This document shows, one piece after another, positions 1 through 64,000 of a stretch of 64,000 nucleotides of DNA (positions are counted from its first letter, which is position 1; each line of letters opens with the position of its first letter). The position numbers and the translations under genes were made by a program. Where the stretch lies: positions 18,884-82,883 of the forward strand of contig RQSC01001332.1 of NCBI GenBank assembly GCA_013416795.1, written 5' to 3'. The DNA is from Prasinococcaceae sp. CCMP 1430 (taxonomy: Eukaryota > Plantae > Prasinodermophyta). The notes beneath the pieces were generated by a model, which saw nothing but the letters and a program-made list of their open reading frames with translations, did not search any database and was not told the origin of the DNA.

Positions 1-1707
1 CTCCCGCTGGGCGTCCTCCCACGCGCGCTCGATGGTGTCGAAGATGTGGTGGATTTCCTCGCGGAACTCGACCTGACGCTGCTCGGGCAGCGGGCAAGAG
101 AACTTGATGGCGCCGTCGACCACGCGGTCGGCATCCATCTTGGCCACGCCTGCGGGCAGCGGCGGCAGCGGCGGTCGATCGCGTTAGCAAGGCCGCACTC
201 CGCACCGCACCAATGCACCGATGCACCCACGCTCCACCGCACACTGCGCGCGCGCGCGCACCAGCACACACAGCGCCCCAGAATCGAGCGCGACGCACCT
301 GTCAGCAAATCCAGCAGCGAGAAGCGGTCCTCCGTCGACAGCTCGACAGTCATGCCGGCGTCGAGCAGCACGATCTTGGGCAACCGGCTCGCCCCGCGGT
401 CCTGCACCATGATGTTGCCCGGGTGCAGGTCGGCGTGCATGTGGTTGTCCATGAGCATCATCTTGAGCAGGCACGACAGCCCCAGGCGCGCCAGCGCGGC
501 ATTAATGGGGTGGCCGGGCATTGCCATGTACTCCTTGATGGGCACCGCGTTCTCGAAGGTCTCCACCAACACTGCGGCTGAGCTGAGCGTTCGCAGCGGC
601 CGCGGGAAGGTCACGTTGCGCCAGCGCCGGAAGTTCCGGCGGAAGGCGTCCAGCTCGACGGCCTCGGACTGGAAGTCCAGCTGTTGTGCGAGCGCCGCCT
701 CGAAGTGCTGGGTGGTCTCGCCCAGGCGCGCGCACTCCTTAGGGCGCAGCTTCGACGCCGTGGCGACCAGCTGGTTGAGCAACATGCAGTCGGACTCGAG
801 GTTGTCCACCACCCACGGGTGGCGCACCTTGACGGCCACCACGCGCTCCGAGGGGTCCGACACGCCGTCGCTCGCGCCGCCCAGCACCCAGTCCCACAGC
901 TTCTGGAAGAGCGTGCGCTCCGCGGCGTACGCCGCCAGGTCCTCGAGGGTCGCGCGCCGTGCGACGTCCTCGCGCAGCTTGGCGCGGTACACCTGGCCGA
1001 TAGAGCCACTCGCCACGGGCTGGTGGTCGAACTCCTCGTAGATGTCCTCGAGCGGGCAGCCGTACGCCTCCTCAAGCATGCGCCGCGTGTCCCGGAAGGA
1101 GTGCTCAGGCGCCGCGTCGTGCAGCTCCTCGAGGCGCTTGCGGATGGGCGCGGGGAAGATGTCCGGCCGCGACGCGGCCCACTGCCCCCACTTGATCCAT
1201 ACCGGCCCAGCGTTGCGCAGCGCGTTGAGCAGCATCCAAGCCCACACCTCCGTGCCGCCCACGGCGCTGAGCCAACCGCACAGCGGCACCGCCGTCACGC
1301 CCACCGGCACGAAAAGAGCCGCCAGGAGGCAGCCGCGGATGAAGAGCTTCCACGCCTTGAGCGCGCGACGCAGCAGTGCCGCGGCGCGCTGCGCCGCCCG
1401 CGCGAGCGACGCCTCGCCCCCGACCGCGGCGAGCGGCGCCGCCNNNNNNNNNNNNNNNNNNNNNNNNNNNNNNNNNNNNNNNNNNNNNNNNNNNNNNNNN
1501 NNNNNNNNNNNNNNNNNNNNNNNNNNNNNNNNNNNNNNNNNNNNNNNNNNNNNNNNNNNNNNNNNNNNNNNNNNNNNNNNNNNNNNNNNNNNNNNNNNNN
1601 NNNNNNNNNNNNNCGTGCGGCGGTCCCCCGCGGGACTGGGCGGCGCAGCGCAGCGCGCGCCGCGCTGCCACAGCGCACGCGCAGCTGCGCGACGTGCCTC
1701 GCGACAT
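1..1707 (-). CDS. ABC1/UbiB (ADCK2-like) atypical kinase; 3' end runs off the window
   Basis: Manual minus-strand translation gives IKWGQWAASRPDIFP, PVASGSIGQVYRAKL, VAVKVRHP and HMHADLHPGNIMV...LLDAGM. A GT-AG intron at about 150-298 restores the frame. Probable ATG at 1707 with a transit-like peptide; N-gap 1444-1613. Confidence 0.9.
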
Positions 1708-1792
1708 CGCGCAGCGCGGGGGTTCGGGGGTAAAGTGGCCGGGAAGGGGGGCTGCGGGCGGGCGGACAGGCCGGACAGGAGCTTAGGGGCCG

Positions 1793-2527
1793 ATGGCGGC
1801 GTCGACTGCCGCAGCCGCACTCGGTGCGGCGCGGCCGGCGGCCGTGCGGAGGGCCCAGCAGCGGGCTTTGCCGGCGCGGGCCGGCAGCGCGCCGCTGGGG
1901 CGCCGAGTGGTGCCGCGCGCGCAGGCGTCGAAAAAGGAGTACGGCTCGTTCGACGACATGCTCCGCTCAGGGGGAAAGCCCACGCTCGTGGACTTCTATG
2001 CAACCTGGTGCGGGCCATGCGTGATGATGTCCAAGATCCTGAGCGACGTGCGTGCCTGCTCGCGCGCGCCGAGGGGAAAGACACTTACTGCACGCGCACA
2101 TACATGCAACGCGCGCACCACGCGCGCCCGCTTTCCCTCTCCCGCTCTCTCGCTCTCTCACTGCGGTGGGCTTGAACCTGCCCGCCAGGCTGACATGCGC
2201 TCGCAACCTGCGCATTCCTCGGCACGTCTTCGCCCACCCTGCACCCACGCGCTTGTCGCTCGCGCCCGCAATCGCCCTGTTGCCTCCCTTCGAATGTAGA
2301 TGTCGCCGCAGCTCAAGGAGAAGGTGCAGATGGTGAAGATTGACACGGACAAGTACCCGCGCATCGCGAGCCAGTACCGCATCGAGGGCCTTCCCACGCT
2401 CGTCCTCTTCTCTGAGGATGGCAAGGTGCTCGACCGCATGGAAGGCGTGGTGCAGGGGCCGCAGCTCGTGGAGCGCGTCAACTACTTCCTCGCTGGCCTC
2501 GAGTCGCAGCAAGCGGAGAGTACGTAG
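1793..2527 (+). CDS. TRXy: Plastid thioredoxin, y-type
   Basis: Transit peptide, then SFDDML...KPTLVDFYATWCGPC. Intron 2048-2299 (GTGCGT...TAG). Exon 2 reads KVQMVKIDTDKYPRIASQYRIEGLPTL. Confidence 0.92.
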
Positions 2528-2894
2528 GCCTCGGCTGCATCAATGCCCCAGTACGACTCTCTCGATTTCGACCGGCCAGAGTGTTGAGTGTACTATACAT
2601 ACGGACGCGGGCGGGCGCGTTTAGGGTTGAGCCTCTGCGGGCGCGGCATGTGAGGCCGCGGGGCGGGCGCGGCGCGCGCAGCCACTGGCGCCCGAGCTGA
2701 CACCTCCGCGCCGACTGCGTTTCATCAAACCCCGCCGTCCATCCCGCCCTCACCGCGGCGCTGCGGCGGCTGGCGCACGCGCTCGCGCTTTGCTGCGATG
2801 GCGCCATCGGACACCTGCCCTCGCCGCTGGCTGCCTTGCCATCCACGTCACATTCGCCGCCGCCCGCGCCCACGCCGGTGCTCGCGCAATAGCC

Positions 2895-3131
2895 ATGAGC
2901 GATTCCATCACCGTCGCAACCACCGGCGCCGACTCGCGCTTCCCGACCACCAACCAGGCGAAGCACTGCTTCACCCGCTACAACGAGTTCTACAAATGCA
3001 TCGGTGAGAAGGGCGAGGATGCCGCCGAGTGCGAGAAGTACGCCAAGGCGTTCCGCTCGCTCTGCCCGACCGACTGGGTGAACAAGTGGGAGGAGCAGCG
3101 TGAGGAGGGCATCTACGCGGGCAAGTACTAA
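2895..3131 (+). CDS. COX6B: Cytochrome c oxidase subunit 6B
   Basis: DSRFPTTNQAKHCFTRYNEFYKC...ECEKYAKAFRSLCPTDWVNKWEEQREEG, with the four-Cys COX6B pattern; 78 aa. Confidence 0.95.
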   Translation: MSDSITVATTGADSRFPTTNQAKHCFTRYNEFYKCIGEKGEDAAECEKYAKAFRSLCPTDWVNKWEEQREEGIYAGKY

Positions 3132-3645
3132 GCAGCGGAGCGAGGCCGCTGCGCGGGCCGCTGGGCAGGATGCCGCCCGACATCTACCTCCACCAGCCGG
3201 CTTGCGAGGCAGGCGAGTTGGTGCGCGGGAGTGGGGATGCGCGAAGGGGGTGGAGAGGCGCGTAGGGCTGGCAACGGGCGGCGCTGGTGCCCCTCAGCAG
3301 CGGTGCCCACAGCAGCGACGCCGCGCCCGCAGCGGCGCTGACCTCGAGACCACCCGCCATCGGGCTCCCTCGTCCATCGGCCGCGGTAATTTTTTGGCGC
3401 ATTTGTACACAACACGTCTCTCGGTGCGCCCTCGCCTAGCATCCCCTCACGCATCACCACGCACGCGGCCCTTGCGCGTCGCCCCCTGCGAGCGCCGCCT
3501 TGTGCCGTCGTCGCTGTCGCAGGCGCGCGCCGCGCGTCGACGCTGTGTCGTGCAAATGATGGCGCCCCTCCCGAGATTTACCTTGGCGCATCGAATGGTT
3601 CCGCGCGCGTGCCGCACCTGCGGAGCGCGGAGGCTGCCCCGCGCC

Positions 3646-4541
3646 TCACAGCGACACTCGGCCCTCCATGACGTCCAACGCATAGATCTCGAACCTCTCC
3701 AGGTCAGCCTTGATCACAGACTCAAGCACGGGCTTCACGAGCGGCTCCACGGCGGAGAGGCCGTCGGGCACCTTCGGTGCGAGCGCAGCGGTCGCCCGAG
3801 TCGAGCGACGCCGGTCAGCACGCAGGTTTGGCTGGCCGCCCCGGGGGCGCGCGGTGCGCCCACGCGCTCGGCGTCGCGCGGGGCGCCGGGCGCGGGGACG
3901 AAGCAGGTCGGTGGGTGGCCGATCGACCCGCACGCGCCGCTGCGCCGCGCGTGCGTACCTCATACGAGATGCTCATCTTGAGCACGCAGCCTTCACCGGC
4001 ATCGTCCTCGTAGAAGCGCACGGCACCGCGGTTGGGGTAACCATCGATCGCCTGCGAGGCGCAAAGCGCCGCGAGGCCACGCCAAGGCGCGTCAGAGCGC
4101 GCTCAACGCGCACGTCGCGCGAGGCGCGCACCCTTCGCGCGGTCCTTGCGGCTCACTCACCTTCCAGTGGATCTTCTGCCCGGGCACGGCGGCGAGGTTC
4201 CTCGCCGTCCAGCTGTACTGCAAACGCTGGCCCAGCTGGTCGAGCACTGCACGCATCGGGGTCGAGTCTGTCGAGAGCGTCCACTTGGAGTTGCGGTCGT
4301 CCGCCTCATCGACGACGACGCTCGTGACCCACGGCATCCACTGGGGGATGAGCTCGCGGCGCGACCACAGGTCCCACGCGACGGCGAGCGGCACGCGCGT
4401 GCACCGCACGCTCACCTCCGACTCCAGCCACGTGGCTGCGTGCACGGTCGTGCGCCGCGCCAACGGACGTGGTCGCCGGTGCAACGGTGCGCTCCGAGCC
4501 ACGCGCGCCGGGCCGCGCGCTACAGCGCTCGCAGCCACCAT
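3646..4541 (-). CDS. Polyketide cyclase/dehydrase (SRPBCC/START-like) family protein, probably plastid
   Basis: Three exons (4541-4161, 4051-3959, 3771-3646) splice in frame: AWDLWSRRELIPQWMPWVTSV...KIHWK/AIDGYPNRGAVRFYE...MSISYE/VPDGL...KADLERF. Confidence 0.88.
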
Positions 4542-4668
4542 TGCTGTCACTGCGCGGCGCAGCGCCGCGGCACGCGCAGCGCGGTTGCCGCCCGCGCGCC
4601 GTGTGGCACACCGGATTCGGTGGTTGGCGCGGCGCGAACGAGTGCGCCGGGCAGCCAGAGCGCGCGCG

Positions 4669-5412
4669 ATGGGCGCCGCCAATGGCGCCGGCGTCGAGGT
4701 GCTGGTGGACGACGCAGTGCGTGGGGCACGCTGCGAGTACCACGCGCACGCGCTCGACGCGCGCTCCGCCGACGGGCTGCTCGCGGAGCTGCTCGCGGCG
4801 CCCGTGGCCGGGGGCACAGGCCGGGCTGGTGCGGGCGCCGCCAGCGGGCGCGTCGTTTGGCGCACGCACGTGGACGACTTCGGCCCGCAGGACCGGCTGA
4901 CGGCGTACTGGGGCGACGCTGGAACGGCCTTCTGGTTCGTTGGGCTGCGGCTGGAGCCTGAGGCGTGGCCACGCTCTCCACTCCTCGCAGCGGCGCGTGC
5001 CGCTGCGCAGCGCGCCGCCGGTGATGGCGTCGCACTCACAGCATGCCTCGCGAACCGCTACGACGCGGGTGAAGGTTTCATCGCGCCTCACGGCGACGAG
5101 GTGCGCGCCCACGGACCGGAGCCCGTCATTTGCACGCTGTCGCTGGGTGGCCCGCGTGAGATCGTGCTCATGGAGCGCGAGGGGTGTGAGGGCGCCGCCG
5201 GCGAGCGGCGCCAGGTGCGGCGGCGGCTCGAGCCCGGCTCGGTGCTCGTCATGCGCGGCCGCGCGATGCAGGACGAGTGGCGGCACGAGCTGCCGCTCGC
5301 ATCGGGCGGCGCCGGTGCCAACCCGGTGCGCATCGCGCTCACGTTTCGCTCCATCGTGCCCGGGTACGAGGACAGCCTCGCCGCCACCAGAACCGCCGCC
5401 GGACACGCGTGA
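4669..5412 (+). CDS. AlkB-family 2OG-Fe(II) dioxygenase (ALKBH2/3-like)
   Basis: CLANRYDAGEGFIAPHGDE (HxD), ICTLSLGGPR, LEPGSVLVMRG, WRHELP (distal H), RIALTFR (RxxxxxR). Confidence 0.88.
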   Translation: MGAANGAGVEVLVDDAVRGARCEYHAHALDARSADGLLAELLAAPVAGGTGRAGAGAASGRVVWRTHVDDFGPQDRLTAYWGDAGTAFWFVGLRLEPEAWPRSPLLAAARAAAQRAAGDGVALTACLANRYDAGEGFIAPHGDEVRAHGPEPVICTLSLGGPREIVLMEREGCEGAAGERRQVRRRLEPGSVLVMRGRAMQDEWRHELPLASGGAGANPVRIALTFRSIVPGYEDSLAATRTAAGHA

Positions 5413-6088
5413 TGAAGAGGCGGCAGCAGAGCACCCTGCGCCCCGCAGCGCCCCTTGTAGAGGTAGCTACTGTAGCCAGCTCTGGATAGCTATAGAGAGG
5501 TAGAGATGGACGCTCGCGTACATACGGTTGGTCCCGTTGTGACAGGAGGACCTCGTGCTCACAGAGCTCTGTCGGCGCCCCCCGTCTCACGGCACCGCTG
5601 GTGGGTACACGCACGCACCCGGATGCACCCCCACGAGCTTGGTCAGACGTCCCACCTGCATGAGCAGACGCACTCGTGGCCTCGCTGCGTTGCGCGCGCC
5701 CGCCCCGACCCTCAGGGTCGCGGAGCCCGGCGCGCTCGCCTATCTCGGTCGGCGCGCTCTGCAGGTCCTCGCGCATGGGGGGCATCTCAGCTGTCGAGCG
5801 CGTCCCGGACGCGCCTGCGCCAGCATTGACAGCAACAACTCATGCGTGACGGAGGAGACGCAAATGTTGTTATCAATGTTCGGCATGGGACACATTTTCG
5901 CCAGAATATTCCTCGCAGCGCACATGTGTGCTCAACACCTGCGACGTGGCCCGGCGGGTGGTGGGGGGGTGCCACACCGGCGGCGGCGGGCGCAAGCAGA
6001 GGGGGCCTCGGCGCGCGCTGGCTGGTCCCGGCGACGGCGGTGGCAGCGGGTCGCGTCGCGGTGCAAGCGCGCACTGTGAAGCGCGATC

Positions 6089-7453
6089 ATGGCGGTGGCG
6101 AGCGCGCCTAGCGCGCCGCCGCCACCACCGCCCGGTGCAGTGCGCCTCGCGACGGTGAACGTGCGCTCCGTGTGCGACCGCTGGATGCAGCGCCGCCCGC
6201 TCCTGCGCGCGCGGCTCGCTGAGCTCGACGCGGATGTACTCGCCATGCAGGAGGTGCTCACTGGATCGTACGGCCAGGATCGGGCGCTGCTACAAGTGGG
6301 GGCCCACGACCTTCGCACGCACGGGCAGGAAAGGTCGCGGGAAACGGCGAAGGCCGACAGTGGCGAAGTTGGTCGCGCGAAGAGTGAGAGCAGCGACCAC
6401 GGCGAACTAGACGAGGTGCGCGCTCGAACTGCAGGCCGAGGCTCCGACTCGGTGACGGGGTATCAGACTGTGCTCGGATGCCGCGCGGCGCTGCATGCGC
6501 TCCGCGCCGAGAAGCGCTGGTACTGGGTGATAATTGCAGGACCCTACGGCCTGGTACAGCTCATTGGCTCCGCGGTCATGAGGCCGTTGCCCGCCGCCAT
6601 CGAGATTCTGCGCGAGAGGCTCGCAGCAGGCAGCGGGCGAATGTGCGGTAGGCTTTTGGCCGAGCTCCTGCTCCCTCTGAGGCAGATCGTGTTTCTGCCG
6701 TGGTACGGCAACTCGATCGCTGTGCGCGGCGCCGAGCTTGTGCCAGATGGTTCCTCATTGGAGCCACTTGCAAGTGCAGGCCAGCGAATCGCAGAGGACG
6801 GCGAGGTGGATGGGCCGGCCGTCGTGCGTCCAGTGGTCGGCACGCATGACTTGCTAAGCATAGGCCACATGCGCAGCGCGCACCGAGTGCTCTGCGTTGT
6901 GCCGGACGACCGAGTAGCGCGCACCGAAAAGCGCGCCCATGACCGGTCGCCGGGCGTCAGCAATGTCGCCGGGCGAGGAGTCGAGCGTCCGCAGCAGGAC
7001 GCCTCGGCCTCGGCTGGTACGAGTCATCCCCGGCGCATGTGGGTGGTGAATTGCCACCTGCATCATGACAGCGATGCGCCAGAGGTGCGCGTGCGTCAGC
7101 TGCAGAGCGTACTGGACTGGCTGGACGCCGCCGAGCACGAGCAGCCCTCCGACGCCACGGTGCTGATGGGTGACCTCAACGCCTCGCCTGACGAGCCTGC
7201 GCTCGCGCTGCTGCGCGACGCGGGATTCTGGTCGGCGCATGCGGCCGCCAACAACGGCCACGAGCCGAAGGCTACATACCCATCTGGCATCGAGGCCCCG
7301 CTCACAGACCAGGACCCGCCCGCGACGATCGACTACATTTTCGTTCGCGGCGCGGCGCGCTGCGTCGGCGCGCATGTGGTACTTACGCGCCCTGACGACG
7401 ACGACCCGACGCTGTTTGCTTCCGACCACTTCGGCATCATGGCAGGTGCGTGA
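6089..7453 (+). CDS. Endonuclease/exonuclease/phosphatase (EEP) family hydrolase
   Basis: LATVNVR, DADVLAMQEV, VVNCHLH, LMGDLNA, IDYIFV and ASDH catalytic motifs in one intronless ORF. Confidence 0.88.
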   Translation: MAVASAPSAPPPPPPGAVRLATVNVRSVCDRWMQRRPLLRARLAELDADVLAMQEVLTGSYGQDRALLQVGAHDLRTHGQERSRETAKADSGEVGRAKSESSDHGELDEVRARTAGRGSDSVTGYQTVLGCRAALHALRAEKRWYWVIIAGPYGLVQLIGSAVMRPLPAAIEILRERLAAGSGRMCGRLLAELLLPLRQIVFLPWYGNSIAVRGAELVPDGSSLEPLASAGQRIAEDGEVDGPAVVRPVVGTHDLLSIGHMRSAHRVLCVVPDDRVARTEKRAHDRSPGVSNVAGRGVERPQQDASASAGTSHPRRMWVVNCHLHHDSDAPEVRVRQLQSVLDWLDAAEHEQPSDATVLMGDLNASPDEPALALLRDAGFWSAHAAANNGHEPKATYPSGIEAPLTDQDPPATIDYIFVRGAARCVGAHVVLTRPDDDDPTLFASDHFGIMAGA

Positions 7454-7721
7454 GCGCGCGCGCGAACGTGTCTGACACGCACCCGTACGTAGCGGCGCTG
7501 TCGATGCTGACAGCGCGCGCCCTGCTGCAATTCTCGTCGGATGCGCCGTCGCAATACACAAGACATTGAGATGCGCACCCCAGATCTGTGATCTGCACAT
7601 CCTTTGCTGCTGCGATGCGTGCGTGATGCAGTGAAGTGCTGGTATGAGAACAGATTACTGTACAACAATAGAGGCCAGCAACGCGCGCGCGCGCGCGCGC
7701 CTCTCAGCGGCCCGAGGCGGC

Positions 7722-9125
7722 TCAGCCCGCCAAGTCCCCTAGCATGTCGAGCACACCCGCGAACTGCTCGCGAGCCTCAGCCTTGGTCCGATCGCCTTCA
7801 ACAGCGTCTGCGACGTCATTACCGTCGCTCCCGCTATCAGAGCCGATGCCTCCCTTCCTATCGCTGCCATGAATGACGTCAGCGGCGCCATCAGAGCCGT
7901 CGGTTTCTCCTCCGGCGTGGACGGTGGGCAACGGTGGCGCATGCGACTGCTCCCGTGCCGCCGCCGGATGCGCGTCCCCTACTCTCCATGGTGGCGGAGG
8001 CAGGCCCTCGTCGGGGACGTCGCCCAGGGCGCGTGGCTCCCACGAGTCGCAGAGGGTCCATGGGCCGTGTGACGTTGGCGGCTGCCGTTTGCGCTTCTTG
8101 CCTTTTGCACCACTCTGCGAGCGAGCGCGCGCAGCGGCGAGAAGACGCGCATGCGCCTGCTCGGCCGCTGCGAGCGCGTCGCCACTGTCGCCATCTCCGT
8201 TGCCTCCGCCCGCCTCACCCGCAACGGTCTGAGCCGACCCTCCCGCGTCGAGTCGCTCCGCCGCTGCCGCCGCCGCCTCCAGAGCGTCCGCCTCGGCCTT
8301 CCGGTCGGCGTCAAAGTGCGCATCGGCCGCCGCGCGCAGCTGCGCAGCCCACCGCGAACTGCGCGCGCGGCCAGCGCCGATGGCCCCGCAGCGGCCTTCT
8401 AGCAACGCCTGTGCCCACCACGCGAGCTCTGCGACATCCGACTGGGTGGATGCCTCGGCTGCGGCGACGGGGTCCGCGGCGAGCGCCACGGCCTCCTCGG
8501 CGAGGCAGGGAACAAGCTGCGGTCGTCGCACGGCCGCTGCACGCAACGCAGCGACGAGGCCCTCCGTCTCGCTACCTGAGGGTACTAGGCCGTCACGGGC
8601 AAGAAGCGCACGCGCGGCGAAACGCCCGTCCGCCCCGATGGCCTCGGCGAGCGCGCTCGCGTCCACGTCTGCACCCGCGTCCGCGTCTGCGCCGCGGTCG
8701 CCCGCAGCGGCGGCGGCCGCGCGCAGCTCGGAGCGCAGCTTGCTGCCGGCGGCGCGCAACGCCGCGAGCTGCTCACCCCAGTACCGCTCGGCGAGCCACA
8801 CCATTGCCTGGCGCGCGGCATCCTCGAGCTGCGCCGTGCCAGGCAGCACGTTGTGCGTCGCCTCGTGGCGTACGTCCACGACAGCGCGCGGGAGCCCTGC
8901 GGCAGCCGCGAGCGCTGCGACGGGTTGCGCGTGCCGCCGCGTCTGCTGCGCGTCGGCGACGGCATTGGCGAGGCGCGCGAGCGCCATGGCGGTGGCGAGC
9001 CGCCACGAATGCGCGCTCGCCGCACTCGCGTGCCCGGTGGCGCGCTCCGTGAGTAGCGTGGCGAGCGCGGCCGTCGCCTCGGCGGCAGCGGGCACGCGGC
9101 CCCTTGCGCGCCACGCGGCGGCGAT
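7722..9125 (-). CDS. LAS1: LAS1-like HEPN ribonuclease (pre-rRNA processing); 5' end unresolved
   Basis: AWRARGRVP...RLATAMALARLANAVADAQQ...GLPRAVVDVRHEATHNVLP...WLAERYW, containing the Las1 RHxxTH (RxxxxH) motif. No in-frame ATG lies just upstream. Confidence 0.8.
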   Translation of the reverse strand: MAAAWRARGRVPAAAEATAALATLLTERATGHASAASAHSWRLATAMALARLANAVADAQQTRRHAQPVAALAAAAGLPRAVVDVRHEATHNVLPGTAQLEDAARQAMVWLAERYWGEQLAALRAAGSKLRSELRAAAAAAGDRGADADAGADVDASALAEAIGADGRFAARALLARDGLVPSGSETEGLVAALRAAAVRRPQLVPCLAEEAVALAADPVAAAEASTQSDVAELAWWAQALLEGRCGAIGAGRARSSRWAAQLRAAADAHFDADRKAEADALEAAAAAAERLDAGGSAQTVAGEAGGGNGDGDSGDALAAAEQAHARLLAAARARSQSGAKGKKRKRQPPTSHGPWTLCDSWEPRALGDVPDEGLPPPPWRVGDAHPAAAREQSHAPPLPTVHAGGETDGSDGAADVIHGSDRKGGIGSDSGSDGNDVADAVEGDRTKAEAREQFAGVLDMLGDLAG

Positions 9126-9128
9126 CAC

Positions 9129-10453
9129 ATGTGGGCCGAGAGGCCCAAGAGGTTCGACGAGCTCGACGGCCGCATGCCCAGGCTCAAGCACGGCTGGAAG
9201 CTCGAGTCGAACCGCTTCCCGATGGTCCCCTANGGCTTCGACGCGGTGGCGGCGTGCGCGGCGGATGACGCGTGGCTCGCTGCGCGCCACCCGTCGCTCG
9301 CGCCGCTCGTCGCGAGCGGCGCGCTGCACTGCGTGCGCCGGCCCGACACCGTGCCGGGAGCGGGCCCCGACGCCTACGTCGAGCGGCGCACCGATGGCTA
9401 CGTCGAGCCGGAGCTCGTGGTCGTGCTCGGCTCCAGCCACCTCTCCGAGCGCAGCGCTGAGCACGCCGACGCCGTCGTGCGGGCTCTCGAACCGCAGAGC
9501 GTGGTCGTTGAGGTCTGCCGCTCGCGTGCGGCGCTGCTCGACGACGAGAGCGACGCTGGTGATCTCTCCATCTCGGGCCGCGACGGGGCAGTCGGCACCG
9601 CGGCGATGGCGGTCGCGCGGTCGCTGCGGCTCGGCGGCTCCGCGGCAATGCTCATGCGCGTGGCGATGGCGTCGAGTGCTGACGCGCTCGCCGAAGGCGC
9701 GGGTCAGCGCGCTGGGGGCGAGTTCCGCGCGGCCGCACGCGCGGCCGAAGCGGTTGGCGCGGAGGTCGTGCTGGGCGATAGGCCGCTGGAGATCACCCTG
9801 CAGCGCGCCTTCGCTGCGCTCTCGCCGCTCGACAGGCTTCGCTTCGCAGCCAAGATGGCGGGTGCGTTGCAGCAGGCGCGGTGGACGAGCCCATGTGCGC
9901 GCGCGCGCTAAGCCTGGTGCCCCGCCCGCGCGTGCTGACTCGCGCGCAAAACGCCACCGCGAGCGCAGCGTCTGCCGCCGAGGCCCGCCGCGCCGGCAGC
10001 GAGGCAGTGCGGGAGGCAATCGAGGCCGCGCGCACTGAGGACAGCGTTCTGGACGCCGCCGTTGCGGAGCTCCAGTCCTCCTTTCCGGCCATCCTGCGGC
10101 CCCTCGTGTGGGAGCGCGACGTGTACCTCGCGTGGTCGCTCAAGAGGAGCAAAGCAGTGTGCGGCACAAAGGCCGTGGTGGGCGTCGTGGGGAAGGGGCA
10201 TCTGCGCGGCGTTGTGCACGCGCTCAAGGCGGACCACGGGGACCTCAGATTCAAGGACCTGACCGGGGGTGCGGTAAGTGCACTGCGCAATCTCCTCTGC
10301 GGCGCCAGCGTGCGCACGCGCTGCGTGTGCTGCTCGCCCACGCGCGCACGTGCGCATGGAATCGGCCGCGTGTGCAGTAGCGATGCTGACGACGTGGCCC
10401 ATCTCGTCGCTAAATCGTGCGGGCGCCTCGCCTCTCGCAGCGCTCGCGGCTGA
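9129..10453 (+). CDS. TraB/PrgY/GumN-domain protein (plant-type)
   Basis: RTDGYVEPELVVVLGSSHLS, VVVEVCRSR, GGEFRAAARAAEAVGAEVVLGDRPLEITLQRA, LVWERDVYLAWSLKRSKAV, VVGVVGKGHLRGV. Intron about 9862-9968; possible further intron from 10274; N at 9233. Confidence 0.85.
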
Positions 10454-10816
10454 AGCCGCCGTCCAAGCGTGAGGTCGCGGCGCGGCTCGCCCGCGAAGCG
10501 GCGCTACTCGCAGGCTGCTACGCCCTGTGGGAGGCCCTGCGTCCCGTCCTGGCGATGGGCTGATCGCGCACTTGTAAAGTACGCCCACCACATTTGGGGG
10601 GGATTCACCATGGCGAGCGGGCAGCGCTTTCACGCGCACACTGTGGGAGCAGCAGAAGGGCATTGCGCGAGTGAGGGCTCGTGCCACAGCCCACGGGTGC
10701 CACATACGAAGCGAGTTCTTATGACAGCATGTGAGGCGGGGCGGAGTATGATGATGAGTCGGAAGGCCGTGCGGCTACGCGCGGCTGCGTGTCGGTGGTG
10801 CCAGAGCGCTGGCTGC

Positions 10817-11604
10817 TCACTGAGCGAGGAGGAAGGCGCCTGCGGCGGTGACCACGGCCATGAGCACCTCGGGCACTGGTGCGTGCGAGCCAAGCGCGGG
10901 AGTCGCACGCGCGCACGGCATCTCAGCGTCAGCGGCCGACGAGGCGTGGGATTGCAAGGCCAGCGGCACGCGGGCGCCCACGGGCGCGCACGTAACGCAC
11001 CATAGTGCATCGGATACTTGATGGGGAGCTTCTCGCCGATGAGGTTGAACTTCGCGTTGTACGGGTAGAGCACCGCGATGGCCGCGGAGCACGCCGCGCA
11101 GATGGGGAGCGCGGCCTCGGTGTTCAGCTTCGACACGCAGTAGATCAGACCTGGAAAGGATGCTCGCGCGCGTCAGTGCATGCGAGCGCAGCGCTCGCAA
11201 TAGTCGGAGACGCGCACGTGCTCCCACACGTGCGCACGCTCACGCGCGCCGCATGCTGCAACCCCATGTGCTCGCGCGCGTCGCACCGAGCAGGGACACC
11301 GACTGGCCGCGGACCCAGAACGTCAGGAGCGGGGTCGCCGGCGCCTCGAAGTGGTCCGTGATCATCTTGGCGGGGACGGCGAGCATCTGCACACCGTAGA
11401 TCCCGAAGATCCAGCTCCAGGCCTTGCAGTACAGCTGGAGCGGGGGCGCGGCGCGCACGGTCAGCTCCCGCGGCCCGCGCGGCGGCGGGCGCAACGCAAG
11501 CCAGGGTGCGCGCGGACGCCGGGGAGGGGGGCAGGGTGGGTGGGTGGGGAGGAGGAGGACGGGCTGGCGCCGCGCGCGCGCACCTCGGGCGTCAGGAACG
11601 ACAT
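10817..11604 (-). CDS. Small (about 125 aa) multi-pass membrane protein of unknown function
   Basis: Four exons (11604-11584, 11434-11287, 11150-11001, 10875-10817) with canonical GT-AG splice into one ORF: MSFLTPELYCKAWSWIFGIYGVQMLAVP...KYPMHYVPEVLMAVVTAAGAFLLAQ*. Confidence 0.75.
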
Positions 11605-12118
11605 GGCTCCTCGGCGATCGGGTTGGGGGCGGGGTTAGCGATCGTCGGTGTAGGCTGAGTGGCGCGCGCCCCCGCGCGTCCGCGGGTCTGCGCGCGCGCG
11701 CCACGCGGGCGCTCGGGGGAACCCAAGGTTCCAAATACGCACAGATACCCTCTAAAAATTCAAAGTAAGGAATCCATCCCCGATATTTTTAGTATATTTA
11801 TAATTTACATCAGCCGGGAGGTCAGCGTGGATTCCAAATCTTCGAGGGGTCAAAGCAGGGCGGGTTCCCGCTCCGTTCCCCCGCGCGCGCGCATTTCGAG
11901 CGCGCGCGCGCGCCTGCAGCGGGGCACGTGGCACGTGGGAGGCCCCCAGGGCGAGGCCAGCGGGCCGTGGCCCCGCAGGCGCGAGGGGGCCGGGGAGGTG
12001 GCCCGCGTCCCCCTCCTCCTCTCTGCCTCTCCCTCCCTCCCTCCCTCTCTCTCGCGCGCGCTCTCTCGCGCGCGGCTGTGGGCGCGGGCGCGCGCGCGGT
12101 CTCGGCGCGGGCGCCGCN

Positions 12119-12258
12119 ATAGAAGCCGTTGATGAAACCCTCTTTGCTGGCGATGGTCACCAGAGCGTTGCCCATGCTGCTGTACGTGTTGCCCGCCATC
12201 TGCATCCTCCTCCGCACCGTATCGAGGGGATAGCACACCGTAGTGGCCACCGTCCCCG
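12119..12258 (-). pseudogene. Isolated fragment of a mitochondrial-carrier (SLC25) family gene (third repeat, TAAC/EAAC-like)
   Basis: GTVATTVCYPLDTVRRRMQM...IASKEGFINGFY contains the PxDxxRxRxQ signature. It is bounded by a single N (12118) and a (GCC)n run, with no other carrier exons nearby. Confidence 0.6.
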
Positions 12259-12809
12259 CCGCCGCCGCCGCCGCCGCCGCCACGCGCGCGCCATGCGTGC
12301 GCCTCGAGATTCTCGCCGAGCGCGGCGCGCGGGCGCGGCCGCGCGCAGAGGGCGCGGCCGCAGCTCTCATCCGTGCGTCAGTCGGTCGGGGAACCGCGGC
12401 GCGCTCGGTCGGCCGGGGGAAACCCGCCGGCGGGGGGGGAGCAAAATTCGGAATCCCAATCGTATCGTCGGTGCATTGTGTTTGTCGCGACACCGCTGTG
12501 CACGTCGGAATTTAATAACAGAAATCTGCCAACGGCCGCACCGACCGACCGACGGTGCAACGGCAACGACGGGGACACGTCAGGGGGAACACGCCAGCCA
12601 ATTTCAGCGCCGCGTCCCGCGTTGGAGTATGGCTGGCGTCAACCTTTCCAGAAAATTGGGGGAGCAGTCATGTTTTTTGTGTGGGGGGGGGGCGGCAGCG
12701 GGGCTCGGACCGCTCGATGCGGGGCGCCGCGGCGCGCCAACGGGGGAACAGTCGCCGTGGATGGCGTGCGCGCATACGTTGCGTGTGTGCGTGTGCGTGC
12801 ATGTGCGCG

Positions 12810-13500
12810 TGATGGACGACGTGCAGGGCGCCGTTTGCGGGGTCAGCACCTCCGACGGGGTGATGCGCGCGGCGCTGCGCTCCGTGCGACGCTGCTGCGA
12901 GACGCTCGAGGCGCTGCGCGAGGCGCCCGTCGAGGCGCTGTGCGAGGCGCTGCGCTTCGAGTAAGCCAGGGCAAACTCGACCTCGACCTCGCGTCGGTCT
13001 TGTCCATGCTAAAAGGGGCGCTGTGCCGTCGACGTGGCGGCGCCACCGCGTCCAGCCTTCGCTCGGAGTTGGGGACCCCCAACTGGGCCCCGAGCGCCAG
13101 ACGGGCTCCACGCGCGAGCGGATCGCCGCGCTGAAGCACGAGGGGCGCAGGCCTCGCGCGCCGCAGGCGGATGCTGGCCGACGCGCCGCGGAAGCGCTCG
13201 AGCTGCAGCGGCGGCGATAGCACGAGCAGCTGGCCATTGCATCGCTCCGGCCCTCCGAGGGCGTGCATGGGTGCTTTACCAATCGGCGGGCCTCGACGGC
13301 CGGCCGCGAGGCGCCGCCGCGGAAAGGAGTGCTGTCTGTACTGCACATGCTCGCTCACGCGATCGAGCGCCAGCCGGCGTCCATCTCCGCGCTCGCGCTG
13401 CCCGCGGGACGCGAGGGCGCGAGCTCGCGAGAGCGTGGAGCGCTACTCCCCGCGTCGTGCCGCGAGTCGCATCGAGCCGTCGAGCTGCGTGTTAAAGGGT
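12810..13500 (+). CDS. Possible hypothetical protein (exon structure unresolved)
   Basis: MDDVQGAVCG...EALREAPVEALCEALRFE is followed by a GTAAG donor-like site; downstream coding-like segments could not be spliced unambiguously. Confidence 0.3.
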
Positions 13501-15232
13501 CGATGATCCATCCGCGCACGCCCTCGACGGCGCGCCTGACACCTGACACCCGCGCTCCGCTCGCCAACTTCCGTCCGAGTCCCTCCAGGGCGCGGGGCAC
13601 CGCGTGCGCGCCAGGAGCGCGCGCCTCGGCCGCCGAGTCGGCGCCCAGCGTGGGCTGCCGGGTATCGGGCCGCCCCGCACTGTTGCCATCCCACCCACCT
13701 CTCGAAACCGTCTCGATCGCCCTCTTCCTTTTTCCGTTTCAATGGCTTGCTTGAACGTGCTCTCTCGGAGAGTGCGGCGCGCGAATCAATGGCACTCACT
13801 GGTCGCACAGCCGCAAATCGACGCCCATCATTTCTGCGCCTCGAAACACGTCGCTAAAAAAACGAAGATGGGCGCGGTCGGTTCCGACCCTGGGCGCAAA
13901 CCCACCGGGGGGCGCCAGTTCGCGGCCACGATCAGCGCGCCCGCGCAGAAAATACAGTGAGACACATCCGCAGCGCAAAAAAAAGATAAAAAAGTTGGGC
14001 GGATCCCTCGCAGATCCGCGTTCCGTCCCGTCGGTGGTCCCACTTCGCCGCCAACGGTCCCACAGCGCCCCCCCGGCACCCCATCTTGGGGCCCGCGGCG
14101 CCTCCGCGCGCGTGTCCACGCGGCCACCCAACAGTCTCCGGCGCGCGCCGGCCGTCGGTTTCGCGCAACCCGCGCGGCGCGCGCGCCGGCGGCAATCTCT
14201 GCCGGGCCTCAGACGCGCCGCAGCGTGCGCGTGCTGTTACGTTTGGCGAGGCGGGCGCGCAGGCCCGCGCATGCACGCGCACATGGCACATGCGCGCACA
14301 CGCGCCGTGCGCCCGCACACAGAGGCACACACACACACGCACACACACGCATGCACACGCACACAGTCACACACACACAGTCACACACACACAACACAGC
14401 ACACACACGCACGCAGCAGTGGAGGCAGGTGCGCACGCGCGCGCGCGCCGCACACACAGCGCGCGCGCGCAGATCGCCCCTGCTCCTCTGTCACGCGGCG
14501 CTTCCGCTCCGGCGCGCCGCGCCTTTTTTTTTTTTTCCTGCCGGAGCCGATCGGAGGCGGAACCGGAACCGAACCGAACCCGAGCCGCCGCGGAGCTGTG
14601 GCCGGCCGGGGGGCGCCCGCCCGCGCCCGCGGCTCCGCGCTCCCCCGGATCGGATCCGTTCCCTGGTCTGGCGCGCCGCGCGCGCGCGCGCGCCCGCGTT
14701 CCGACCGACGCCCGCCCACCCCCACCCCAACCCCAACCCCAGAGCTTCCATCCCACGTACCGGTACCAGGTACCTAGGTACCATCGCTCTGTTACAAAAA
14801 AATAGTACTACTGTAGACTACTGTACAGTAACGACTCGTTCGTTTTGATAAGCAAATAGGGTCTGACCCCAATGTCGCGTACATTCGTCTGCGATACGTC
14901 ACTTCGAATCTGTTTGGGTTAGGGTTACGCCGCCGCGACCGGCCGCGGCCGCGGCCGAAAAGCCGAGTCGCCGACCGCGCAACCGACTCTGCGGCGACGC
15001 GATCGATCCGATCGCCCGCCGGTTAAAAAAAAAAAAAAAGACCGGCGACGCGCGGGTGCGCGCGCGCACGCGGCNNNNNNNNNNNNNNNNNGGGGGTGCT
15101 TCGTTCTTGGTGCGCGGCGCGAGGGGACGCTGACGCGCCGCGCGCCCACGCACGCCCCGCTCGCGGCCGGCGGTGGCAGTCGGCAGCGCGCCGCGCGGGG
15201 CCTCGCCGCCGCTCAGGCGAGGGAGGGGGTTG

Positions 15233-17608
15233 ATGGACGGGACGGCGGCGTTCGCCTCGACCGACCCCGCCCTCGCCGCAGTGCCCGCGCACCAGGCGTC
15301 GCCGAAGCTGATCTCGTTGCTCAACGGCGACCTGCCATCGCAGAGCGCGCCCGCGGCGCGCGAGGCCGGAGAGGCGGGCGCGAGGGCGGGGCCGAACAGC
15401 GTCGTGCTGCTCGACTCGAGACTGGAGCTGCCCATGCCCCTCTCCTCCCCGGGGGTCGACGCGCCGGCGAACGACGGCGGTGCGCTGCCGCAGGGCGCCG
15501 CGGCGCAGCTCGGACCCGAGGCGCAGTGCCAGCAGCCGATCAATCCGGCCACGCCCGGCACCTCGCTCGAGGGCACCCTCGAGCACCCCAGCCCGGACCG
15601 CAGCCCCTCCGTTCCGACGTCGGAGGAGCGCGCGCGGGAGGACGAGCGCCCTGCCTCCGCGGGCCCGGCGCCAGCTGCTGCACCCCATCCTAGGGAGGAC
15701 GACAAGCACCCTTCGTCCGCCGACGAGACCCACCAGGAGCTGGTCGGCGGGGGCACGGCGCCGGCTCCCGCCGCGACCCACGCCGCGCCCTCCGCGCCCG
15801 ACACGACGATCGTTGTTTCGAGCATCGAGGCGGTGCACAGCCTGGTCGGCGGCAGCGCCTGTCCAGACGGCGACGACGACGCTTTCGCCTTCGACGCCTC
15901 GTCCGGCGTGGAGCTGCATCTTGGTCGGCCTGAGGAGCCCGACGAGGTGAGGCGGCGCCACTTGGAATCCGAGTGCGCGCTGGCGCACGCACCCGCCCTT
16001 CCGGACGGATCCCTGGCCGCGGCGGTGTGCGGAACAACTCCGACCCTGGTCGACATGCAGGCCGGCACGGTCGCGCTGGAGGAGCACCGGGCGCGACAAC
16101 GGGGGCAGGAGGAGCGCGACGGCGGCGGCGGCGGCGGCGCGGCGGATGACCGGTCCGGACATGAGCACGCGCCGGGCGGCGGCGCGCCGCCTGCAGGTGC
16201 CGACGGTGGCGGCAAGCAGCCTCCCCAGCCCAACGACGACAAGGATGGCGGCGAGGGTGCCGACACGCAGCGCCATGAAGTGCGCTGCATCAACCCGGCC
16301 CATCGGTCGGCCGCTTCCCTGGAGGCCGGCGGGCGCACCTGGTTCTGCACGAAGTGCCGCCCCGCGCCAGCCCTGGAGGAAGAAAAGGCCTACGAGCTCG
16401 TGGGCGACCCCGGCCTCAAGAATGGGGAGAAGAAGCTGCGCGCGCGCATTCTGCGCACGCCAGAGTGGGAGAGCCACGACACGCGCACGGCGCTCGCAGA
16501 CGAGCTCGACGCCGCGTCGCCCGACCCGGGGAGCTCCGACGCCAGGCTGGCGCGTGCCCTGCGCAAGAAGGACGTGCCGTCGCTCCGCAAGGCGCACTTG
16601 CTCGCGCTCGCGCGCCGCTGGGGCATCGCGTCGGACATCTGGCTGAAGAAGGGCGAGGCCACGCGGCGCAGGTCCGTAGCCGCCAAGAAGAGGGTGCGTG
16701 GGCCCAAGGCCAAGGGCAGGGGCGCCAAGGGCACTGCCATGCCTGGCAACGCGAGCGGCGGCGCGGCGGCGGCGCTGCCCTTCGCGTCGATGGGCGCCAT
16801 CGGACAGGCCACGGCCCAGGGCGCCGGGCCTTCCGCGAGGGGCTTCGAGGACTACAGCCCCAGGGCCCAGGACGGCAGCGGCGCGCGCCCGCGTCGCAAC
16901 GCGGTGTCCGCGAAGAGGCGCAGGGGGCCCTACGGCGACGACTTCGAGTACGGGGCCGTCGCCATGGGTGCAAAGCCCCCACCTGGCGCCAAGCGCGCCC
17001 GTGTCACCAGCCGGGCGGGCAAGGCGAGGGCGGGAGGCGCGGGCCGCGGCGCGGTCGCAAACATCGGGAACATGATGGCTCCGCCGGCGGGTCCCTTCTA
17101 CGCCGCGCACTCTCCTGTCTTTTCGTGGGACGTGATGCTGATGTCAGGCAGCGCAGACCCCCCGGCGCCGTCCCTCAGAGCGGTCGGCGGCGGCGGTGGG
17201 ACCTTGGGTGCCACAGGCGGGAGCAACACCGCCGGCATCCCGGCGGAGGGAATGGTGGGGCTCGACATGCAGTTCTATCACAACGCGCCGGCAGGCATCC
17301 CCGGCCAGCTCTCGCCGGCCCTGTCCTTCCCCGTGGGGAACATGATGCCGCCGGCGCTGCCGATGGGGACGCTGCCCCCCAACCCCAGCTCCCACCAGTC
17401 GCATCTCGAGCAACCCACCGCCCCTCGCGGCGGCACGTACCCACCGCCTGCTCAGATCGACGACAACGTCGTCTTTGCTCCGACGCCGCACGCTGCGGCC
17501 ACCGGTGTGGACACTTCCAGCGCGCCGCTCTCGTCGGCGGCGTGGCTGAACACGGAGATATGGACTGACATCCTCCAGGGCGGGCTCCCTGCCGGCCGTG
17601 GCCTGTAG
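15233..17608 (+). CDS. Hypothetical low-complexity protein, probably nuclear (basic NLS-like tracts, small Cys/His cluster)
   Basis: Long intronless ORF with GC3-biased codons; core RCINPAHRSAA...WFCTKC and LRKKDVPSLRKAHLLALARRWGI; Pro-rich C-terminus. Confidence 0.7.
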   Translation: MDGTAAFASTDPALAAVPAHQASPKLISLLNGDLPSQSAPAAREAGEAGARAGPNSVVLLDSRLELPMPLSSPGVDAPANDGGALPQGAAAQLGPEAQCQQPINPATPGTSLEGTLEHPSPDRSPSVPTSEERAREDERPASAGPAPAAAPHPREDDKHPSSADETHQELVGGGTAPAPAATHAAPSAPDTTIVVSSIEAVHSLVGGSACPDGDDDAFAFDASSGVELHLGRPEEPDEVRRRHLESECALAHAPALPDGSLAAAVCGTTPTLVDMQAGTVALEEHRARQRGQEERDGGGGGGAADDRSGHEHAPGGGAPPAGADGGGKQPPQPNDDKDGGEGADTQRHEVRCINPAHRSAASLEAGGRTWFCTKCRPAPALEEEKAYELVGDPGLKNGEKKLRARILRTPEWESHDTRTALADELDAASPDPGSSDARLARALRKKDVPSLRKAHLLALARRWGIASDIWLKKGEATRRRSVAAKKRVRGPKAKGRGAKGTAMPGNASGGAAAALPFASMGAIGQATAQGAGPSARGFEDYSPRAQDGSGARPRRNAVSAKRRRGPYGDDFEYGAVAMGAKPPPGAKRARVTSRAGKARAGGAGRGAVANIGNMMAPPAGPFYAAHSPVFSWDVMLMSGSADPPAPSLRAVGGGGGTLGATGGSNTAGIPAEGMVGLDMQFYHNAPAGIPGQLSPALSFPVGNMMPPALPMGTLPPNPSSHQSHLEQPTAPRGGTYPPPAQIDDNVVFAPTPHAAATGVDTSSAPLSSAAWLNTEIWTDILQGGLPAGRGL

Positions 17609-18252
17609 ACTACTATTCATGATGGGCCGCGCCAACACGGCGCGGCGACCGCCGAGACGGCATGTGGCATATGCACACTGCTTTTGCTGACTGCGTGTTT
17701 GCTCTCGCCCGTATACTACTACTCAACAATTGGTCGCACCTTACAGATACTTCGAAGCAAGTCGGACGCAGCATAGTTTGCCTCCTCTCTCCGCGAGTAT
17801 GCCAGCGCTACGTGCGAAGGATGCCCGAGTGAACCCAGAGACTGGAGGAGGGAAGGGCGAGGGGAAACGCGCGCCGTCAAACCACTAAGCGTAACACCAA
17901 TGTTTAGCACTGTCAGACTGTGTGTCACCGACCACAGGAGGCCAATGCTGGGCGGCGGACAGTCAGAGACGAGCGAGGCCCAGTGCTGGCCGCTACCTTA
18001 CGCGTCGTTGGTCGTAGCGGCCAGGACATGGCCGGGCGCGCCTAGCGGAGCCGCCGCGCTCAGCACTTCTCGCCGCGCCCCCGGTTTCAACAGCCTCCCG
18101 TGCGCGCTTCGGTACTCGTTTGATGCGCGGGAAATATAGCAGGGTGGTTGGTGTTTGAGGGGATGCCACAGCGCGCGCGGCCTCGCCGCGGTGGCGGCCG
18201 GCCACCGCGTGCTCATCGAGCTCGTGGTGTGTCGGTCGCCGCGCGCGCCGCG

Positions 18253-19375
18253 ATGGGGTGGTTTTCGTCCTCTTCTCCTGCCACGCCCGCGGGCGCTGCC
18301 GCCGCCTCGGGCGAGGCTGAGCCCTCCAGCGCGGCAGGCGGAGCGCCCGGGGAGAGCCCCGACTCGCCGACCCCCGAGGCGGCCGCAGCGGCGGCCGCGG
18401 CGGCCTCAGCGGCGACCGCCGCAGCCGCGACCGCTGCGGTCGGGGCGATGGTCGGCAAGGCGGAGCCGGAGGGCGCAGCCAAGAAGGGCGGCGGCTGGAC
18501 CTCGTACGTTGAAAAGCAGCTCGGCCTCAAAAGCGCCGAGGAGCTCCGGAGTGAGAAGGCGGCCGCGCCAGAGAAGGAGCGCACCGAGGCCGAAGGGGAG
18601 GCGGCGCCGGACTTGACGCGCTTTCCGTTCCGCCCATTTGGCTGCTGCACCACGGCGTACGCAGTGCCGACGTTTGCGCCGCTGTCGTTGACCAACCCTG
18701 CCTGCCTCGTCGGCCAGCACGTTTCGCTGATGACCGGTGAAGACTATCACTGCGGCTCGTGCTTTCCGCTCGGTGCGGGCGCGCCCGCCAAAGTGCGCAC
18801 GCTCCCGCTGGAAGTCCTATGCGTGTTACTGACAGTGCCCAAATGTACATGCGCGCGCGCGCGCGCACACACACACACACACAGAGGATGGGCCGTGCGC
18901 GAGCTGCAACCGCTGTTGCGCCAATAGAGTGTGCCGGATGGGCACGAAAGGCTGGGCGGTCTGCGCTTGCTTCAGCTGGCTGGACTTTCTTCCGTGCTGC
19001 TCATGCCCGCCCGTCGGCTGGTTCTTCTGCGTGCCGCACTTTTCTATGTCCGCGGCTGCCGCTACATATCTCCTCCGCCAACGCATCATCTTCGCGCACG
19101 ACGTGAAGCTCGATCCGCCCGGCGCCAAAGGCAAGGTAGAGGGCATGGGAACCGACCGCATGGGAGCGGGCGCGCCACACTGCTGCTACTGCTGCCTGCT
19201 CACGCAGCAGGTGGCCTTTCTGGAGGCCGTCACTGGGAAGGACGCGAGGATGCGCGCGCGCGAGGCCAGCCTGAGGGAGCGGAAGGCGGCGGCCGACGCC
19301 AGCGCTGCTGCTGCCGCCGATGAGGAGGCCGCGCCGCAACAGGAGCAGATGGCGAAGACGTCCAAGGACGACTGA
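18253..19375 (+). CDS. Cys-rich PLAC8-like protein
   Basis: N-terminal MGWF (possible myristoylation), then GCC...ACLVGQHVSLMTGEDYHCGSCF / CACFSWLDFLPCCSC...YLLRQRII...HCCYCCLLTQQ. One intron at about 18773-18929. Confidence 0.65.
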
Positions 19376-19573
19376 GGAGCGGAGCATGCGTGGGCGCGGC
19401 GCGCTGCTCGTGCGCTCACATGCAACCTCTGCGCGCGCGCGCGCGCGCGCGCGCCGTGGCCGCCGCAACGCACGGCGCTCGCGCCAGGCGACGCGGACGA
19501 ACGTAGGAGCGAACATAGTAAGGGGGCCCCACACATTTTGCTAGCTAGCTAGAGGCCGGACGACGCGTGCCGT

Positions 19574-20772
19574 CTACTCTTCGGAGAGTCGCTTGTCGAT
19601 GGCCTCGCGCAGCCGCCCACGCAGAACTGCGACCTTGCCCGCCGTGGGCACGCCAAGAGCTTTGAGATACGCACGCAGCTCCGTTTTCTCCAGTGAGTCC
19701 ACATCCAACGCCTGCAGGTTCACCACCTCAGCACCTAGGCCAGGGCCCTTCTCCTGTGCGCCGGCCGCCTCCTGCGCTCCACCCTCCAGCTGCTCGCCTC
19801 CCGCCGCCGCCGCTGCCTCATCTGCCTCCCTGTTCTCCTCATTGATGTAGAACGACGTCCGCAGCTTGCCTTTTGAGTCCTCAAGGATCTTCTCGAGCTG
19901 CGCGTACGTCGGCCGCTCGGCGAACTCGTCCACGAACTTGGCGTCCCGGCCCGTCATCAAGTAGAGCGAGTAGACCTTGTCTGGATACGCCCTGAGCAGG
20001 CGAAAGACTGCGCCCTGGACCCCGTCGAGGCCGCTCTCACCAGGCAGGATGCTTCCGATGCGCACCTCCTCGAGCGCGAAGACCAGCTCAAAGCCGTCAA
20101 CGAACTTCTCGTTCGCTGCGCGCCAGGGACCAACGCCGAAGTCGCTCAACAGATTGCCACTGGTCACCCACTGGGGATTGAGGAGCGTCAGCGGCCGCTC
20201 GGTCTTCTCGGCATACCTCTTGAGCAGTGGGAGGTTGTCGGCGCCAGGGTCTATGTGAGGTTGTCAGAGCCTTGCAGAGCAACACGTGCGCGCGCGCTGG
20301 GTGGGGGGGTGGCGCGCGCCTCCTGAGGGGGCCAAGACCGCTGGCGTCACGCACATACGACCGTCACTCGGTCCCGACTCTCCGTGGGATACAGCACGGC
20401 CGCATTGTCGCCATCGAGGCCGCCGTCGCCGATGCGCTCCACGCTCAGATCCTCGTCGCCGTCGCTGACGCTTCGCGCGAGCGTCTTCCCAGCGTCGAGC
20501 GCGATCCTGAACTCTTCGGACGCGCTGCAGGGATAGTCCAGCGCTTCCGTATTGCAATACTGCCCGGGGCCTGCCCGCTGGTTGACGGGCATGAGCACCT
20601 GAACGCGCTGGCGAACGATGCCATCTGCGAGGGCCGCGCGCGATGCTGTCGCCGCCGCGGCGAGGGCCTCGGCGGCCGACTGCGGCAGCGCGGCCGCGGA
20701 TGCCGCGGCAACGGCCAAACGCTGCTGTGCCCCCCCCCCCTTTCCCCACCCCCGCCACCACTCTGGTGCCAT
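19574..20772 (-). CDS. DUF1995 (LPA3-like) plastid protein with a C-terminal SAP-like domain
   Basis: SRAALADGIVRQRVQVLMPVN, LLNPQW, LSDFGVGPW and the tail LEKTELRAYLKALGVPTAGKVAVLRGRL. Intron 20251-20354; start uncertain. Confidence 0.72.
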
Positions 20773-21495
20773 CGCTCGTGGCGCCGCACTCCCTCCCGGC
20801 GCGCACCGGCACGGCACCGCCGCAATCTGCGCGTCGCGTCCAGATAAGGTAAACCCTAAACCCGAAGACTGCCCCCAGACAGCCCGGGTCCAATACCCAA
20901 AACGTCGTCGCCCTCGCCAGGCGGATTTACGCCCGGCCAAAAATAGTTCCAGCGCGCGCCGCTTGGCCGGTGCGCGCGGGTTTACCCAGGATTTTCATAG
21001 GGAGATTCCCGGCCGCATGCGTTCCTTCCGTTTCGGCCGTTTCTACATACGGTTGGAGTCGGTGCCGCAGTCTAACCGCTGTGCTCCCCGTTTTGGCGCG
21101 CGGGGACAGGGCGCGCGCCGCCCTCGCGCCGACGCGCGCTGCGGCTGCCACACGGAACGCGGGGAGGAGGGGCGGCGGGGAGGGGAGGGAAGGAGGGGTG
21201 AGGGGGTCGGGGGTGGGGGGGTGGGGAGGTGGCGCCAGGCCGCCAGGATGGCGCCCCGCTGCACGCAGCCCCCTCCATCAAACAGCACGCGCGCGCGTTT
21301 TACACCCACGGGAGAGTTCATCGTACGTCAAAGCGAACCCGCGATTCTCCGAGTCGGATTCGATGCGTTTTCCTCTGGTGTTTTTTTTGTTTTGTTTTGT
21401 TTTTGGCGGGAGCGCTCGCGGATGGCGTTGTGGATAAGCTTGCAGGGGGTCGCGGGGTCGCCGATGGGGGGCGCCACACGCGGCGCGCGGGGAGT

Positions 21496-21529
<34 letters not shown>

Positions 21530-21681
21530 GGAGGCGTTGCAGCGGTGCGTAGGGGCGAGATGGTTTCGGCCGCGCTGGGGTCCGCCCGCGCGGCGGCGGC
21601 GCAGCGGCGCGGCGGCTCCTGGTCGTCGTACAGCGCGCGCGCGGTGGCGAGCAAGGTGAGGCGCTGCCCCGAGAGAGCGAA

Positions 21682-24600
21682 ATGGCGCCGCGCGCGTCGG
21701 CATCCGAGCTGCCGCCCGAGGGCCACCAGGGCGACAGTGGCGGCGGCGCGAATGGGGGAGCATACGCCGGCGCGGGTGCGCACCACGCCACGGGGGGGCG
21801 TATGGCATCGCGTACTCTCGGCGGCAGCGGTGGTGGGTACACGAACCGTCTGGCAGCGGCCGCTGCCAGCTCGGACCGCCGCGCGCACAGCCAAGCCAGA
21901 CCCCAGCAGCAGCGACGCCCGCAACACCTGCGGTCGCTCGCGACGGGTGGTACGCATGAGCGCGCGCTTGCGGCGCAGGCCAGCGACAGGGCGCGCGCGC
22001 ACGCGAGCGAAGGGCTCGGTCGAAGCCTCGGAGGCGCGCATGGCAGCGGCGATGGGCCCCGCGCCTACAGCGGTAAGGGCGCGCACGGGGCACGCGGCGA
22101 GAAGGTCGTTGGCAGTGGCCGTGCGTTCGGCGACGGCGCGATCGAGCGCTCGCCGGGGGTGGCGGGCCTCGCATTGCTGAGCGACCTGGACTTGCCGCCG
22201 GAGCTCGACGAGCCGCTCACGCGCCAAGCGCTCTCGCGCGACGAGCTCGATGACTGGCTCGAGCGCCATACCGGCGGGGCGGAGCGCTTCGCGTCGGTGG
22301 CGCTCTACTGTGAGCTTCGACTGCGCGCGTCCCAGCGCGCCACGGTGGCACTGCCGTCTCCCAACACGACGCGTACGCTCGTGGCCGCGGAGCTCCTCGC
22401 CGCGCTCGTCACCAAGTCGCTCACGCGGCTGCCCATTCTGATCGAGCTCCTTCGCGAGGTGTTCTCGGCGCTCTTCGTCGACCCCGACGAGGCATCGCCG
22501 CAGCCATACTTTGTGGCGTACGCCGAGGGCATGGAGGAGCTCTCGCGCTTGCGCGCCGACCTCGCCGAGGCGCACCGAGCGGCGGGCTTTTGGCAGCGCA
22601 ACGCCGAGAATCGCCTGGCCTCGTACTCGCGCGCAATGACGATGCTCTTCGCGAGCGTCGCGCACGAAAAGTTTCACTTGTGGCGGACCTCTGTGGTGCA
22701 GCGGAAGATGACGCGCCAGAAGCTCGACCTGGCCGTCACTAAGTTCAAGCGCCGCGCCGAGCTCATGCGCGCTTTCTCGCACTGGCGCGACGCTCTGCTG
22801 CAAAGCAAGCTTGACGTGATGTCAACAACCGCGGATGAGCTTCGGCAGACCACGGTCACGCAGGCCGAGCGCATACGCGAGCTCGAGGGGCTGCTCCAGG
22901 CGGAGCAAGACGCCCACAGCGAGACCAAGATGGAGATGCAGAGACTCAAGGACCGGCTGGCTGAAGGCGACAATATCATCAAGGAGCAGGCTGAAGAGAT
23001 CGAGCGCCTCAAGGCGAAGTTGCTCGCCATGGAGGAGGAGAGTGCGATGGGCGCCCGCTACGCGGCCGAGGTGCGGCGAGGGCGGCGCGCGCTCGCCGCG
23101 CTCGCCGCGGACGAGGAGGCCGAGCTGCGCGCGCGAATGAAGGCCCTTGTCGATGGCACCTTCCAGGACTGCTCCGTGCTTCTCAAGCAAGACGAGGATA
23201 CACAGTCACTGCTGGAGGTCGACCCCAGCCAGATCATGCTGCGTTGGGCCAACTTCCACCTGCAGCGACAGGGCTTGGACACCATCCGCAACTTTGGCGC
23301 CGACCTGGCGGATGCCAAGGAGCTCGTACCACTGCTCAGAGCTGCCCTGCCGGACTCGGTAGACGCGAAGCTCGCGGATGAGGTGGACCCACTGCTCATT
23401 GCGCAGAAGTGCTTGGGCGTCATGCGCCAGCGCATCGACCTGCCCGAGGACGTGATTTTGCCCGCCGAGGTTCTGGACAAGACAACGGCCGATTTGGTGT
23501 ACGTGGCTCTCGAGCAACTGTTCAGCTTCGACGCGGGCCTAGACCTCGACCGCGTGAGCCAGGCACCGACCGAGCACATCGACACCGTGGTGGTTCGAGC
23601 TAGGGAATCGCTGGCACAATCGCCGCTGATCCACATGGATGAGCCCGGCGAGGACGACGACGAGTGCATCGGCGCCGGGGCTCGGTCCCTCCTCGAGGCG
23701 ATGCGAGATGCGCGACGCATGGTGAAACGCGAGGAGGAGAGCATGTGGGGACTGCACGCCACCTATATGGATGCGCGCCGTCGAGCGGCCAACCTGAGCA
23801 AGGAGTGCCTGGCGGCGCGCGCGCGAGGCAACGTGCGTGAGATGGTGGACGACAGCGCGGAGGACATGCAGGTGGCCTACACGCAGCTCGTGCCAGCACG
23901 TGTGATGGACATCATTCCCGAGGGCCCAGGCCAGGCCGAGGCGCTCGACATGGTGAGCTGCGTGCTTGGGAAGCACTACAAGGACCTGAAGCGCATTTTC
24001 GTCTTCTACTCGGCGGGCGGCTTCATGTCGAGCGCCGAGTACTGGAAGCTAATGAAGGATGCAAAGATTCCCACCAAAAAGTTCGGCTCGGCCAGGATCG
24101 ATCTGGTGTTCCTCAAGGCCAATAAAGAATACACGGACCGCGAGGCCGCAGGCGGCGTCGCAAGTGAAGACAACCCTGATACGGAGCTGATGCCTGCCGA
24201 GTACGTCGAGGCGATCGTGCGGCTTGCGTGGGGGCGCGCAGGGGAGAAGGGCGAGCTGCACGAGGTCGTGGAAAAGTTCATCGAGCAGCAGATCCTGCCC
24301 AACGCGTGCAAGAGCGACGCCGAGCAGTTCCGACGCATGCTGAAAGAGCCGGACTTCGCCGCCGTGCTGGCCACGCACCGCCCCGCACTACGCAAGATCT
24401 TCAGAAAGTACAGCGGCGCCGACGCGAGCGACGCGGACGGCCTCACCATGAATATGAAGGAGGTGGCGCAGCTCTTCAAGGACTCGCTGCAGATCTCCGG
24501 GGGGTTCACGCACCACGACGTGAAGAAAATCTTTGGGAACGTCCAGGATGCGGAAGGCAATCACGGCGACGGCGCGGACGACGACGACGAGCTCGTCTTT

Positions 24601-24741
24601 ACCGAGTTCATTGAGCTGCTCGTCTGCACGTGCGTGTACCGCGACCCGAATCCGTTCATGCCCCTCGACAAGCGCTTCAGCGCGTATGTGACGAAAGACC
24701 TCGTGAAGCCGTTGAAGGCCGCAAAGAAGGTGAAGTTCTAA
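21682..24741 (+). CDS. 1019-aa coiled-coil + calponin-homology + EF-hand-like protein
   Basis: Heptad region (about aa 370-490); CH-like IMLRWANFHLQRQG..IRNFGADLAD; C-terminal helical/EF-like repeats LKRIFVFYS..MSSAEYWKLMKD, LRKIFRKYS..MNMKEV, LVFTEFIELL. Confidence 0.8.
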   Translation: MAPRASASELPPEGHQGDSGGGANGGAYAGAGAHHATGGRMASRTLGGSGGGYTNRLAAAAASSDRRAHSQARPQQQRRPQHLRSLATGGTHERALAAQASDRARAHASEGLGRSLGGAHGSGDGPRAYSGKGAHGARGEKVVGSGRAFGDGAIERSPGVAGLALLSDLDLPPELDEPLTRQALSRDELDDWLERHTGGAERFASVALYCELRLRASQRATVALPSPNTTRTLVAAELLAALVTKSLTRLPILIELLREVFSALFVDPDEASPQPYFVAYAEGMEELSRLRADLAEAHRAAGFWQRNAENRLASYSRAMTMLFASVAHEKFHLWRTSVVQRKMTRQKLDLAVTKFKRRAELMRAFSHWRDALLQSKLDVMSTTADELRQTTVTQAERIRELEGLLQAEQDAHSETKMEMQRLKDRLAEGDNIIKEQAEEIERLKAKLLAMEEESAMGARYAAEVRRGRRALAALAADEEAELRARMKALVDGTFQDCSVLLKQDEDTQSLLEVDPSQIMLRWANFHLQRQGLDTIRNFGADLADAKELVPLLRAALPDSVDAKLADEVDPLLIAQKCLGVMRQRIDLPEDVILPAEVLDKTTADLVYVALEQLFSFDAGLDLDRVSQAPTEHIDTVVVRARESLAQSPLIHMDEPGEDDDECIGAGARSLLEAMRDARRMVKREEESMWGLHATYMDARRRAANLSKECLAARARGNVREMVDDSAEDMQVAYTQLVPARVMDIIPEGPGQAEALDMVSCVLGKHYKDLKRIFVFYSAGGFMSSAEYWKLMKDAKIPTKKFGSARIDLVFLKANKEYTDREAAGGVASEDNPDTELMPAEYVEAIVRLAWGRAGEKGELHEVVEKFIEQQILPNACKSDAEQFRRMLKEPDFAAVLATHRPALRKIFRKYSGADASDADGLTMNMKEVAQLFKDSLQISGGFTHHDVKKIFGNVQDAEGNHGDGADDDDELVFTEFIELLVCTCVYRDPNPFMPLDKRFSAYVTKDLVKPLKAAKKVKF

Positions 24742-25100
24742 AGAGCGCCCCTCTGAGCGGGCCCGTGCGCCTGAGCCGGAGCGCATGCATCCGCAAGGAA
24801 AACCAACGTGCTGGTACGCAAACTTTAATATCAGCCATTGTGCGAGTGGCGGTGACCTACCCAGAAGGGAAGGCCTTGTGCAGATGGGTCGCTCTGGTGA
24901 AGATTGGCTTGGCGGTATCAATCTGTGCTTCAATCCTTGCGCACTTGAGGTTGCTTCGCGAATCGCTTTGCCAGCGAATGTGCGTGCGCGCGTGCACGAG
25001 TCAAAGTGGCGCGAGGCGCGCTCGAATGGTCCGAAGCCGCGATGGTCACGGTCCTGCGCGCTCCGTGGCACGGGCAGCGGCCTTCTGTGCGCGGTCGGCG

Positions 25101-26069
25101 CTACTCAGCGGCGTCCATGTGCTCACGCACGTGCGCATCGCCTCCTTCGCAGTCTGCCTGCGCGTACTCGTTGATGTCTTGCACGGCCTTCAGCGCGGCA
25201 ATAGTGGCATCCGAGTCGTCGCCTCCGTGCTCGAAGACGCTCGCGACTTCAGTCAGGAACACGTGGACCGACGGGCCGACAAATCTGGCGTTCTGCTGCT
25301 CGGCTGCGCGGCGCAGATCTTTCGCGCGCTCGGCTCTTTTCTGGACCTCGCTTAGCGTTGCTGCTAGGCGGACGTGAGCCCTGCTTGTTTGTGCGTAAGC
25401 GCAGCCGAAGTTCTTCTTCAGGTCGCGCAGCATAAGTACGAGAATCTCCATGACAGTGTTGGCGATTTGCTGCATCGCCTCGTCGTGCTCCTCGAGCCGC
25501 AGGTCCGACGAGCTGTTGATTTCGTGCAGAATCTCTAGCATTTTCTCGATTTCGTTCTGTGCAGTGTCCATGACGTCAGGCTGATCATCTCCATCACCCT
25601 CGTTGAGACTCTTTTCGAGAATGGTTCTCGCCTGGTCCATCTGGAGCTCCGATACTTCTGGGACTGAGATCGCATACGCAGCCGCGCCACCGTTGCCCGT
25701 TGGAGGTGCTCCATCCTCGCCCTCGTCAACCACTTCTTCTCCTGCAGGCAGCGGCGGGGCCTCGGTGTCATCAGCGTCGCCGCCCTGCAGCTGCTCATTG
25801 CGAGGCGCTCCTTCATGCCCGTCCGTAGCAGCGCCGTCTGCATGCGCGCTCGCCAAGACAGCGATCGACGATAGCCCAGAGCGATCCTCGACGGAGGCCA
25901 GAGCGATGGGAGGCGCCAACTCTGCCGCTGGGGCGGCGGCGGCAGCGGCCCCGTCGACCGGCCTACTTTCGCTCCTCGCGCGCTTGTGCGGCAGGTCCGA
26001 GTAGTCGGGGCCCACTACCACGAGGGGCACCGCCTGCTGCGGCGCTGTGCCACCGCCGTCGCCGGACAT
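25101..26069 (-). CDS. Hypothetical acidic/helical protein (322 aa)
   Basis: Intronless ORF with protein-like composition (acidic N-half, amphipathic helices in the C-half); no family recognised. Confidence 0.65.
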   Translation of the reverse strand: MSGDGGGTAPQQAVPLVVVGPDYSDLPHKRARSESRPVDGAAAAAAPAAELAPPIALASVEDRSGLSSIAVLASAHADGAATDGHEGAPRNEQLQGGDADDTEAPPLPAGEEVVDEGEDGAPPTGNGGAAAYAISVPEVSELQMDQARTILEKSLNEGDGDDQPDVMDTAQNEIEKMLEILHEINSSSDLRLEEHDEAMQQIANTVMEILVLMLRDLKKNFGCAYAQTSRAHVRLAATLSEVQKRAERAKDLRRAAEQQNARFVGPSVHVFLTEVASVFEHGGDDSDATIAALKAVQDINEYAQADCEGGDAHVREHMDAAE

Positions 26070-26619
26070 CTCCGACGGTGGACGGGGACGGAATTTAAAA
26101 CGCGCACGTCAGTCGTGGCGCCCGCGGTCGCTCGGTGGACTGTGCGAGCGACCAATGAAGGCGATGAGAAGGCGCGGCGAGGGCGGGCGCGCGGGCGCGA
26201 TGAGCAAGGCGGGGCTGGTTTTAGGGCGGAGAGGGAAGGCACTCGGGCAGCGGGCCCGTGCGCGCCGCGCGCGTGGAGTGGCGCCCTGCCTGCCAGCACA
26301 CATCGAACACAAAAAAACCAAACCAAAACAAGCGCGCGCGGCCAACCCGTGGGGGGTGTCGCCCAAATCACCCGGGAAAACCATCCGGAATCCGCGCGAG
26401 CCTCGCAAGATCGTGCCACAGCCGCGCCCTGCGCATCCCCCGGAACAAACGGGAGATTTCGTCGGGTACGCGCTCCAAACGACCGACCACCAACCAAATG
26501 AATCTTTCCCGTTTTTTTTTTTTTTTCCAACCGCGGCGGCCATTTCTTGCTGACATTCTGAATGCGCCAATGTATGTATATTGATGGCGAGGATGTGACA
26601 CGTCAGCACGCACACCAGC

Positions 26620-26894
26620 GAGGCGGAGGCGGAGGCGGGGGAGGAGGCGAGGGCGGAGGCCGCGCTGCGCCTTGAGCGACTCCGCCTCGAGCATGCACAG
26701 CGCGCACACGGGCATCACGCGCGTCGCGTGCCGCGTGCGCTGCGCGCCGGAGTCGAGCGCGTCGGCCACGCACGCCGCAGCCAGGCGCGCAGCGGAGAGC
26801 TGGCGCGCAACCGCGTCGCCCCCCGCGGGCTTCTTTGTGTGTGTGTGTGTGTCAAGTGTTTGTGTGTGTGTGTGTGTGTGTGTGCGTGTGCGAG

Positions 26895-26928
<34 letters not shown>

Positions 26929-27717
26929 CCGTGTGCGTGTGTGCGTGTGTGTGTGTGCGTGTGCGTGTGTGAGTGTGTGCGCGCACGCGTCAGTGTACAT
27001 TCGCTCAGGCACGCGCACACGCCCATGTACACGCGCGCACACGCAGTCAAGCCCGCGAGGGCGATGACGCGTGCGCGCGCGCACACACACTAACACACAC
27101 ACACACATAGACACACACACACACACACACAGACACGCACACACACACACACACACACGCACACACGCACCTCGCCCTGCTCCCCCCCGAGGCCGAGCCT
27201 GAGCAGCACGATGCCGCGGCCGAGCACGCGCGCGGGCGCCAGCGAGAAGGCGCCCTCCGCCGCGCCCGCGCGCGCCGCCAGCAGCGGGCTGAGGAGCCTG
27301 ACGATCTCCTTGGTGGCGGAGATCTCGCGGCCCATCGCGCAGAAGACCAAGAAGCCCGCGAAGCCCGACAGGTCGTTCACGGCGGAGTAGTCGTACCTGC
27401 GCGGGCGAGCTCGTGCGCGTGAGCGTGTGCGTGTGTACGCGTGCACGCGCAAGTTTGTACACGTGCGCGCAAACACGTACGCACACACACACACACACAC
27501 ACACAAAAACATACACACACCACCACACACACATACACACACACACACACACACACAGGCACACGCTCACGACGGCGCGTACGCCCACGCACCTGGTCCG
27601 GTTGCCCTCCTTGGCGCCCTCGTCGACCTTGAAGACCTTGCCGGTGTTGTAGTCGAACTCGAGGCCGCCGCCCTCGCCGCCGCCGCCCTCGCCGCCGTCG
27701 CGCGCGCGCTTCGACAT
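26620..27717 (-). CDS. THUMP-domain (THUMPD1/Tan1-like) protein, N-terminal part; 3' end unresolved
   Basis: Exons MSKRARD...EGNRT / YDYSAVNDLSGFAGFLVFCAMGREISATKEIVRLL / VADALDSGAQRTRHATRVMPVCALC resemble the THUMPD1 N-terminal region. Two microsatellite-filled introns. Confidence 0.5.
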
Positions 27718-27827
27718 GGCCCCGAGCTTGGCGTCGCCGCCACGACCGCCGCGCGCGCGCGCGCGGCCTCGTGTGGCGCCCGGAGAGGGCTCGCGCCGCC
27801 TCCCGCCCTCTCGCACGCGTGTGTGCG

Positions 27828-27858
<31 letters not shown>

Positions 27859-27918
27859 GCGCAGCCGCACACACACCACGTAAGCACACACGCTTTTAAA
27901 CCTCAACATGCCACAATA

Positions 27919-28009
27919 TTTAGGGTTACATGTACTTTCACGTTGGTGTACTTACGTGTCATCATATTATCAAATGTACCATCAAACAGGTACTACGGAT
28001 CTAGGGTTT
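27919..28009 (-). promoter_or_regulatory. Telo-box-like motifs (AAACCCTA / TAACCCTAAA) upstream of the THUMP-like gene
   Basis: TTTAGGGTTA at 27919 and TAGGGTTT at 28002. Similar motifs at 2620, 14913, 20851 (AAACCCTAAACCC) and about 56189. Confidence 0.5.
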
Positions 28010-28028
28010 ACAAAAATACTGTACATGA

Positions 28029-28105
28029 AGTCTCCCGTGGGTACATAATCTTAGTATTTGAATCAACAGTTCACCTAAATACTTTACAGTCTCCCGTGGG
28101 TACAT
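28029..28105. repeat. 18-bp perfect direct repeat in an AT-rich divergent promoter
   Basis: AGTCTCCCGTGGGTACAT at 28029 and 28088. Confidence 0.85.
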
Positions 28106-28338
28106 GACCGGATTACTTGCATAAACCAAACCGCCCTGCAACGGTTTCGAGCGATGCGCCGGCTTTTCCTTCCCCAGTGCGTTCATTTTGATATGTTATT
28201 TCAGTTAAGGCATATCAATTTGAATGAGGGATGTTGCGCGGTAGGTGCCGGCGGGGCGCCACACACCGCGCGCGTGGCGCTCCCCCCTCCCCCCTCCTCA
28301 CACCTCCGCCGCCCCTCTCCCCCACCCCAACCCGCGCC

Positions 28339-31300
28339 ATGAGCGCGGGTGGGGCGCCGGCGGAGGCCTCGGACGGCGCGGCGTCGGCGTCGGGGGGCGG
28401 CGGCGGCGGCGCGGCCTCGGCGTCGGGCGGCGGCGCATGGAGGAGCTGGCTGCCGTACGGCGGCAGCGGCAAGCCCGCCGAGCTGAGGGTGGAGCTCGAC
28501 TACGAGGTGGGCGCCGAGGGGGATGGCGGCGACGATCGCGCAACCGTGACGCTGCGCGAGAGCCTGTTCTCCGACGACGCGAGCGCGGCGCGGGCGCGCG
28601 ACTCGCTCGTGGCGGCGCTCGACGCCGCGACGTCGGGGTCGCGGCGGCCGCGGCTNNNNNNNNNNNNNNNNNNNNNNNNNNNNNNNNNNNNNNNNNNNNN
28701 NNNNNNNNNNNNNNNNNNNNNNNNNNNNNNNNNNNNNNNNNNNNNNNNNNNNNNNNNNNNNNNNNNNNNNNNNNNNNNNNNNNNNNNNNNNNNNNNNNNN
28801 NNNNNNNNNNNNNNNNNNNNNNNNNNNNNNNNNNNNNNNNNNNNNNNNNNNNNNNNNNNNNNNNNNNNNNNNNNNNNNNNNNNNNNNNNNNNNNNNNNNN
28901 NNNNNNNNNNNNNNNNNNNNNNNNNNNNNNNNNNNNNNNNNNNNNNNNNNNNNNNNNNNNNNNNNNNNNNNNNNNNNNNNNNNNNNNNNNNNNNNNNNNN
29001 NNNNNNNNNNNNNNNNNNNNNNNNNNNNNNNNNNNNNNNNNNNNNNNNNNNNNNNNNNNNNNNNNNNNNNNNNNNNNNNNNNNNNNNNNNNNNNNNNNNN
29101 NNNNNNNNNNNNNNNNNNNNNNNNNNNNNNNNNNNNNNNNNNNNNNNNNNNNNNNNNNNNNNNNNNNNNNNNNNNNNNNNNNNNNNNNNNNNNNNNNNNN
29201 NNNNNNNNNNNNNNNNNNNNNNNNNNNNNNNNNNNNNNNNNNNNNNNNNNNNNNNNNNNNNNNNNNNNNNNNNNNNNNNNNNNNNNNNNNNNNNNNNNNN
29301 NNNNNNNGCGGCGCTGGCGCGCGCCCCCGGTGCCGTGCAGCAGCTGCTCGCCGCGGCGCTCAGCGGCAGCGCGCACGCCATCGAGGAGGGCTGCGGGGCG
29401 CTCGGCGCGCTCGCCGAGAGGGGCGGCGCGCCGCTGGCGTGGTTCGGGGGCGGTGCGGACGAGGAAAAGGGTGGTGGTGGTGGCGATGGTGCTGGAGGAG
29501 GAGGCACCGCCGGTGGCGGCGCTGGTGGCGGCACCGTCGCGGCAGCGAGCCTCCTGCCGATGCTCGCGCCCGGCGTATGCGACGCCAGCCTGGTGAGCGC
29601 GCTGCGGATGCTCGCAGCGGTGTGCCTCGCGTCGCGCAGCGCGGCCGAGGCGCTTATGGTGGGAAACGAGGTTGTCGGCGAGGGCCTCATTGATGAGTTC
29701 GGAGAGGGCTTCGAGGGCGATGAGGTGCACCGCCGAGTGGAACGTGGCGCCGTCGGGAACGCTGGGGAAGGCGACGGAAGCAGCGGTGACAGAAGTGGCG
29801 GCGGGACGCTGCGTGCCGATCCGCCGGCGTCGCCCTGCGCCGAGCTCTACTTGCGCGTGCTCGCGCTCTGCCGCGCCGGGGACGATTTGGGCACCGCAGG
29901 TCTTAGGAAAGAGCGCGCGCCGGCGGTGCGGAGGCACGCGCTCCTATGCCTGGGCAACGCCGCGCTGGCGCCGCGCGTGCGGGCGCGCGTGCTGGGGGAC
30001 GCGCGCGCGATGGGTGCGCTCGCCGACGCCGCGGCCGTTGGCGGTGCCACCGAGCGCGTGCGCGCGCGAGGAGCAGCGCCACGCGTGCCGCTGCTGCCGC
30101 GGCCGCCGCAGCCGCGGCTGCCGCGGCAGACGGCGCGGCGCGTGACCCTTCTGGAGGCGGCGGAGGCAGCCTGCCTTCGACGCCCACGGCGTCCACCCCA
30201 ACGCTCACCAAGGCCCACAAAGCGCTCAGCGGGCTGCTGCGGGGATTTTTCTCCGCGTCGACTCCCGACGTGCGTGACCCTGAGGGCGATGGTGACGATG
30301 GCATTGCAGAGGAGAGCACGCCATCGCCGTCAGCTGCGGTATTCGCGGTGTCCGAAGAGGCCGAAGCCGCCGATGCGGTGGGCGCGACGGACGGGGGTGA
30401 GGACGTGAGCATCGTTACAGGCATGGACACGCAGCAGGCGCAGCCACCACAACCAAGCGATACGGGAGGTGCCGATAGCCCCCGCAGAGCAAACGATACC
30501 ACGCCGCCCCACGACGACGCGCGGACGCCACAGCAAACACCCGAAAATGTACTCAGCAGCCACCTTGGCACTAGTGCCGACGGTGAGGAAAGCAACGAGG
30601 AGGGTGATTCTAGTGGCGACGCCCTCGTCTCGCCGCCGACGACTCAACCCAGCCAGCTGGCGGACCCGCTGTCGCCCGCCGCGGCGAGCCCTGCGAGCCC
30701 CTCGCCCGCCGCTCTCGGCCGTCTGGTGCACTCGCCGCCGCGCACGATCCGGAGCAGTGCGACCACAGGCGCGAGCCCGAGCCCGCTGCGCAGCGCCAGC
30801 CTCGAGGCGCGCTCGCCCGCGCGGGTGGTGGTCGGTGGCGCGGGCGGCAGCGTGCGGGGCGGCACGCCTGCCGTCTCCACACCCGCGCCGCCCTCGCCGG
30901 CGGCCATTCTGGAGGCCGAGGCCGGCGAGGGCGCGGAGCTGGCCAGGGAGGCCGTGCGCCTGGCGTCCGTTCGCGCGCTAGCGATCCTCGGCTGCAACGA
31001 GCGCGTCGCTCGCTGCGTGGGGCAGCGCTCGCGCGCCGAGATGACTCGCACCGGCGTGCGCGTGCTCAGCCTCGACGGGGGCGGGATGAAGGGCCTCGCG
31101 ACGATCGCGCAGCTCAAGGCGATCGAGGCTGCGGCGGGCAAGCCCATCCAGGAGCTCTTCGACCTCATCGTGGGCACGAGCATCGGCGGGCTCCTCGCGG
31201 TCGCGCTGGTCCTCAAGCGCATGACGCTCGACCAAGTCGAGACCGAGGTCTTCATGCGCATGTCCAAGCAGGTCTTCAACGACGCCAACGACGGCGCCGA

Positions 31301-32822
31301 CGCCGCGAGCGGCGACGGGGCGGCCGACGGGGGCACGGGGGGAAGCACGCAGGAGACGTGGCTCGCTGGCCTGGGCACGCTGGGCTCGGGGCTCGTCAAG
31401 CGCGGCACCAGCCAGGTGGCGATGCTGCTCAGGGGCGTCAAATACAAGAGCAATCTCCTCGAGGCCTTCCTGAAGGAGTACGACTTCAAGGCGACCATAC
31501 CCGACGACGAGCTCGGCTTTCCGCAGCACCTGCTCGCGACGATCGACGGCGAGAGCGTCGAGCACTCGAGCTACCACAGGATGATCGACACCAGCGTGTG
31601 CGGCGGTCCCAAGGTGGCGACCGTCGCGACGCACACGCGCTACTCCCCCGCGCGCCCCTTCGTCTTTCGCAACTACAACCTGCCGCCGGGCACCGCCGAG
31701 GCGCTGGACTCGCCGGCCGACCCGCGCGGCGGCGGCGCGAACGGCACGGCCGGCGGGCGCGCCGACCAGCGCGCGTCGCGCGCGCGCGCGCGCGCCTTGC
31801 TCGGCAGCGCGAACTTCTCGACGTGGGAGGCCGTGCGCGCGAGCAGCGCCGGGCCCTACTACTTCTCCGAGTTCACCGTCGGCGCCGACCGGTGGCACGA
31901 CGGCGCGTGCATCGCCAACAACCCCGCGCTGCTCGCGTGCCGCGAGGCGCAGTGCCTGTGGCCCGGCGTGCCCGTCGGCGTGCTGGTGTCGGTGGGCACG
32001 GGGCGCGAGCCCACCAAGCCGCGCGAGCGCGCGGGCAACTGGATCGTCGACGGCGGGACGACGCTCGTCGAGATCGCCGCGGGCACGCACGAGCAGGACG
32101 ACGTGCTGCGGGCGCTCCTGCACGGCGTCAACGGCGTTGGTGAGGAGCGGGGTGGGCGCGCGGGATCGGGGGCGGGAAGCGCGCCGGCCTACTTCCGCTT
32201 CCAGCCGACGGCCGACGTGTACGGCTGCGAGATCGACGACACCGACGACGCCAAGCTCGCGCGCGTCGCCCGCGCGGCCGAGGAGTACGTGGCGGCGCAC
32301 GCGGACGCCGTGAAGGAGCTCGTGCGGTTGCTTAGCGACGACGGCGGAAATGTCGGTGAGGTGGGTGGCGGGAGGGCGGGAGAGGGTGATGGTGGTGATT
32401 TGGATGATGGTGGGGAAGGCGAGGGCGGTGGTGACGTCCTTGATGCTCGCAGTGGCGAGGGTGATGACGAGGTGGATGCCCATGTCAGCGACGGTGCTAT
32501 CAATGAAGTCGGGAGCGGTGAAGAGGCCATAACGCGCGGGGTGCAGGGCGCGGACGTAGCCGCAGCGCATCGCCCTCACAGCGGAAAGACTGCGGACCGC
32601 ACGGCAGCTGTGCACGACGCACGCGTGCGCTCTGCCGAATCTCTTGGCGGCGTAGTAGGAGGCTGGGCAAACGAGCGCGTAGAATGTGGTGCGCCTGAAG
32701 GGAGCGCCGCTAACGCTGGTGGCGACATGGACGCCCGCATGAACAAGCTCGAGCGCAAGCTCGACATGGTGCTCAACGCGCTCGTGGGCCGGCCCGACAG
32801 CGGCGGTGCGGGTCAGGGGTGA
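28339..32822 (+). CDS. Patatin-like phospholipase, plant PLA-I/iPLA2-gamma type, with an ARM-like N-terminal region
   Basis: ASVRALAILGCNE, RVLSLDGGGMKG, FDLIVGTSIGG (GxSxG), RASSAGPYYF and WHDGACIANNP (catalytic DGA). The N-terminal part (28339-about 30060) is in another frame; N-gap 28656-29307. Confidence 0.9.
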
Positions 32823-32968
32823 GGACCGTCGGGTGGTGGCATTTGGTAGCACGGTTGCTGGCGGCGCTGGTGTTGGTGGCGTGGACGGTAGCGCTGCTGG
32901 CGGCGGTGCGCGTAGCGATGAAATGGTGTAATGCAGTGGTGATTGTGGCTCGGACGTTGAGCAGAGGC

Positions 32969-33652
32969 TTACAACAAAAGCTCCTTGATGGAGCCGAGGG
33001 CCTCGCGGAGGGCTGTTTTGCCCTCGGCGCTGATGCCGTTGCTCCGGAGGTTGAGCGACTTCAGCGCCGTGTTGGAGCCAAGGCCCTCGCCGATCGCCGC
33101 GGCGCCCTCGGCGCCGATGTTATTCTCGCTGAGGTTGAGCGACTGCAGCGTCGTGTTGGAGCCGAGGCCGTTGCCGATCGCCGCGGCGCCCTCGGCGCCG
33201 ATGTTATTCTCGCTGAGGTTGAGCGACTGCAGCGTCGTGTTGGAGCCGAGGCCGTTGCCGATCGCCGCGGCGCCCTTGTTGCAGATAGCGTTGCCGCCGA
33301 GATCGAGTGACTGCAGCGTCACGTTGGAGCGTAGAGCCTCGCCGATCTTCGTGGCACCCTCAGCGCCGATGGAATTGCCACCGAGGTAGAGTGACTGCAG
33401 CGTCGTGTTTGAGCGCAGGGCGTCGCCGATCTTCTCGGCACCAGCAGCGCCGATGGAGTTGACGTAGAGGTGTAACGACTTTAGCGCTTTGTCGGACTTC
33501 AGGCCGTTGGCAATCGCCTTGGCCCCCTTGTTGCCAATGTAGTTGCTCCCGAGGTTTAGGGACTGGAGTGTCGTGTTGGAGCCGAGGTCCTTGCCGATCG
33601 CCACGGCGCCCGCGGCCCTGATGTGGTTAGTGCTGAGGTTGAGTGACTGCAA
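32969..33652 (-). CDS. RNI/NLRC3-like leucine-rich repeat ORF (eight 28-aa repeats), no in-frame ATG
   Basis: Repeats LQSLNLSENNIGAEGAAAIGNGLGSNTT, as 84-bp DNA units with anchors near 33048, 33132, 33216 and onward to 33636. Confidence 0.75.
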   Translation of the reverse strand: MQSLNLSTNHIRAAGAVAIGKDLGSNTTLQSLNLGSNYIGNKGAKAIANGLKSDKALKSLHLYVNSIGAAGAEKIGDALRSNTTLQSLYLGGNSIGAEGATKIGEALRSNVTLQSLDLGGNAICNKGAAAIGNGLGSNTTLQSLNLSENNIGAEGAAAIGNGLGSNTTLQSLNLSENNIGAEGAAAIGEGLGSNTALKSLNLRSNGISAEGKTALREALGSIKELLL

Positions 33653-34139
33653 TGAAGGCTCGAAGGCGCCTTGGAGCAGCTGAATCTGAATGCTAGCAGG
33701 CAGGCAGAAAGGTCGTCGATGGAGGGGTCAGGAATCGATGCGAAGGAGGTCGAGGCCTTGAAAGAGGCGGTGATCGCTGCCATCGGCGAGGCGACGAGGG
33801 AGCTCTCCGATAAGGCGACCAGGAGGAGCATGCGGGTTAAGAATCAGCGTGTCACAAGCAAGGGCAACAGCACCGCCGTTGGCAATAACTTTGGCAACCT
33901 GGAGGTGAACCACGGCAAAGTCAAGAAGAAGAAGAAAGAAAAGAAGGAGAACAAGAAGAAGGGCGCACGCAATGAGGGGTGGAGAGGTTGACTGAACTTC
34001 GTAGAAAGAGATCTAAACAGAGCGAAGAATATCACTAGAAGGGCACAGAATAAATGAACATCATCGCTCGAGGCTTGCCCGCGCGCGCTCGCGCAGGTCG
34101 CCGAATGAAGAATGCCGCGCGCGCGCGCCCAACCACCAC

Positions 34140-34560
34140 CCCACAGCGGAGGGCCTGCGGAGAGCACGGCTGCTGTGCACGACGCACGCCTGCGCTCTGC
34201 CGATTCTCTTGACGGCGTAGCAGGCAGGAGGCTGGCAAAACGAGCGCGTAGAACTCGTCGTGCCTGAAAGGAGCGCCGGTACCGCTGGCGGAGACATGCA
34301 AGCCCGCATGAACAAGCTCGAACGCAAGCTCGACATGGTGCTCGCCGCCCTCGTTAGCCGGCCGGGTAGCGGCGGTGCGGGCCAGGAAGGTAACAGTCAA
34401 GCGGGGGCGTCTAGTGGCGCTGTCGCTGACGGCGCTGGCTTCGGTGCCGTGGACGGTAGCGCTGCTGGCGGCGGTGCGCGTAGCGAGGAGGCTGTGTACG
34501 GCAGCGCTGACTGTGGCTTAGGCGTTCAGTTGAGGCTTACAACAAAAGCTTCGCGTTGGT
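34140..34560 (+). repeat. Diverged duplicate of about 32575-32990 (patatin 3' tail, spacer and LRR stop region)
   Basis: Collinear anchors with offset about 1565: cacagcgga, gtgcacgacgcacgc, gcccgcatgaacaagctcga.cgcaagctcgacatggtgctc, gtggacggtagcgctgctggcggcggtgcgcgtagcga, gaggcttacaacaaaagct. Confidence 0.92.
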
Positions 34561-34780
34561 ACCGAGGCCCTTAGGTTGAGCGACTGCAGCGCCGTGTTAG
34601 AGCCGAGCCCCTTGCAGATTGTCGCGATACCCTTGATGCTTATGCGGTTTTTGCTCATGTTGAGCGACTGCATTGTCGAGTTGATGCCGAGAACCGTGCC
34701 GGTTGTTGCGGCGCCAACGGCGCCGATCTTTTTTCGCTTAGGTCGAGCGACTGCAGTGTCGTGTTGGATCCGCGCGAAAG
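34537..34780 (-). pseudogene. Degenerate LRR gene fragment (paralog of 32969-33652)
   Basis: Three 82-84-bp units with gttgagcgactgca/gtcgagcgactgca anchors (about 34575, 34659, 34741); frame disrupted and terminal unit largely deleted. Confidence 0.8.
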
Positions 34781-34959
34781 CTACGGACGGTCTCGCGTCC
34801 GTGGATGGGTTTCCCCCCCCCCCCGTCGAGCAAAAGGTGAGACTATCTCTCTCTCTCTGTCTCTCGTGCTCTCAGGCAGCACGCGCGCGCGCGCGCGCTC
34901 ACGCCCCGACGCCGCGCTGTACGGCAGCCAAGCCGGAGGAGCCTTCTCAATCGGTACTT

Positions 34960-37804
34960 TTACGACGTGGTAAAAAAGCCCGCCATGCACAGCACGCCGT
35001 CCATGAGCTCACCCACGCGCCCCCACGCGCTCGCCGTCGCTCCGTGCAGCTCGCCGCACGCCTCGCGCAGGTCGGCGCGGCTCCCCAACACCTCGGCGTG
35101 CGTGGCCAGTAGGCGCGCGAGCAGCGCCTGCACAAGCTCGAAGTTGCCGCCGCGCTCCGTCTCGCGGCGCAGCATCGCCAGCACGGTGCCGAGCGCCTCG
35201 CGCGTGGCGACGTCGTCGCCCACCACCTCCAGCTCGGCGATGGCCGCGTCGAGCTCCCCCGGCGAGAGCGCCCGCAGCTCCTCCAGCGCCTCGCCGCCGT
35301 CCGCCTCGTGTGCGCGCGCGAGCGCCGCCAGCCGCAGCGCGCCCGCGCCCTCGACGCCCGGCGCGACCCTCCGCACGCGCTTGTTGGCCGGCGCCGGGTC
35401 AGTATCGTCCTCGTCCTCCATATCGCCGTCGCCGTTCTGGTCCGCCCCCCCCACACCAAAGAAGCTCACCGCCGCGTCCACCGCTCCCGCCGCGTTGCCG
35501 CTGGTGGCCTTTTCCAGGTCGCCAAGCCCCGGCAGGAAAAAGGGCGCGCTCTCCGGCTTGGACACGGCCTCGGCGGGCTTGGAGCGCGCGCGGATCTCGT
35601 CGAGGCGCACGAGCCCCTGCCACTTCGCCTTGGCGAGCATGCCGAGCGTGACGGCGCCGCCCTCCAGCGGCTCGGGCCCGGCGCCTTCGTTGGCGTTCGC
35701 CCCCCCGAGCTCGGCCTCGGCGGCGTCGAGGATGGCGCGGCCGTCCAGGGCGTCCTCGTCGTCGGCGCCGTCCACCTCCACGCCGTCGCTGTCACTCCCA
35801 GGGTCGCCGGCCAGCCCGAGCGCCTCGTCGTCGGAGTCGAGCGCCACGCCGTCCGTGCGCGCCCACCCGGACTCGCCCGCGGCGTCGTCGCCCCCCTCCT
35901 CGCCGTCGTCCTCGCCCGCGCCCACCTCGGGCATGGCCACGCGCCGCCGCATCCTCGCGCTCGCCCCCTCGCCGCCGCCGTACACCTCCGAGTTCGCCCA
36001 CAGGTAGACGGCGCGCTGCTCCGAGTGGGCGGTGGCCATCGCCGCGCCGTTGGGCGAGAGCGCCACGGCGACGGCGGGGCTCGCCAGCCGCATGACGTCC
36101 CTGCACGACGAGGCCTGCACGTCCCACACGCGCACGGTGGCGTCCATGGCGGCGCTCACCACCAGCCGCGCGTCGGCGGAGAAGGCCAGCGCCGTGGGCC
36201 TGTCAACGTGGCCGCCGAAGCGCCGCACCACGCGCGGCGCGTGCGGGGCGGCGTCCACCACGCGCACGTCCAGGTCGGCGCACGCCACCGCCAGCAGCCG
36301 CGCCGACGCGTGCCACGCCGTGCACACGGGCGCCGCGGGCAGCGGCAGCAGCGCGCGCAGCCGTCGCGATCGGAAGGCCCACACCTTCACCTCCCCCCCC
36401 ACGCCGGCGCCGCCGGCCTCGCCCGCGCACACCGCCACCGACGCCGCCACGCGGTTGGCGGCGCACGCGTGCACGCCGACCACCGCGCCGGCGTGCGCCG
36501 CGTTGTCCGTCCCCAGCCGCGCGTCGGCGTACGAGCCGCGGTGCGCGCCGCTCTGCACGTTGAAGCGCTCCACGCGCCCGCCCTCGGTGCCCAGCAGCGC
36601 GTAGTTGCCGCACGCGCTCATGCACACGCAGCTCACGGGCCGCAGCCTGAGTTTTTGGAGAAAGAAGGTGCGTGTGTGTCAGTGCAGCAGTCTTCGTCAG
36701 CATCACAGACGCACACCGACATGTTCCTCAGCGCGACATTCGCGCGCACTCGCGCGCATTCGCGCACCTCTTGCCCGGGGGCGTGAGCACGTGCTCGCCC
36801 ACCGCCAGCTTGTCCAGCCGCCAGGTGTACGCCGACGTGGCCCCCTTGTGCGCGGTGACGCAGCTCGCCCAGTCGCGCTCGCGCGCGGCGCACGCGGCGA
36901 GCGCGCGCACGGGCGGCAGGCGCAGCTCGGCCTCGGAGACGCCCAGCTTGCGCGCGCGCGCCGTGACGCCGCCCTGCGACACCTCGCGCGACTGGTGGTC
37001 CTGGAAGGTGGAGAGCGCGCGCAGCGTGCGGTCGTCGCCAGCCGAGAGCAGCCAGCGCCCCTCGATGCCGTGGTACGCCAGGTGGCGCGGCGGCGCGGCG
37101 TGGCCGCAGCGCGAGCGCAGCAGGCGCGCCGCGGCGCCGTGCGCGGCGTCGGCCTGCGTGCTCCCGAAGGCCCACTCGCGCAGCGCGTTGTCGCTCCCCG
37201 CCGACAGCAGCATGCACTCGGCGGCGGCGCCCGACGCGGCGCGCAGCGCGTGCAGCGCCGTCACGGCGCCGTCGTGCGCCTCCTTGATGACTCNGTCGTG
37301 CAGCGCCACGCGCCCGTCGGCGAGCCCCGCGGCCACCACGTCGAGCGCGGGCGCCGCCACGAGCGCGCGCACGCCCGCGCCGCCGAAGGCGTCGAAGGTG
37401 TACAGCTTTCGCCGCGTGGCGACGTTCCACAGCTGCATGGCGCCGTCGGCGCCGCCCACCAGCACCTTGTTCAGGTACGTGGGCGGGTGGCACAGCGCCG
37501 TCGGGACCATGCCGCCCAGGTCGATGACGAACTCCGGCTCGATTTCGGTCGGGGGCGACTTGCGCGGTGCGCCGGCGCCGTCGCCCGGCGCGGGCGCGCG
37601 CGGCACCGCCCACGCGAGCAGGCTTCCGTCCCTCGCCGCGCCGAGCAGCATGTCCGCATCCACTCCTCGACCTTCATCGAGGCGATGCCAGCGCCGGCTG
37701 CGAGGGCGCCTGCGGTGAGCAGCGCGCCCGAGGGGCTCCCAAGTGGCGCGCTGAGCACATCCGCCGCCCCGCCGCCGCCCGCTGCGCGCGCCGCCGCGCC
37801 ACCC
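34960..37804 (-). CDS. UTP21: WD-repeat U3 snoRNP protein UTP21/WDR36; 5' end lost at N
   Basis: ALCHPPTYLNKVLVG, QLWNVATRRKLY, SACGNYALLGTEGGRVERFNVQSG, WD repeats and a C-terminal KPESAPFFLP. Intron about 36648-36766; single Ns at 37294 and 37805. Confidence 0.93.
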
Positions 37805-38725
37805 NATACGTACATTTGAAGGCACACGCACACACATGCATTTCAAACTCATCGACATCTGCATTCACACTGGCCAAGATAGAAACATTTAATTTGGATT
37901 GACCAAGATCTGGTGAAGGTCATAATGAATGTCCTTTGTGTTTGTAATGGAGTTTGATATGGGGTTTGTACGCGCATTAGCATTAGGGCACGCCGCGCGA
38001 GGCGGGCCTGGGGCCCCGCCAGGCGCGGGCTCGGCAGGGGAGGAGGGTGTGGGTGTGTATGCCGGCGTACGGCACACTGCGCGCGGCGAGCAGGCGAGCG
38101 GGCAGGCGGGCGGCGTCGCGCCGCTCGCCGGCCGCGTCCTTCGCCTTCCCTTGCCTCGCTGGCCGCTCGTTCCTGCGACCGCGGGCGCGGGCGAGAGGTG
38201 CGCGCGCGAGAGAGGGGAGCGGCGGCTGCGGCGGCTGCGCTCGCGCCGGGGGTCTGCGTGCGCTGCCGCCGTGCGTGCGCCCTCCTCTGCCTCGCGGCTG
38301 CCGCCGCCGCAGCGACGCGCGGGGGGCTCGCGTGCGCGCTGAGCTTGGCGCCCTCGCGCCGTGGCGCCCACGCGCCGTCTTTCCTTTTCATTTTGCGACC
38401 TCTCCGAGACGTGATGTTGCGTTGCTGCAAGCAATGCTGGCACCAGACTCGAGTCGCGGGCACCAACAACAACAACACGCCCGCGGCGGTGACGATCAAC
38501 TTTGGCTGACTGATCCCGGACGTCGACGAACTCGACGCGCCCCGCGCGCGGGCCGCCGCGCGCGACGCGTGAAATGAGCGCGCGTGGCCGCACCGCCGCG
38601 CGTGCGATGCAGCCACTCCCCGGCGAGCCCGGCGCTGACTCGCCGCGCTCACCACGCGCACGCGCGCGCGCACGCACACGCGCGCTTCTTCCCCGTCGCA
38701 CATCACGTTGCCAGCCAGCGCAGCC

Positions 38726-38962
38726 ATGGGCTGCGCGCGCGACGAGCTCGAGGGCACCTCCACGGTGTCCGAGCTCCGCAAGCACGTCGACGACTTCCGC
38801 AAGGCGTCGATGGAAGAGCACACCAAGTGACTCAAGGACACGCTGGGCTCGCTCTTCGGCGCGCTCGGCGGCGGCTCGGCCGCGACGTCCGACAAATCGG
38901 CGACCGCTGCCGCTGGCACCGTGGCCCTGGACCTGCGCGCCAACGCACCGCCCGGGGCGTAG
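38726..38962 (+). CDS. Small (78 aa) candidate selenoprotein with in-frame UGA at codon 35
   Basis: gccATGG start; MGCARDELEGTSTVSELRKHVDDFRKASMEEHTK-TGA(38828-38830)-LKDTLGSLFGALGGGSAATSDKSATAAAGTVALDLRANAPPGA-TAG. GC3-biased codons on both sides of the TGA; SECIS-like element downstream. Confidence 0.72.
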
Positions 38963-39091
38963 GAAGCGCGGGCGCCGACGGCGCTCCTGCAGCACATGCG
39001 CACGTATTCGTCCGCAGGGCCACGCACGCACAAAGACGCAGGCGCACGCGCGAACGCGCCCGCATCCGCCGACCGCCAAGCAGCACGACGC

Positions 39092-39150
39092 ATGACGGGA
39101 GCTCTTCGCACAGAGCCGGCTCGCATCGAGCCGGCGGCGGGCCCCCCGAG
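39092..39150 (+). promoter_or_regulatory. SECIS-like stem-loop (type II, with apical mini-stem) in the 3' UTR
   Basis: A-UGAC (39092-39096) ... CGAG (39147-39150) quartet. An 11-13-bp helix GGGAGCUCUUC / GGCGGGCCCCC with 2 mismatches. A perfect apical mini-stem GCCGGCUCG-cau-CGAGCCGGC. The canonical AA is missing and helix I is weak. Confidence 0.55.
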
Positions 39151-40490
39151 CGACCGCCGGCCGACTCCTATCGCCACACCGCGAGAGTCGCCGGCGGGTG
39201 TGCCCGACGCCGAGGCACGGCGGCGCCCCTTCGCTCCAAGGCATGCGTGCGCGTCGTGGGAGGAGAAATGAGCGCGTGCGCCATTCAGGGCTGTGCGCCC
39301 TCTCCGTGGGAAGGTGCGGACGCGAGCTCGCGCGCGTGCGCGTCCCCAACGCGTTGGGCATCGTGCGGGCGGGCGGGGAAGGGTGTGCTCGGGGTGCTGC
39401 AGCACACGCCGGCGCAGGATGGGACTTGTGCGTGCGTGTGCGCGTGTGTGAGGCCGCTCTCGCGCTGCTCGCGCGCGCGCGCAAGCCCGTTGTCACGCCG
39501 GTCGACCTTCTTCCCACGGTCGTCTCGGCCCTCAAACTTTGTTATTTGGGCGAGAGCGAAGGGGGGCGCTAACTAAGCTTCGGTGCGGTTGGGGCCGCGG
39601 CAGGTGCCGCGCGCCCCGGGCCGTCCGCACACGTTGCGTGCCAATGTGTCCACACTCTTGACTCCCTCTTCTTCCTTGGGAGGCGCGCCCCAGCCGTGTG
39701 CGTGCGAGCGTTTGCTTCCGCCCTTGTCGCTGGCCGTCGGCTGACCGCACCGCCTCGATCGCGCGCGCGCAGGGCGCGCAGCCACCACCGCCGGCGCGAG
39801 CTCCTCTCCGCCTCGCGCCCACCACTCGAAGTTGTAACGTTTTGTACCCTACTACTACGACGTGCGCGCGTCCCTCTGCGCGCTGTGTGTTGTTGTGTCT
39901 TCTTCTCTGGGTGTGTGTCAGCGTTTGTGTGGTCGCAGGGCACAATCGCAGCCGTACCGTTGTGCTGACTGGAGTCCCAGGTCTGCCGCTTTGGAGGGCA
40001 TCATGGAGGCGCGGGCGTGCCACATCGCGCACGCGCGCGATCGAGGGGCGGTCTGGCGCGCGCGCGCGCGTGCGTGCGGGCTGGCGGGGCGCTGCGGCCG
40101 GGCAGCACGCACGCCAAGATCGCGGTCGCGCGTGGAAGTTGCTGGCGAACGCCTGTTGGTGCCACATTATGCGCGCCACGCACGCGCGGAGGAGTGTCTC
40201 GAGGGTGGGGTAGGGGGGCTCTCTTCGCCGAGCCGCGCGCTGGCGTGCTGCTCGCAGGCACGCGAGCGCTCGTGCTGCGCGCAGCGCTCGTGCGCGAGGA
40301 CGGACACACGTGTGTGCACACACGCGCCCCCCAGAGCATCCCTGTCTCTCTCGCGCGCGTGCGCAAGCGAGCCCCCCCGCGCGCGCGCCGAGCTTGACGT
40401 GTGGTCTTAGAATAGGGTCGATCCTCACTTACAGGGCCGCGATCGCGGCGACAAGGCAGGGGCGTTTCGCGCTGTGAGCAATCTCTGCGC

Positions 40491-41534
40491 TTAGAACATC
40501 TCCTCCTCCTGGTGGGTCATGATGGTGCAGTCCGACGAGGGGTACGCCACGCAGGTGAGCACGAAGCCCTCGCCCATCTGGTCGTCGTCAAGGAACGACT
40601 GGTCCGACTGGTCGATCTCGCCGGCGGTGACCTTGCCCGCGCACGACGAGCAGGCGCCCGCGCGGCACGAGTAGGGGAGGTCGATGCCCTCCTCCTCGGC
40701 CTTGTCGAGGATGTACATGTCCTCGGGGCACTCGATGGTCTGTTAAGCGTGTGCAGAAGAGGAAGGCCGGCCGTCAGCGCGCGCTCGCACAGAGGCGGAG
40801 AGGTGCGCGCAAGACGTGGCGCTCGCGCCTGGGGACTCGACGCGAGGGGTGCCTGCGCCGGGGGGCGCCGACAGCGGCGCGCGGCGCGAGCGAGGCGCCG
40901 CGCGGCGGCGGAGCGGCGGCGGCCGCCGGCGAGGGTTTCTCCCGCGGGGTTTTGCGCGCGCGCGCGCGCGGCCCCGATCGGTTCGGAGTGCAGGGCACCT
41001 CCCCACCCAACGCGATCGCGATCGCGATCGAGGGCCTCGCGAGCACCGCGGCGCCCTCCGCGAGGACCCTGATCCCCCCCGAGACCGCGCGCGATCGCCG
41101 CCCGCGCGCGCGCCTGCGCGCGCGCCCCCGCGCCCGAGATCCCGCCGCCCAAGCGCATCACCGAGGCGGCGACGAGCTCCGCCCTAGGCATGGCCCACGA
41201 CGCGAAACCCATCACCCCACTCCCCACGCGCGGCGCGTCGCACGCCATCCCCGACATCTCCCCTCCCCCCTTACGAGCGCACACAAGCACCCCGCTCCCC
41301 CCACAGCCACCAGCGGCCGCTCGCGCGGGCGCTCCCCGCGCTCGCCGCGCTCCCCGCCGCGCTCTCCGCGCCCCTCACCTGCTCGCCGTCGGGCGTCACC
41401 AGCGTCACGGTGTACATGGCCGTCACCGAGCGCGCGTTCACCGGCTTGAGGCCGAAGCGCGCCGAGGCGCGCGGCGCGCGGAGCGCCACGGGGCGGGCGG
41501 CGAGCGACATCGAGGAGAGCTGGGCGGCGGCCAT
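40491..41534 (-). CDS. PETF: Plastid [2Fe-2S] ferredoxin (photosynthetic type)
   Basis: Exon 41534-41379 (transit peptide + [12 protein letters not shown]) and exon 40739-40491 ([33 protein letters not shown]...FVLTCVAYP). Confidence 0.97.
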
Positions 41535-41949
41535 TGTGTGTGGAGGGTGTGTGTGTGCGTGTGGTGAGGTGTGGCGCGTGCTCGCCACGCGCCACTCACG
41601 TCACCCGCGCGTGGCACACACACGCTCCCTCGCCATCCCCGAAACCCCTTTGAAATTACTGACGTAAAATCCATGATATGCATACGCATGCGTAATCAGA
41701 GAAAAAACGCGGTTGAGGAGTGACGAATTCGCGGCTTCCGCGGGGCGCGCGCCGCCCCCGCCCACGCGCGCGCGCACGCGAGCACACACACATACAATCG
41801 ATGATGAGCAGCTTGAGCGACTTGGCGCGCGCGCGCCCCGCTCGGATCATAATCGCGGTTTAATTTCAAGTATGCAAAAACCGCTGAATGCGTCCCTAAA
41901 AATATATAATAACATGTACATGAAGGTGTGCGTTTTTAGTATTTCAGAG

Positions 41950-42440
41950 TGCCATTCCGTCGATCACGTGGCCACCCCTGGCGCCGGCCCGGCCGGCCGC
42001 CGCGGGCCACACGCGCCACCGAAACATCGGATTGGATTTGAAAACGAAATTACAGCGTGAAACAGACGCATGTAAGGTCTAAGCATGAGACAATGCCGGC
42101 GGGCGGGGGTGCATTTGGAGCGCGTTCCTCCGCGAAGCGCACGCCCGCGCGCGCGCGCGCGACGCGCGCCAAAACCGCAGTTCGGTTTCAAGATGTACAT
42201 AACGCCGTTAAAATCTTGACTTCGAAATGCATTATGAACTTCCATTGCGACAAGCGGAGGTGGATTTGGACGGCCGCCCTCCGCGAAGCGGCGCGCGCGC
42301 GCGCCGTCGTCGCGAAACCCGCAGAACGATTTTAGGAGCTTCAAAACTTCGTGAAAATCACGAGCCCAAAATGCATTAAGACCTTGACTTGCGTGCAGCT
42401 GAGGCTTATTTGGAGCCGAGCGCTCCGCGAAGCGGCTCGT
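41950..42440. repeat. Degenerate tandem repeat, unit about 143-151 bp
   Basis: ATTTGGA...CTCCGCGAAGCG at 42113/42128, 42264/42279 and 42408/42423; AAATGCATTA at about 42225 and 42368; AAA(A/C)CCGCAG at about 42171 and 42314. Confidence 0.75.
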
Positions 42441-43603
42441 TTAGCGGATGAGGCTCGGCGGCTCGCGCGCCGCACCGCGGTCTCGCGCGACGACATTAAG
42501 GGTACGGATACAGGGTTTATATGATTCATCAGATCGCATTGGAAAGCTGCGAGGTTTTGAGGGAGAGTTTGGGGGCGCGTGGCGCAGCAGCGAGCCTCGC
42601 CCGCGGCCGGGGCCCCGGAGGGCGGAGCCCCCGTCCGGCCCTGCTCTGCTCTCGCCGGCTGAGGGCCCCCCCGCCCGCGTGGCGCCGGCTGCCGCGTGCG
42701 CGTGTTTTGTTTTCGTTTGCGCGTGGGCGTGGGCGAACGTGCGGCGACGGCGCGGCTCAAGGCGACGAGGCTCGCTGCCCTCTGCTCCGCGCTGGCACCG
42801 CGCCACACGCAGTCACGCACGCATGGACGTGAGTGACATGAATGTGCTGTGCCCACGCGACTTTTTATCCGCGTTAACTATATTTATGTATGCAAAATAG
42901 ATGCATATTCGACGGTTCCTTAAGAATTGGGTTGCGCTACAATGTGTTTATTATTTCTCCGTGAAACCCTCGGATGGGAATGTTGAGAATGAAAAGTGTA
43001 TACAAACACACATATTCGACGGTTCGTAATTTTTCGACGTCTCTAACGCGAATTGGCTCGGGGCCCGCCTCGGCGTGCGCCCGCCCGCAGGGGAGTCCCT
43101 CGGCGGCGCGCGTGCGGACGTTGAGGTTATGCGTTTGGGGTTTGTGTGCGCGTGCGTCGAAAGGGTCCACGAAAAGGCGGATTACACACTCGAATTTCAA
43201 ACCGCGATATGTGGCGTGGTCCGAAATACGTGCATGTGTATATCAGGGGCGACAATGGAATCCATTTTTATACGGAATATATATTTGTCAAAAATTCTTC
43301 GAACTCCGAGATACAAACACGTTTGATTATGGAATTTATTGAATGGAGTCCACGGCAATGTCACGGAACCCAAAAGCGGATCGCGCGCATGTGGCGCGAG
43401 TGCGCGAGCGCGAGTGTGTGTGTGTGTGTGTGTGTGCGTGTGTGTGTGCGTGTGTGTGCGCGTGTGTGCGTGTGTGTGCGTGTGTGTGTGAGCGTGAGCG
43501 TGTGCGTGTGCGTGTGCGTGTGCGTGTGCGTGTGCGTTGGCGTGTGAACGACCTCGCGCCGGGCCACACACCGCGCGCCGCGGCGACACCCACGCACGCA
43601 TCC

Positions 43604-45871
<2,268 letters not shown>

Positions 45872-46068
45872 CGCACGCGCGCGCACGGGTGCACACACGC
45901 GCACACGCACACGCGCACACGCGCACACACGCACACACGCACAAACGCACACACACACGCGGACGCTGGCGATCCTCAACGCACGGCAACAGGTATAATA
46001 TGCGCGTGGGTACGCGGAAGTGTGCGGAGGCTGTCTCGCACGGGCACGAGAGCGCATACGCGTGCGTG

Positions 46069-46108
<40 letters not shown>

Positions 46109-46123
46109 TGTGTGTGTGTGTGT

Positions 46124-46191
<68 letters not shown>

Positions 46192-46238
46192 ACGAACAAA
46201 CACACACATCGGCACATCTCCCTCCGCACTTTCCTTCC

Positions 46239-46440
46239 TCACCCGCACCCGCAGCCCTTGGCGTCCCCCTCCGCCTCGCCCTTGCCGCTGCCGCAGCCGC
46301 CCTCGCCGTCGCCGTCGCCGCCGCAGCCGCAGCCGCCGCCGCCGCCACCGACGGACGCGGGGCCCTTCGCCACCGCCGCCATGCCGCCCTGCACGCTGGC
46401 GACGTTGGCGAAGCCGTACACCTTTGCGCGCGCGCGAGTG

Positions 46441-46520
<80 letters not shown>

Positions 46521-47244
46521 CGTGTGTATGTGTGTGTGTGTGTATGTTCATGTAGAATGCCCACACGCATGTGTGCGTGTGTCAGTGCGTGTGTTTCCAG
46601 ACCTCGCGCAAGTGTGCCAAAGCGCCTGAGTGCGCGTGACTTTGTTCCTGTGTGTGCGTGCGCGTGTGCGTGCGTGTGCGCGCAAGCTCGCGTGCCTGCT
46701 GCGCCCCGCCCGCACCTTGCTCATCTTCACGGCCGCCTGCGCGGAGCGCGCCCCCGAGGCGCACACGCACACCACCTCGCCCGCGTCGCGCCACTCGTCG
46801 AAGCGACCCGCCCTGGGCGCGTGCGAGTGCGTGTGTGTGTTTGTGTGAATGTGTGTGTCAATTGTGTGTGTGTGTGTGTGTTTGCGTGCGTGTGTGTGTG
46901 TGTGTGTTTGAAAATGTTTGCCGTGCAAGTGTGGCCGCGCGTGTGTGTAAGTACATGTTTGTGTGCGTACGTGTTCAGCGCACGCGCACACGCATGCGTT
47001 GGCGAGCGCACGTGGGTTCGCACGCACGCACACACACGCGCGCGGCGCGTGTGTGTGAGTGTGTGCGTGCGTGTGCGCGCGCGCGCACTCACTTGCACGC
47101 CGCGGCGAGCTCCTCCAGCGGCACGCCCACCGCCTGCTCGATGTGGCCCGCGGCGTACTCCTCCGCGGAGCGCACGTCCAGCACGAGCGGGGGAAACGCC
47201 TGCGATTACACACGCGCATGTGTGTGTGTGTGAATGCGCGCGCG

Positions 47245-47290
<46 letters not shown>

Positions 47291-47429
47291 TGTGTGTGCA
47301 TGCGTGTTCGTGTGTGCGAGCGTGTGTGTGTGCGTGTGTTTGTGCATGTATGTCGCCCTGTGTCAGCACAGGCGTTCACGTGTCTGTGCACGCAGGTGCA
47401 AGCACGTGCCATGAGCACACTGATGCTGT

Positions 47430-47477
<48 letters not shown>

Positions 47478-48233
47478 GTGCGTGTGTTGCGTTTGTTCAC
47501 GTGTGTGTGTGTAAGTCCGGACACGTTCGAGCGCGCGTGTGTGCGACGCCTCCCGCGCGCCCGCACCTGCGCGAGCCGCGCCGCGAGCTGCCCCGCCGTG
47601 ATCTCAACGAAGCCGCCCTCCGCGGAGTACGCGGACGGCGGCAGCGGCGGCGGCTCCGAGGGCGTCAGGCCGAAGGGCGTCGCGTCGGCGGCGGCGCTGC
47701 ACAAGCGCGCAAGTGAACGCGTGTGTGTATGTGTTGTTGTGTGTGTGTGTGTGTGCGTGCGTGTGCGTGTGTGTGTGTGCGTGCGTGTGTGTGTGAACAT
47801 GTGTGTGTGTGTGTGTGTGAGTTAGGTTGTGCACGCGTGCATGGGTATGCGGTAGAGATTGCACTGTCGGAGTCGGCGAGAGTTGACGCCCGCGCGCTCG
47901 CACACACTGCTCATGTAACACAAAATCTCACACTAACACACAAACATACACACACACACACACACAAACACACACGCACACACCACTGACGCACGCACAC
48001 ACACGCACCTCACCGCCCCCTCGGAGAGCGTCATCGCGGCCGCCAGCCGCTCGACGGCGACGTCTGCGTCCCACGCGTCGCCGTCGGCGTCGGCGCCGCT
48101 GTGTGTGTGTGTGTGTGTGTGCGTATGCGCGTGTGTGTGTTATTGCGCTGTCAGTGCCAGCGCACGTGGCCATACGCGCAAACACACACACACGCTGTGA
48201 ACGATAGCAGTGCACACGCGCACACACACACGT

Positions 48234-48271
<38 letters not shown>

Positions 48272-48546
48272 ACACACACACACACAGGCGCACACACAAG
48301 ACACGCACGCCGGCACACACACACACGCACGCACGCATGCACGCACGCACGCATACACACACACGCGCACGCACACGCACGCGCACGCACGCGCACGCAC
48401 GCGCACCTCGCGCCGTTGCGTTCGTCCGCGTCGGCGGTGAACCAGTTGGCGCCGGCGTCGGTCTGCGACTCGTCGGCGGCGAGCAGCGCGCCGAGGTCGA
48501 CGAAGCTCTCCTCGTCGCCCTTGGAGACGGCCGCGCGCGCGCGCGC
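46239..48546 (-). CDS. Rhodanese-like domain protein (5' end in N-gap)
   Basis: Exons FVEITAGQL; [28 protein letters not shown]; [15 protein letters not shown] (active-site CxxGxRS); [16 protein letters not shown]; then a Gly/Cys tail. Confidence 0.85.
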
Positions 48547-49539
48547 NNNNNNNNNNNNNNNNNNNNNNNNNNNNNNNNNNNNNNNNNNNNNNNNNNNNNN
48601 NNNNNNNNNNNNNNNNNNNNNNNNNNNNNNNNNNNNNNNNNNNNNNNNNNNNNNNNNNNNNNNNNNNNNNNNNNNNNNNNNNNNNNNNNNNNNNNNNNNN
48701 NNNNNNNNNNNNNNNNNNNNNNNNNNNNNNNNNNNNNNNNNNNNNNNNNNNNNNNNNNNNNNNNNNNNNNNNNNNNNNNNNNNNNNNNNNNNNNNNNNNN
48801 NNNNNNNNNNNNNNNNNNNNNNNNNNNNNNNNNNNNNNNNNNNNNNNNNNNNNNNNNNNNNNNNNNNNNNNNNNNNNNNNNNNNNNNNNNNNNNNNNNNN
48901 NNNNNNNNNNNNNNNNNNNNNNNNNNNNNNNNNNNNNNNNNNNNNNNNNNNNNNNNNNNNNNNNNNNNNNNNNNNNNNNNNNNNNNNNNNNNNNNNNNNN
49001 NNNNNNNNNNNNNNNNNNNNNNNNNNNNNNNNNNNNNNNNNNNNNNNNNNNNNNNNNNNNNNNNNNNNNNNNNNNNNNNNNNNNNNNNNNNNNNNNNNNN
49101 NNNNNNNNNNNNNNNNNNNNNNNNNNNNNNNNNNNNNNNNNNNNNNNNNNNNNNNNNNNNNNNNNNNNNNNNNNNNNNNNNNNNNNNNNNNNNNNNNNNN
49201 NNNNNNNNNNNNNNNNNNNNNNNNNNNNNNNNNNNNNNNNNNNNNNNNNNNNNNNNNCGCTCGCCCTCGCGGGCGACCTCCTCCGGCCCGCGCGCGCGCT
49301 CGTCGGCGAGGCGCCGCAGTGCGCCGGGGAACCGCCCCTGCGCGAATCCCTCCCTCTCCGGCACGTTGTCAGTGTCTTTACACCTACACATCCACGGTGC
49401 GCCACAGCGCAATTTTCCTTCCGTTTTTATTTGTGGATAACGGACGAGCGTGCATGCGTTTTTATGTGCCGTTTTATTGTTTTTTTAAAGACTTTTTTTG
49501 TTTTTTTTTGAAATATTTCGGATGCATTTTGATGGTAAA

Positions 49540-50215
49540 AGGCTGTAGTCGCATGCGCGGGCTGTGGATTCAACGCACGCACACCGCGTGATATGTACAT
49601 CACCATGCACGTATATAGAAAATGGAACCCGATTCAACGCATGCCCACCGCATGATAGGTACATCATCATACATGTGTATAGAATATGGAATCCATTTTA
49701 TGTGTTTTCTTGTGCAGTATCCATTTTCGGCGCGACAGGATGTGGCAGCAACCTTGGATTCAACTCATGCAAACCGCGTCGTGGGTACATCACTATGCAT
49801 GTATATGGAAAATGGAATCCATCCAATTCAACTCATGCACACAACGTATGAGCTACATCAACGTGGATGTATACAGAAAATGGAATCCAATTTGTGTGTT
49901 TTCTTGTGCAGTATCCACCTTCGGCGACCGGATGTGGCAGCAGCCTTGGATTCGGTCACACTCGCAGGTCGTGCGCTCAGCTGCGGCATCCCCCTTATGC
50001 GCACGTCATAATGCATTTACAATGTTAATGGATTCCATTATACGTGATTTTCTGTGCAGTATCCACATTCGGCGGCGGCGTCTGTGTGGTCAGCTGGATT
50101 CCATCACATGCGCATGTTGTGGATTCGACTCAGGTCGGAGATATCATTATATTTTAATATGCAATATGGAATCCATTTTGTGTGGTTTGATGTGCAGTAT
50201 CCAAATTCGTGGCCG
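49540..50215. repeat. AT-rich composite degenerate tandem repeat
   Basis: GTGCAGTATCCA at about 49712, 49906, 50054 and 50192. ATGGAATCC/ATGGATTCC at 49686, 49812, 49880, 50028 and 50166. Recurrent GATTCAAC(G/T)CA(T/C)GC and GTACATCA sub-units. Confidence 0.85.
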
Positions 50216-50978
50216 ATCGCGCGCGCCCGCCGGGTCGCGCGCGCGCCGGCGCGCCCGCCGAAAACTCTCCGGAAGGCGCCGCGCCAATTTGTCTTTAAAA
50301 TACATTTTAATGAATTACTTGACGGAATGAAAAGGCATTGAAATGTGCACCGGGTGGATGGAGCGCGCGAGCGAGGCCGAGGCGGCGGCGGCGGCGGCGG
50401 CGGCGNNNNNNNNNNNNNNNNNNNNNNNNNNNNNNNNNNNNNNNNNNNNNNNNNNNNNNNNNNNNNNNNNNNNNNNNNNNNNNNNNNNNNNNNNNNNNNN
50501 NNNNNNNNNNNNNNNNNNNNNNNNNNNNNNNNNNNNNNNNNNNNNNNNNNNNNNNNNNNNNNNNNNNNNNNNNNNNNNNNNNNNNNNNNNNNNNNNNNNN
50601 NNNNNNNNNNNNNNNNNNNNNNNNNNNNNNNNNNNNNNNNNNNNNNNNNNNNNNNNNNNNNNNNNNNNNNNNNNNNNNNNNNNNNNNNNNNNNNNNNNNN
50701 NNNNNNNNNNNNNNNNNNNNNNNNNNNNNNNNNNNNNNNNNNNNNNNNNNNNNNNNNNNNNNNNNNNNNNNNNNNNNNNNNNNNNNNNNNNNNNNNNNNN
50801 NNNNNNNNNNNNNNNNNNNNNNNNNNNNNNNNNNNNNNNNNNNNNNNNNNNNNNNNNNNNNNNNNNNNNNNNNNNNNNNNNNNNNNNNNNNNNNNNNNNN
50901 NNNNNNNNNNNNNNNNNNNNNNNNNNNNNNNNNNNNNNNNNNNNNNNNNNNNNNNNNNNNNNNNNNNNNNNNNNNNNN

Positions 50979-51268
50979 GGCCGAGGCCGAGGCCGAGGCG
51001 GAGCGCGCCGCGGCGCTCGCCGCGGAGAAGCCCGCCAAGGCCGCCGGCTACGTGCCGCCCTCGCAGCGCGCGGCCGGCGCGTCCAGCAGCGCGCTCGGCA
51101 GCAAGGGCTTCCAGGGGGGGATGAACGAGCAGCTCTTCCCGGTGCGTGTGGGCGAGAAAGTGTGCGCGTGCGTGTGTGTGTGCGCGCGAGTTTGTGTGCG
51201 CGTGTGTGTGTCGCGTGTGTGTGCGCGTGTGTGTGCGCGTGCGCGTCCAATACGCTTACGCATGCACG

Positions 51269-51340
<72 letters not shown>

Positions 51341-51372
51341 TTCACACGCACACGCACACACACGCACGCATT

Positions 51373-51405
<33 letters not shown>

Positions 51406-51830
51406 ATTCACACACACGCATTCACGCACACGCATGCACACACACGCATTCACGCACACGCGCGCACCGCAGGACCTCGACCTCGCCGCCGCCAAGGCCG
51501 CGAGCAAGCCCAGGCGCGCCGCGGGCGGCGCCGCGGGCGTCGGCGCGGGCGCCGCGCCGTCGTTCGGCAGCGCCTTCGACGCGCCCTCGGTGCGCCCCAA
51601 GCTCAAGCTCGACAGGCCCGCGGGCGCCGCCGCCGACAAGGAGCGGACCGCCGAGGACGAGGAGGCGGAGCGCAAGGCCAAGATCGCCGAGAAGAAGGCC
51701 GCCAAGAAGAAGAAGAAGGTCACCGTCTCGCTCATCGAGCTGCAGGCGGCGGAGATCGCGCGCGGCAACACGCGCGTGGGCGCGGGCTTCGGCGCGAGCA
51801 ACACCCGCGACGGTGCGTGCGAGCGAGCGT

Positions 51831-51925
<95 letters not shown>

Positions 51926-51933
51926 CGTGTGTG

Positions 51934-51973
<40 letters not shown>

Positions 51974-51995
51974 TGCGTGTGTGTGTGTGTGTGTG

Positions 51996-52027
<32 letters not shown>

Positions 52028-52740
52028 CCCTCGCGTGTGTGTGCCTGTGTGTGCCTGGCTGACCCGCGCGCGTTCGGCCTCGCGCCCGCAGGCGGCGGCG
52101 ACGCCTACCGCGCGCCCGGCCGCGGGTCGTCGATGTACGACCGCGACCGCGGCGACGACCGCTACGGCCCGCCCGGCGGCGGCGCGGTGTCGGACGCGAT
52201 GCTGCCCACGGCGCCGCGCGAGCGCACCGCCGAGGAGCTCGAGATGGAGGCGCTCGGCCTCGGCGGCGCCTTCCGCGACCAGGCGCGCTACGGCGACCGC
52301 CTCGACGGCGGCGACCGCGACGGCTTCGGCGAGGACGTCAGCCGCGCGGACGGCGACTGGACCAAGAAGGCGCCCGCCGACGATGTGCGTAGGCGCGCGC
52401 GTGCGTCCGTGTGCAAACGCGCGCATGTGTGTGCGTGTGCGCGCGTGTGTGTGTGAAAATGTGTGTGTCGAAATGTGTGTGTGAAAATGTGTGTGTCGAA
52501 ATGTGTGTGTGTGGAAATGTGTGTGTGTGTGTGTGAACGTGTGTGTATGTGTGTGTGACCCTGCGTGTGCTGTCGCGCGCGTGCTTCGCTGACCCGCGCG
52601 CGCCCTCGCCGCACCCGCAGGACTTCCGCGGCGGCGGCGGCTTCGACGACGGCGGCTTCGGCCGCGGCCCCAGCCGCGCCGACGAGGAGGACCGCTGGAG
52701 CCGCCGCGCCCCCCCCGCCGACGCCGAGCGCGCTCTGGTA
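50979..52740 (+). CDS. Plant-type eIF4B-like translation initiation factor (partial; 5' part in N-gap, 3' end unresolved)
   Basis: Exons with KKKKKVTVSLIE, RPKLKL, MLPTAPRER, DRYG/DGF repeats and SRADGDW / SRADEEDRW, resembling plant eIF4B motifs. Microsatellite introns. Confidence 0.6.
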
Positions 52741-53440
52741 GCGCAGCGGAAGGAACACCAAGGGAGCCGCTGCCTGCCGGCGCTACCAGCCCCATTCCCC
52801 CCCTCTTCGTGATCCGCTTGCTCATCGCAAGCGCCGCGGCCTTGGCGTCCGCCTCAGCGTGTGCAAGTTCGGCGGCCACGTCGGCCGACCTCGCCTTCGG
52901 TGCCCGCGGCGCTTTGTTCTTGCCCTTGGCCGGCGGCTTGACCCTCGCAGCAGCTGCAGCCTGGGCCGCGGCGGCGGGACCTTTCAAGGCGCCCTGCGCG
53001 GGAGGTCTGCCTCGCGCGCGCGGTGGTGTCGCCACCAGCGCCGCGAGCGACCCACCCTGTTGCGCGGACAGCGCCGTGGCTGGCCCCCCAGCAGAGGCGG
53101 CGGGAGTGCTCGCCGCCTGCAGTGCGGCCCGCTGCTTGACCATGGCAGCGCTGATCTCGGACATGCGCTTGGAGATCTTGCGGCGCTTGGTGGCGGGGCT
53201 CTCCTGCGACGCAAACGGCAGCTCCGCGTTGGCCGACGGCGACGCCCCACTTCTGCCCGTGGCCTCGTTCCCGGCAATGCCGCCGCCGCCACCGCCGCGG
53301 TCTTTGCCACCGCCGCGGTCTTCCCCGCCGTCGCTCGAGTCGCCGTCGCTCTCGTCCAGCGCGATGATCATCGGTGCGGTGTCGTCGGACGCGCCGGACC
53401 GCGCCGCGTCGCGGCGGACCAAGCCCGCACGCGGCATCGT
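52740..53440 (-). CDS. Hypothetical low-complexity basic protein exon (PATKRRK NLS-like)
   Basis: Protein-like reading IIALDESDGDSSD...ESPATKRRKISKRMSE... between the N-gap (53469-53790) and the eIF4B-like gene; gene boundaries unknown. Confidence 0.45.
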
Positions 53441-54077
53441 CGCGCCGCGGCGGCCGCGGCCGCGGCGANNNNNNNNNNNNNNNNNNNNNNNNNNNNNNNN
53501 NNNNNNNNNNNNNNNNNNNNNNNNNNNNNNNNNNNNNNNNNNNNNNNNNNNNNNNNNNNNNNNNNNNNNNNNNNNNNNNNNNNNNNNNNNNNNNNNNNNN
53601 NNNNNNNNNNNNNNNNNNNNNNNNNNNNNNNNNNNNNNNNNNNNNNNNNNNNNNNNNNNNNNNNNNNNNNNNNNNNNNNNNNNNNNNNNNNNNNNNNNNN
53701 NNNNNNNNNNNNNNNNNNNNNNNNNNNNNNNNNNNNNNNNNNNNNNNNNNNNNNNNNNNNNNNNNNNNNNNNNNNNNNNNNNNNNNNNNNGCGCGGAGAA
53801 GCCCGGCGGCAGGTGGTAGGCGCGCGCGGGCCCCTGCGTGCGCACGCGTGCGCACGGGCTGCGGACGGCCCGCGCGTGCGCGCCCGCCAAGCCTCGGCGC
53901 CTCGCAACACGAGGCTGTGTAACCCCTCTTCTTTGTCGATTTCCGGCCGAGGCGCGAGCGCGGGCTCGCACGCGCGCATCGACGCACAGGTACACGCACG
54001 AGCACGCACGCGCGCGCGCGCACACACACACATGGACATGCAAACTCACACACACACACGCACGAACACATGGACAT

Positions 54078-54109
<32 letters not shown>

Positions 54110-54138
54110 GCGCACGCACACACACACACGTGGACATG

Positions 54139-54171
<33 letters not shown>

Positions 54172-54219
54172 ACCCGCGCTCCCATGCGCGAGCGGCGTGT
54201 CCGAGTATGCTACACTTCG

Positions 54220-55342
54220 CTACAGTTCACGCTCCAGCGCCCCCGGCGTTTCCTTCTGTGTCTTCGACGCCGTCCTCGCCGCCCTCTTCGTCGCCGCCGC
54301 CGGCGTCCTCGCCGCCGTCCTCGCCAGCATCCTCGCCGCCGTCCCCGCCGCCGTCCCCGCCGTCTCCCCCGCCGCCGTCCTCACCGCCGGCGCCGGCCCC
54401 TCCTGGCGCTGCCGCCGAGCTTCACTGCTCTCCCATCGCCGCTCCTCTTCCCGATGCCGCCATGGGTCTGGCTCTCCGCGCGACTGACGCGGCGGTGTCA
54501 CCTGCCCGGGTACCTCCTTGGGTGGCGCCAGCGTTGGGACCGATGCTGAATCCGCTCCGTCCTCTCCACGGGCCATTCGTTTGCTGCTGCCTCCGCTGCT
54601 CTCCGCACGAGGCGCCGCGCCGCCTCCCGTGGCGGCGTCGCCACCCCATGCGGCCAGGATGGCGTCGCGCTCCTCCTCGAGCCCACGCTGCATAGCCGCG
54701 CGCTCGGCCTCGTGCGCATCCTCGGCGCTCGGCTCGAACCGCAGCGGAGGGGCCGTCTTCGCTGTGCTGCTCTCGTCGACTGCGCGCTGCTCCCAGCGGC
54801 TCTGCAAGCCTAGCGCGAGATCACTGAGGTCATCTTCGTCGGACACCTCTTCATCCTCGTCAACGACGAGAATGTGATCGTCGTCGTCGTAGTCCTCGTT
54901 GCCCCAGTCGTCCTCATCCTCGTCGGCGACTGGCGCGAGTGACGACCGGCGCGACATGAAAGCGAGCGCGGCTGCGTCGCCGTCGAGTTCCTCGTCGTCC
55001 TCCCACTCGCCCCATGCCGCGGCGGCAGCCGCGCGGCGAGACGGCTGCTTCGCACCCCTACCCCGCCCGGCACCCATCCGGCCTTGGTCACCTTTCGTGG
55101 GCCCGCCATCCGCGCCGGTGTTGCTCGGCTGGGGCTCGGCGCTCTTGCGCTCGGCCTCAGCAGACTCGATGCCGTCGAGGGCGCTCAAAAGCGAATCCCA
55201 GCCACCATCTTGTGACTCGTCTGCGGCGCCTGCCGCCGTCAAGCGCAGCCTTCGCACTCGCCCCGACGGAGCTGGCGGTGGCCGCCACCTGCCAAGCAAA
55301 TGCAGAGGCCTCTGTTCCGCGCGTGGAACGGCATGCCCTGAC
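54220..55342 (-). CDS. Hypothetical acidic protein (possibly plastid-targeted)
   Basis: Long GC3-biased reading frame with D/E-rich tracts ([16 protein letters not shown]). The 5' end is at a single N next to a (CA)n run. Confidence 0.55.
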
Positions 55343-55343
55343 N

Positions 55344-55399
<56 letters not shown>

Positions 55400-56436
55400 G
55401 CACACACACGCACGCAACACCAGCCCGTCCCAATCTCCGTGGACTGACAACATTTTACACTCTTTCCGCTGTTTTAGCTCAAATCGCATTTTAGGGGGTC
55501 ACATTTCGAGAAGCGCTCTTTCGTTCCCGCGCGGCGGCGGCGGAAGGCTCCTCGCGGGCGCAAATTCTTAGATATCGGGTCATAATCAGGTTGGACGCGC
55601 GTTGCGCGAAGCCTCGGCGGCGTGGATGCGAACGACGACGAGCCCGTTGGCGCGCCTGCCGAGCTTTTTGAGCGTCTTGGTCGCCGCCCGCTGCGTGGCT
55701 ATTCGCGGCCTTATTCGCCTCTTGCGACGGGAAGCATGCGCAAGCACGAACCCACCTCCTACTTTTGCACGAGCTGTTTATGCGGCTCCCGCGTCTCCTC
55801 ATCCACTCCGTCCAAGACGCTCGGCATGCAGTCCTCGATGTACCCCGTGGTAATGGAGACCTGAAGGGCCAGCTTCGCTAGCTCGAACAGCAAGCGTCAT
55901 GTCGCCTAAATCAATCTGCAAAAAAGGAGTTGACAGCGTCGTTTGCGGCGTCGGCGTCGGAGGCGGAGCAGGCGCAAGCGCGGGAGCAGACGCAGGAGCC
56001 AGCGGCGGAGTAGGCGTAGGAGCACGAGCACGGTGACGACGAACAGACGATGGAAGAGGAAGCGGAAGAGACGGAGAGCGAAGAGAGCGGCGAGTTTGCT
56101 GCTCACAAACCTGCTCCGCTCGGCGCAACGCCGTTCGCCCGTTCGCCCGCGCGCGCCATCTCAAACCCTCTCCCAAATTGGATTTCTTACCCTAAACATG
56201 CCGCCGATGCGCGCGCGCGCAGCGGGCGCGCAGCCCTAACCGCGAGCTCGCGCGCTCTGTGTGTGCGTGCGTGCGTGTGTGTGCGTGTGTGTGTGTGTGC
56301 GTGTGTGTGCGTGTGCGTGTGTGTGTGTGCGTGTGTGTGTGGGAGAGGGCGCGCCTGCCGCGGTCGCCACACTGCGCCCGCCCGCCGCTGCGCGGCGGCG
56401 CGCGCGGCACTGCGCGCGCGGCGCGCGCGCGGCACG

Positions 56437-57381
56437 ATGGCGCGCGCGCTGCAGGCCAACGTGCGGCTGCTCATCGGCGCAGGCGCAGCCAAGCCTGCGC
56501 CGCCCGTCGGGCCAGCACTCGGGCAGCAGGGGGTGAACATCATGGCGTTCTGCAAGGTGGGCGAGGCGAGCGTGTGTGTGTGTGCGTGCGTGTGTGTGCG
56601 TGTGTGTGTGTGTGCGTGTGTGCGCGCGTGTGCGCGTGTGTGTCAGAGAGGAGAGGCAGAGGGCACGAGAATGCGACCACACGCGCGTGTGGGAGGCGTG
56701 TGCTGGATCCTCACACCTCCCACCTCGCACCTCGCACCTCCCCTCTCGCGCGTGCGCGTACGTGCGCGTGCTTGCGTGTGCCCCCGTCTTTCTCGCTGAC
56801 ACCGCCCCGCGCGCGCGCGCGTGCGCACCCGCAGGAGTTCAACGCGCGCACGGCGGAGCTCAAGCCGGACGTGCCCGTGCGCGTCAAGCTCTCCGTGTAC
56901 ACCGACAAGTCCTTCGACATCGCGCTGCGGACGCCGCCGACGAGCTACTTCCTCAAGGTGCGTAGTGGGGGAGGCGCGGGAGCACGCGCGCGCTGCCTCG
57001 CGCGGGCACGTCGCACACACACATGCACGCACACACGCACACACACACACACGCACACGCACACACGCACACACACACACACGCACACGCACACACACAC
57101 GCGCGCACACACACACAGATACACACACGCCCGCGTGCACACACACACACCAAAGATGCTGACCTGGAGCGCCCGCCGTGGGTCCCCCCACGCGCGCCGA
57201 CGCAGAGCGCCGCGCGCGTCGAGGCCGGCGCGCGCGAGCCCGGGCAGTCCACCGTGGGCGTGGTGAGCGTGAAGCAGGTGTACGAGATCGCGCGCATGAA
57301 GGCGCACGACCCGGAGAACAAGGGCGTCCCGCTGCAGGTGCGCTCCTGAGACGCGCGGAGGGCGCACACACGCACACACAT

Positions 57382-57417
<36 letters not shown>

Positions 57418-57688
57418 GCACACGCACACACGCATACACACACACGCACACGCACACAGGCCCATGCCTGCGCATTCGCCCACGCCTGCCCACGCGCGCG
57501 CACGCGCGCTGACGCCTGCGCGCACCCTCGCGCACACGCCCGCGACCACCGCGCTCGCACGCGCGCCGTCCTCCCGCTCCGCCGCGCCCGGCGCGCTCGC
57601 GCAGGACCTCTGCAAGGCCGTGGTGGCCACGGCGAAGTCGATGGGCATCGCCGTGAAGAACTTCCGGCCCATCACGGGGCTGCAGTGA
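56437..57688 (+). CDS. MRPL11: Mitochondrial ribosomal protein uL11m (L11)
   Basis: Four exons (56437-56556, 56835-56957, 57206-57337, 57605-57688): [32 protein letters not shown]...TPPTSYFLK/...KQVYEIA.../AKSMGIAV. Confidence 0.95.
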
Positions 57689-57739
57689 CCCGCGCCGCGC
57701 CGAGGCGCGCACGCACGCGCACGGGTGCGCGCGCGGACG

Positions 57740-57775
57740 CAGCAGCAGCGGCAGCGGCGTGTTCGGCATCGTCCT

Positions 57776-57819
<44 letters not shown>

Positions 57820-57863
57820 GCAGCAGCGGAAGCAGCAGCAGCAGCGGAAGCAGCAGCGGAAGC

Positions 57864-57896
<33 letters not shown>

Positions 57897-58095
57897 GGAA
57901 GCAACAGCAGCGGAAGCAGCAGCGGAAGCAGCAGCGGAAGCAGCAGCGGAAGCAGCAGCGGCGGCAGCCGCAGCAGCAGCAGCACCAGCAGTAGCGGAAG
58001 CAGCAGCTGAAGCAGCAGCAGCAGCAGCGGAAGCAGCAGCGGAAGCAGCAGCGGAAGCTCCAGCAGCAGCAGCGGAAGCAACAGCAGCAGCAGCG
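57740..58095. repeat. (CAG)n / (CAGCAGCGGAAG)n compound tri- and dodecanucleotide repeat
   Basis: About 355 bp directly visible downstream of the MRPL11 stop codon. Confidence 0.95.
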
Positions 58096-58333
58096 AGCAC
58101 GAACTGATCACGCCGTGCGGCGGCCACGAGCGCGCCGTGCAGCAGCGCACGCGGACGCGCCGCCGCCCACCCCTTTCGTCCCCTTCCCCCCCATTCTTTT
58201 TGCGCAGGAGCTTCTAATACAGCGGCGTCGCACGTGTGGCGCGCATGTTGGGGCACAGTCGAGCGTCGGCTCATGGGCGCGCGCGCTCAGCAGACACGCA
58301 AACGCACATGCGCGCGCTCTCAACAACAACAAC

Positions 58334-58373
<40 letters not shown>

Positions 58374-58449
58374 TACACACACACACACACACACACACGG
58401 ACACACGGACACACACACGCACATCCGCCAAAACAAACAGTGGTAGTCT

Positions 58450-59110
58450 TTCTTCTTCGCTCGCGCGCTACACGCTGCCGCGGCGCGACGCCTGTCGGCG
58501 CGCGCGCGCCGCCGCCGACGCCCCGCCGAGCCGCCGCACGAGCCGCCGAGAGCGCGCACGTCGCCGGGCGCCAAGGCGAGGGGCTGGGCGCGAGCGCGCT
58601 CCGCGGCACGCGCGGAGGGCGCCCGAGGCGACCGAGGCGGCGTCACCGACGCGGCCTCCTCGGCGGCGATCTGCACGTGCGCGCGCGTTGTTCGTGGTGT
58701 GTGGCGCGCGGGCGTGTGCGCGCAGAGCGGAGGTGGCAGCGCTCGTCAGCTCGTCCTCTGCATCGTGTGCTGTAGTACCAATGAAGAGCACGCACGCGGA
58801 GGCAAGACAGATCCACACACAGAGTGTGTGTTGGAACAACGAGCACGCACGCGGAGGCAAGACAGGTCCACACACAGATACTGTAGCACATCACACATGT
58901 TGGGACGCACCTGCTTGGGCGAGTACAGCGGAGGCAGCTCCTCGCCGGGGGGCGGCCGGCCGAAGAGGTGCGCCCGCTGCGCGCGCGCGCGCTCCGAAGA
59001 GGCGCGCGCGGCGAGGCGCGCGGCGGTGAGGCGGCGACGCGCTCCGTACAGTCAAGAGTCTCTGAGACGCACAGCCTTAAGCTCCAACGCGACCACGTGC
59101 GGTAGTCTGA
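58450..59110 (-). CDS. Possible short multi-exon hypothetical gene
   Basis: Segment AQRAHLFGRPPPGEELPPLYSPKQ ends at a CAG|GTGCGT donor; downstream gtgcag|IAAEEAAS. No full model obtained. Confidence 0.25.
58786..58878. repeat. 55-bp-period direct duplication
   Basis: gagcacgcacgcggaggcaagacag(a/g)tccacacacaga at 58786 and 58841. Confidence 0.9.
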
Positions 59111-59272
59111 GGGCGCGCGTCGGTGGCGGCGAGGGCGGCGGCGCACGCGCGCGCGTGCGTGCGTGCGCGATGGACGTCAGCGCCAGCAATGCACCGTTGT
59201 ATCGCGCGCCCATTCTTCCGCATTGCGACAGAAAAAACAGACGCACACATCAACGAACAAGCACACACACGA

Positions 59273-62200
59273 TCAGCGCTTCTTGTATGGCGAGAGAGTG
59301 AACGCACCACCCTCGTCTTCGTCGACGCTGGCGTCCGCGCCGCCGTCGGTGCTGCTGCCCCTGCCCTCGCCGCCGCTGCTGACGCCGGCATCCGCGCCGC
59401 CGATGGCGAAGCCCCCACCCACCACCGCGGCCGTTCCCGCAGCCTCTGCTTCTTGGGGCGTCGCTTCCGCCTCATCATCCGGCGGCGTGCACAGCACCAC
59501 GTCCACCGCGGTGGCGAAGCGAACGGAGGCGCCGCGCGCGCCGCGCCTCCGCCTGTGCTGCTGCGCGCCCCTCGTGCCCTCGCGCCCCCCACCCGTGCCT
59601 GTCGCGATCGGTGGAAACGCGGGTGCAACCAAGTCATCGCTCGCACCGTCGCTCGCGTCCGAGTCCGTTTGGCTCGACGTCGCATCCGAGTCGCCCATGC
59701 CGGCCCTCTGCGCTTTGTCGAAGAAGGGCGCCACCGCAGCGTCCGCGCTGCTCATGTGCGCCTCGAACCACGCGCTGGCCATCCCCGTCGCACCGCTCGC
59801 CCTCGGGGGCTGCACGCCTCCCGCATTCCCGTCCGCCGCTCCTTCTGTCGCGCACGCGGCCGCGGCGGCGGCGGCGGCCTCGCTCTCGCGGGCGGCGCCG
59901 TACTCGGCGGCCGCCTCGGCCTGCTTCTCGAGCACCTCGTCGTTGTAGCTGCGCGTGAAGCATCCGATGAGGGGCGTCACCAGCGCGGCACCCAGCGCGA
60001 ACGCCACAGCCACGGCGTTGACGGCGATGAGCACCGCCGCCACGGCGTTGTCGCCGCCGACCGACCCCGTCGCGCGCGTCGACTCGCCGGCGTCGCCCGT
60101 CGCCGCCTGCAGCTGCGCGTCACGGTAGCCGGCGTCGAACTCCTGGACGCAGGCGAGGACGAACGCGATCATGGCGGTGATGGCGCTCGCGCCCACGAGC
60201 GCAACCTCGATCATCTGCTCGCTGCGCGCCTGGAAGGGCCGCAGGCGCAGGGCCACCGCGAGCACGGCCGCGCACAGGAGCATGGCGGCGAGCGCCTGGC
60301 CGAAGAGGACCGGGCCGTGGGGGACCACCTCCAGCGTGAGATAGGTGACGAAGAGCAGCAAAGACAGCTTGTACGCGATGATCCAGATCTTGTAGAGCAC
60401 GGCCTGGCGCGTGTAGACTCGGAACAGGTAGCTCTGCGGCAGCGCGTACTCGCGCACCGCGCGCGCGTACAGCAGGCGCGACGCGCGCCGGACGTCGCGC
60501 ACGTCTGCGATCTGGGCCGCCATGTCGTGCGTGGTGGGCGCGTCGCGAATGGCGAGGAGGCGCGCGCTGATGTTCCTGTCGATCGCGTCGAGGTCGTAGT
60601 CCGCGACCGCTTCGCGCTGTCCGGCGCGTATGTTGCGCACGAACCACGCCGGTATGCCCAGCGTGTACCCGACGAGTCCGAACGCCGCCGGTATCATCGG
60701 CCAGTGCCTGGCGAGAGACCAGCTTATGTCGCCCGTGGGCCACGGCGTCTGCGGGAACTGCGCGACCACCAGCGTGTCGACGCCGCCGACGGTGCCCTGC
60801 ACCGGCTGGTAGCACTTGAGGCACGTGCGCGTGATGGTCACGTAGAGCATCTCCCACGCGATGAGCACGACGCGGCGCACGAACTGCTGCGGCGTGAGCC
60901 CCACGCGGGTGTGGAACCGTTCGCTGAAGCGCTCGGGGAGGAACGGCGCGTTCCCGAGCCTCCACAGCGGGATGAGCACCAGCGCTGGCAGCGTGAGCAC
61001 CAGCATGAACACGAGCTGGCTCACCCACGTGGCGACGGAGCCGCCGACCACGTCGTCGAAGTCGAGCGACGGGATCACCACGAGCAGCGCGCGGAAGATC
61101 AGCGTGTTGATGTTCAGGTCGACCCACAGCTGCGGCCAGGCGAGGCCCATCGACCAAAGCAGGTTGTACACCTGGAGGAAGTGCCACAGCTGCTGCCACT
61201 TGTCCACCACGCCGCCGCTGAGCGCCGCCTGCGGGACCTTCTCCCACAGGCGAAGCATGAGACCCGGCTGCTGCGACGCCTGCGCCATCGACCACATGTG
61301 CGTGTCGGCCGCCAGGTGAAACTTGTCCTGCAGGTGCTGCGACGCGGCCGAGTAGAACCTCGGCAGGCCGGGCGCTTGGTGTGCCGTGATCTCGGAGGGC
61401 GCGCGCATCGACGCGGCGAGCGGGCTCGTCGGCGACGCGATGGCGCCAACCGCTGAGTCCGCCGCCCGACGCGCAGGCGCGGGCCCGCCGACGTCGAGCT
61501 CGTGGGCATCGGTCCCATCACCATCGCGACAACGTAACGAGGACGCGCGCCCGCCCGCCTGCGCGCGCGCAGGCTCCGAGCTCGCCGGCTCCGAGGTCGT
61601 CAGCGGCTTGAACTCGAACTTGCGCGACGAGCCGTTGAGGCTGGCCAGGGTGCGGTTGCTCCAATCGCGCAGCTTTTCGACGACCGAGACCGACCAGCCC
61701 CCGCCGCGCGAGGCGTAGTGAATCAGGCTCAAGTCGCTGCCGTCCATGCTGTCGTCCGTGCGCGGCGTGTCACCGGCGAACGGCACCATGGAGTCGGACG
61801 GGGCCAGGGGCGTGGGCGCGATGCCAACCGCGACGTGCTCAACGGGCACGGCGTAGTCCTCGAAGTAGCCGCGGTACGATGGGGGCACCGGCGTCCGTCC
61901 ACTCGGCTCGTCGCGCTCCGGCGACGGTGAGGCTGACTGGATCTCCGGGCTGCGATCCTTGCTGGGCCGCCTGCGCCGCCTGCGCACGGTCTGCTCCGAC
62001 CACACCGCTCGCGACGGCGACGCGGGCGCCGCCGAGTCGCGCGATGCGGCGAGCAGGGCTTCTGTCGCCACCATGCCCCGCGCGGACGTGCGCCGCGAGC
62101 GGCGCGGCTGATAGGACGAGGGCGGCGATGCGGCTGGCGTCGCGCGATCCGTCGATCGAGCGCACGCAGCGGGTGCACCGACGCCAGATCCGCCGGTGCC

Positions 62201-63895
62201 CTCGTCGCCGGATGCATACGTGAGCGCGCGAACGACCGGCGTCGTCGCTGCGAGCGCCGATGGAGGAGGGGTGTGCGTTGTACTGCCGGGCGACTTGAGC
62301 GCCCCGTCGCCTCGCGGCGCGGACCCACCCAGCCGTAGCTGCGGCAGCCGGGTCTTATCGTGCGAGGACGCCGTTGCGTCCTGCGCCCAGCCACGCGTTT
62401 CGCCTCCTTCACCGAGAGGCGATGCGCTCGCGGCGCCACCGCGGGCGCCGACGGACGCGCGCGAATGCGGCGCGCCGTCCTTCGCCCCGTGGCTGTCGCC
62501 GCCCGCATGCGGCTCCAGACCACCCTCTGTGCCTTTGGGGCGTGCTTTGACGAAAGGCGTGCTCACGCGCCGCATGACCGATCCGATGCCGCCCGCGAGC
62601 CGCGCCATGCTCATGCGCCGCCGCTTCTTGCCATGCGGCTTCGACGATCCCAGAGCGCCCGCCCCTTGCGCCATGATCTCCTCCTTCTTCGCCGCGATGC
62701 GCGCGTTGAAGGCGCGCGCGTCGGCGCGGATGGACTCGAGCTCGCGCAGTGCGTTCGCGCGCTCGTCGGCGGTCACCGCGCGCCCGTCCAGCGAGCTGAG
62801 GGAGAGGAGCGTGCCAATGACGTGGAAGCGGTACGCGGGGATGGCCGCGCCGGGGTTGCCCTGTCGCAGCCGCAGGCTGCGCACCGGCAGCAGCGTCAGC
62901 GCGCACACCACGCAGAAGAGGTCCTCGCCGACGATGCCCTTGTTTTCGAGGTTGAGGTGGGCGAGCTCGTTGGGGCTCACGCGCATGTTCCGGTGGAGAT
63001 ATCGCGCCGCGCACCAGCCGTCCGCGCCGAGCGGCCGGTCGTTCGCCTCGCCGTCGATGGTGTCGAGCGCCGGGAGCAGCGCGAAGAGCAGCGGCGCGTA
63101 GCCCGACGGGTGCCGCGCCCACCGCGCAGCCCCCCGCACGTTGAGCACCCGCAGAAACGCGCAGCCGCTCAGGGCGCGCGCGAGCTCCTGGGGCGTGCAC
63201 GCCAGCGCGTTGTCGCGCACGTCCAGCTCGCGCAGCTCCGGCGTGGCGGACGTGAGCACCTCCAGCCCGCCCGTCTTGCTGCTGCGCCCCGTGCCCAGGG
63301 CGTTGCGCGCGAGCGACAGCCGCGCGAGCCGCGCGAGCGCGCGCGGGTCGCGCCCCTCGAGCGCCTGCTCCGCCAGCCGCAGCGGGGGCGACCGCGCCGA
63401 GAGGTCCAGCGAGAGCGTGACGACGCGGCGGGTCGACGACCGCGCCGCGGTCGGAGCGCGCGCGGGAGGAGTGTCGCCGGGAAGTTGTTGAGGCAGTGCG
63501 GCGGTTGTGCGCGGCGCGCTGCTGCCATTGCAGGAAGAAGGGCGAACGTCGGAGTCGGCGGCGTCGAAGAGGGGGTTGTCGCTGACGACCCTCTCGACCT
63601 CTCGGCAGCCTGGCGCGTCCGAGCCGTCGTCGCTGCTGCTGGCGAGCTCGACGCCGTTCGCGTTGTCGATGAAAGCTTCCTCCTCGCGGTAGTAGCGCAT
63701 CTCGGCGCCGCCGTCGGAGGACCCGTCGCTGTCGGTCCCGCCCCTTTCGAGCCGCGGCGAGGCCGTCGCGCGCGGCCTGGGCGGCGGCTCCGCGGTGGCG
63801 GTCCCCCTCGCCGACGGGCCCGACACATTCGCCGTCCTGACCACCGTCAGCTCCACCTCTTCGCCCGCCACGGCGGGCGAGCCCAGGAACGCCAT
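59273..63895 (-). CDS. 1540-aa protein: N-terminal LRRs with LRRcap-like ends, a long disordered linker and a C-terminal multi-pass (about 7 TM) domain
   Basis: LARLSLARNAL, LRELDVRDNAL, LRVLNVRG, LPALDTIDG, YRFHVIGTLLSLSSLDGRAVTADER; several hydrophobic segments including YLFRVYTRQAVLYKIWIIAYKLSLL and LRPFQARSEQMIE. Confidence 0.85.
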   Translation of the reverse strand: MAFLGSPAVAGEEVELTVVRTANVSGPSARGTATAEPPPRPRATASPRLERGGTDSDGSSDGGAEMRYYREEEAFIDNANGVELASSSDDGSDAPGCREVERVVSDNPLFDAADSDVRPSSCNGSSAPRTTAALPQQLPGDTPPARAPTAARSSTRRVVTLSLDLSARSPPLRLAEQALEGRDPRALARLARLSLARNALGTGRSSKTGGLEVLTSATPELRELDVRDNALACTPQELARALSGCAFLRVLNVRGAARWARHPSGYAPLLFALLPALDTIDGEANDRPLGADGWCAARYLHRNMRVSPNELAHLNLENKGIVGEDLFCVVCALTLLPVRSLRLRQGNPGAAIPAYRFHVIGTLLSLSSLDGRAVTADERANALRELESIRADARAFNARIAAKKEEIMAQGAGALGSSKPHGKKRRRMSMARLAGGIGSVMRRVSTPFVKARPKGTEGGLEPHAGGDSHGAKDGAPHSRASVGARGGAASASPLGEGGETRGWAQDATASSHDKTRLPQLRLGGSAPRGDGALKSPGSTTHTPPPSALAATTPVVRALTYASGDEGTGGSGVGAPAACARSTDRATPAASPPSSYQPRRSRRTSARGMVATEALLAASRDSAAPASPSRAVWSEQTVRRRRRRPSKDRSPEIQSASPSPERDEPSGRTPVPPSYRGYFEDYAVPVEHVAVGIAPTPLAPSDSMVPFAGDTPRTDDSMDGSDLSLIHYASRGGGWSVSVVEKLRDWSNRTLASLNGSSRKFEFKPLTTSEPASSEPARAQAGGRASSLRCRDGDGTDAHELDVGGPAPARRAADSAVGAIASPTSPLAASMRAPSEITAHQAPGLPRFYSAASQHLQDKFHLAADTHMWSMAQASQQPGLMLRLWEKVPQAALSGGVVDKWQQLWHFLQVYNLLWSMGLAWPQLWVDLNINTLIFRALLVVIPSLDFDDVVGGSVATWVSQLVFMLVLTLPALVLIPLWRLGNAPFLPERFSERFHTRVGLTPQQFVRRVVLIAWEMLYVTITRTCLKCYQPVQGTVGGVDTLVVAQFPQTPWPTGDISWSLARHWPMIPAAFGLVGYTLGIPAWFVRNIRAGQREAVADYDLDAIDRNISARLLAIRDAPTTHDMAAQIADVRDVRRASRLLYARAVREYALPQSYLFRVYTRQAVLYKIWIIAYKLSLLLFVTYLTLEVVPHGPVLFGQALAAMLLCAAVLAVALRLRPFQARSEQMIEVALVGASAITAMIAFVLACVQEFDAGYRDAQLQAATGDAGESTRATGSVGGDNAVAAVLIAVNAVAVAFALGAALVTPLIGCFTRSYNDEVLEKQAEAAAEYGAARESEAAAAAAAACATEGAADGNAGGVQPPRASGATGMASAWFEAHMSSADAAVAPFFDKAQRAGMGDSDATSSQTDSDASDGASDDLVAPAFPPIATGTGGGREGTRGAQQHRRRRGARGASVRFATAVDVVLCTPPDDEAEATPQEAEAAGTAAVVGGGFAIGGADAGVSSGGEGRGSSTDGGADASVDEDEGGAFTLSPYKKR

Positions 63896-64000
63896 GGGCG
63901 CCGCGCCGAACGGGTCCGAGCAGTGGCAGTCCTCGCCCGCGCGGGGCGCGGAGGCGGGCGCTGCGGCGAGCGGGGGCGGGGGCGGGGGCGGGACGCGCGT

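Follow-up and report, generated by a model that had tools for sequence, protein, structure and literature searches.

We analysed a 64-kb stretch of DNA, referred to here as the window, which contains a short forward-strand gene whose reading frame is interrupted by an in-frame TGA. The frame opens with an ATG in the context cagccATGG at position 38726 and comprises 34 sense codons, the TGA, 43 further sense codons and a TAG; a first-pass annotation of the window had proposed this arrangement, and the sequence bears it out to the base. The features of the gene and its transcript are collected in Table 1. On one side the gene is neighboured by a minus-strand ORF for a WDR36/Utp21-type double β-propeller protein (36728–37864; Pfam PF25171, 2e-30, and PF25168, 9e-25), which is transcribed away from it, and the two genes may have in common a divergent promoter around 37865–38087. 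An AT-richer stretch near 37890–37990 lies inside that interval. On the other side, and convergent with the gene, is a minus-strand ORF for a plant-type 2Fe-2S ferredoxin domain (40491–40718; Pfam Fer2, 1.5e-20).

Table 1. Features of the TGA-containing gene, its transcript and the associated 3′UTR element. Positions are those of the window.
Feature	Position	Strand	Evidence
Exon 1, 5′UTR (at least), without ATG	38088..38197	+	Spliced metatranscriptome contig
Intron 1, GT..AG, ends 7 nt before the start codon	38198..38718	+	Contig joint 38197 -> 38719
Exon 2, whole coding sequence and SECIS-like element	38719..39313	+	Continuous contig piece 38719–39311
Coding part 1, codons 1–34, MGCARDELEGTST...EEHTK	38726..38827	+	Sequence; relatives 85–97% identical; purifying selection, P=1e-4
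In-frame TGA, proposed Sec codon 35	38828..38830	+	Kept in L001, L002, L003 and L004; present in DNA contig
Coding part 2, codons 36–78, LKDTLGSLFGALGGG, variable Gly/Ala/Ser linker, V-x-LDLRA	38831..38959	+	P=4e-4
TAG stop codon	38960..38962	+	Sequence
Conserved 3′UTR island around the SECIS-like element	39045..39198	+	3 substitutions vs close relative
SECIS-like type II hairpin	39092..39150	+	Folds, pair table, shared motif
AUGA core	39092–95	+	Same core in L001, L003 and L004
Helix 2	about 39097–39111 with 39136–39146	+	Fold
5′ bulge AGA	39112–14	+	Fold
Helix 3, loop CAU	39115–23 with 39127–35	+	Fold
3′ core GA	39148–49	+	Same core in L001, L003 and L004
Optional 3′UTR intron, GT..AG	39314..39772	+	Contig joint 39311->39771 (cut +2)
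Start of exon 3, 3′UTR; contig ends there	39773..39844	+	Same 783-nt metatranscriptome contig

The DNA in this region is approximately 72% GC, and since its opposite strand carries ORFs of 500 codons, the open frame, taken alone, could be due to chance. Upstream of the TGA the third-position GC is 0.97 and downstream of it 0.91, compared with about 0.7 in the flanks, a bias that by itself is unable to assign the strand. By comparison of sequences between lineages, as set out below, the conservation pattern of the ORF is beyond chance.

A 783-nt metatranscriptome contig (X15 record 8), which comes from a slightly divergent strain, corresponds to 38088–38197, 38719–39311 and 39771–39844 of the window and includes the complete ORF with its TGA as well as the hairpin that lies downstream. 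Both of its joints fall at GT..AG introns on the plus strand and the contig therefore represents a spliced plus-strand mRNA. The gene is thus transcribed and spliced, giving an mRNA of at least three exons, the second of which holds the entire 78-codon frame. The ATG at 38726 is the first in the recovered part of the mRNA, there being none in the recovered part of exon 1, and a pyrimidine-rich acceptor (ccag) stands directly before the ATG in the window and in two records of a more distant lineage (L003 and L004, described below). A gene on the antisense strand was considered and ruled out by the plus-strand GT..AG introns and by the absence of comparable antisense selection. The 3′UTR intron starts about 350 nt past the stop codon, and other RNA contigs lie inside it (39332–39618), a pattern that points to alternative splicing or retention of the intron, or else to transcripts with an alternative 3′ end. 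With an exon junction beyond the UGA as well as the TAG, the mRNA could become a target of nonsense-mediated decay.

We next consider whether the TGA is genuine. Each of 14 runs, filed under two organism labels, contains all sampled words of 38300–39700 (11 of the runs are flagged, with a query, as DNA and the other 3 are of unstated kind), and a DNA contig from a 2020 run spans 38206–40300 with 0 differences to the window, TGA included. The spliced mRNA runs across the TGA without a joint, and none of the differences listed lies at 38828–30. The TGA is also found in three independent metagenome assemblies of relatives. It is not an assembly error: where the first-pass annotation had asked for the triplet to be confirmed, the DNA contigs carry TGA and not TGC or TGT.

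Relatives of the gene were sought at the protein level. With the read-through protein as query, its stop written as X, a word-indexed search yielded only P0001, the truncated ORF of a close relative; the 34 N-terminal residues, submitted to an exhaustive HMMER search, led to P0002, which derives from metagenome contigs. Both ORFs end exactly at the position of the window's TGA. Two repeat proteins that appeared in the same HMMER search were judged spurious, as was the sole match in a scan of JGI metagenomes, a bacterial GlmS that we attribute to chance. A word-indexed search with the 40-aa ORF gave no match, and an exact-product look-up of the window's 34-aa piece gave no record.

At the nucleotide level, the close relative (L001 and L002) is approximately 94% identical to the window and keeps the ATG, the TGA and the TAG. 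Two further records, L003 and L004, are from marine metagenome assemblies in ENA (63% GC), L004 being a Tara Oceans scaffold; they align to the window only over 38718–38884, at 84%, which takes in no more than the initial 160 nt of the coding sequence, all flanks being too diverged to align, and they thus represent a distant relative. Their frame reads MGCARDELEGTSTISKLRKHVDDFRRASVEEHTA-TGA-LKNTLGSLFGALGGG, followed by a variable linker, VVLDLRA and a TAG. The TGA is aligned at the same codon in the window and in all four of these records; the first-pass annotation had listed the lack of such a TGA in other algae among the grounds for rejection. The gene next to the orthologue in L003 (2829–3699, minus strand) encodes a triose-phosphate isomerase fused to cupin domains according to precomputed Pfam assignments; this differs from the neighbours in the window, and local synteny is therefore not conserved.

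Selection was assessed by comparing the window with L003, substitutions being placed at random and each frame and strand scored separately. Codons 1–34 show 16 nucleotide differences that lead to only 5 amino-acid changes (P=1e-4), and codons 36–55, beyond the TGA, show 13 nucleotide differences and 3 amino-acid changes (P=4e-4). After the UGA, serine is retained by switches between its codon families, TCG->AGC, in which all 3 bases are changed, and TCC->AGC. For the same pair of sequences there was no significant selection in the other two sense frames. One antisense frame gave P=0.013 before the UGA, which we take as a by-product of the signal in the sense frame, and the remaining antisense frames were not significant. 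The stretch from the TGA to the TAG is thus coding, and frame-specific selection on both sides of the UGA shows that the protein is translated through it. A pattern in which conservation is confined to the region upstream of the TGA, raised at the outset as an outcome that would speak against a selenoprotein, is not what we see, as protein-level conservation extends over both sides.

The region beyond the TAG behaves differently in the close relative, whose coding sequence differs from that of the window by 2.5–3% whereas variable patches of its 3′UTR differ by 10–20% and contain a net 2-nt indel. Since this indel lies past the TAG, the region after the TAG is not coding, and it likewise rules out an ORF at 38996–39271 in the 3′UTR. 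One of the patches (39006–39044) is hypervariable, with 15 substitutions and two 1-nt insertions relative to the 94% relative, and is placed between two well-conserved UTR segments; a further 14 substitutions relative to the close relative fall in 39199–39266.

The conserved island between these variable stretches contains a SECIS-like hairpin. Its ATGA begins 130 nt downstream of the TAG, exactly the distance given in the first-pass annotation, and 264 nt downstream of the UGA; across the lineages the latter distance ranges from 264 to 572 nt. A hairpin of the same layout is present in L003 and L004, 402 nt after the TAG, in a UTR that is otherwise unalignable. The 3′UTR of L003 also has a tandem duplication of approximately 53 nt (909–1013) that is single-copy in L004 (668–720). 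This duplication is located after the stop codon and ahead of the SECIS-like element, and the spacing of the two is therefore not constrained. The window, L001, L003 and L004 have in common the motif ATGACGG..GC..CAGAGCCG, which is unique in the 64-kb window, where 0 copies would be expected by chance.

When each element was folded alone, the SECIS shape was the minimum-free-energy structure. In this fold the AUGA is unpaired and a pyrimidine-pyrimidine mismatch adjoins the G.A/A.G position. Helix 2 has 10 continuous base pairs, a bulge and 1 further base pair in L004, and 10 of 12 positions are paired in the window. In both lineages an unpaired AGA bulges from the 5′ side only, preceded in the window by AC. 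Helix 3 is 8–9 bp long and is closed by an apical loop that reads CAU in the window and GAAA only in L003 and L004. At its 3′ side the fold ends in the GA. Because the AUGA of the distant copy was misplaced in a MAFFT alignment, pairs were compared by a script anchored on the core. The helix 2 positions read cc GC GC GC ac GC CG UG CG uc UG CG in the window and cu GC GC CG GC UG GU CG CG GU CG in L004, so that at pairs 4, 7 and 10 both bases have changed without loss of pairing (three distinct sequences being compared).

An earlier structural alignment of SECIS elements, SECISaln, found that only UGA/GA is invariable, that helix 2 measures 11–16 bp and that the A-run (or C) is located in the apical loop or in internal loop 2 (PMC2647825). 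The element described here has the AUGA/GA core, an unpaired A before the UGA and a helix 2 of about 11. It resembles canonical type II SECIS elements in its AUGA with unpaired A, its 3′ GA, its helix 2 of about 11 bp and its 5′ internal loop, and also in having helix 3, a short apical loop and a location in the 3′UTR. It differs from them in that AGA or ACAGA takes the place of the A-run (AAR), which is absent, and in that the 3′ core is CGAG or UGAG, in contrast to the UGAN/KGAW of SECISaln, with no KGAW present. No match to the Rfam SECIS models, including any SECIS_1-type score, was obtained at E<=10 on 141 nt from either the window or L004, and a search of the whole window at gathering score gave no SECIS match.

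Considered in isolation, the window copy of the hairpin is not exceptional. At least 9 of 11 stacked pairs, the value that it attains, are reached at 11 of the 207 ATGA sites in the window, and its folding z of -1.0 is ordinary for its GC content. The copy in L004, with 10 of 11 pairs, is matched by 1 of the 207 background sites. As the window copy alone is not unusual, what speaks for a SECIS is the position of the hairpin, its core, its conservation and its covariation, the last in few sequences. The comparison shows a hairpin that is conserved and covaries, and we regard 39092–39150 as a good, if not proven, candidate for a functional SECIS. A second ATGA...GA hairpin at 39268–39325 (9 of 11 stacked pairs) was examined and set aside, as it straddles the boundary of exon 2 and intron 2, is poorly conserved, would be destroyed by splicing and is probably a chance occurrence.

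The reading that we favour, with a probability of roughly 0.8, is that of a nuclear selenoprotein gene in which selenocysteine (Sec) is inserted at UGA35 by way of an atypical type II SECIS to yield a protein of 78 residues. The first-pass annotation had suggested a small, hitherto unannotated selenoprotein that has Sec at codon 35 and belongs to no known family, and the conserved UGA, the conservation that flanks it and the SECIS-like hairpin lend this suggestion support. UGA codon 35 would be decoded co-translationally as selenocysteine under the direction of the element in the 3′UTR, whose working parts would be an AUGA/GA kink-turn core, a helix 2 some 11 bp long, an AGA at the site of the A-run and helix 3. 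Conservation of the UGA and translation on its two sides are shown by the sequence comparisons, and from these and the hairpin we infer that the inserted residue is Sec. None of the Sec machinery (tRNA-Sec, EFSec, SBP2, SecS, PSTK and SPS) is encoded within the 64-kb window, in which no tRNA was found.

It is improbable that the UGA is instead subject to programmed readthrough, by which a near-cognate tRNA (Trp, Cys or Arg) would give rise to a 34-residue and a 78-residue form, neither containing selenium. The selection data support translation past the UGA and not the identity of the residue inserted there, the Rfam SECIS models do not recognise the hairpin, and CUC follows the UGA in all lineages, a C after UGA being favourable to readthrough in eukaryotes. 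This UGA-CUC context had been flagged on first inspection as permissive for simple readthrough; its conservation holds in every lineage, but readthrough is made less likely by the conserved SECIS-like element. Stimulators of readthrough are normally found directly after the stop codon, whereas the conserved AUGA...GA hairpin with its covarying helix 2 lies 264–572 nt downstream of the UGA, as in the layout of a SECIS. Moreover, synonymous variation just past the UGA (AAG->AAA, CTG->CTC, TCG->AGC) argues that there is no conserved local RNA signal. Genes with programmed UGA readthrough are similar to the gene described here in possessing an in-frame UGA followed by C and a conserved extension in the same frame, but here no local context is kept beyond the CUC, and the conserved RNA element lies far from the UGA and is built on a SECIS core.

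Less probable again, and by our assessment very unlikely, is that only a 34-residue peptide ending at the UGA is made, with the downstream conservation due to a regulatory RNA or other non-coding element. Gene callers run on the metagenome contigs predicted exactly this 34-aa product (P0002), and the N-terminal part shows the highest conservation. An RNA element would, however, conserve nucleotides and not amino acids, whereas the substitutions after the UGA concentrate at synonymous sites in the same frame only (P=4e-4), with serine kept even through TCG->AGC. A chance ORF, a pseudogene or an assembly error in GC-rich DNA, for which one might cite the very long chance ORFs that are common here and the failure of GC3 alone to assign a strand, has almost no probability given that independent DNA and RNA data agree on the TGA, that it is identical in three lineages, that the mRNA is spliced and that there is purifying selection on both sides of the TGA. 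Selection on both sides of the UGA is therefore taken to rule out a 34-residue-only product, a pseudogene and a chance ORF alike.

The selenoprotein thus predicted would be an 8-kDa protein, soluble or peripherally attached, that starts with MGCARDELEGTST, which is invariant, and contains a charged amphipathic helix. Its N-terminal part is the most conserved, the first 13 residues, Cys3 included, being invariant. Residues 10–30 form a moderately amphipathic charged helix with a computed hydrophobic moment of about 0.5, and there is no transmembrane-like segment, in that no 18-residue stretch has a mean hydrophobicity >0.32. The Sec codon is placed between this helix and an invariant LK-D/N-TLGSLFGALGGG, so that Sec would stand where the helix meets a motif of small residues, U-LK-D/N-TLGSLFGALGGG. 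After this motif come the variable Gly/Ala/Ser linker and the conserved V-x-LDLRA.

Cys3 is the sole cysteine of the 78 residues, and there is no CxxU motif. The absence of a thioredoxin-fold CxxU and of membership in a known family had been remarked upon before, and both remain the case, with no Pfam domain detected in either half of the protein in either lineage. For this reason, namely a single cysteine and no CxxU, we propose that Sec might act as a lone redox-active selenol, which could perhaps pair with Cys3 or with a small thiol as a selenenylsulfide, or link two protein molecules through a diselenide. Searches of the ESM Atlas and the PDB with pieces of the protein sequence returned no look-alike and no relative of solved structure. 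A Cys homologue was not found in the word-indexed search (78 aa, X at the stop) or in the HMMER search, the sensitivity of which is limited by the short query, and the orthologue with Cys that had been suggested for land plants found no counterpart in these protein searches within the same limit. Lipidation at Gly2, which had also been entertained, is doubtful. The PROSITE pattern PS00008 is G-{EDRKHPFYW}-x(2)-[STAGCN]-{P} after removal of Met, and the GCARDE found here has Asp6 at the [STAGCN] position.

A new family of selenoproteins is seldom found in eukaryotes, and almost all of the known ones are thiol-oxidoreductase-like. Of the known selenoproteins, SELENOK and SELENOS share several traits with the present protein: they are small, have one Sec and a Gly-rich segment that is mostly unstructured, and lack both a CxxU motif and any enzymatic domain recognisable from sequence. 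They have an N-terminal transmembrane helix and Sec 2–3 residues from the C-terminus, whereas the protein here is without a hydrophobic segment, has Sec at 35 of 78, and shows no sequence similarity to them that we could find. The selenoproteins of thioredoxin-fold or Rdx type (SELENOW/T/H/M/F, GPX) have a CxxU/UxxC-type motif in a thioredoxin-like domain, which is absent here.

Lineage-specific selenoproteins have been described from algae, among them MSP, 'Hypo', SymSEP and PDI_e (Jiang et al., 2020; PMC7539508). These resemble the present case in being Sec-only or nearly so, in their narrow range and in belonging to very large selenoproteomes (PMC7539508). The three new families reported there carry thioredoxin-like, AhpC or PDI domains (PMC7539508), whereas the protein here is without a domain and without a Cys form that we could find. 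That survey proceeded by BLAST to known selenoproteins or NR together with SECISearch (PMC7539508), a procedure that would miss a Sec-only protein restricted to its lineage and served by an atypical SECIS. The motif of the protein is absent from one supplement of that study.

We therefore turn to what kind of family this might be. The gene probably represents an undescribed, lineage-restricted family with a variant SECIS, and published lists hold unnamed 'Hypo' entries that it could equal. The Aureococcus selenoprotein lists published by Gobler in 2011 and 2013 reportedly include unnamed hypothetical selenoproteins. The DNA studied here may itself come from an alga nearer to the pelagophyte type than to green algae, with its GC content of about 70% and a presumably very large selenoproteome. 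We incline, with some reserve, to the stronger view that it is the founding member of a Sec-only family confined to one algal lineage, with no Cys form or redox fold, with Sec in a helical motif of small residues and with a SECIS that lacks the A-run and is overlooked by current SECIS models. If so, surveys driven by SECIS and homology would undercount even the largest selenoproteomes known, and a non-classical role for Sec would be possible, for example as an intermolecular diselenide or as a lone selenol on a scaffold peptide. Confirmation would add one more family, the use of AGA for AAR would broaden what counts as a functional SECIS, and the selenoproteomes of bloom-forming marine algae would prove to be still incomplete. 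The gene is short and, as metatranscriptomes indicate, is expressed in the sea.

Elsewhere in the window there are low-GC islands at 28001–30000 and 48001–52000, with a GC content of 0.37–0.48 compared with about 0.70 elsewhere. They coincide with runs of N at 28656–29307, 48547–49257 and 50406–50978, which may reflect gaps left by the assembly where the DNA is AT-rich or repetitive.
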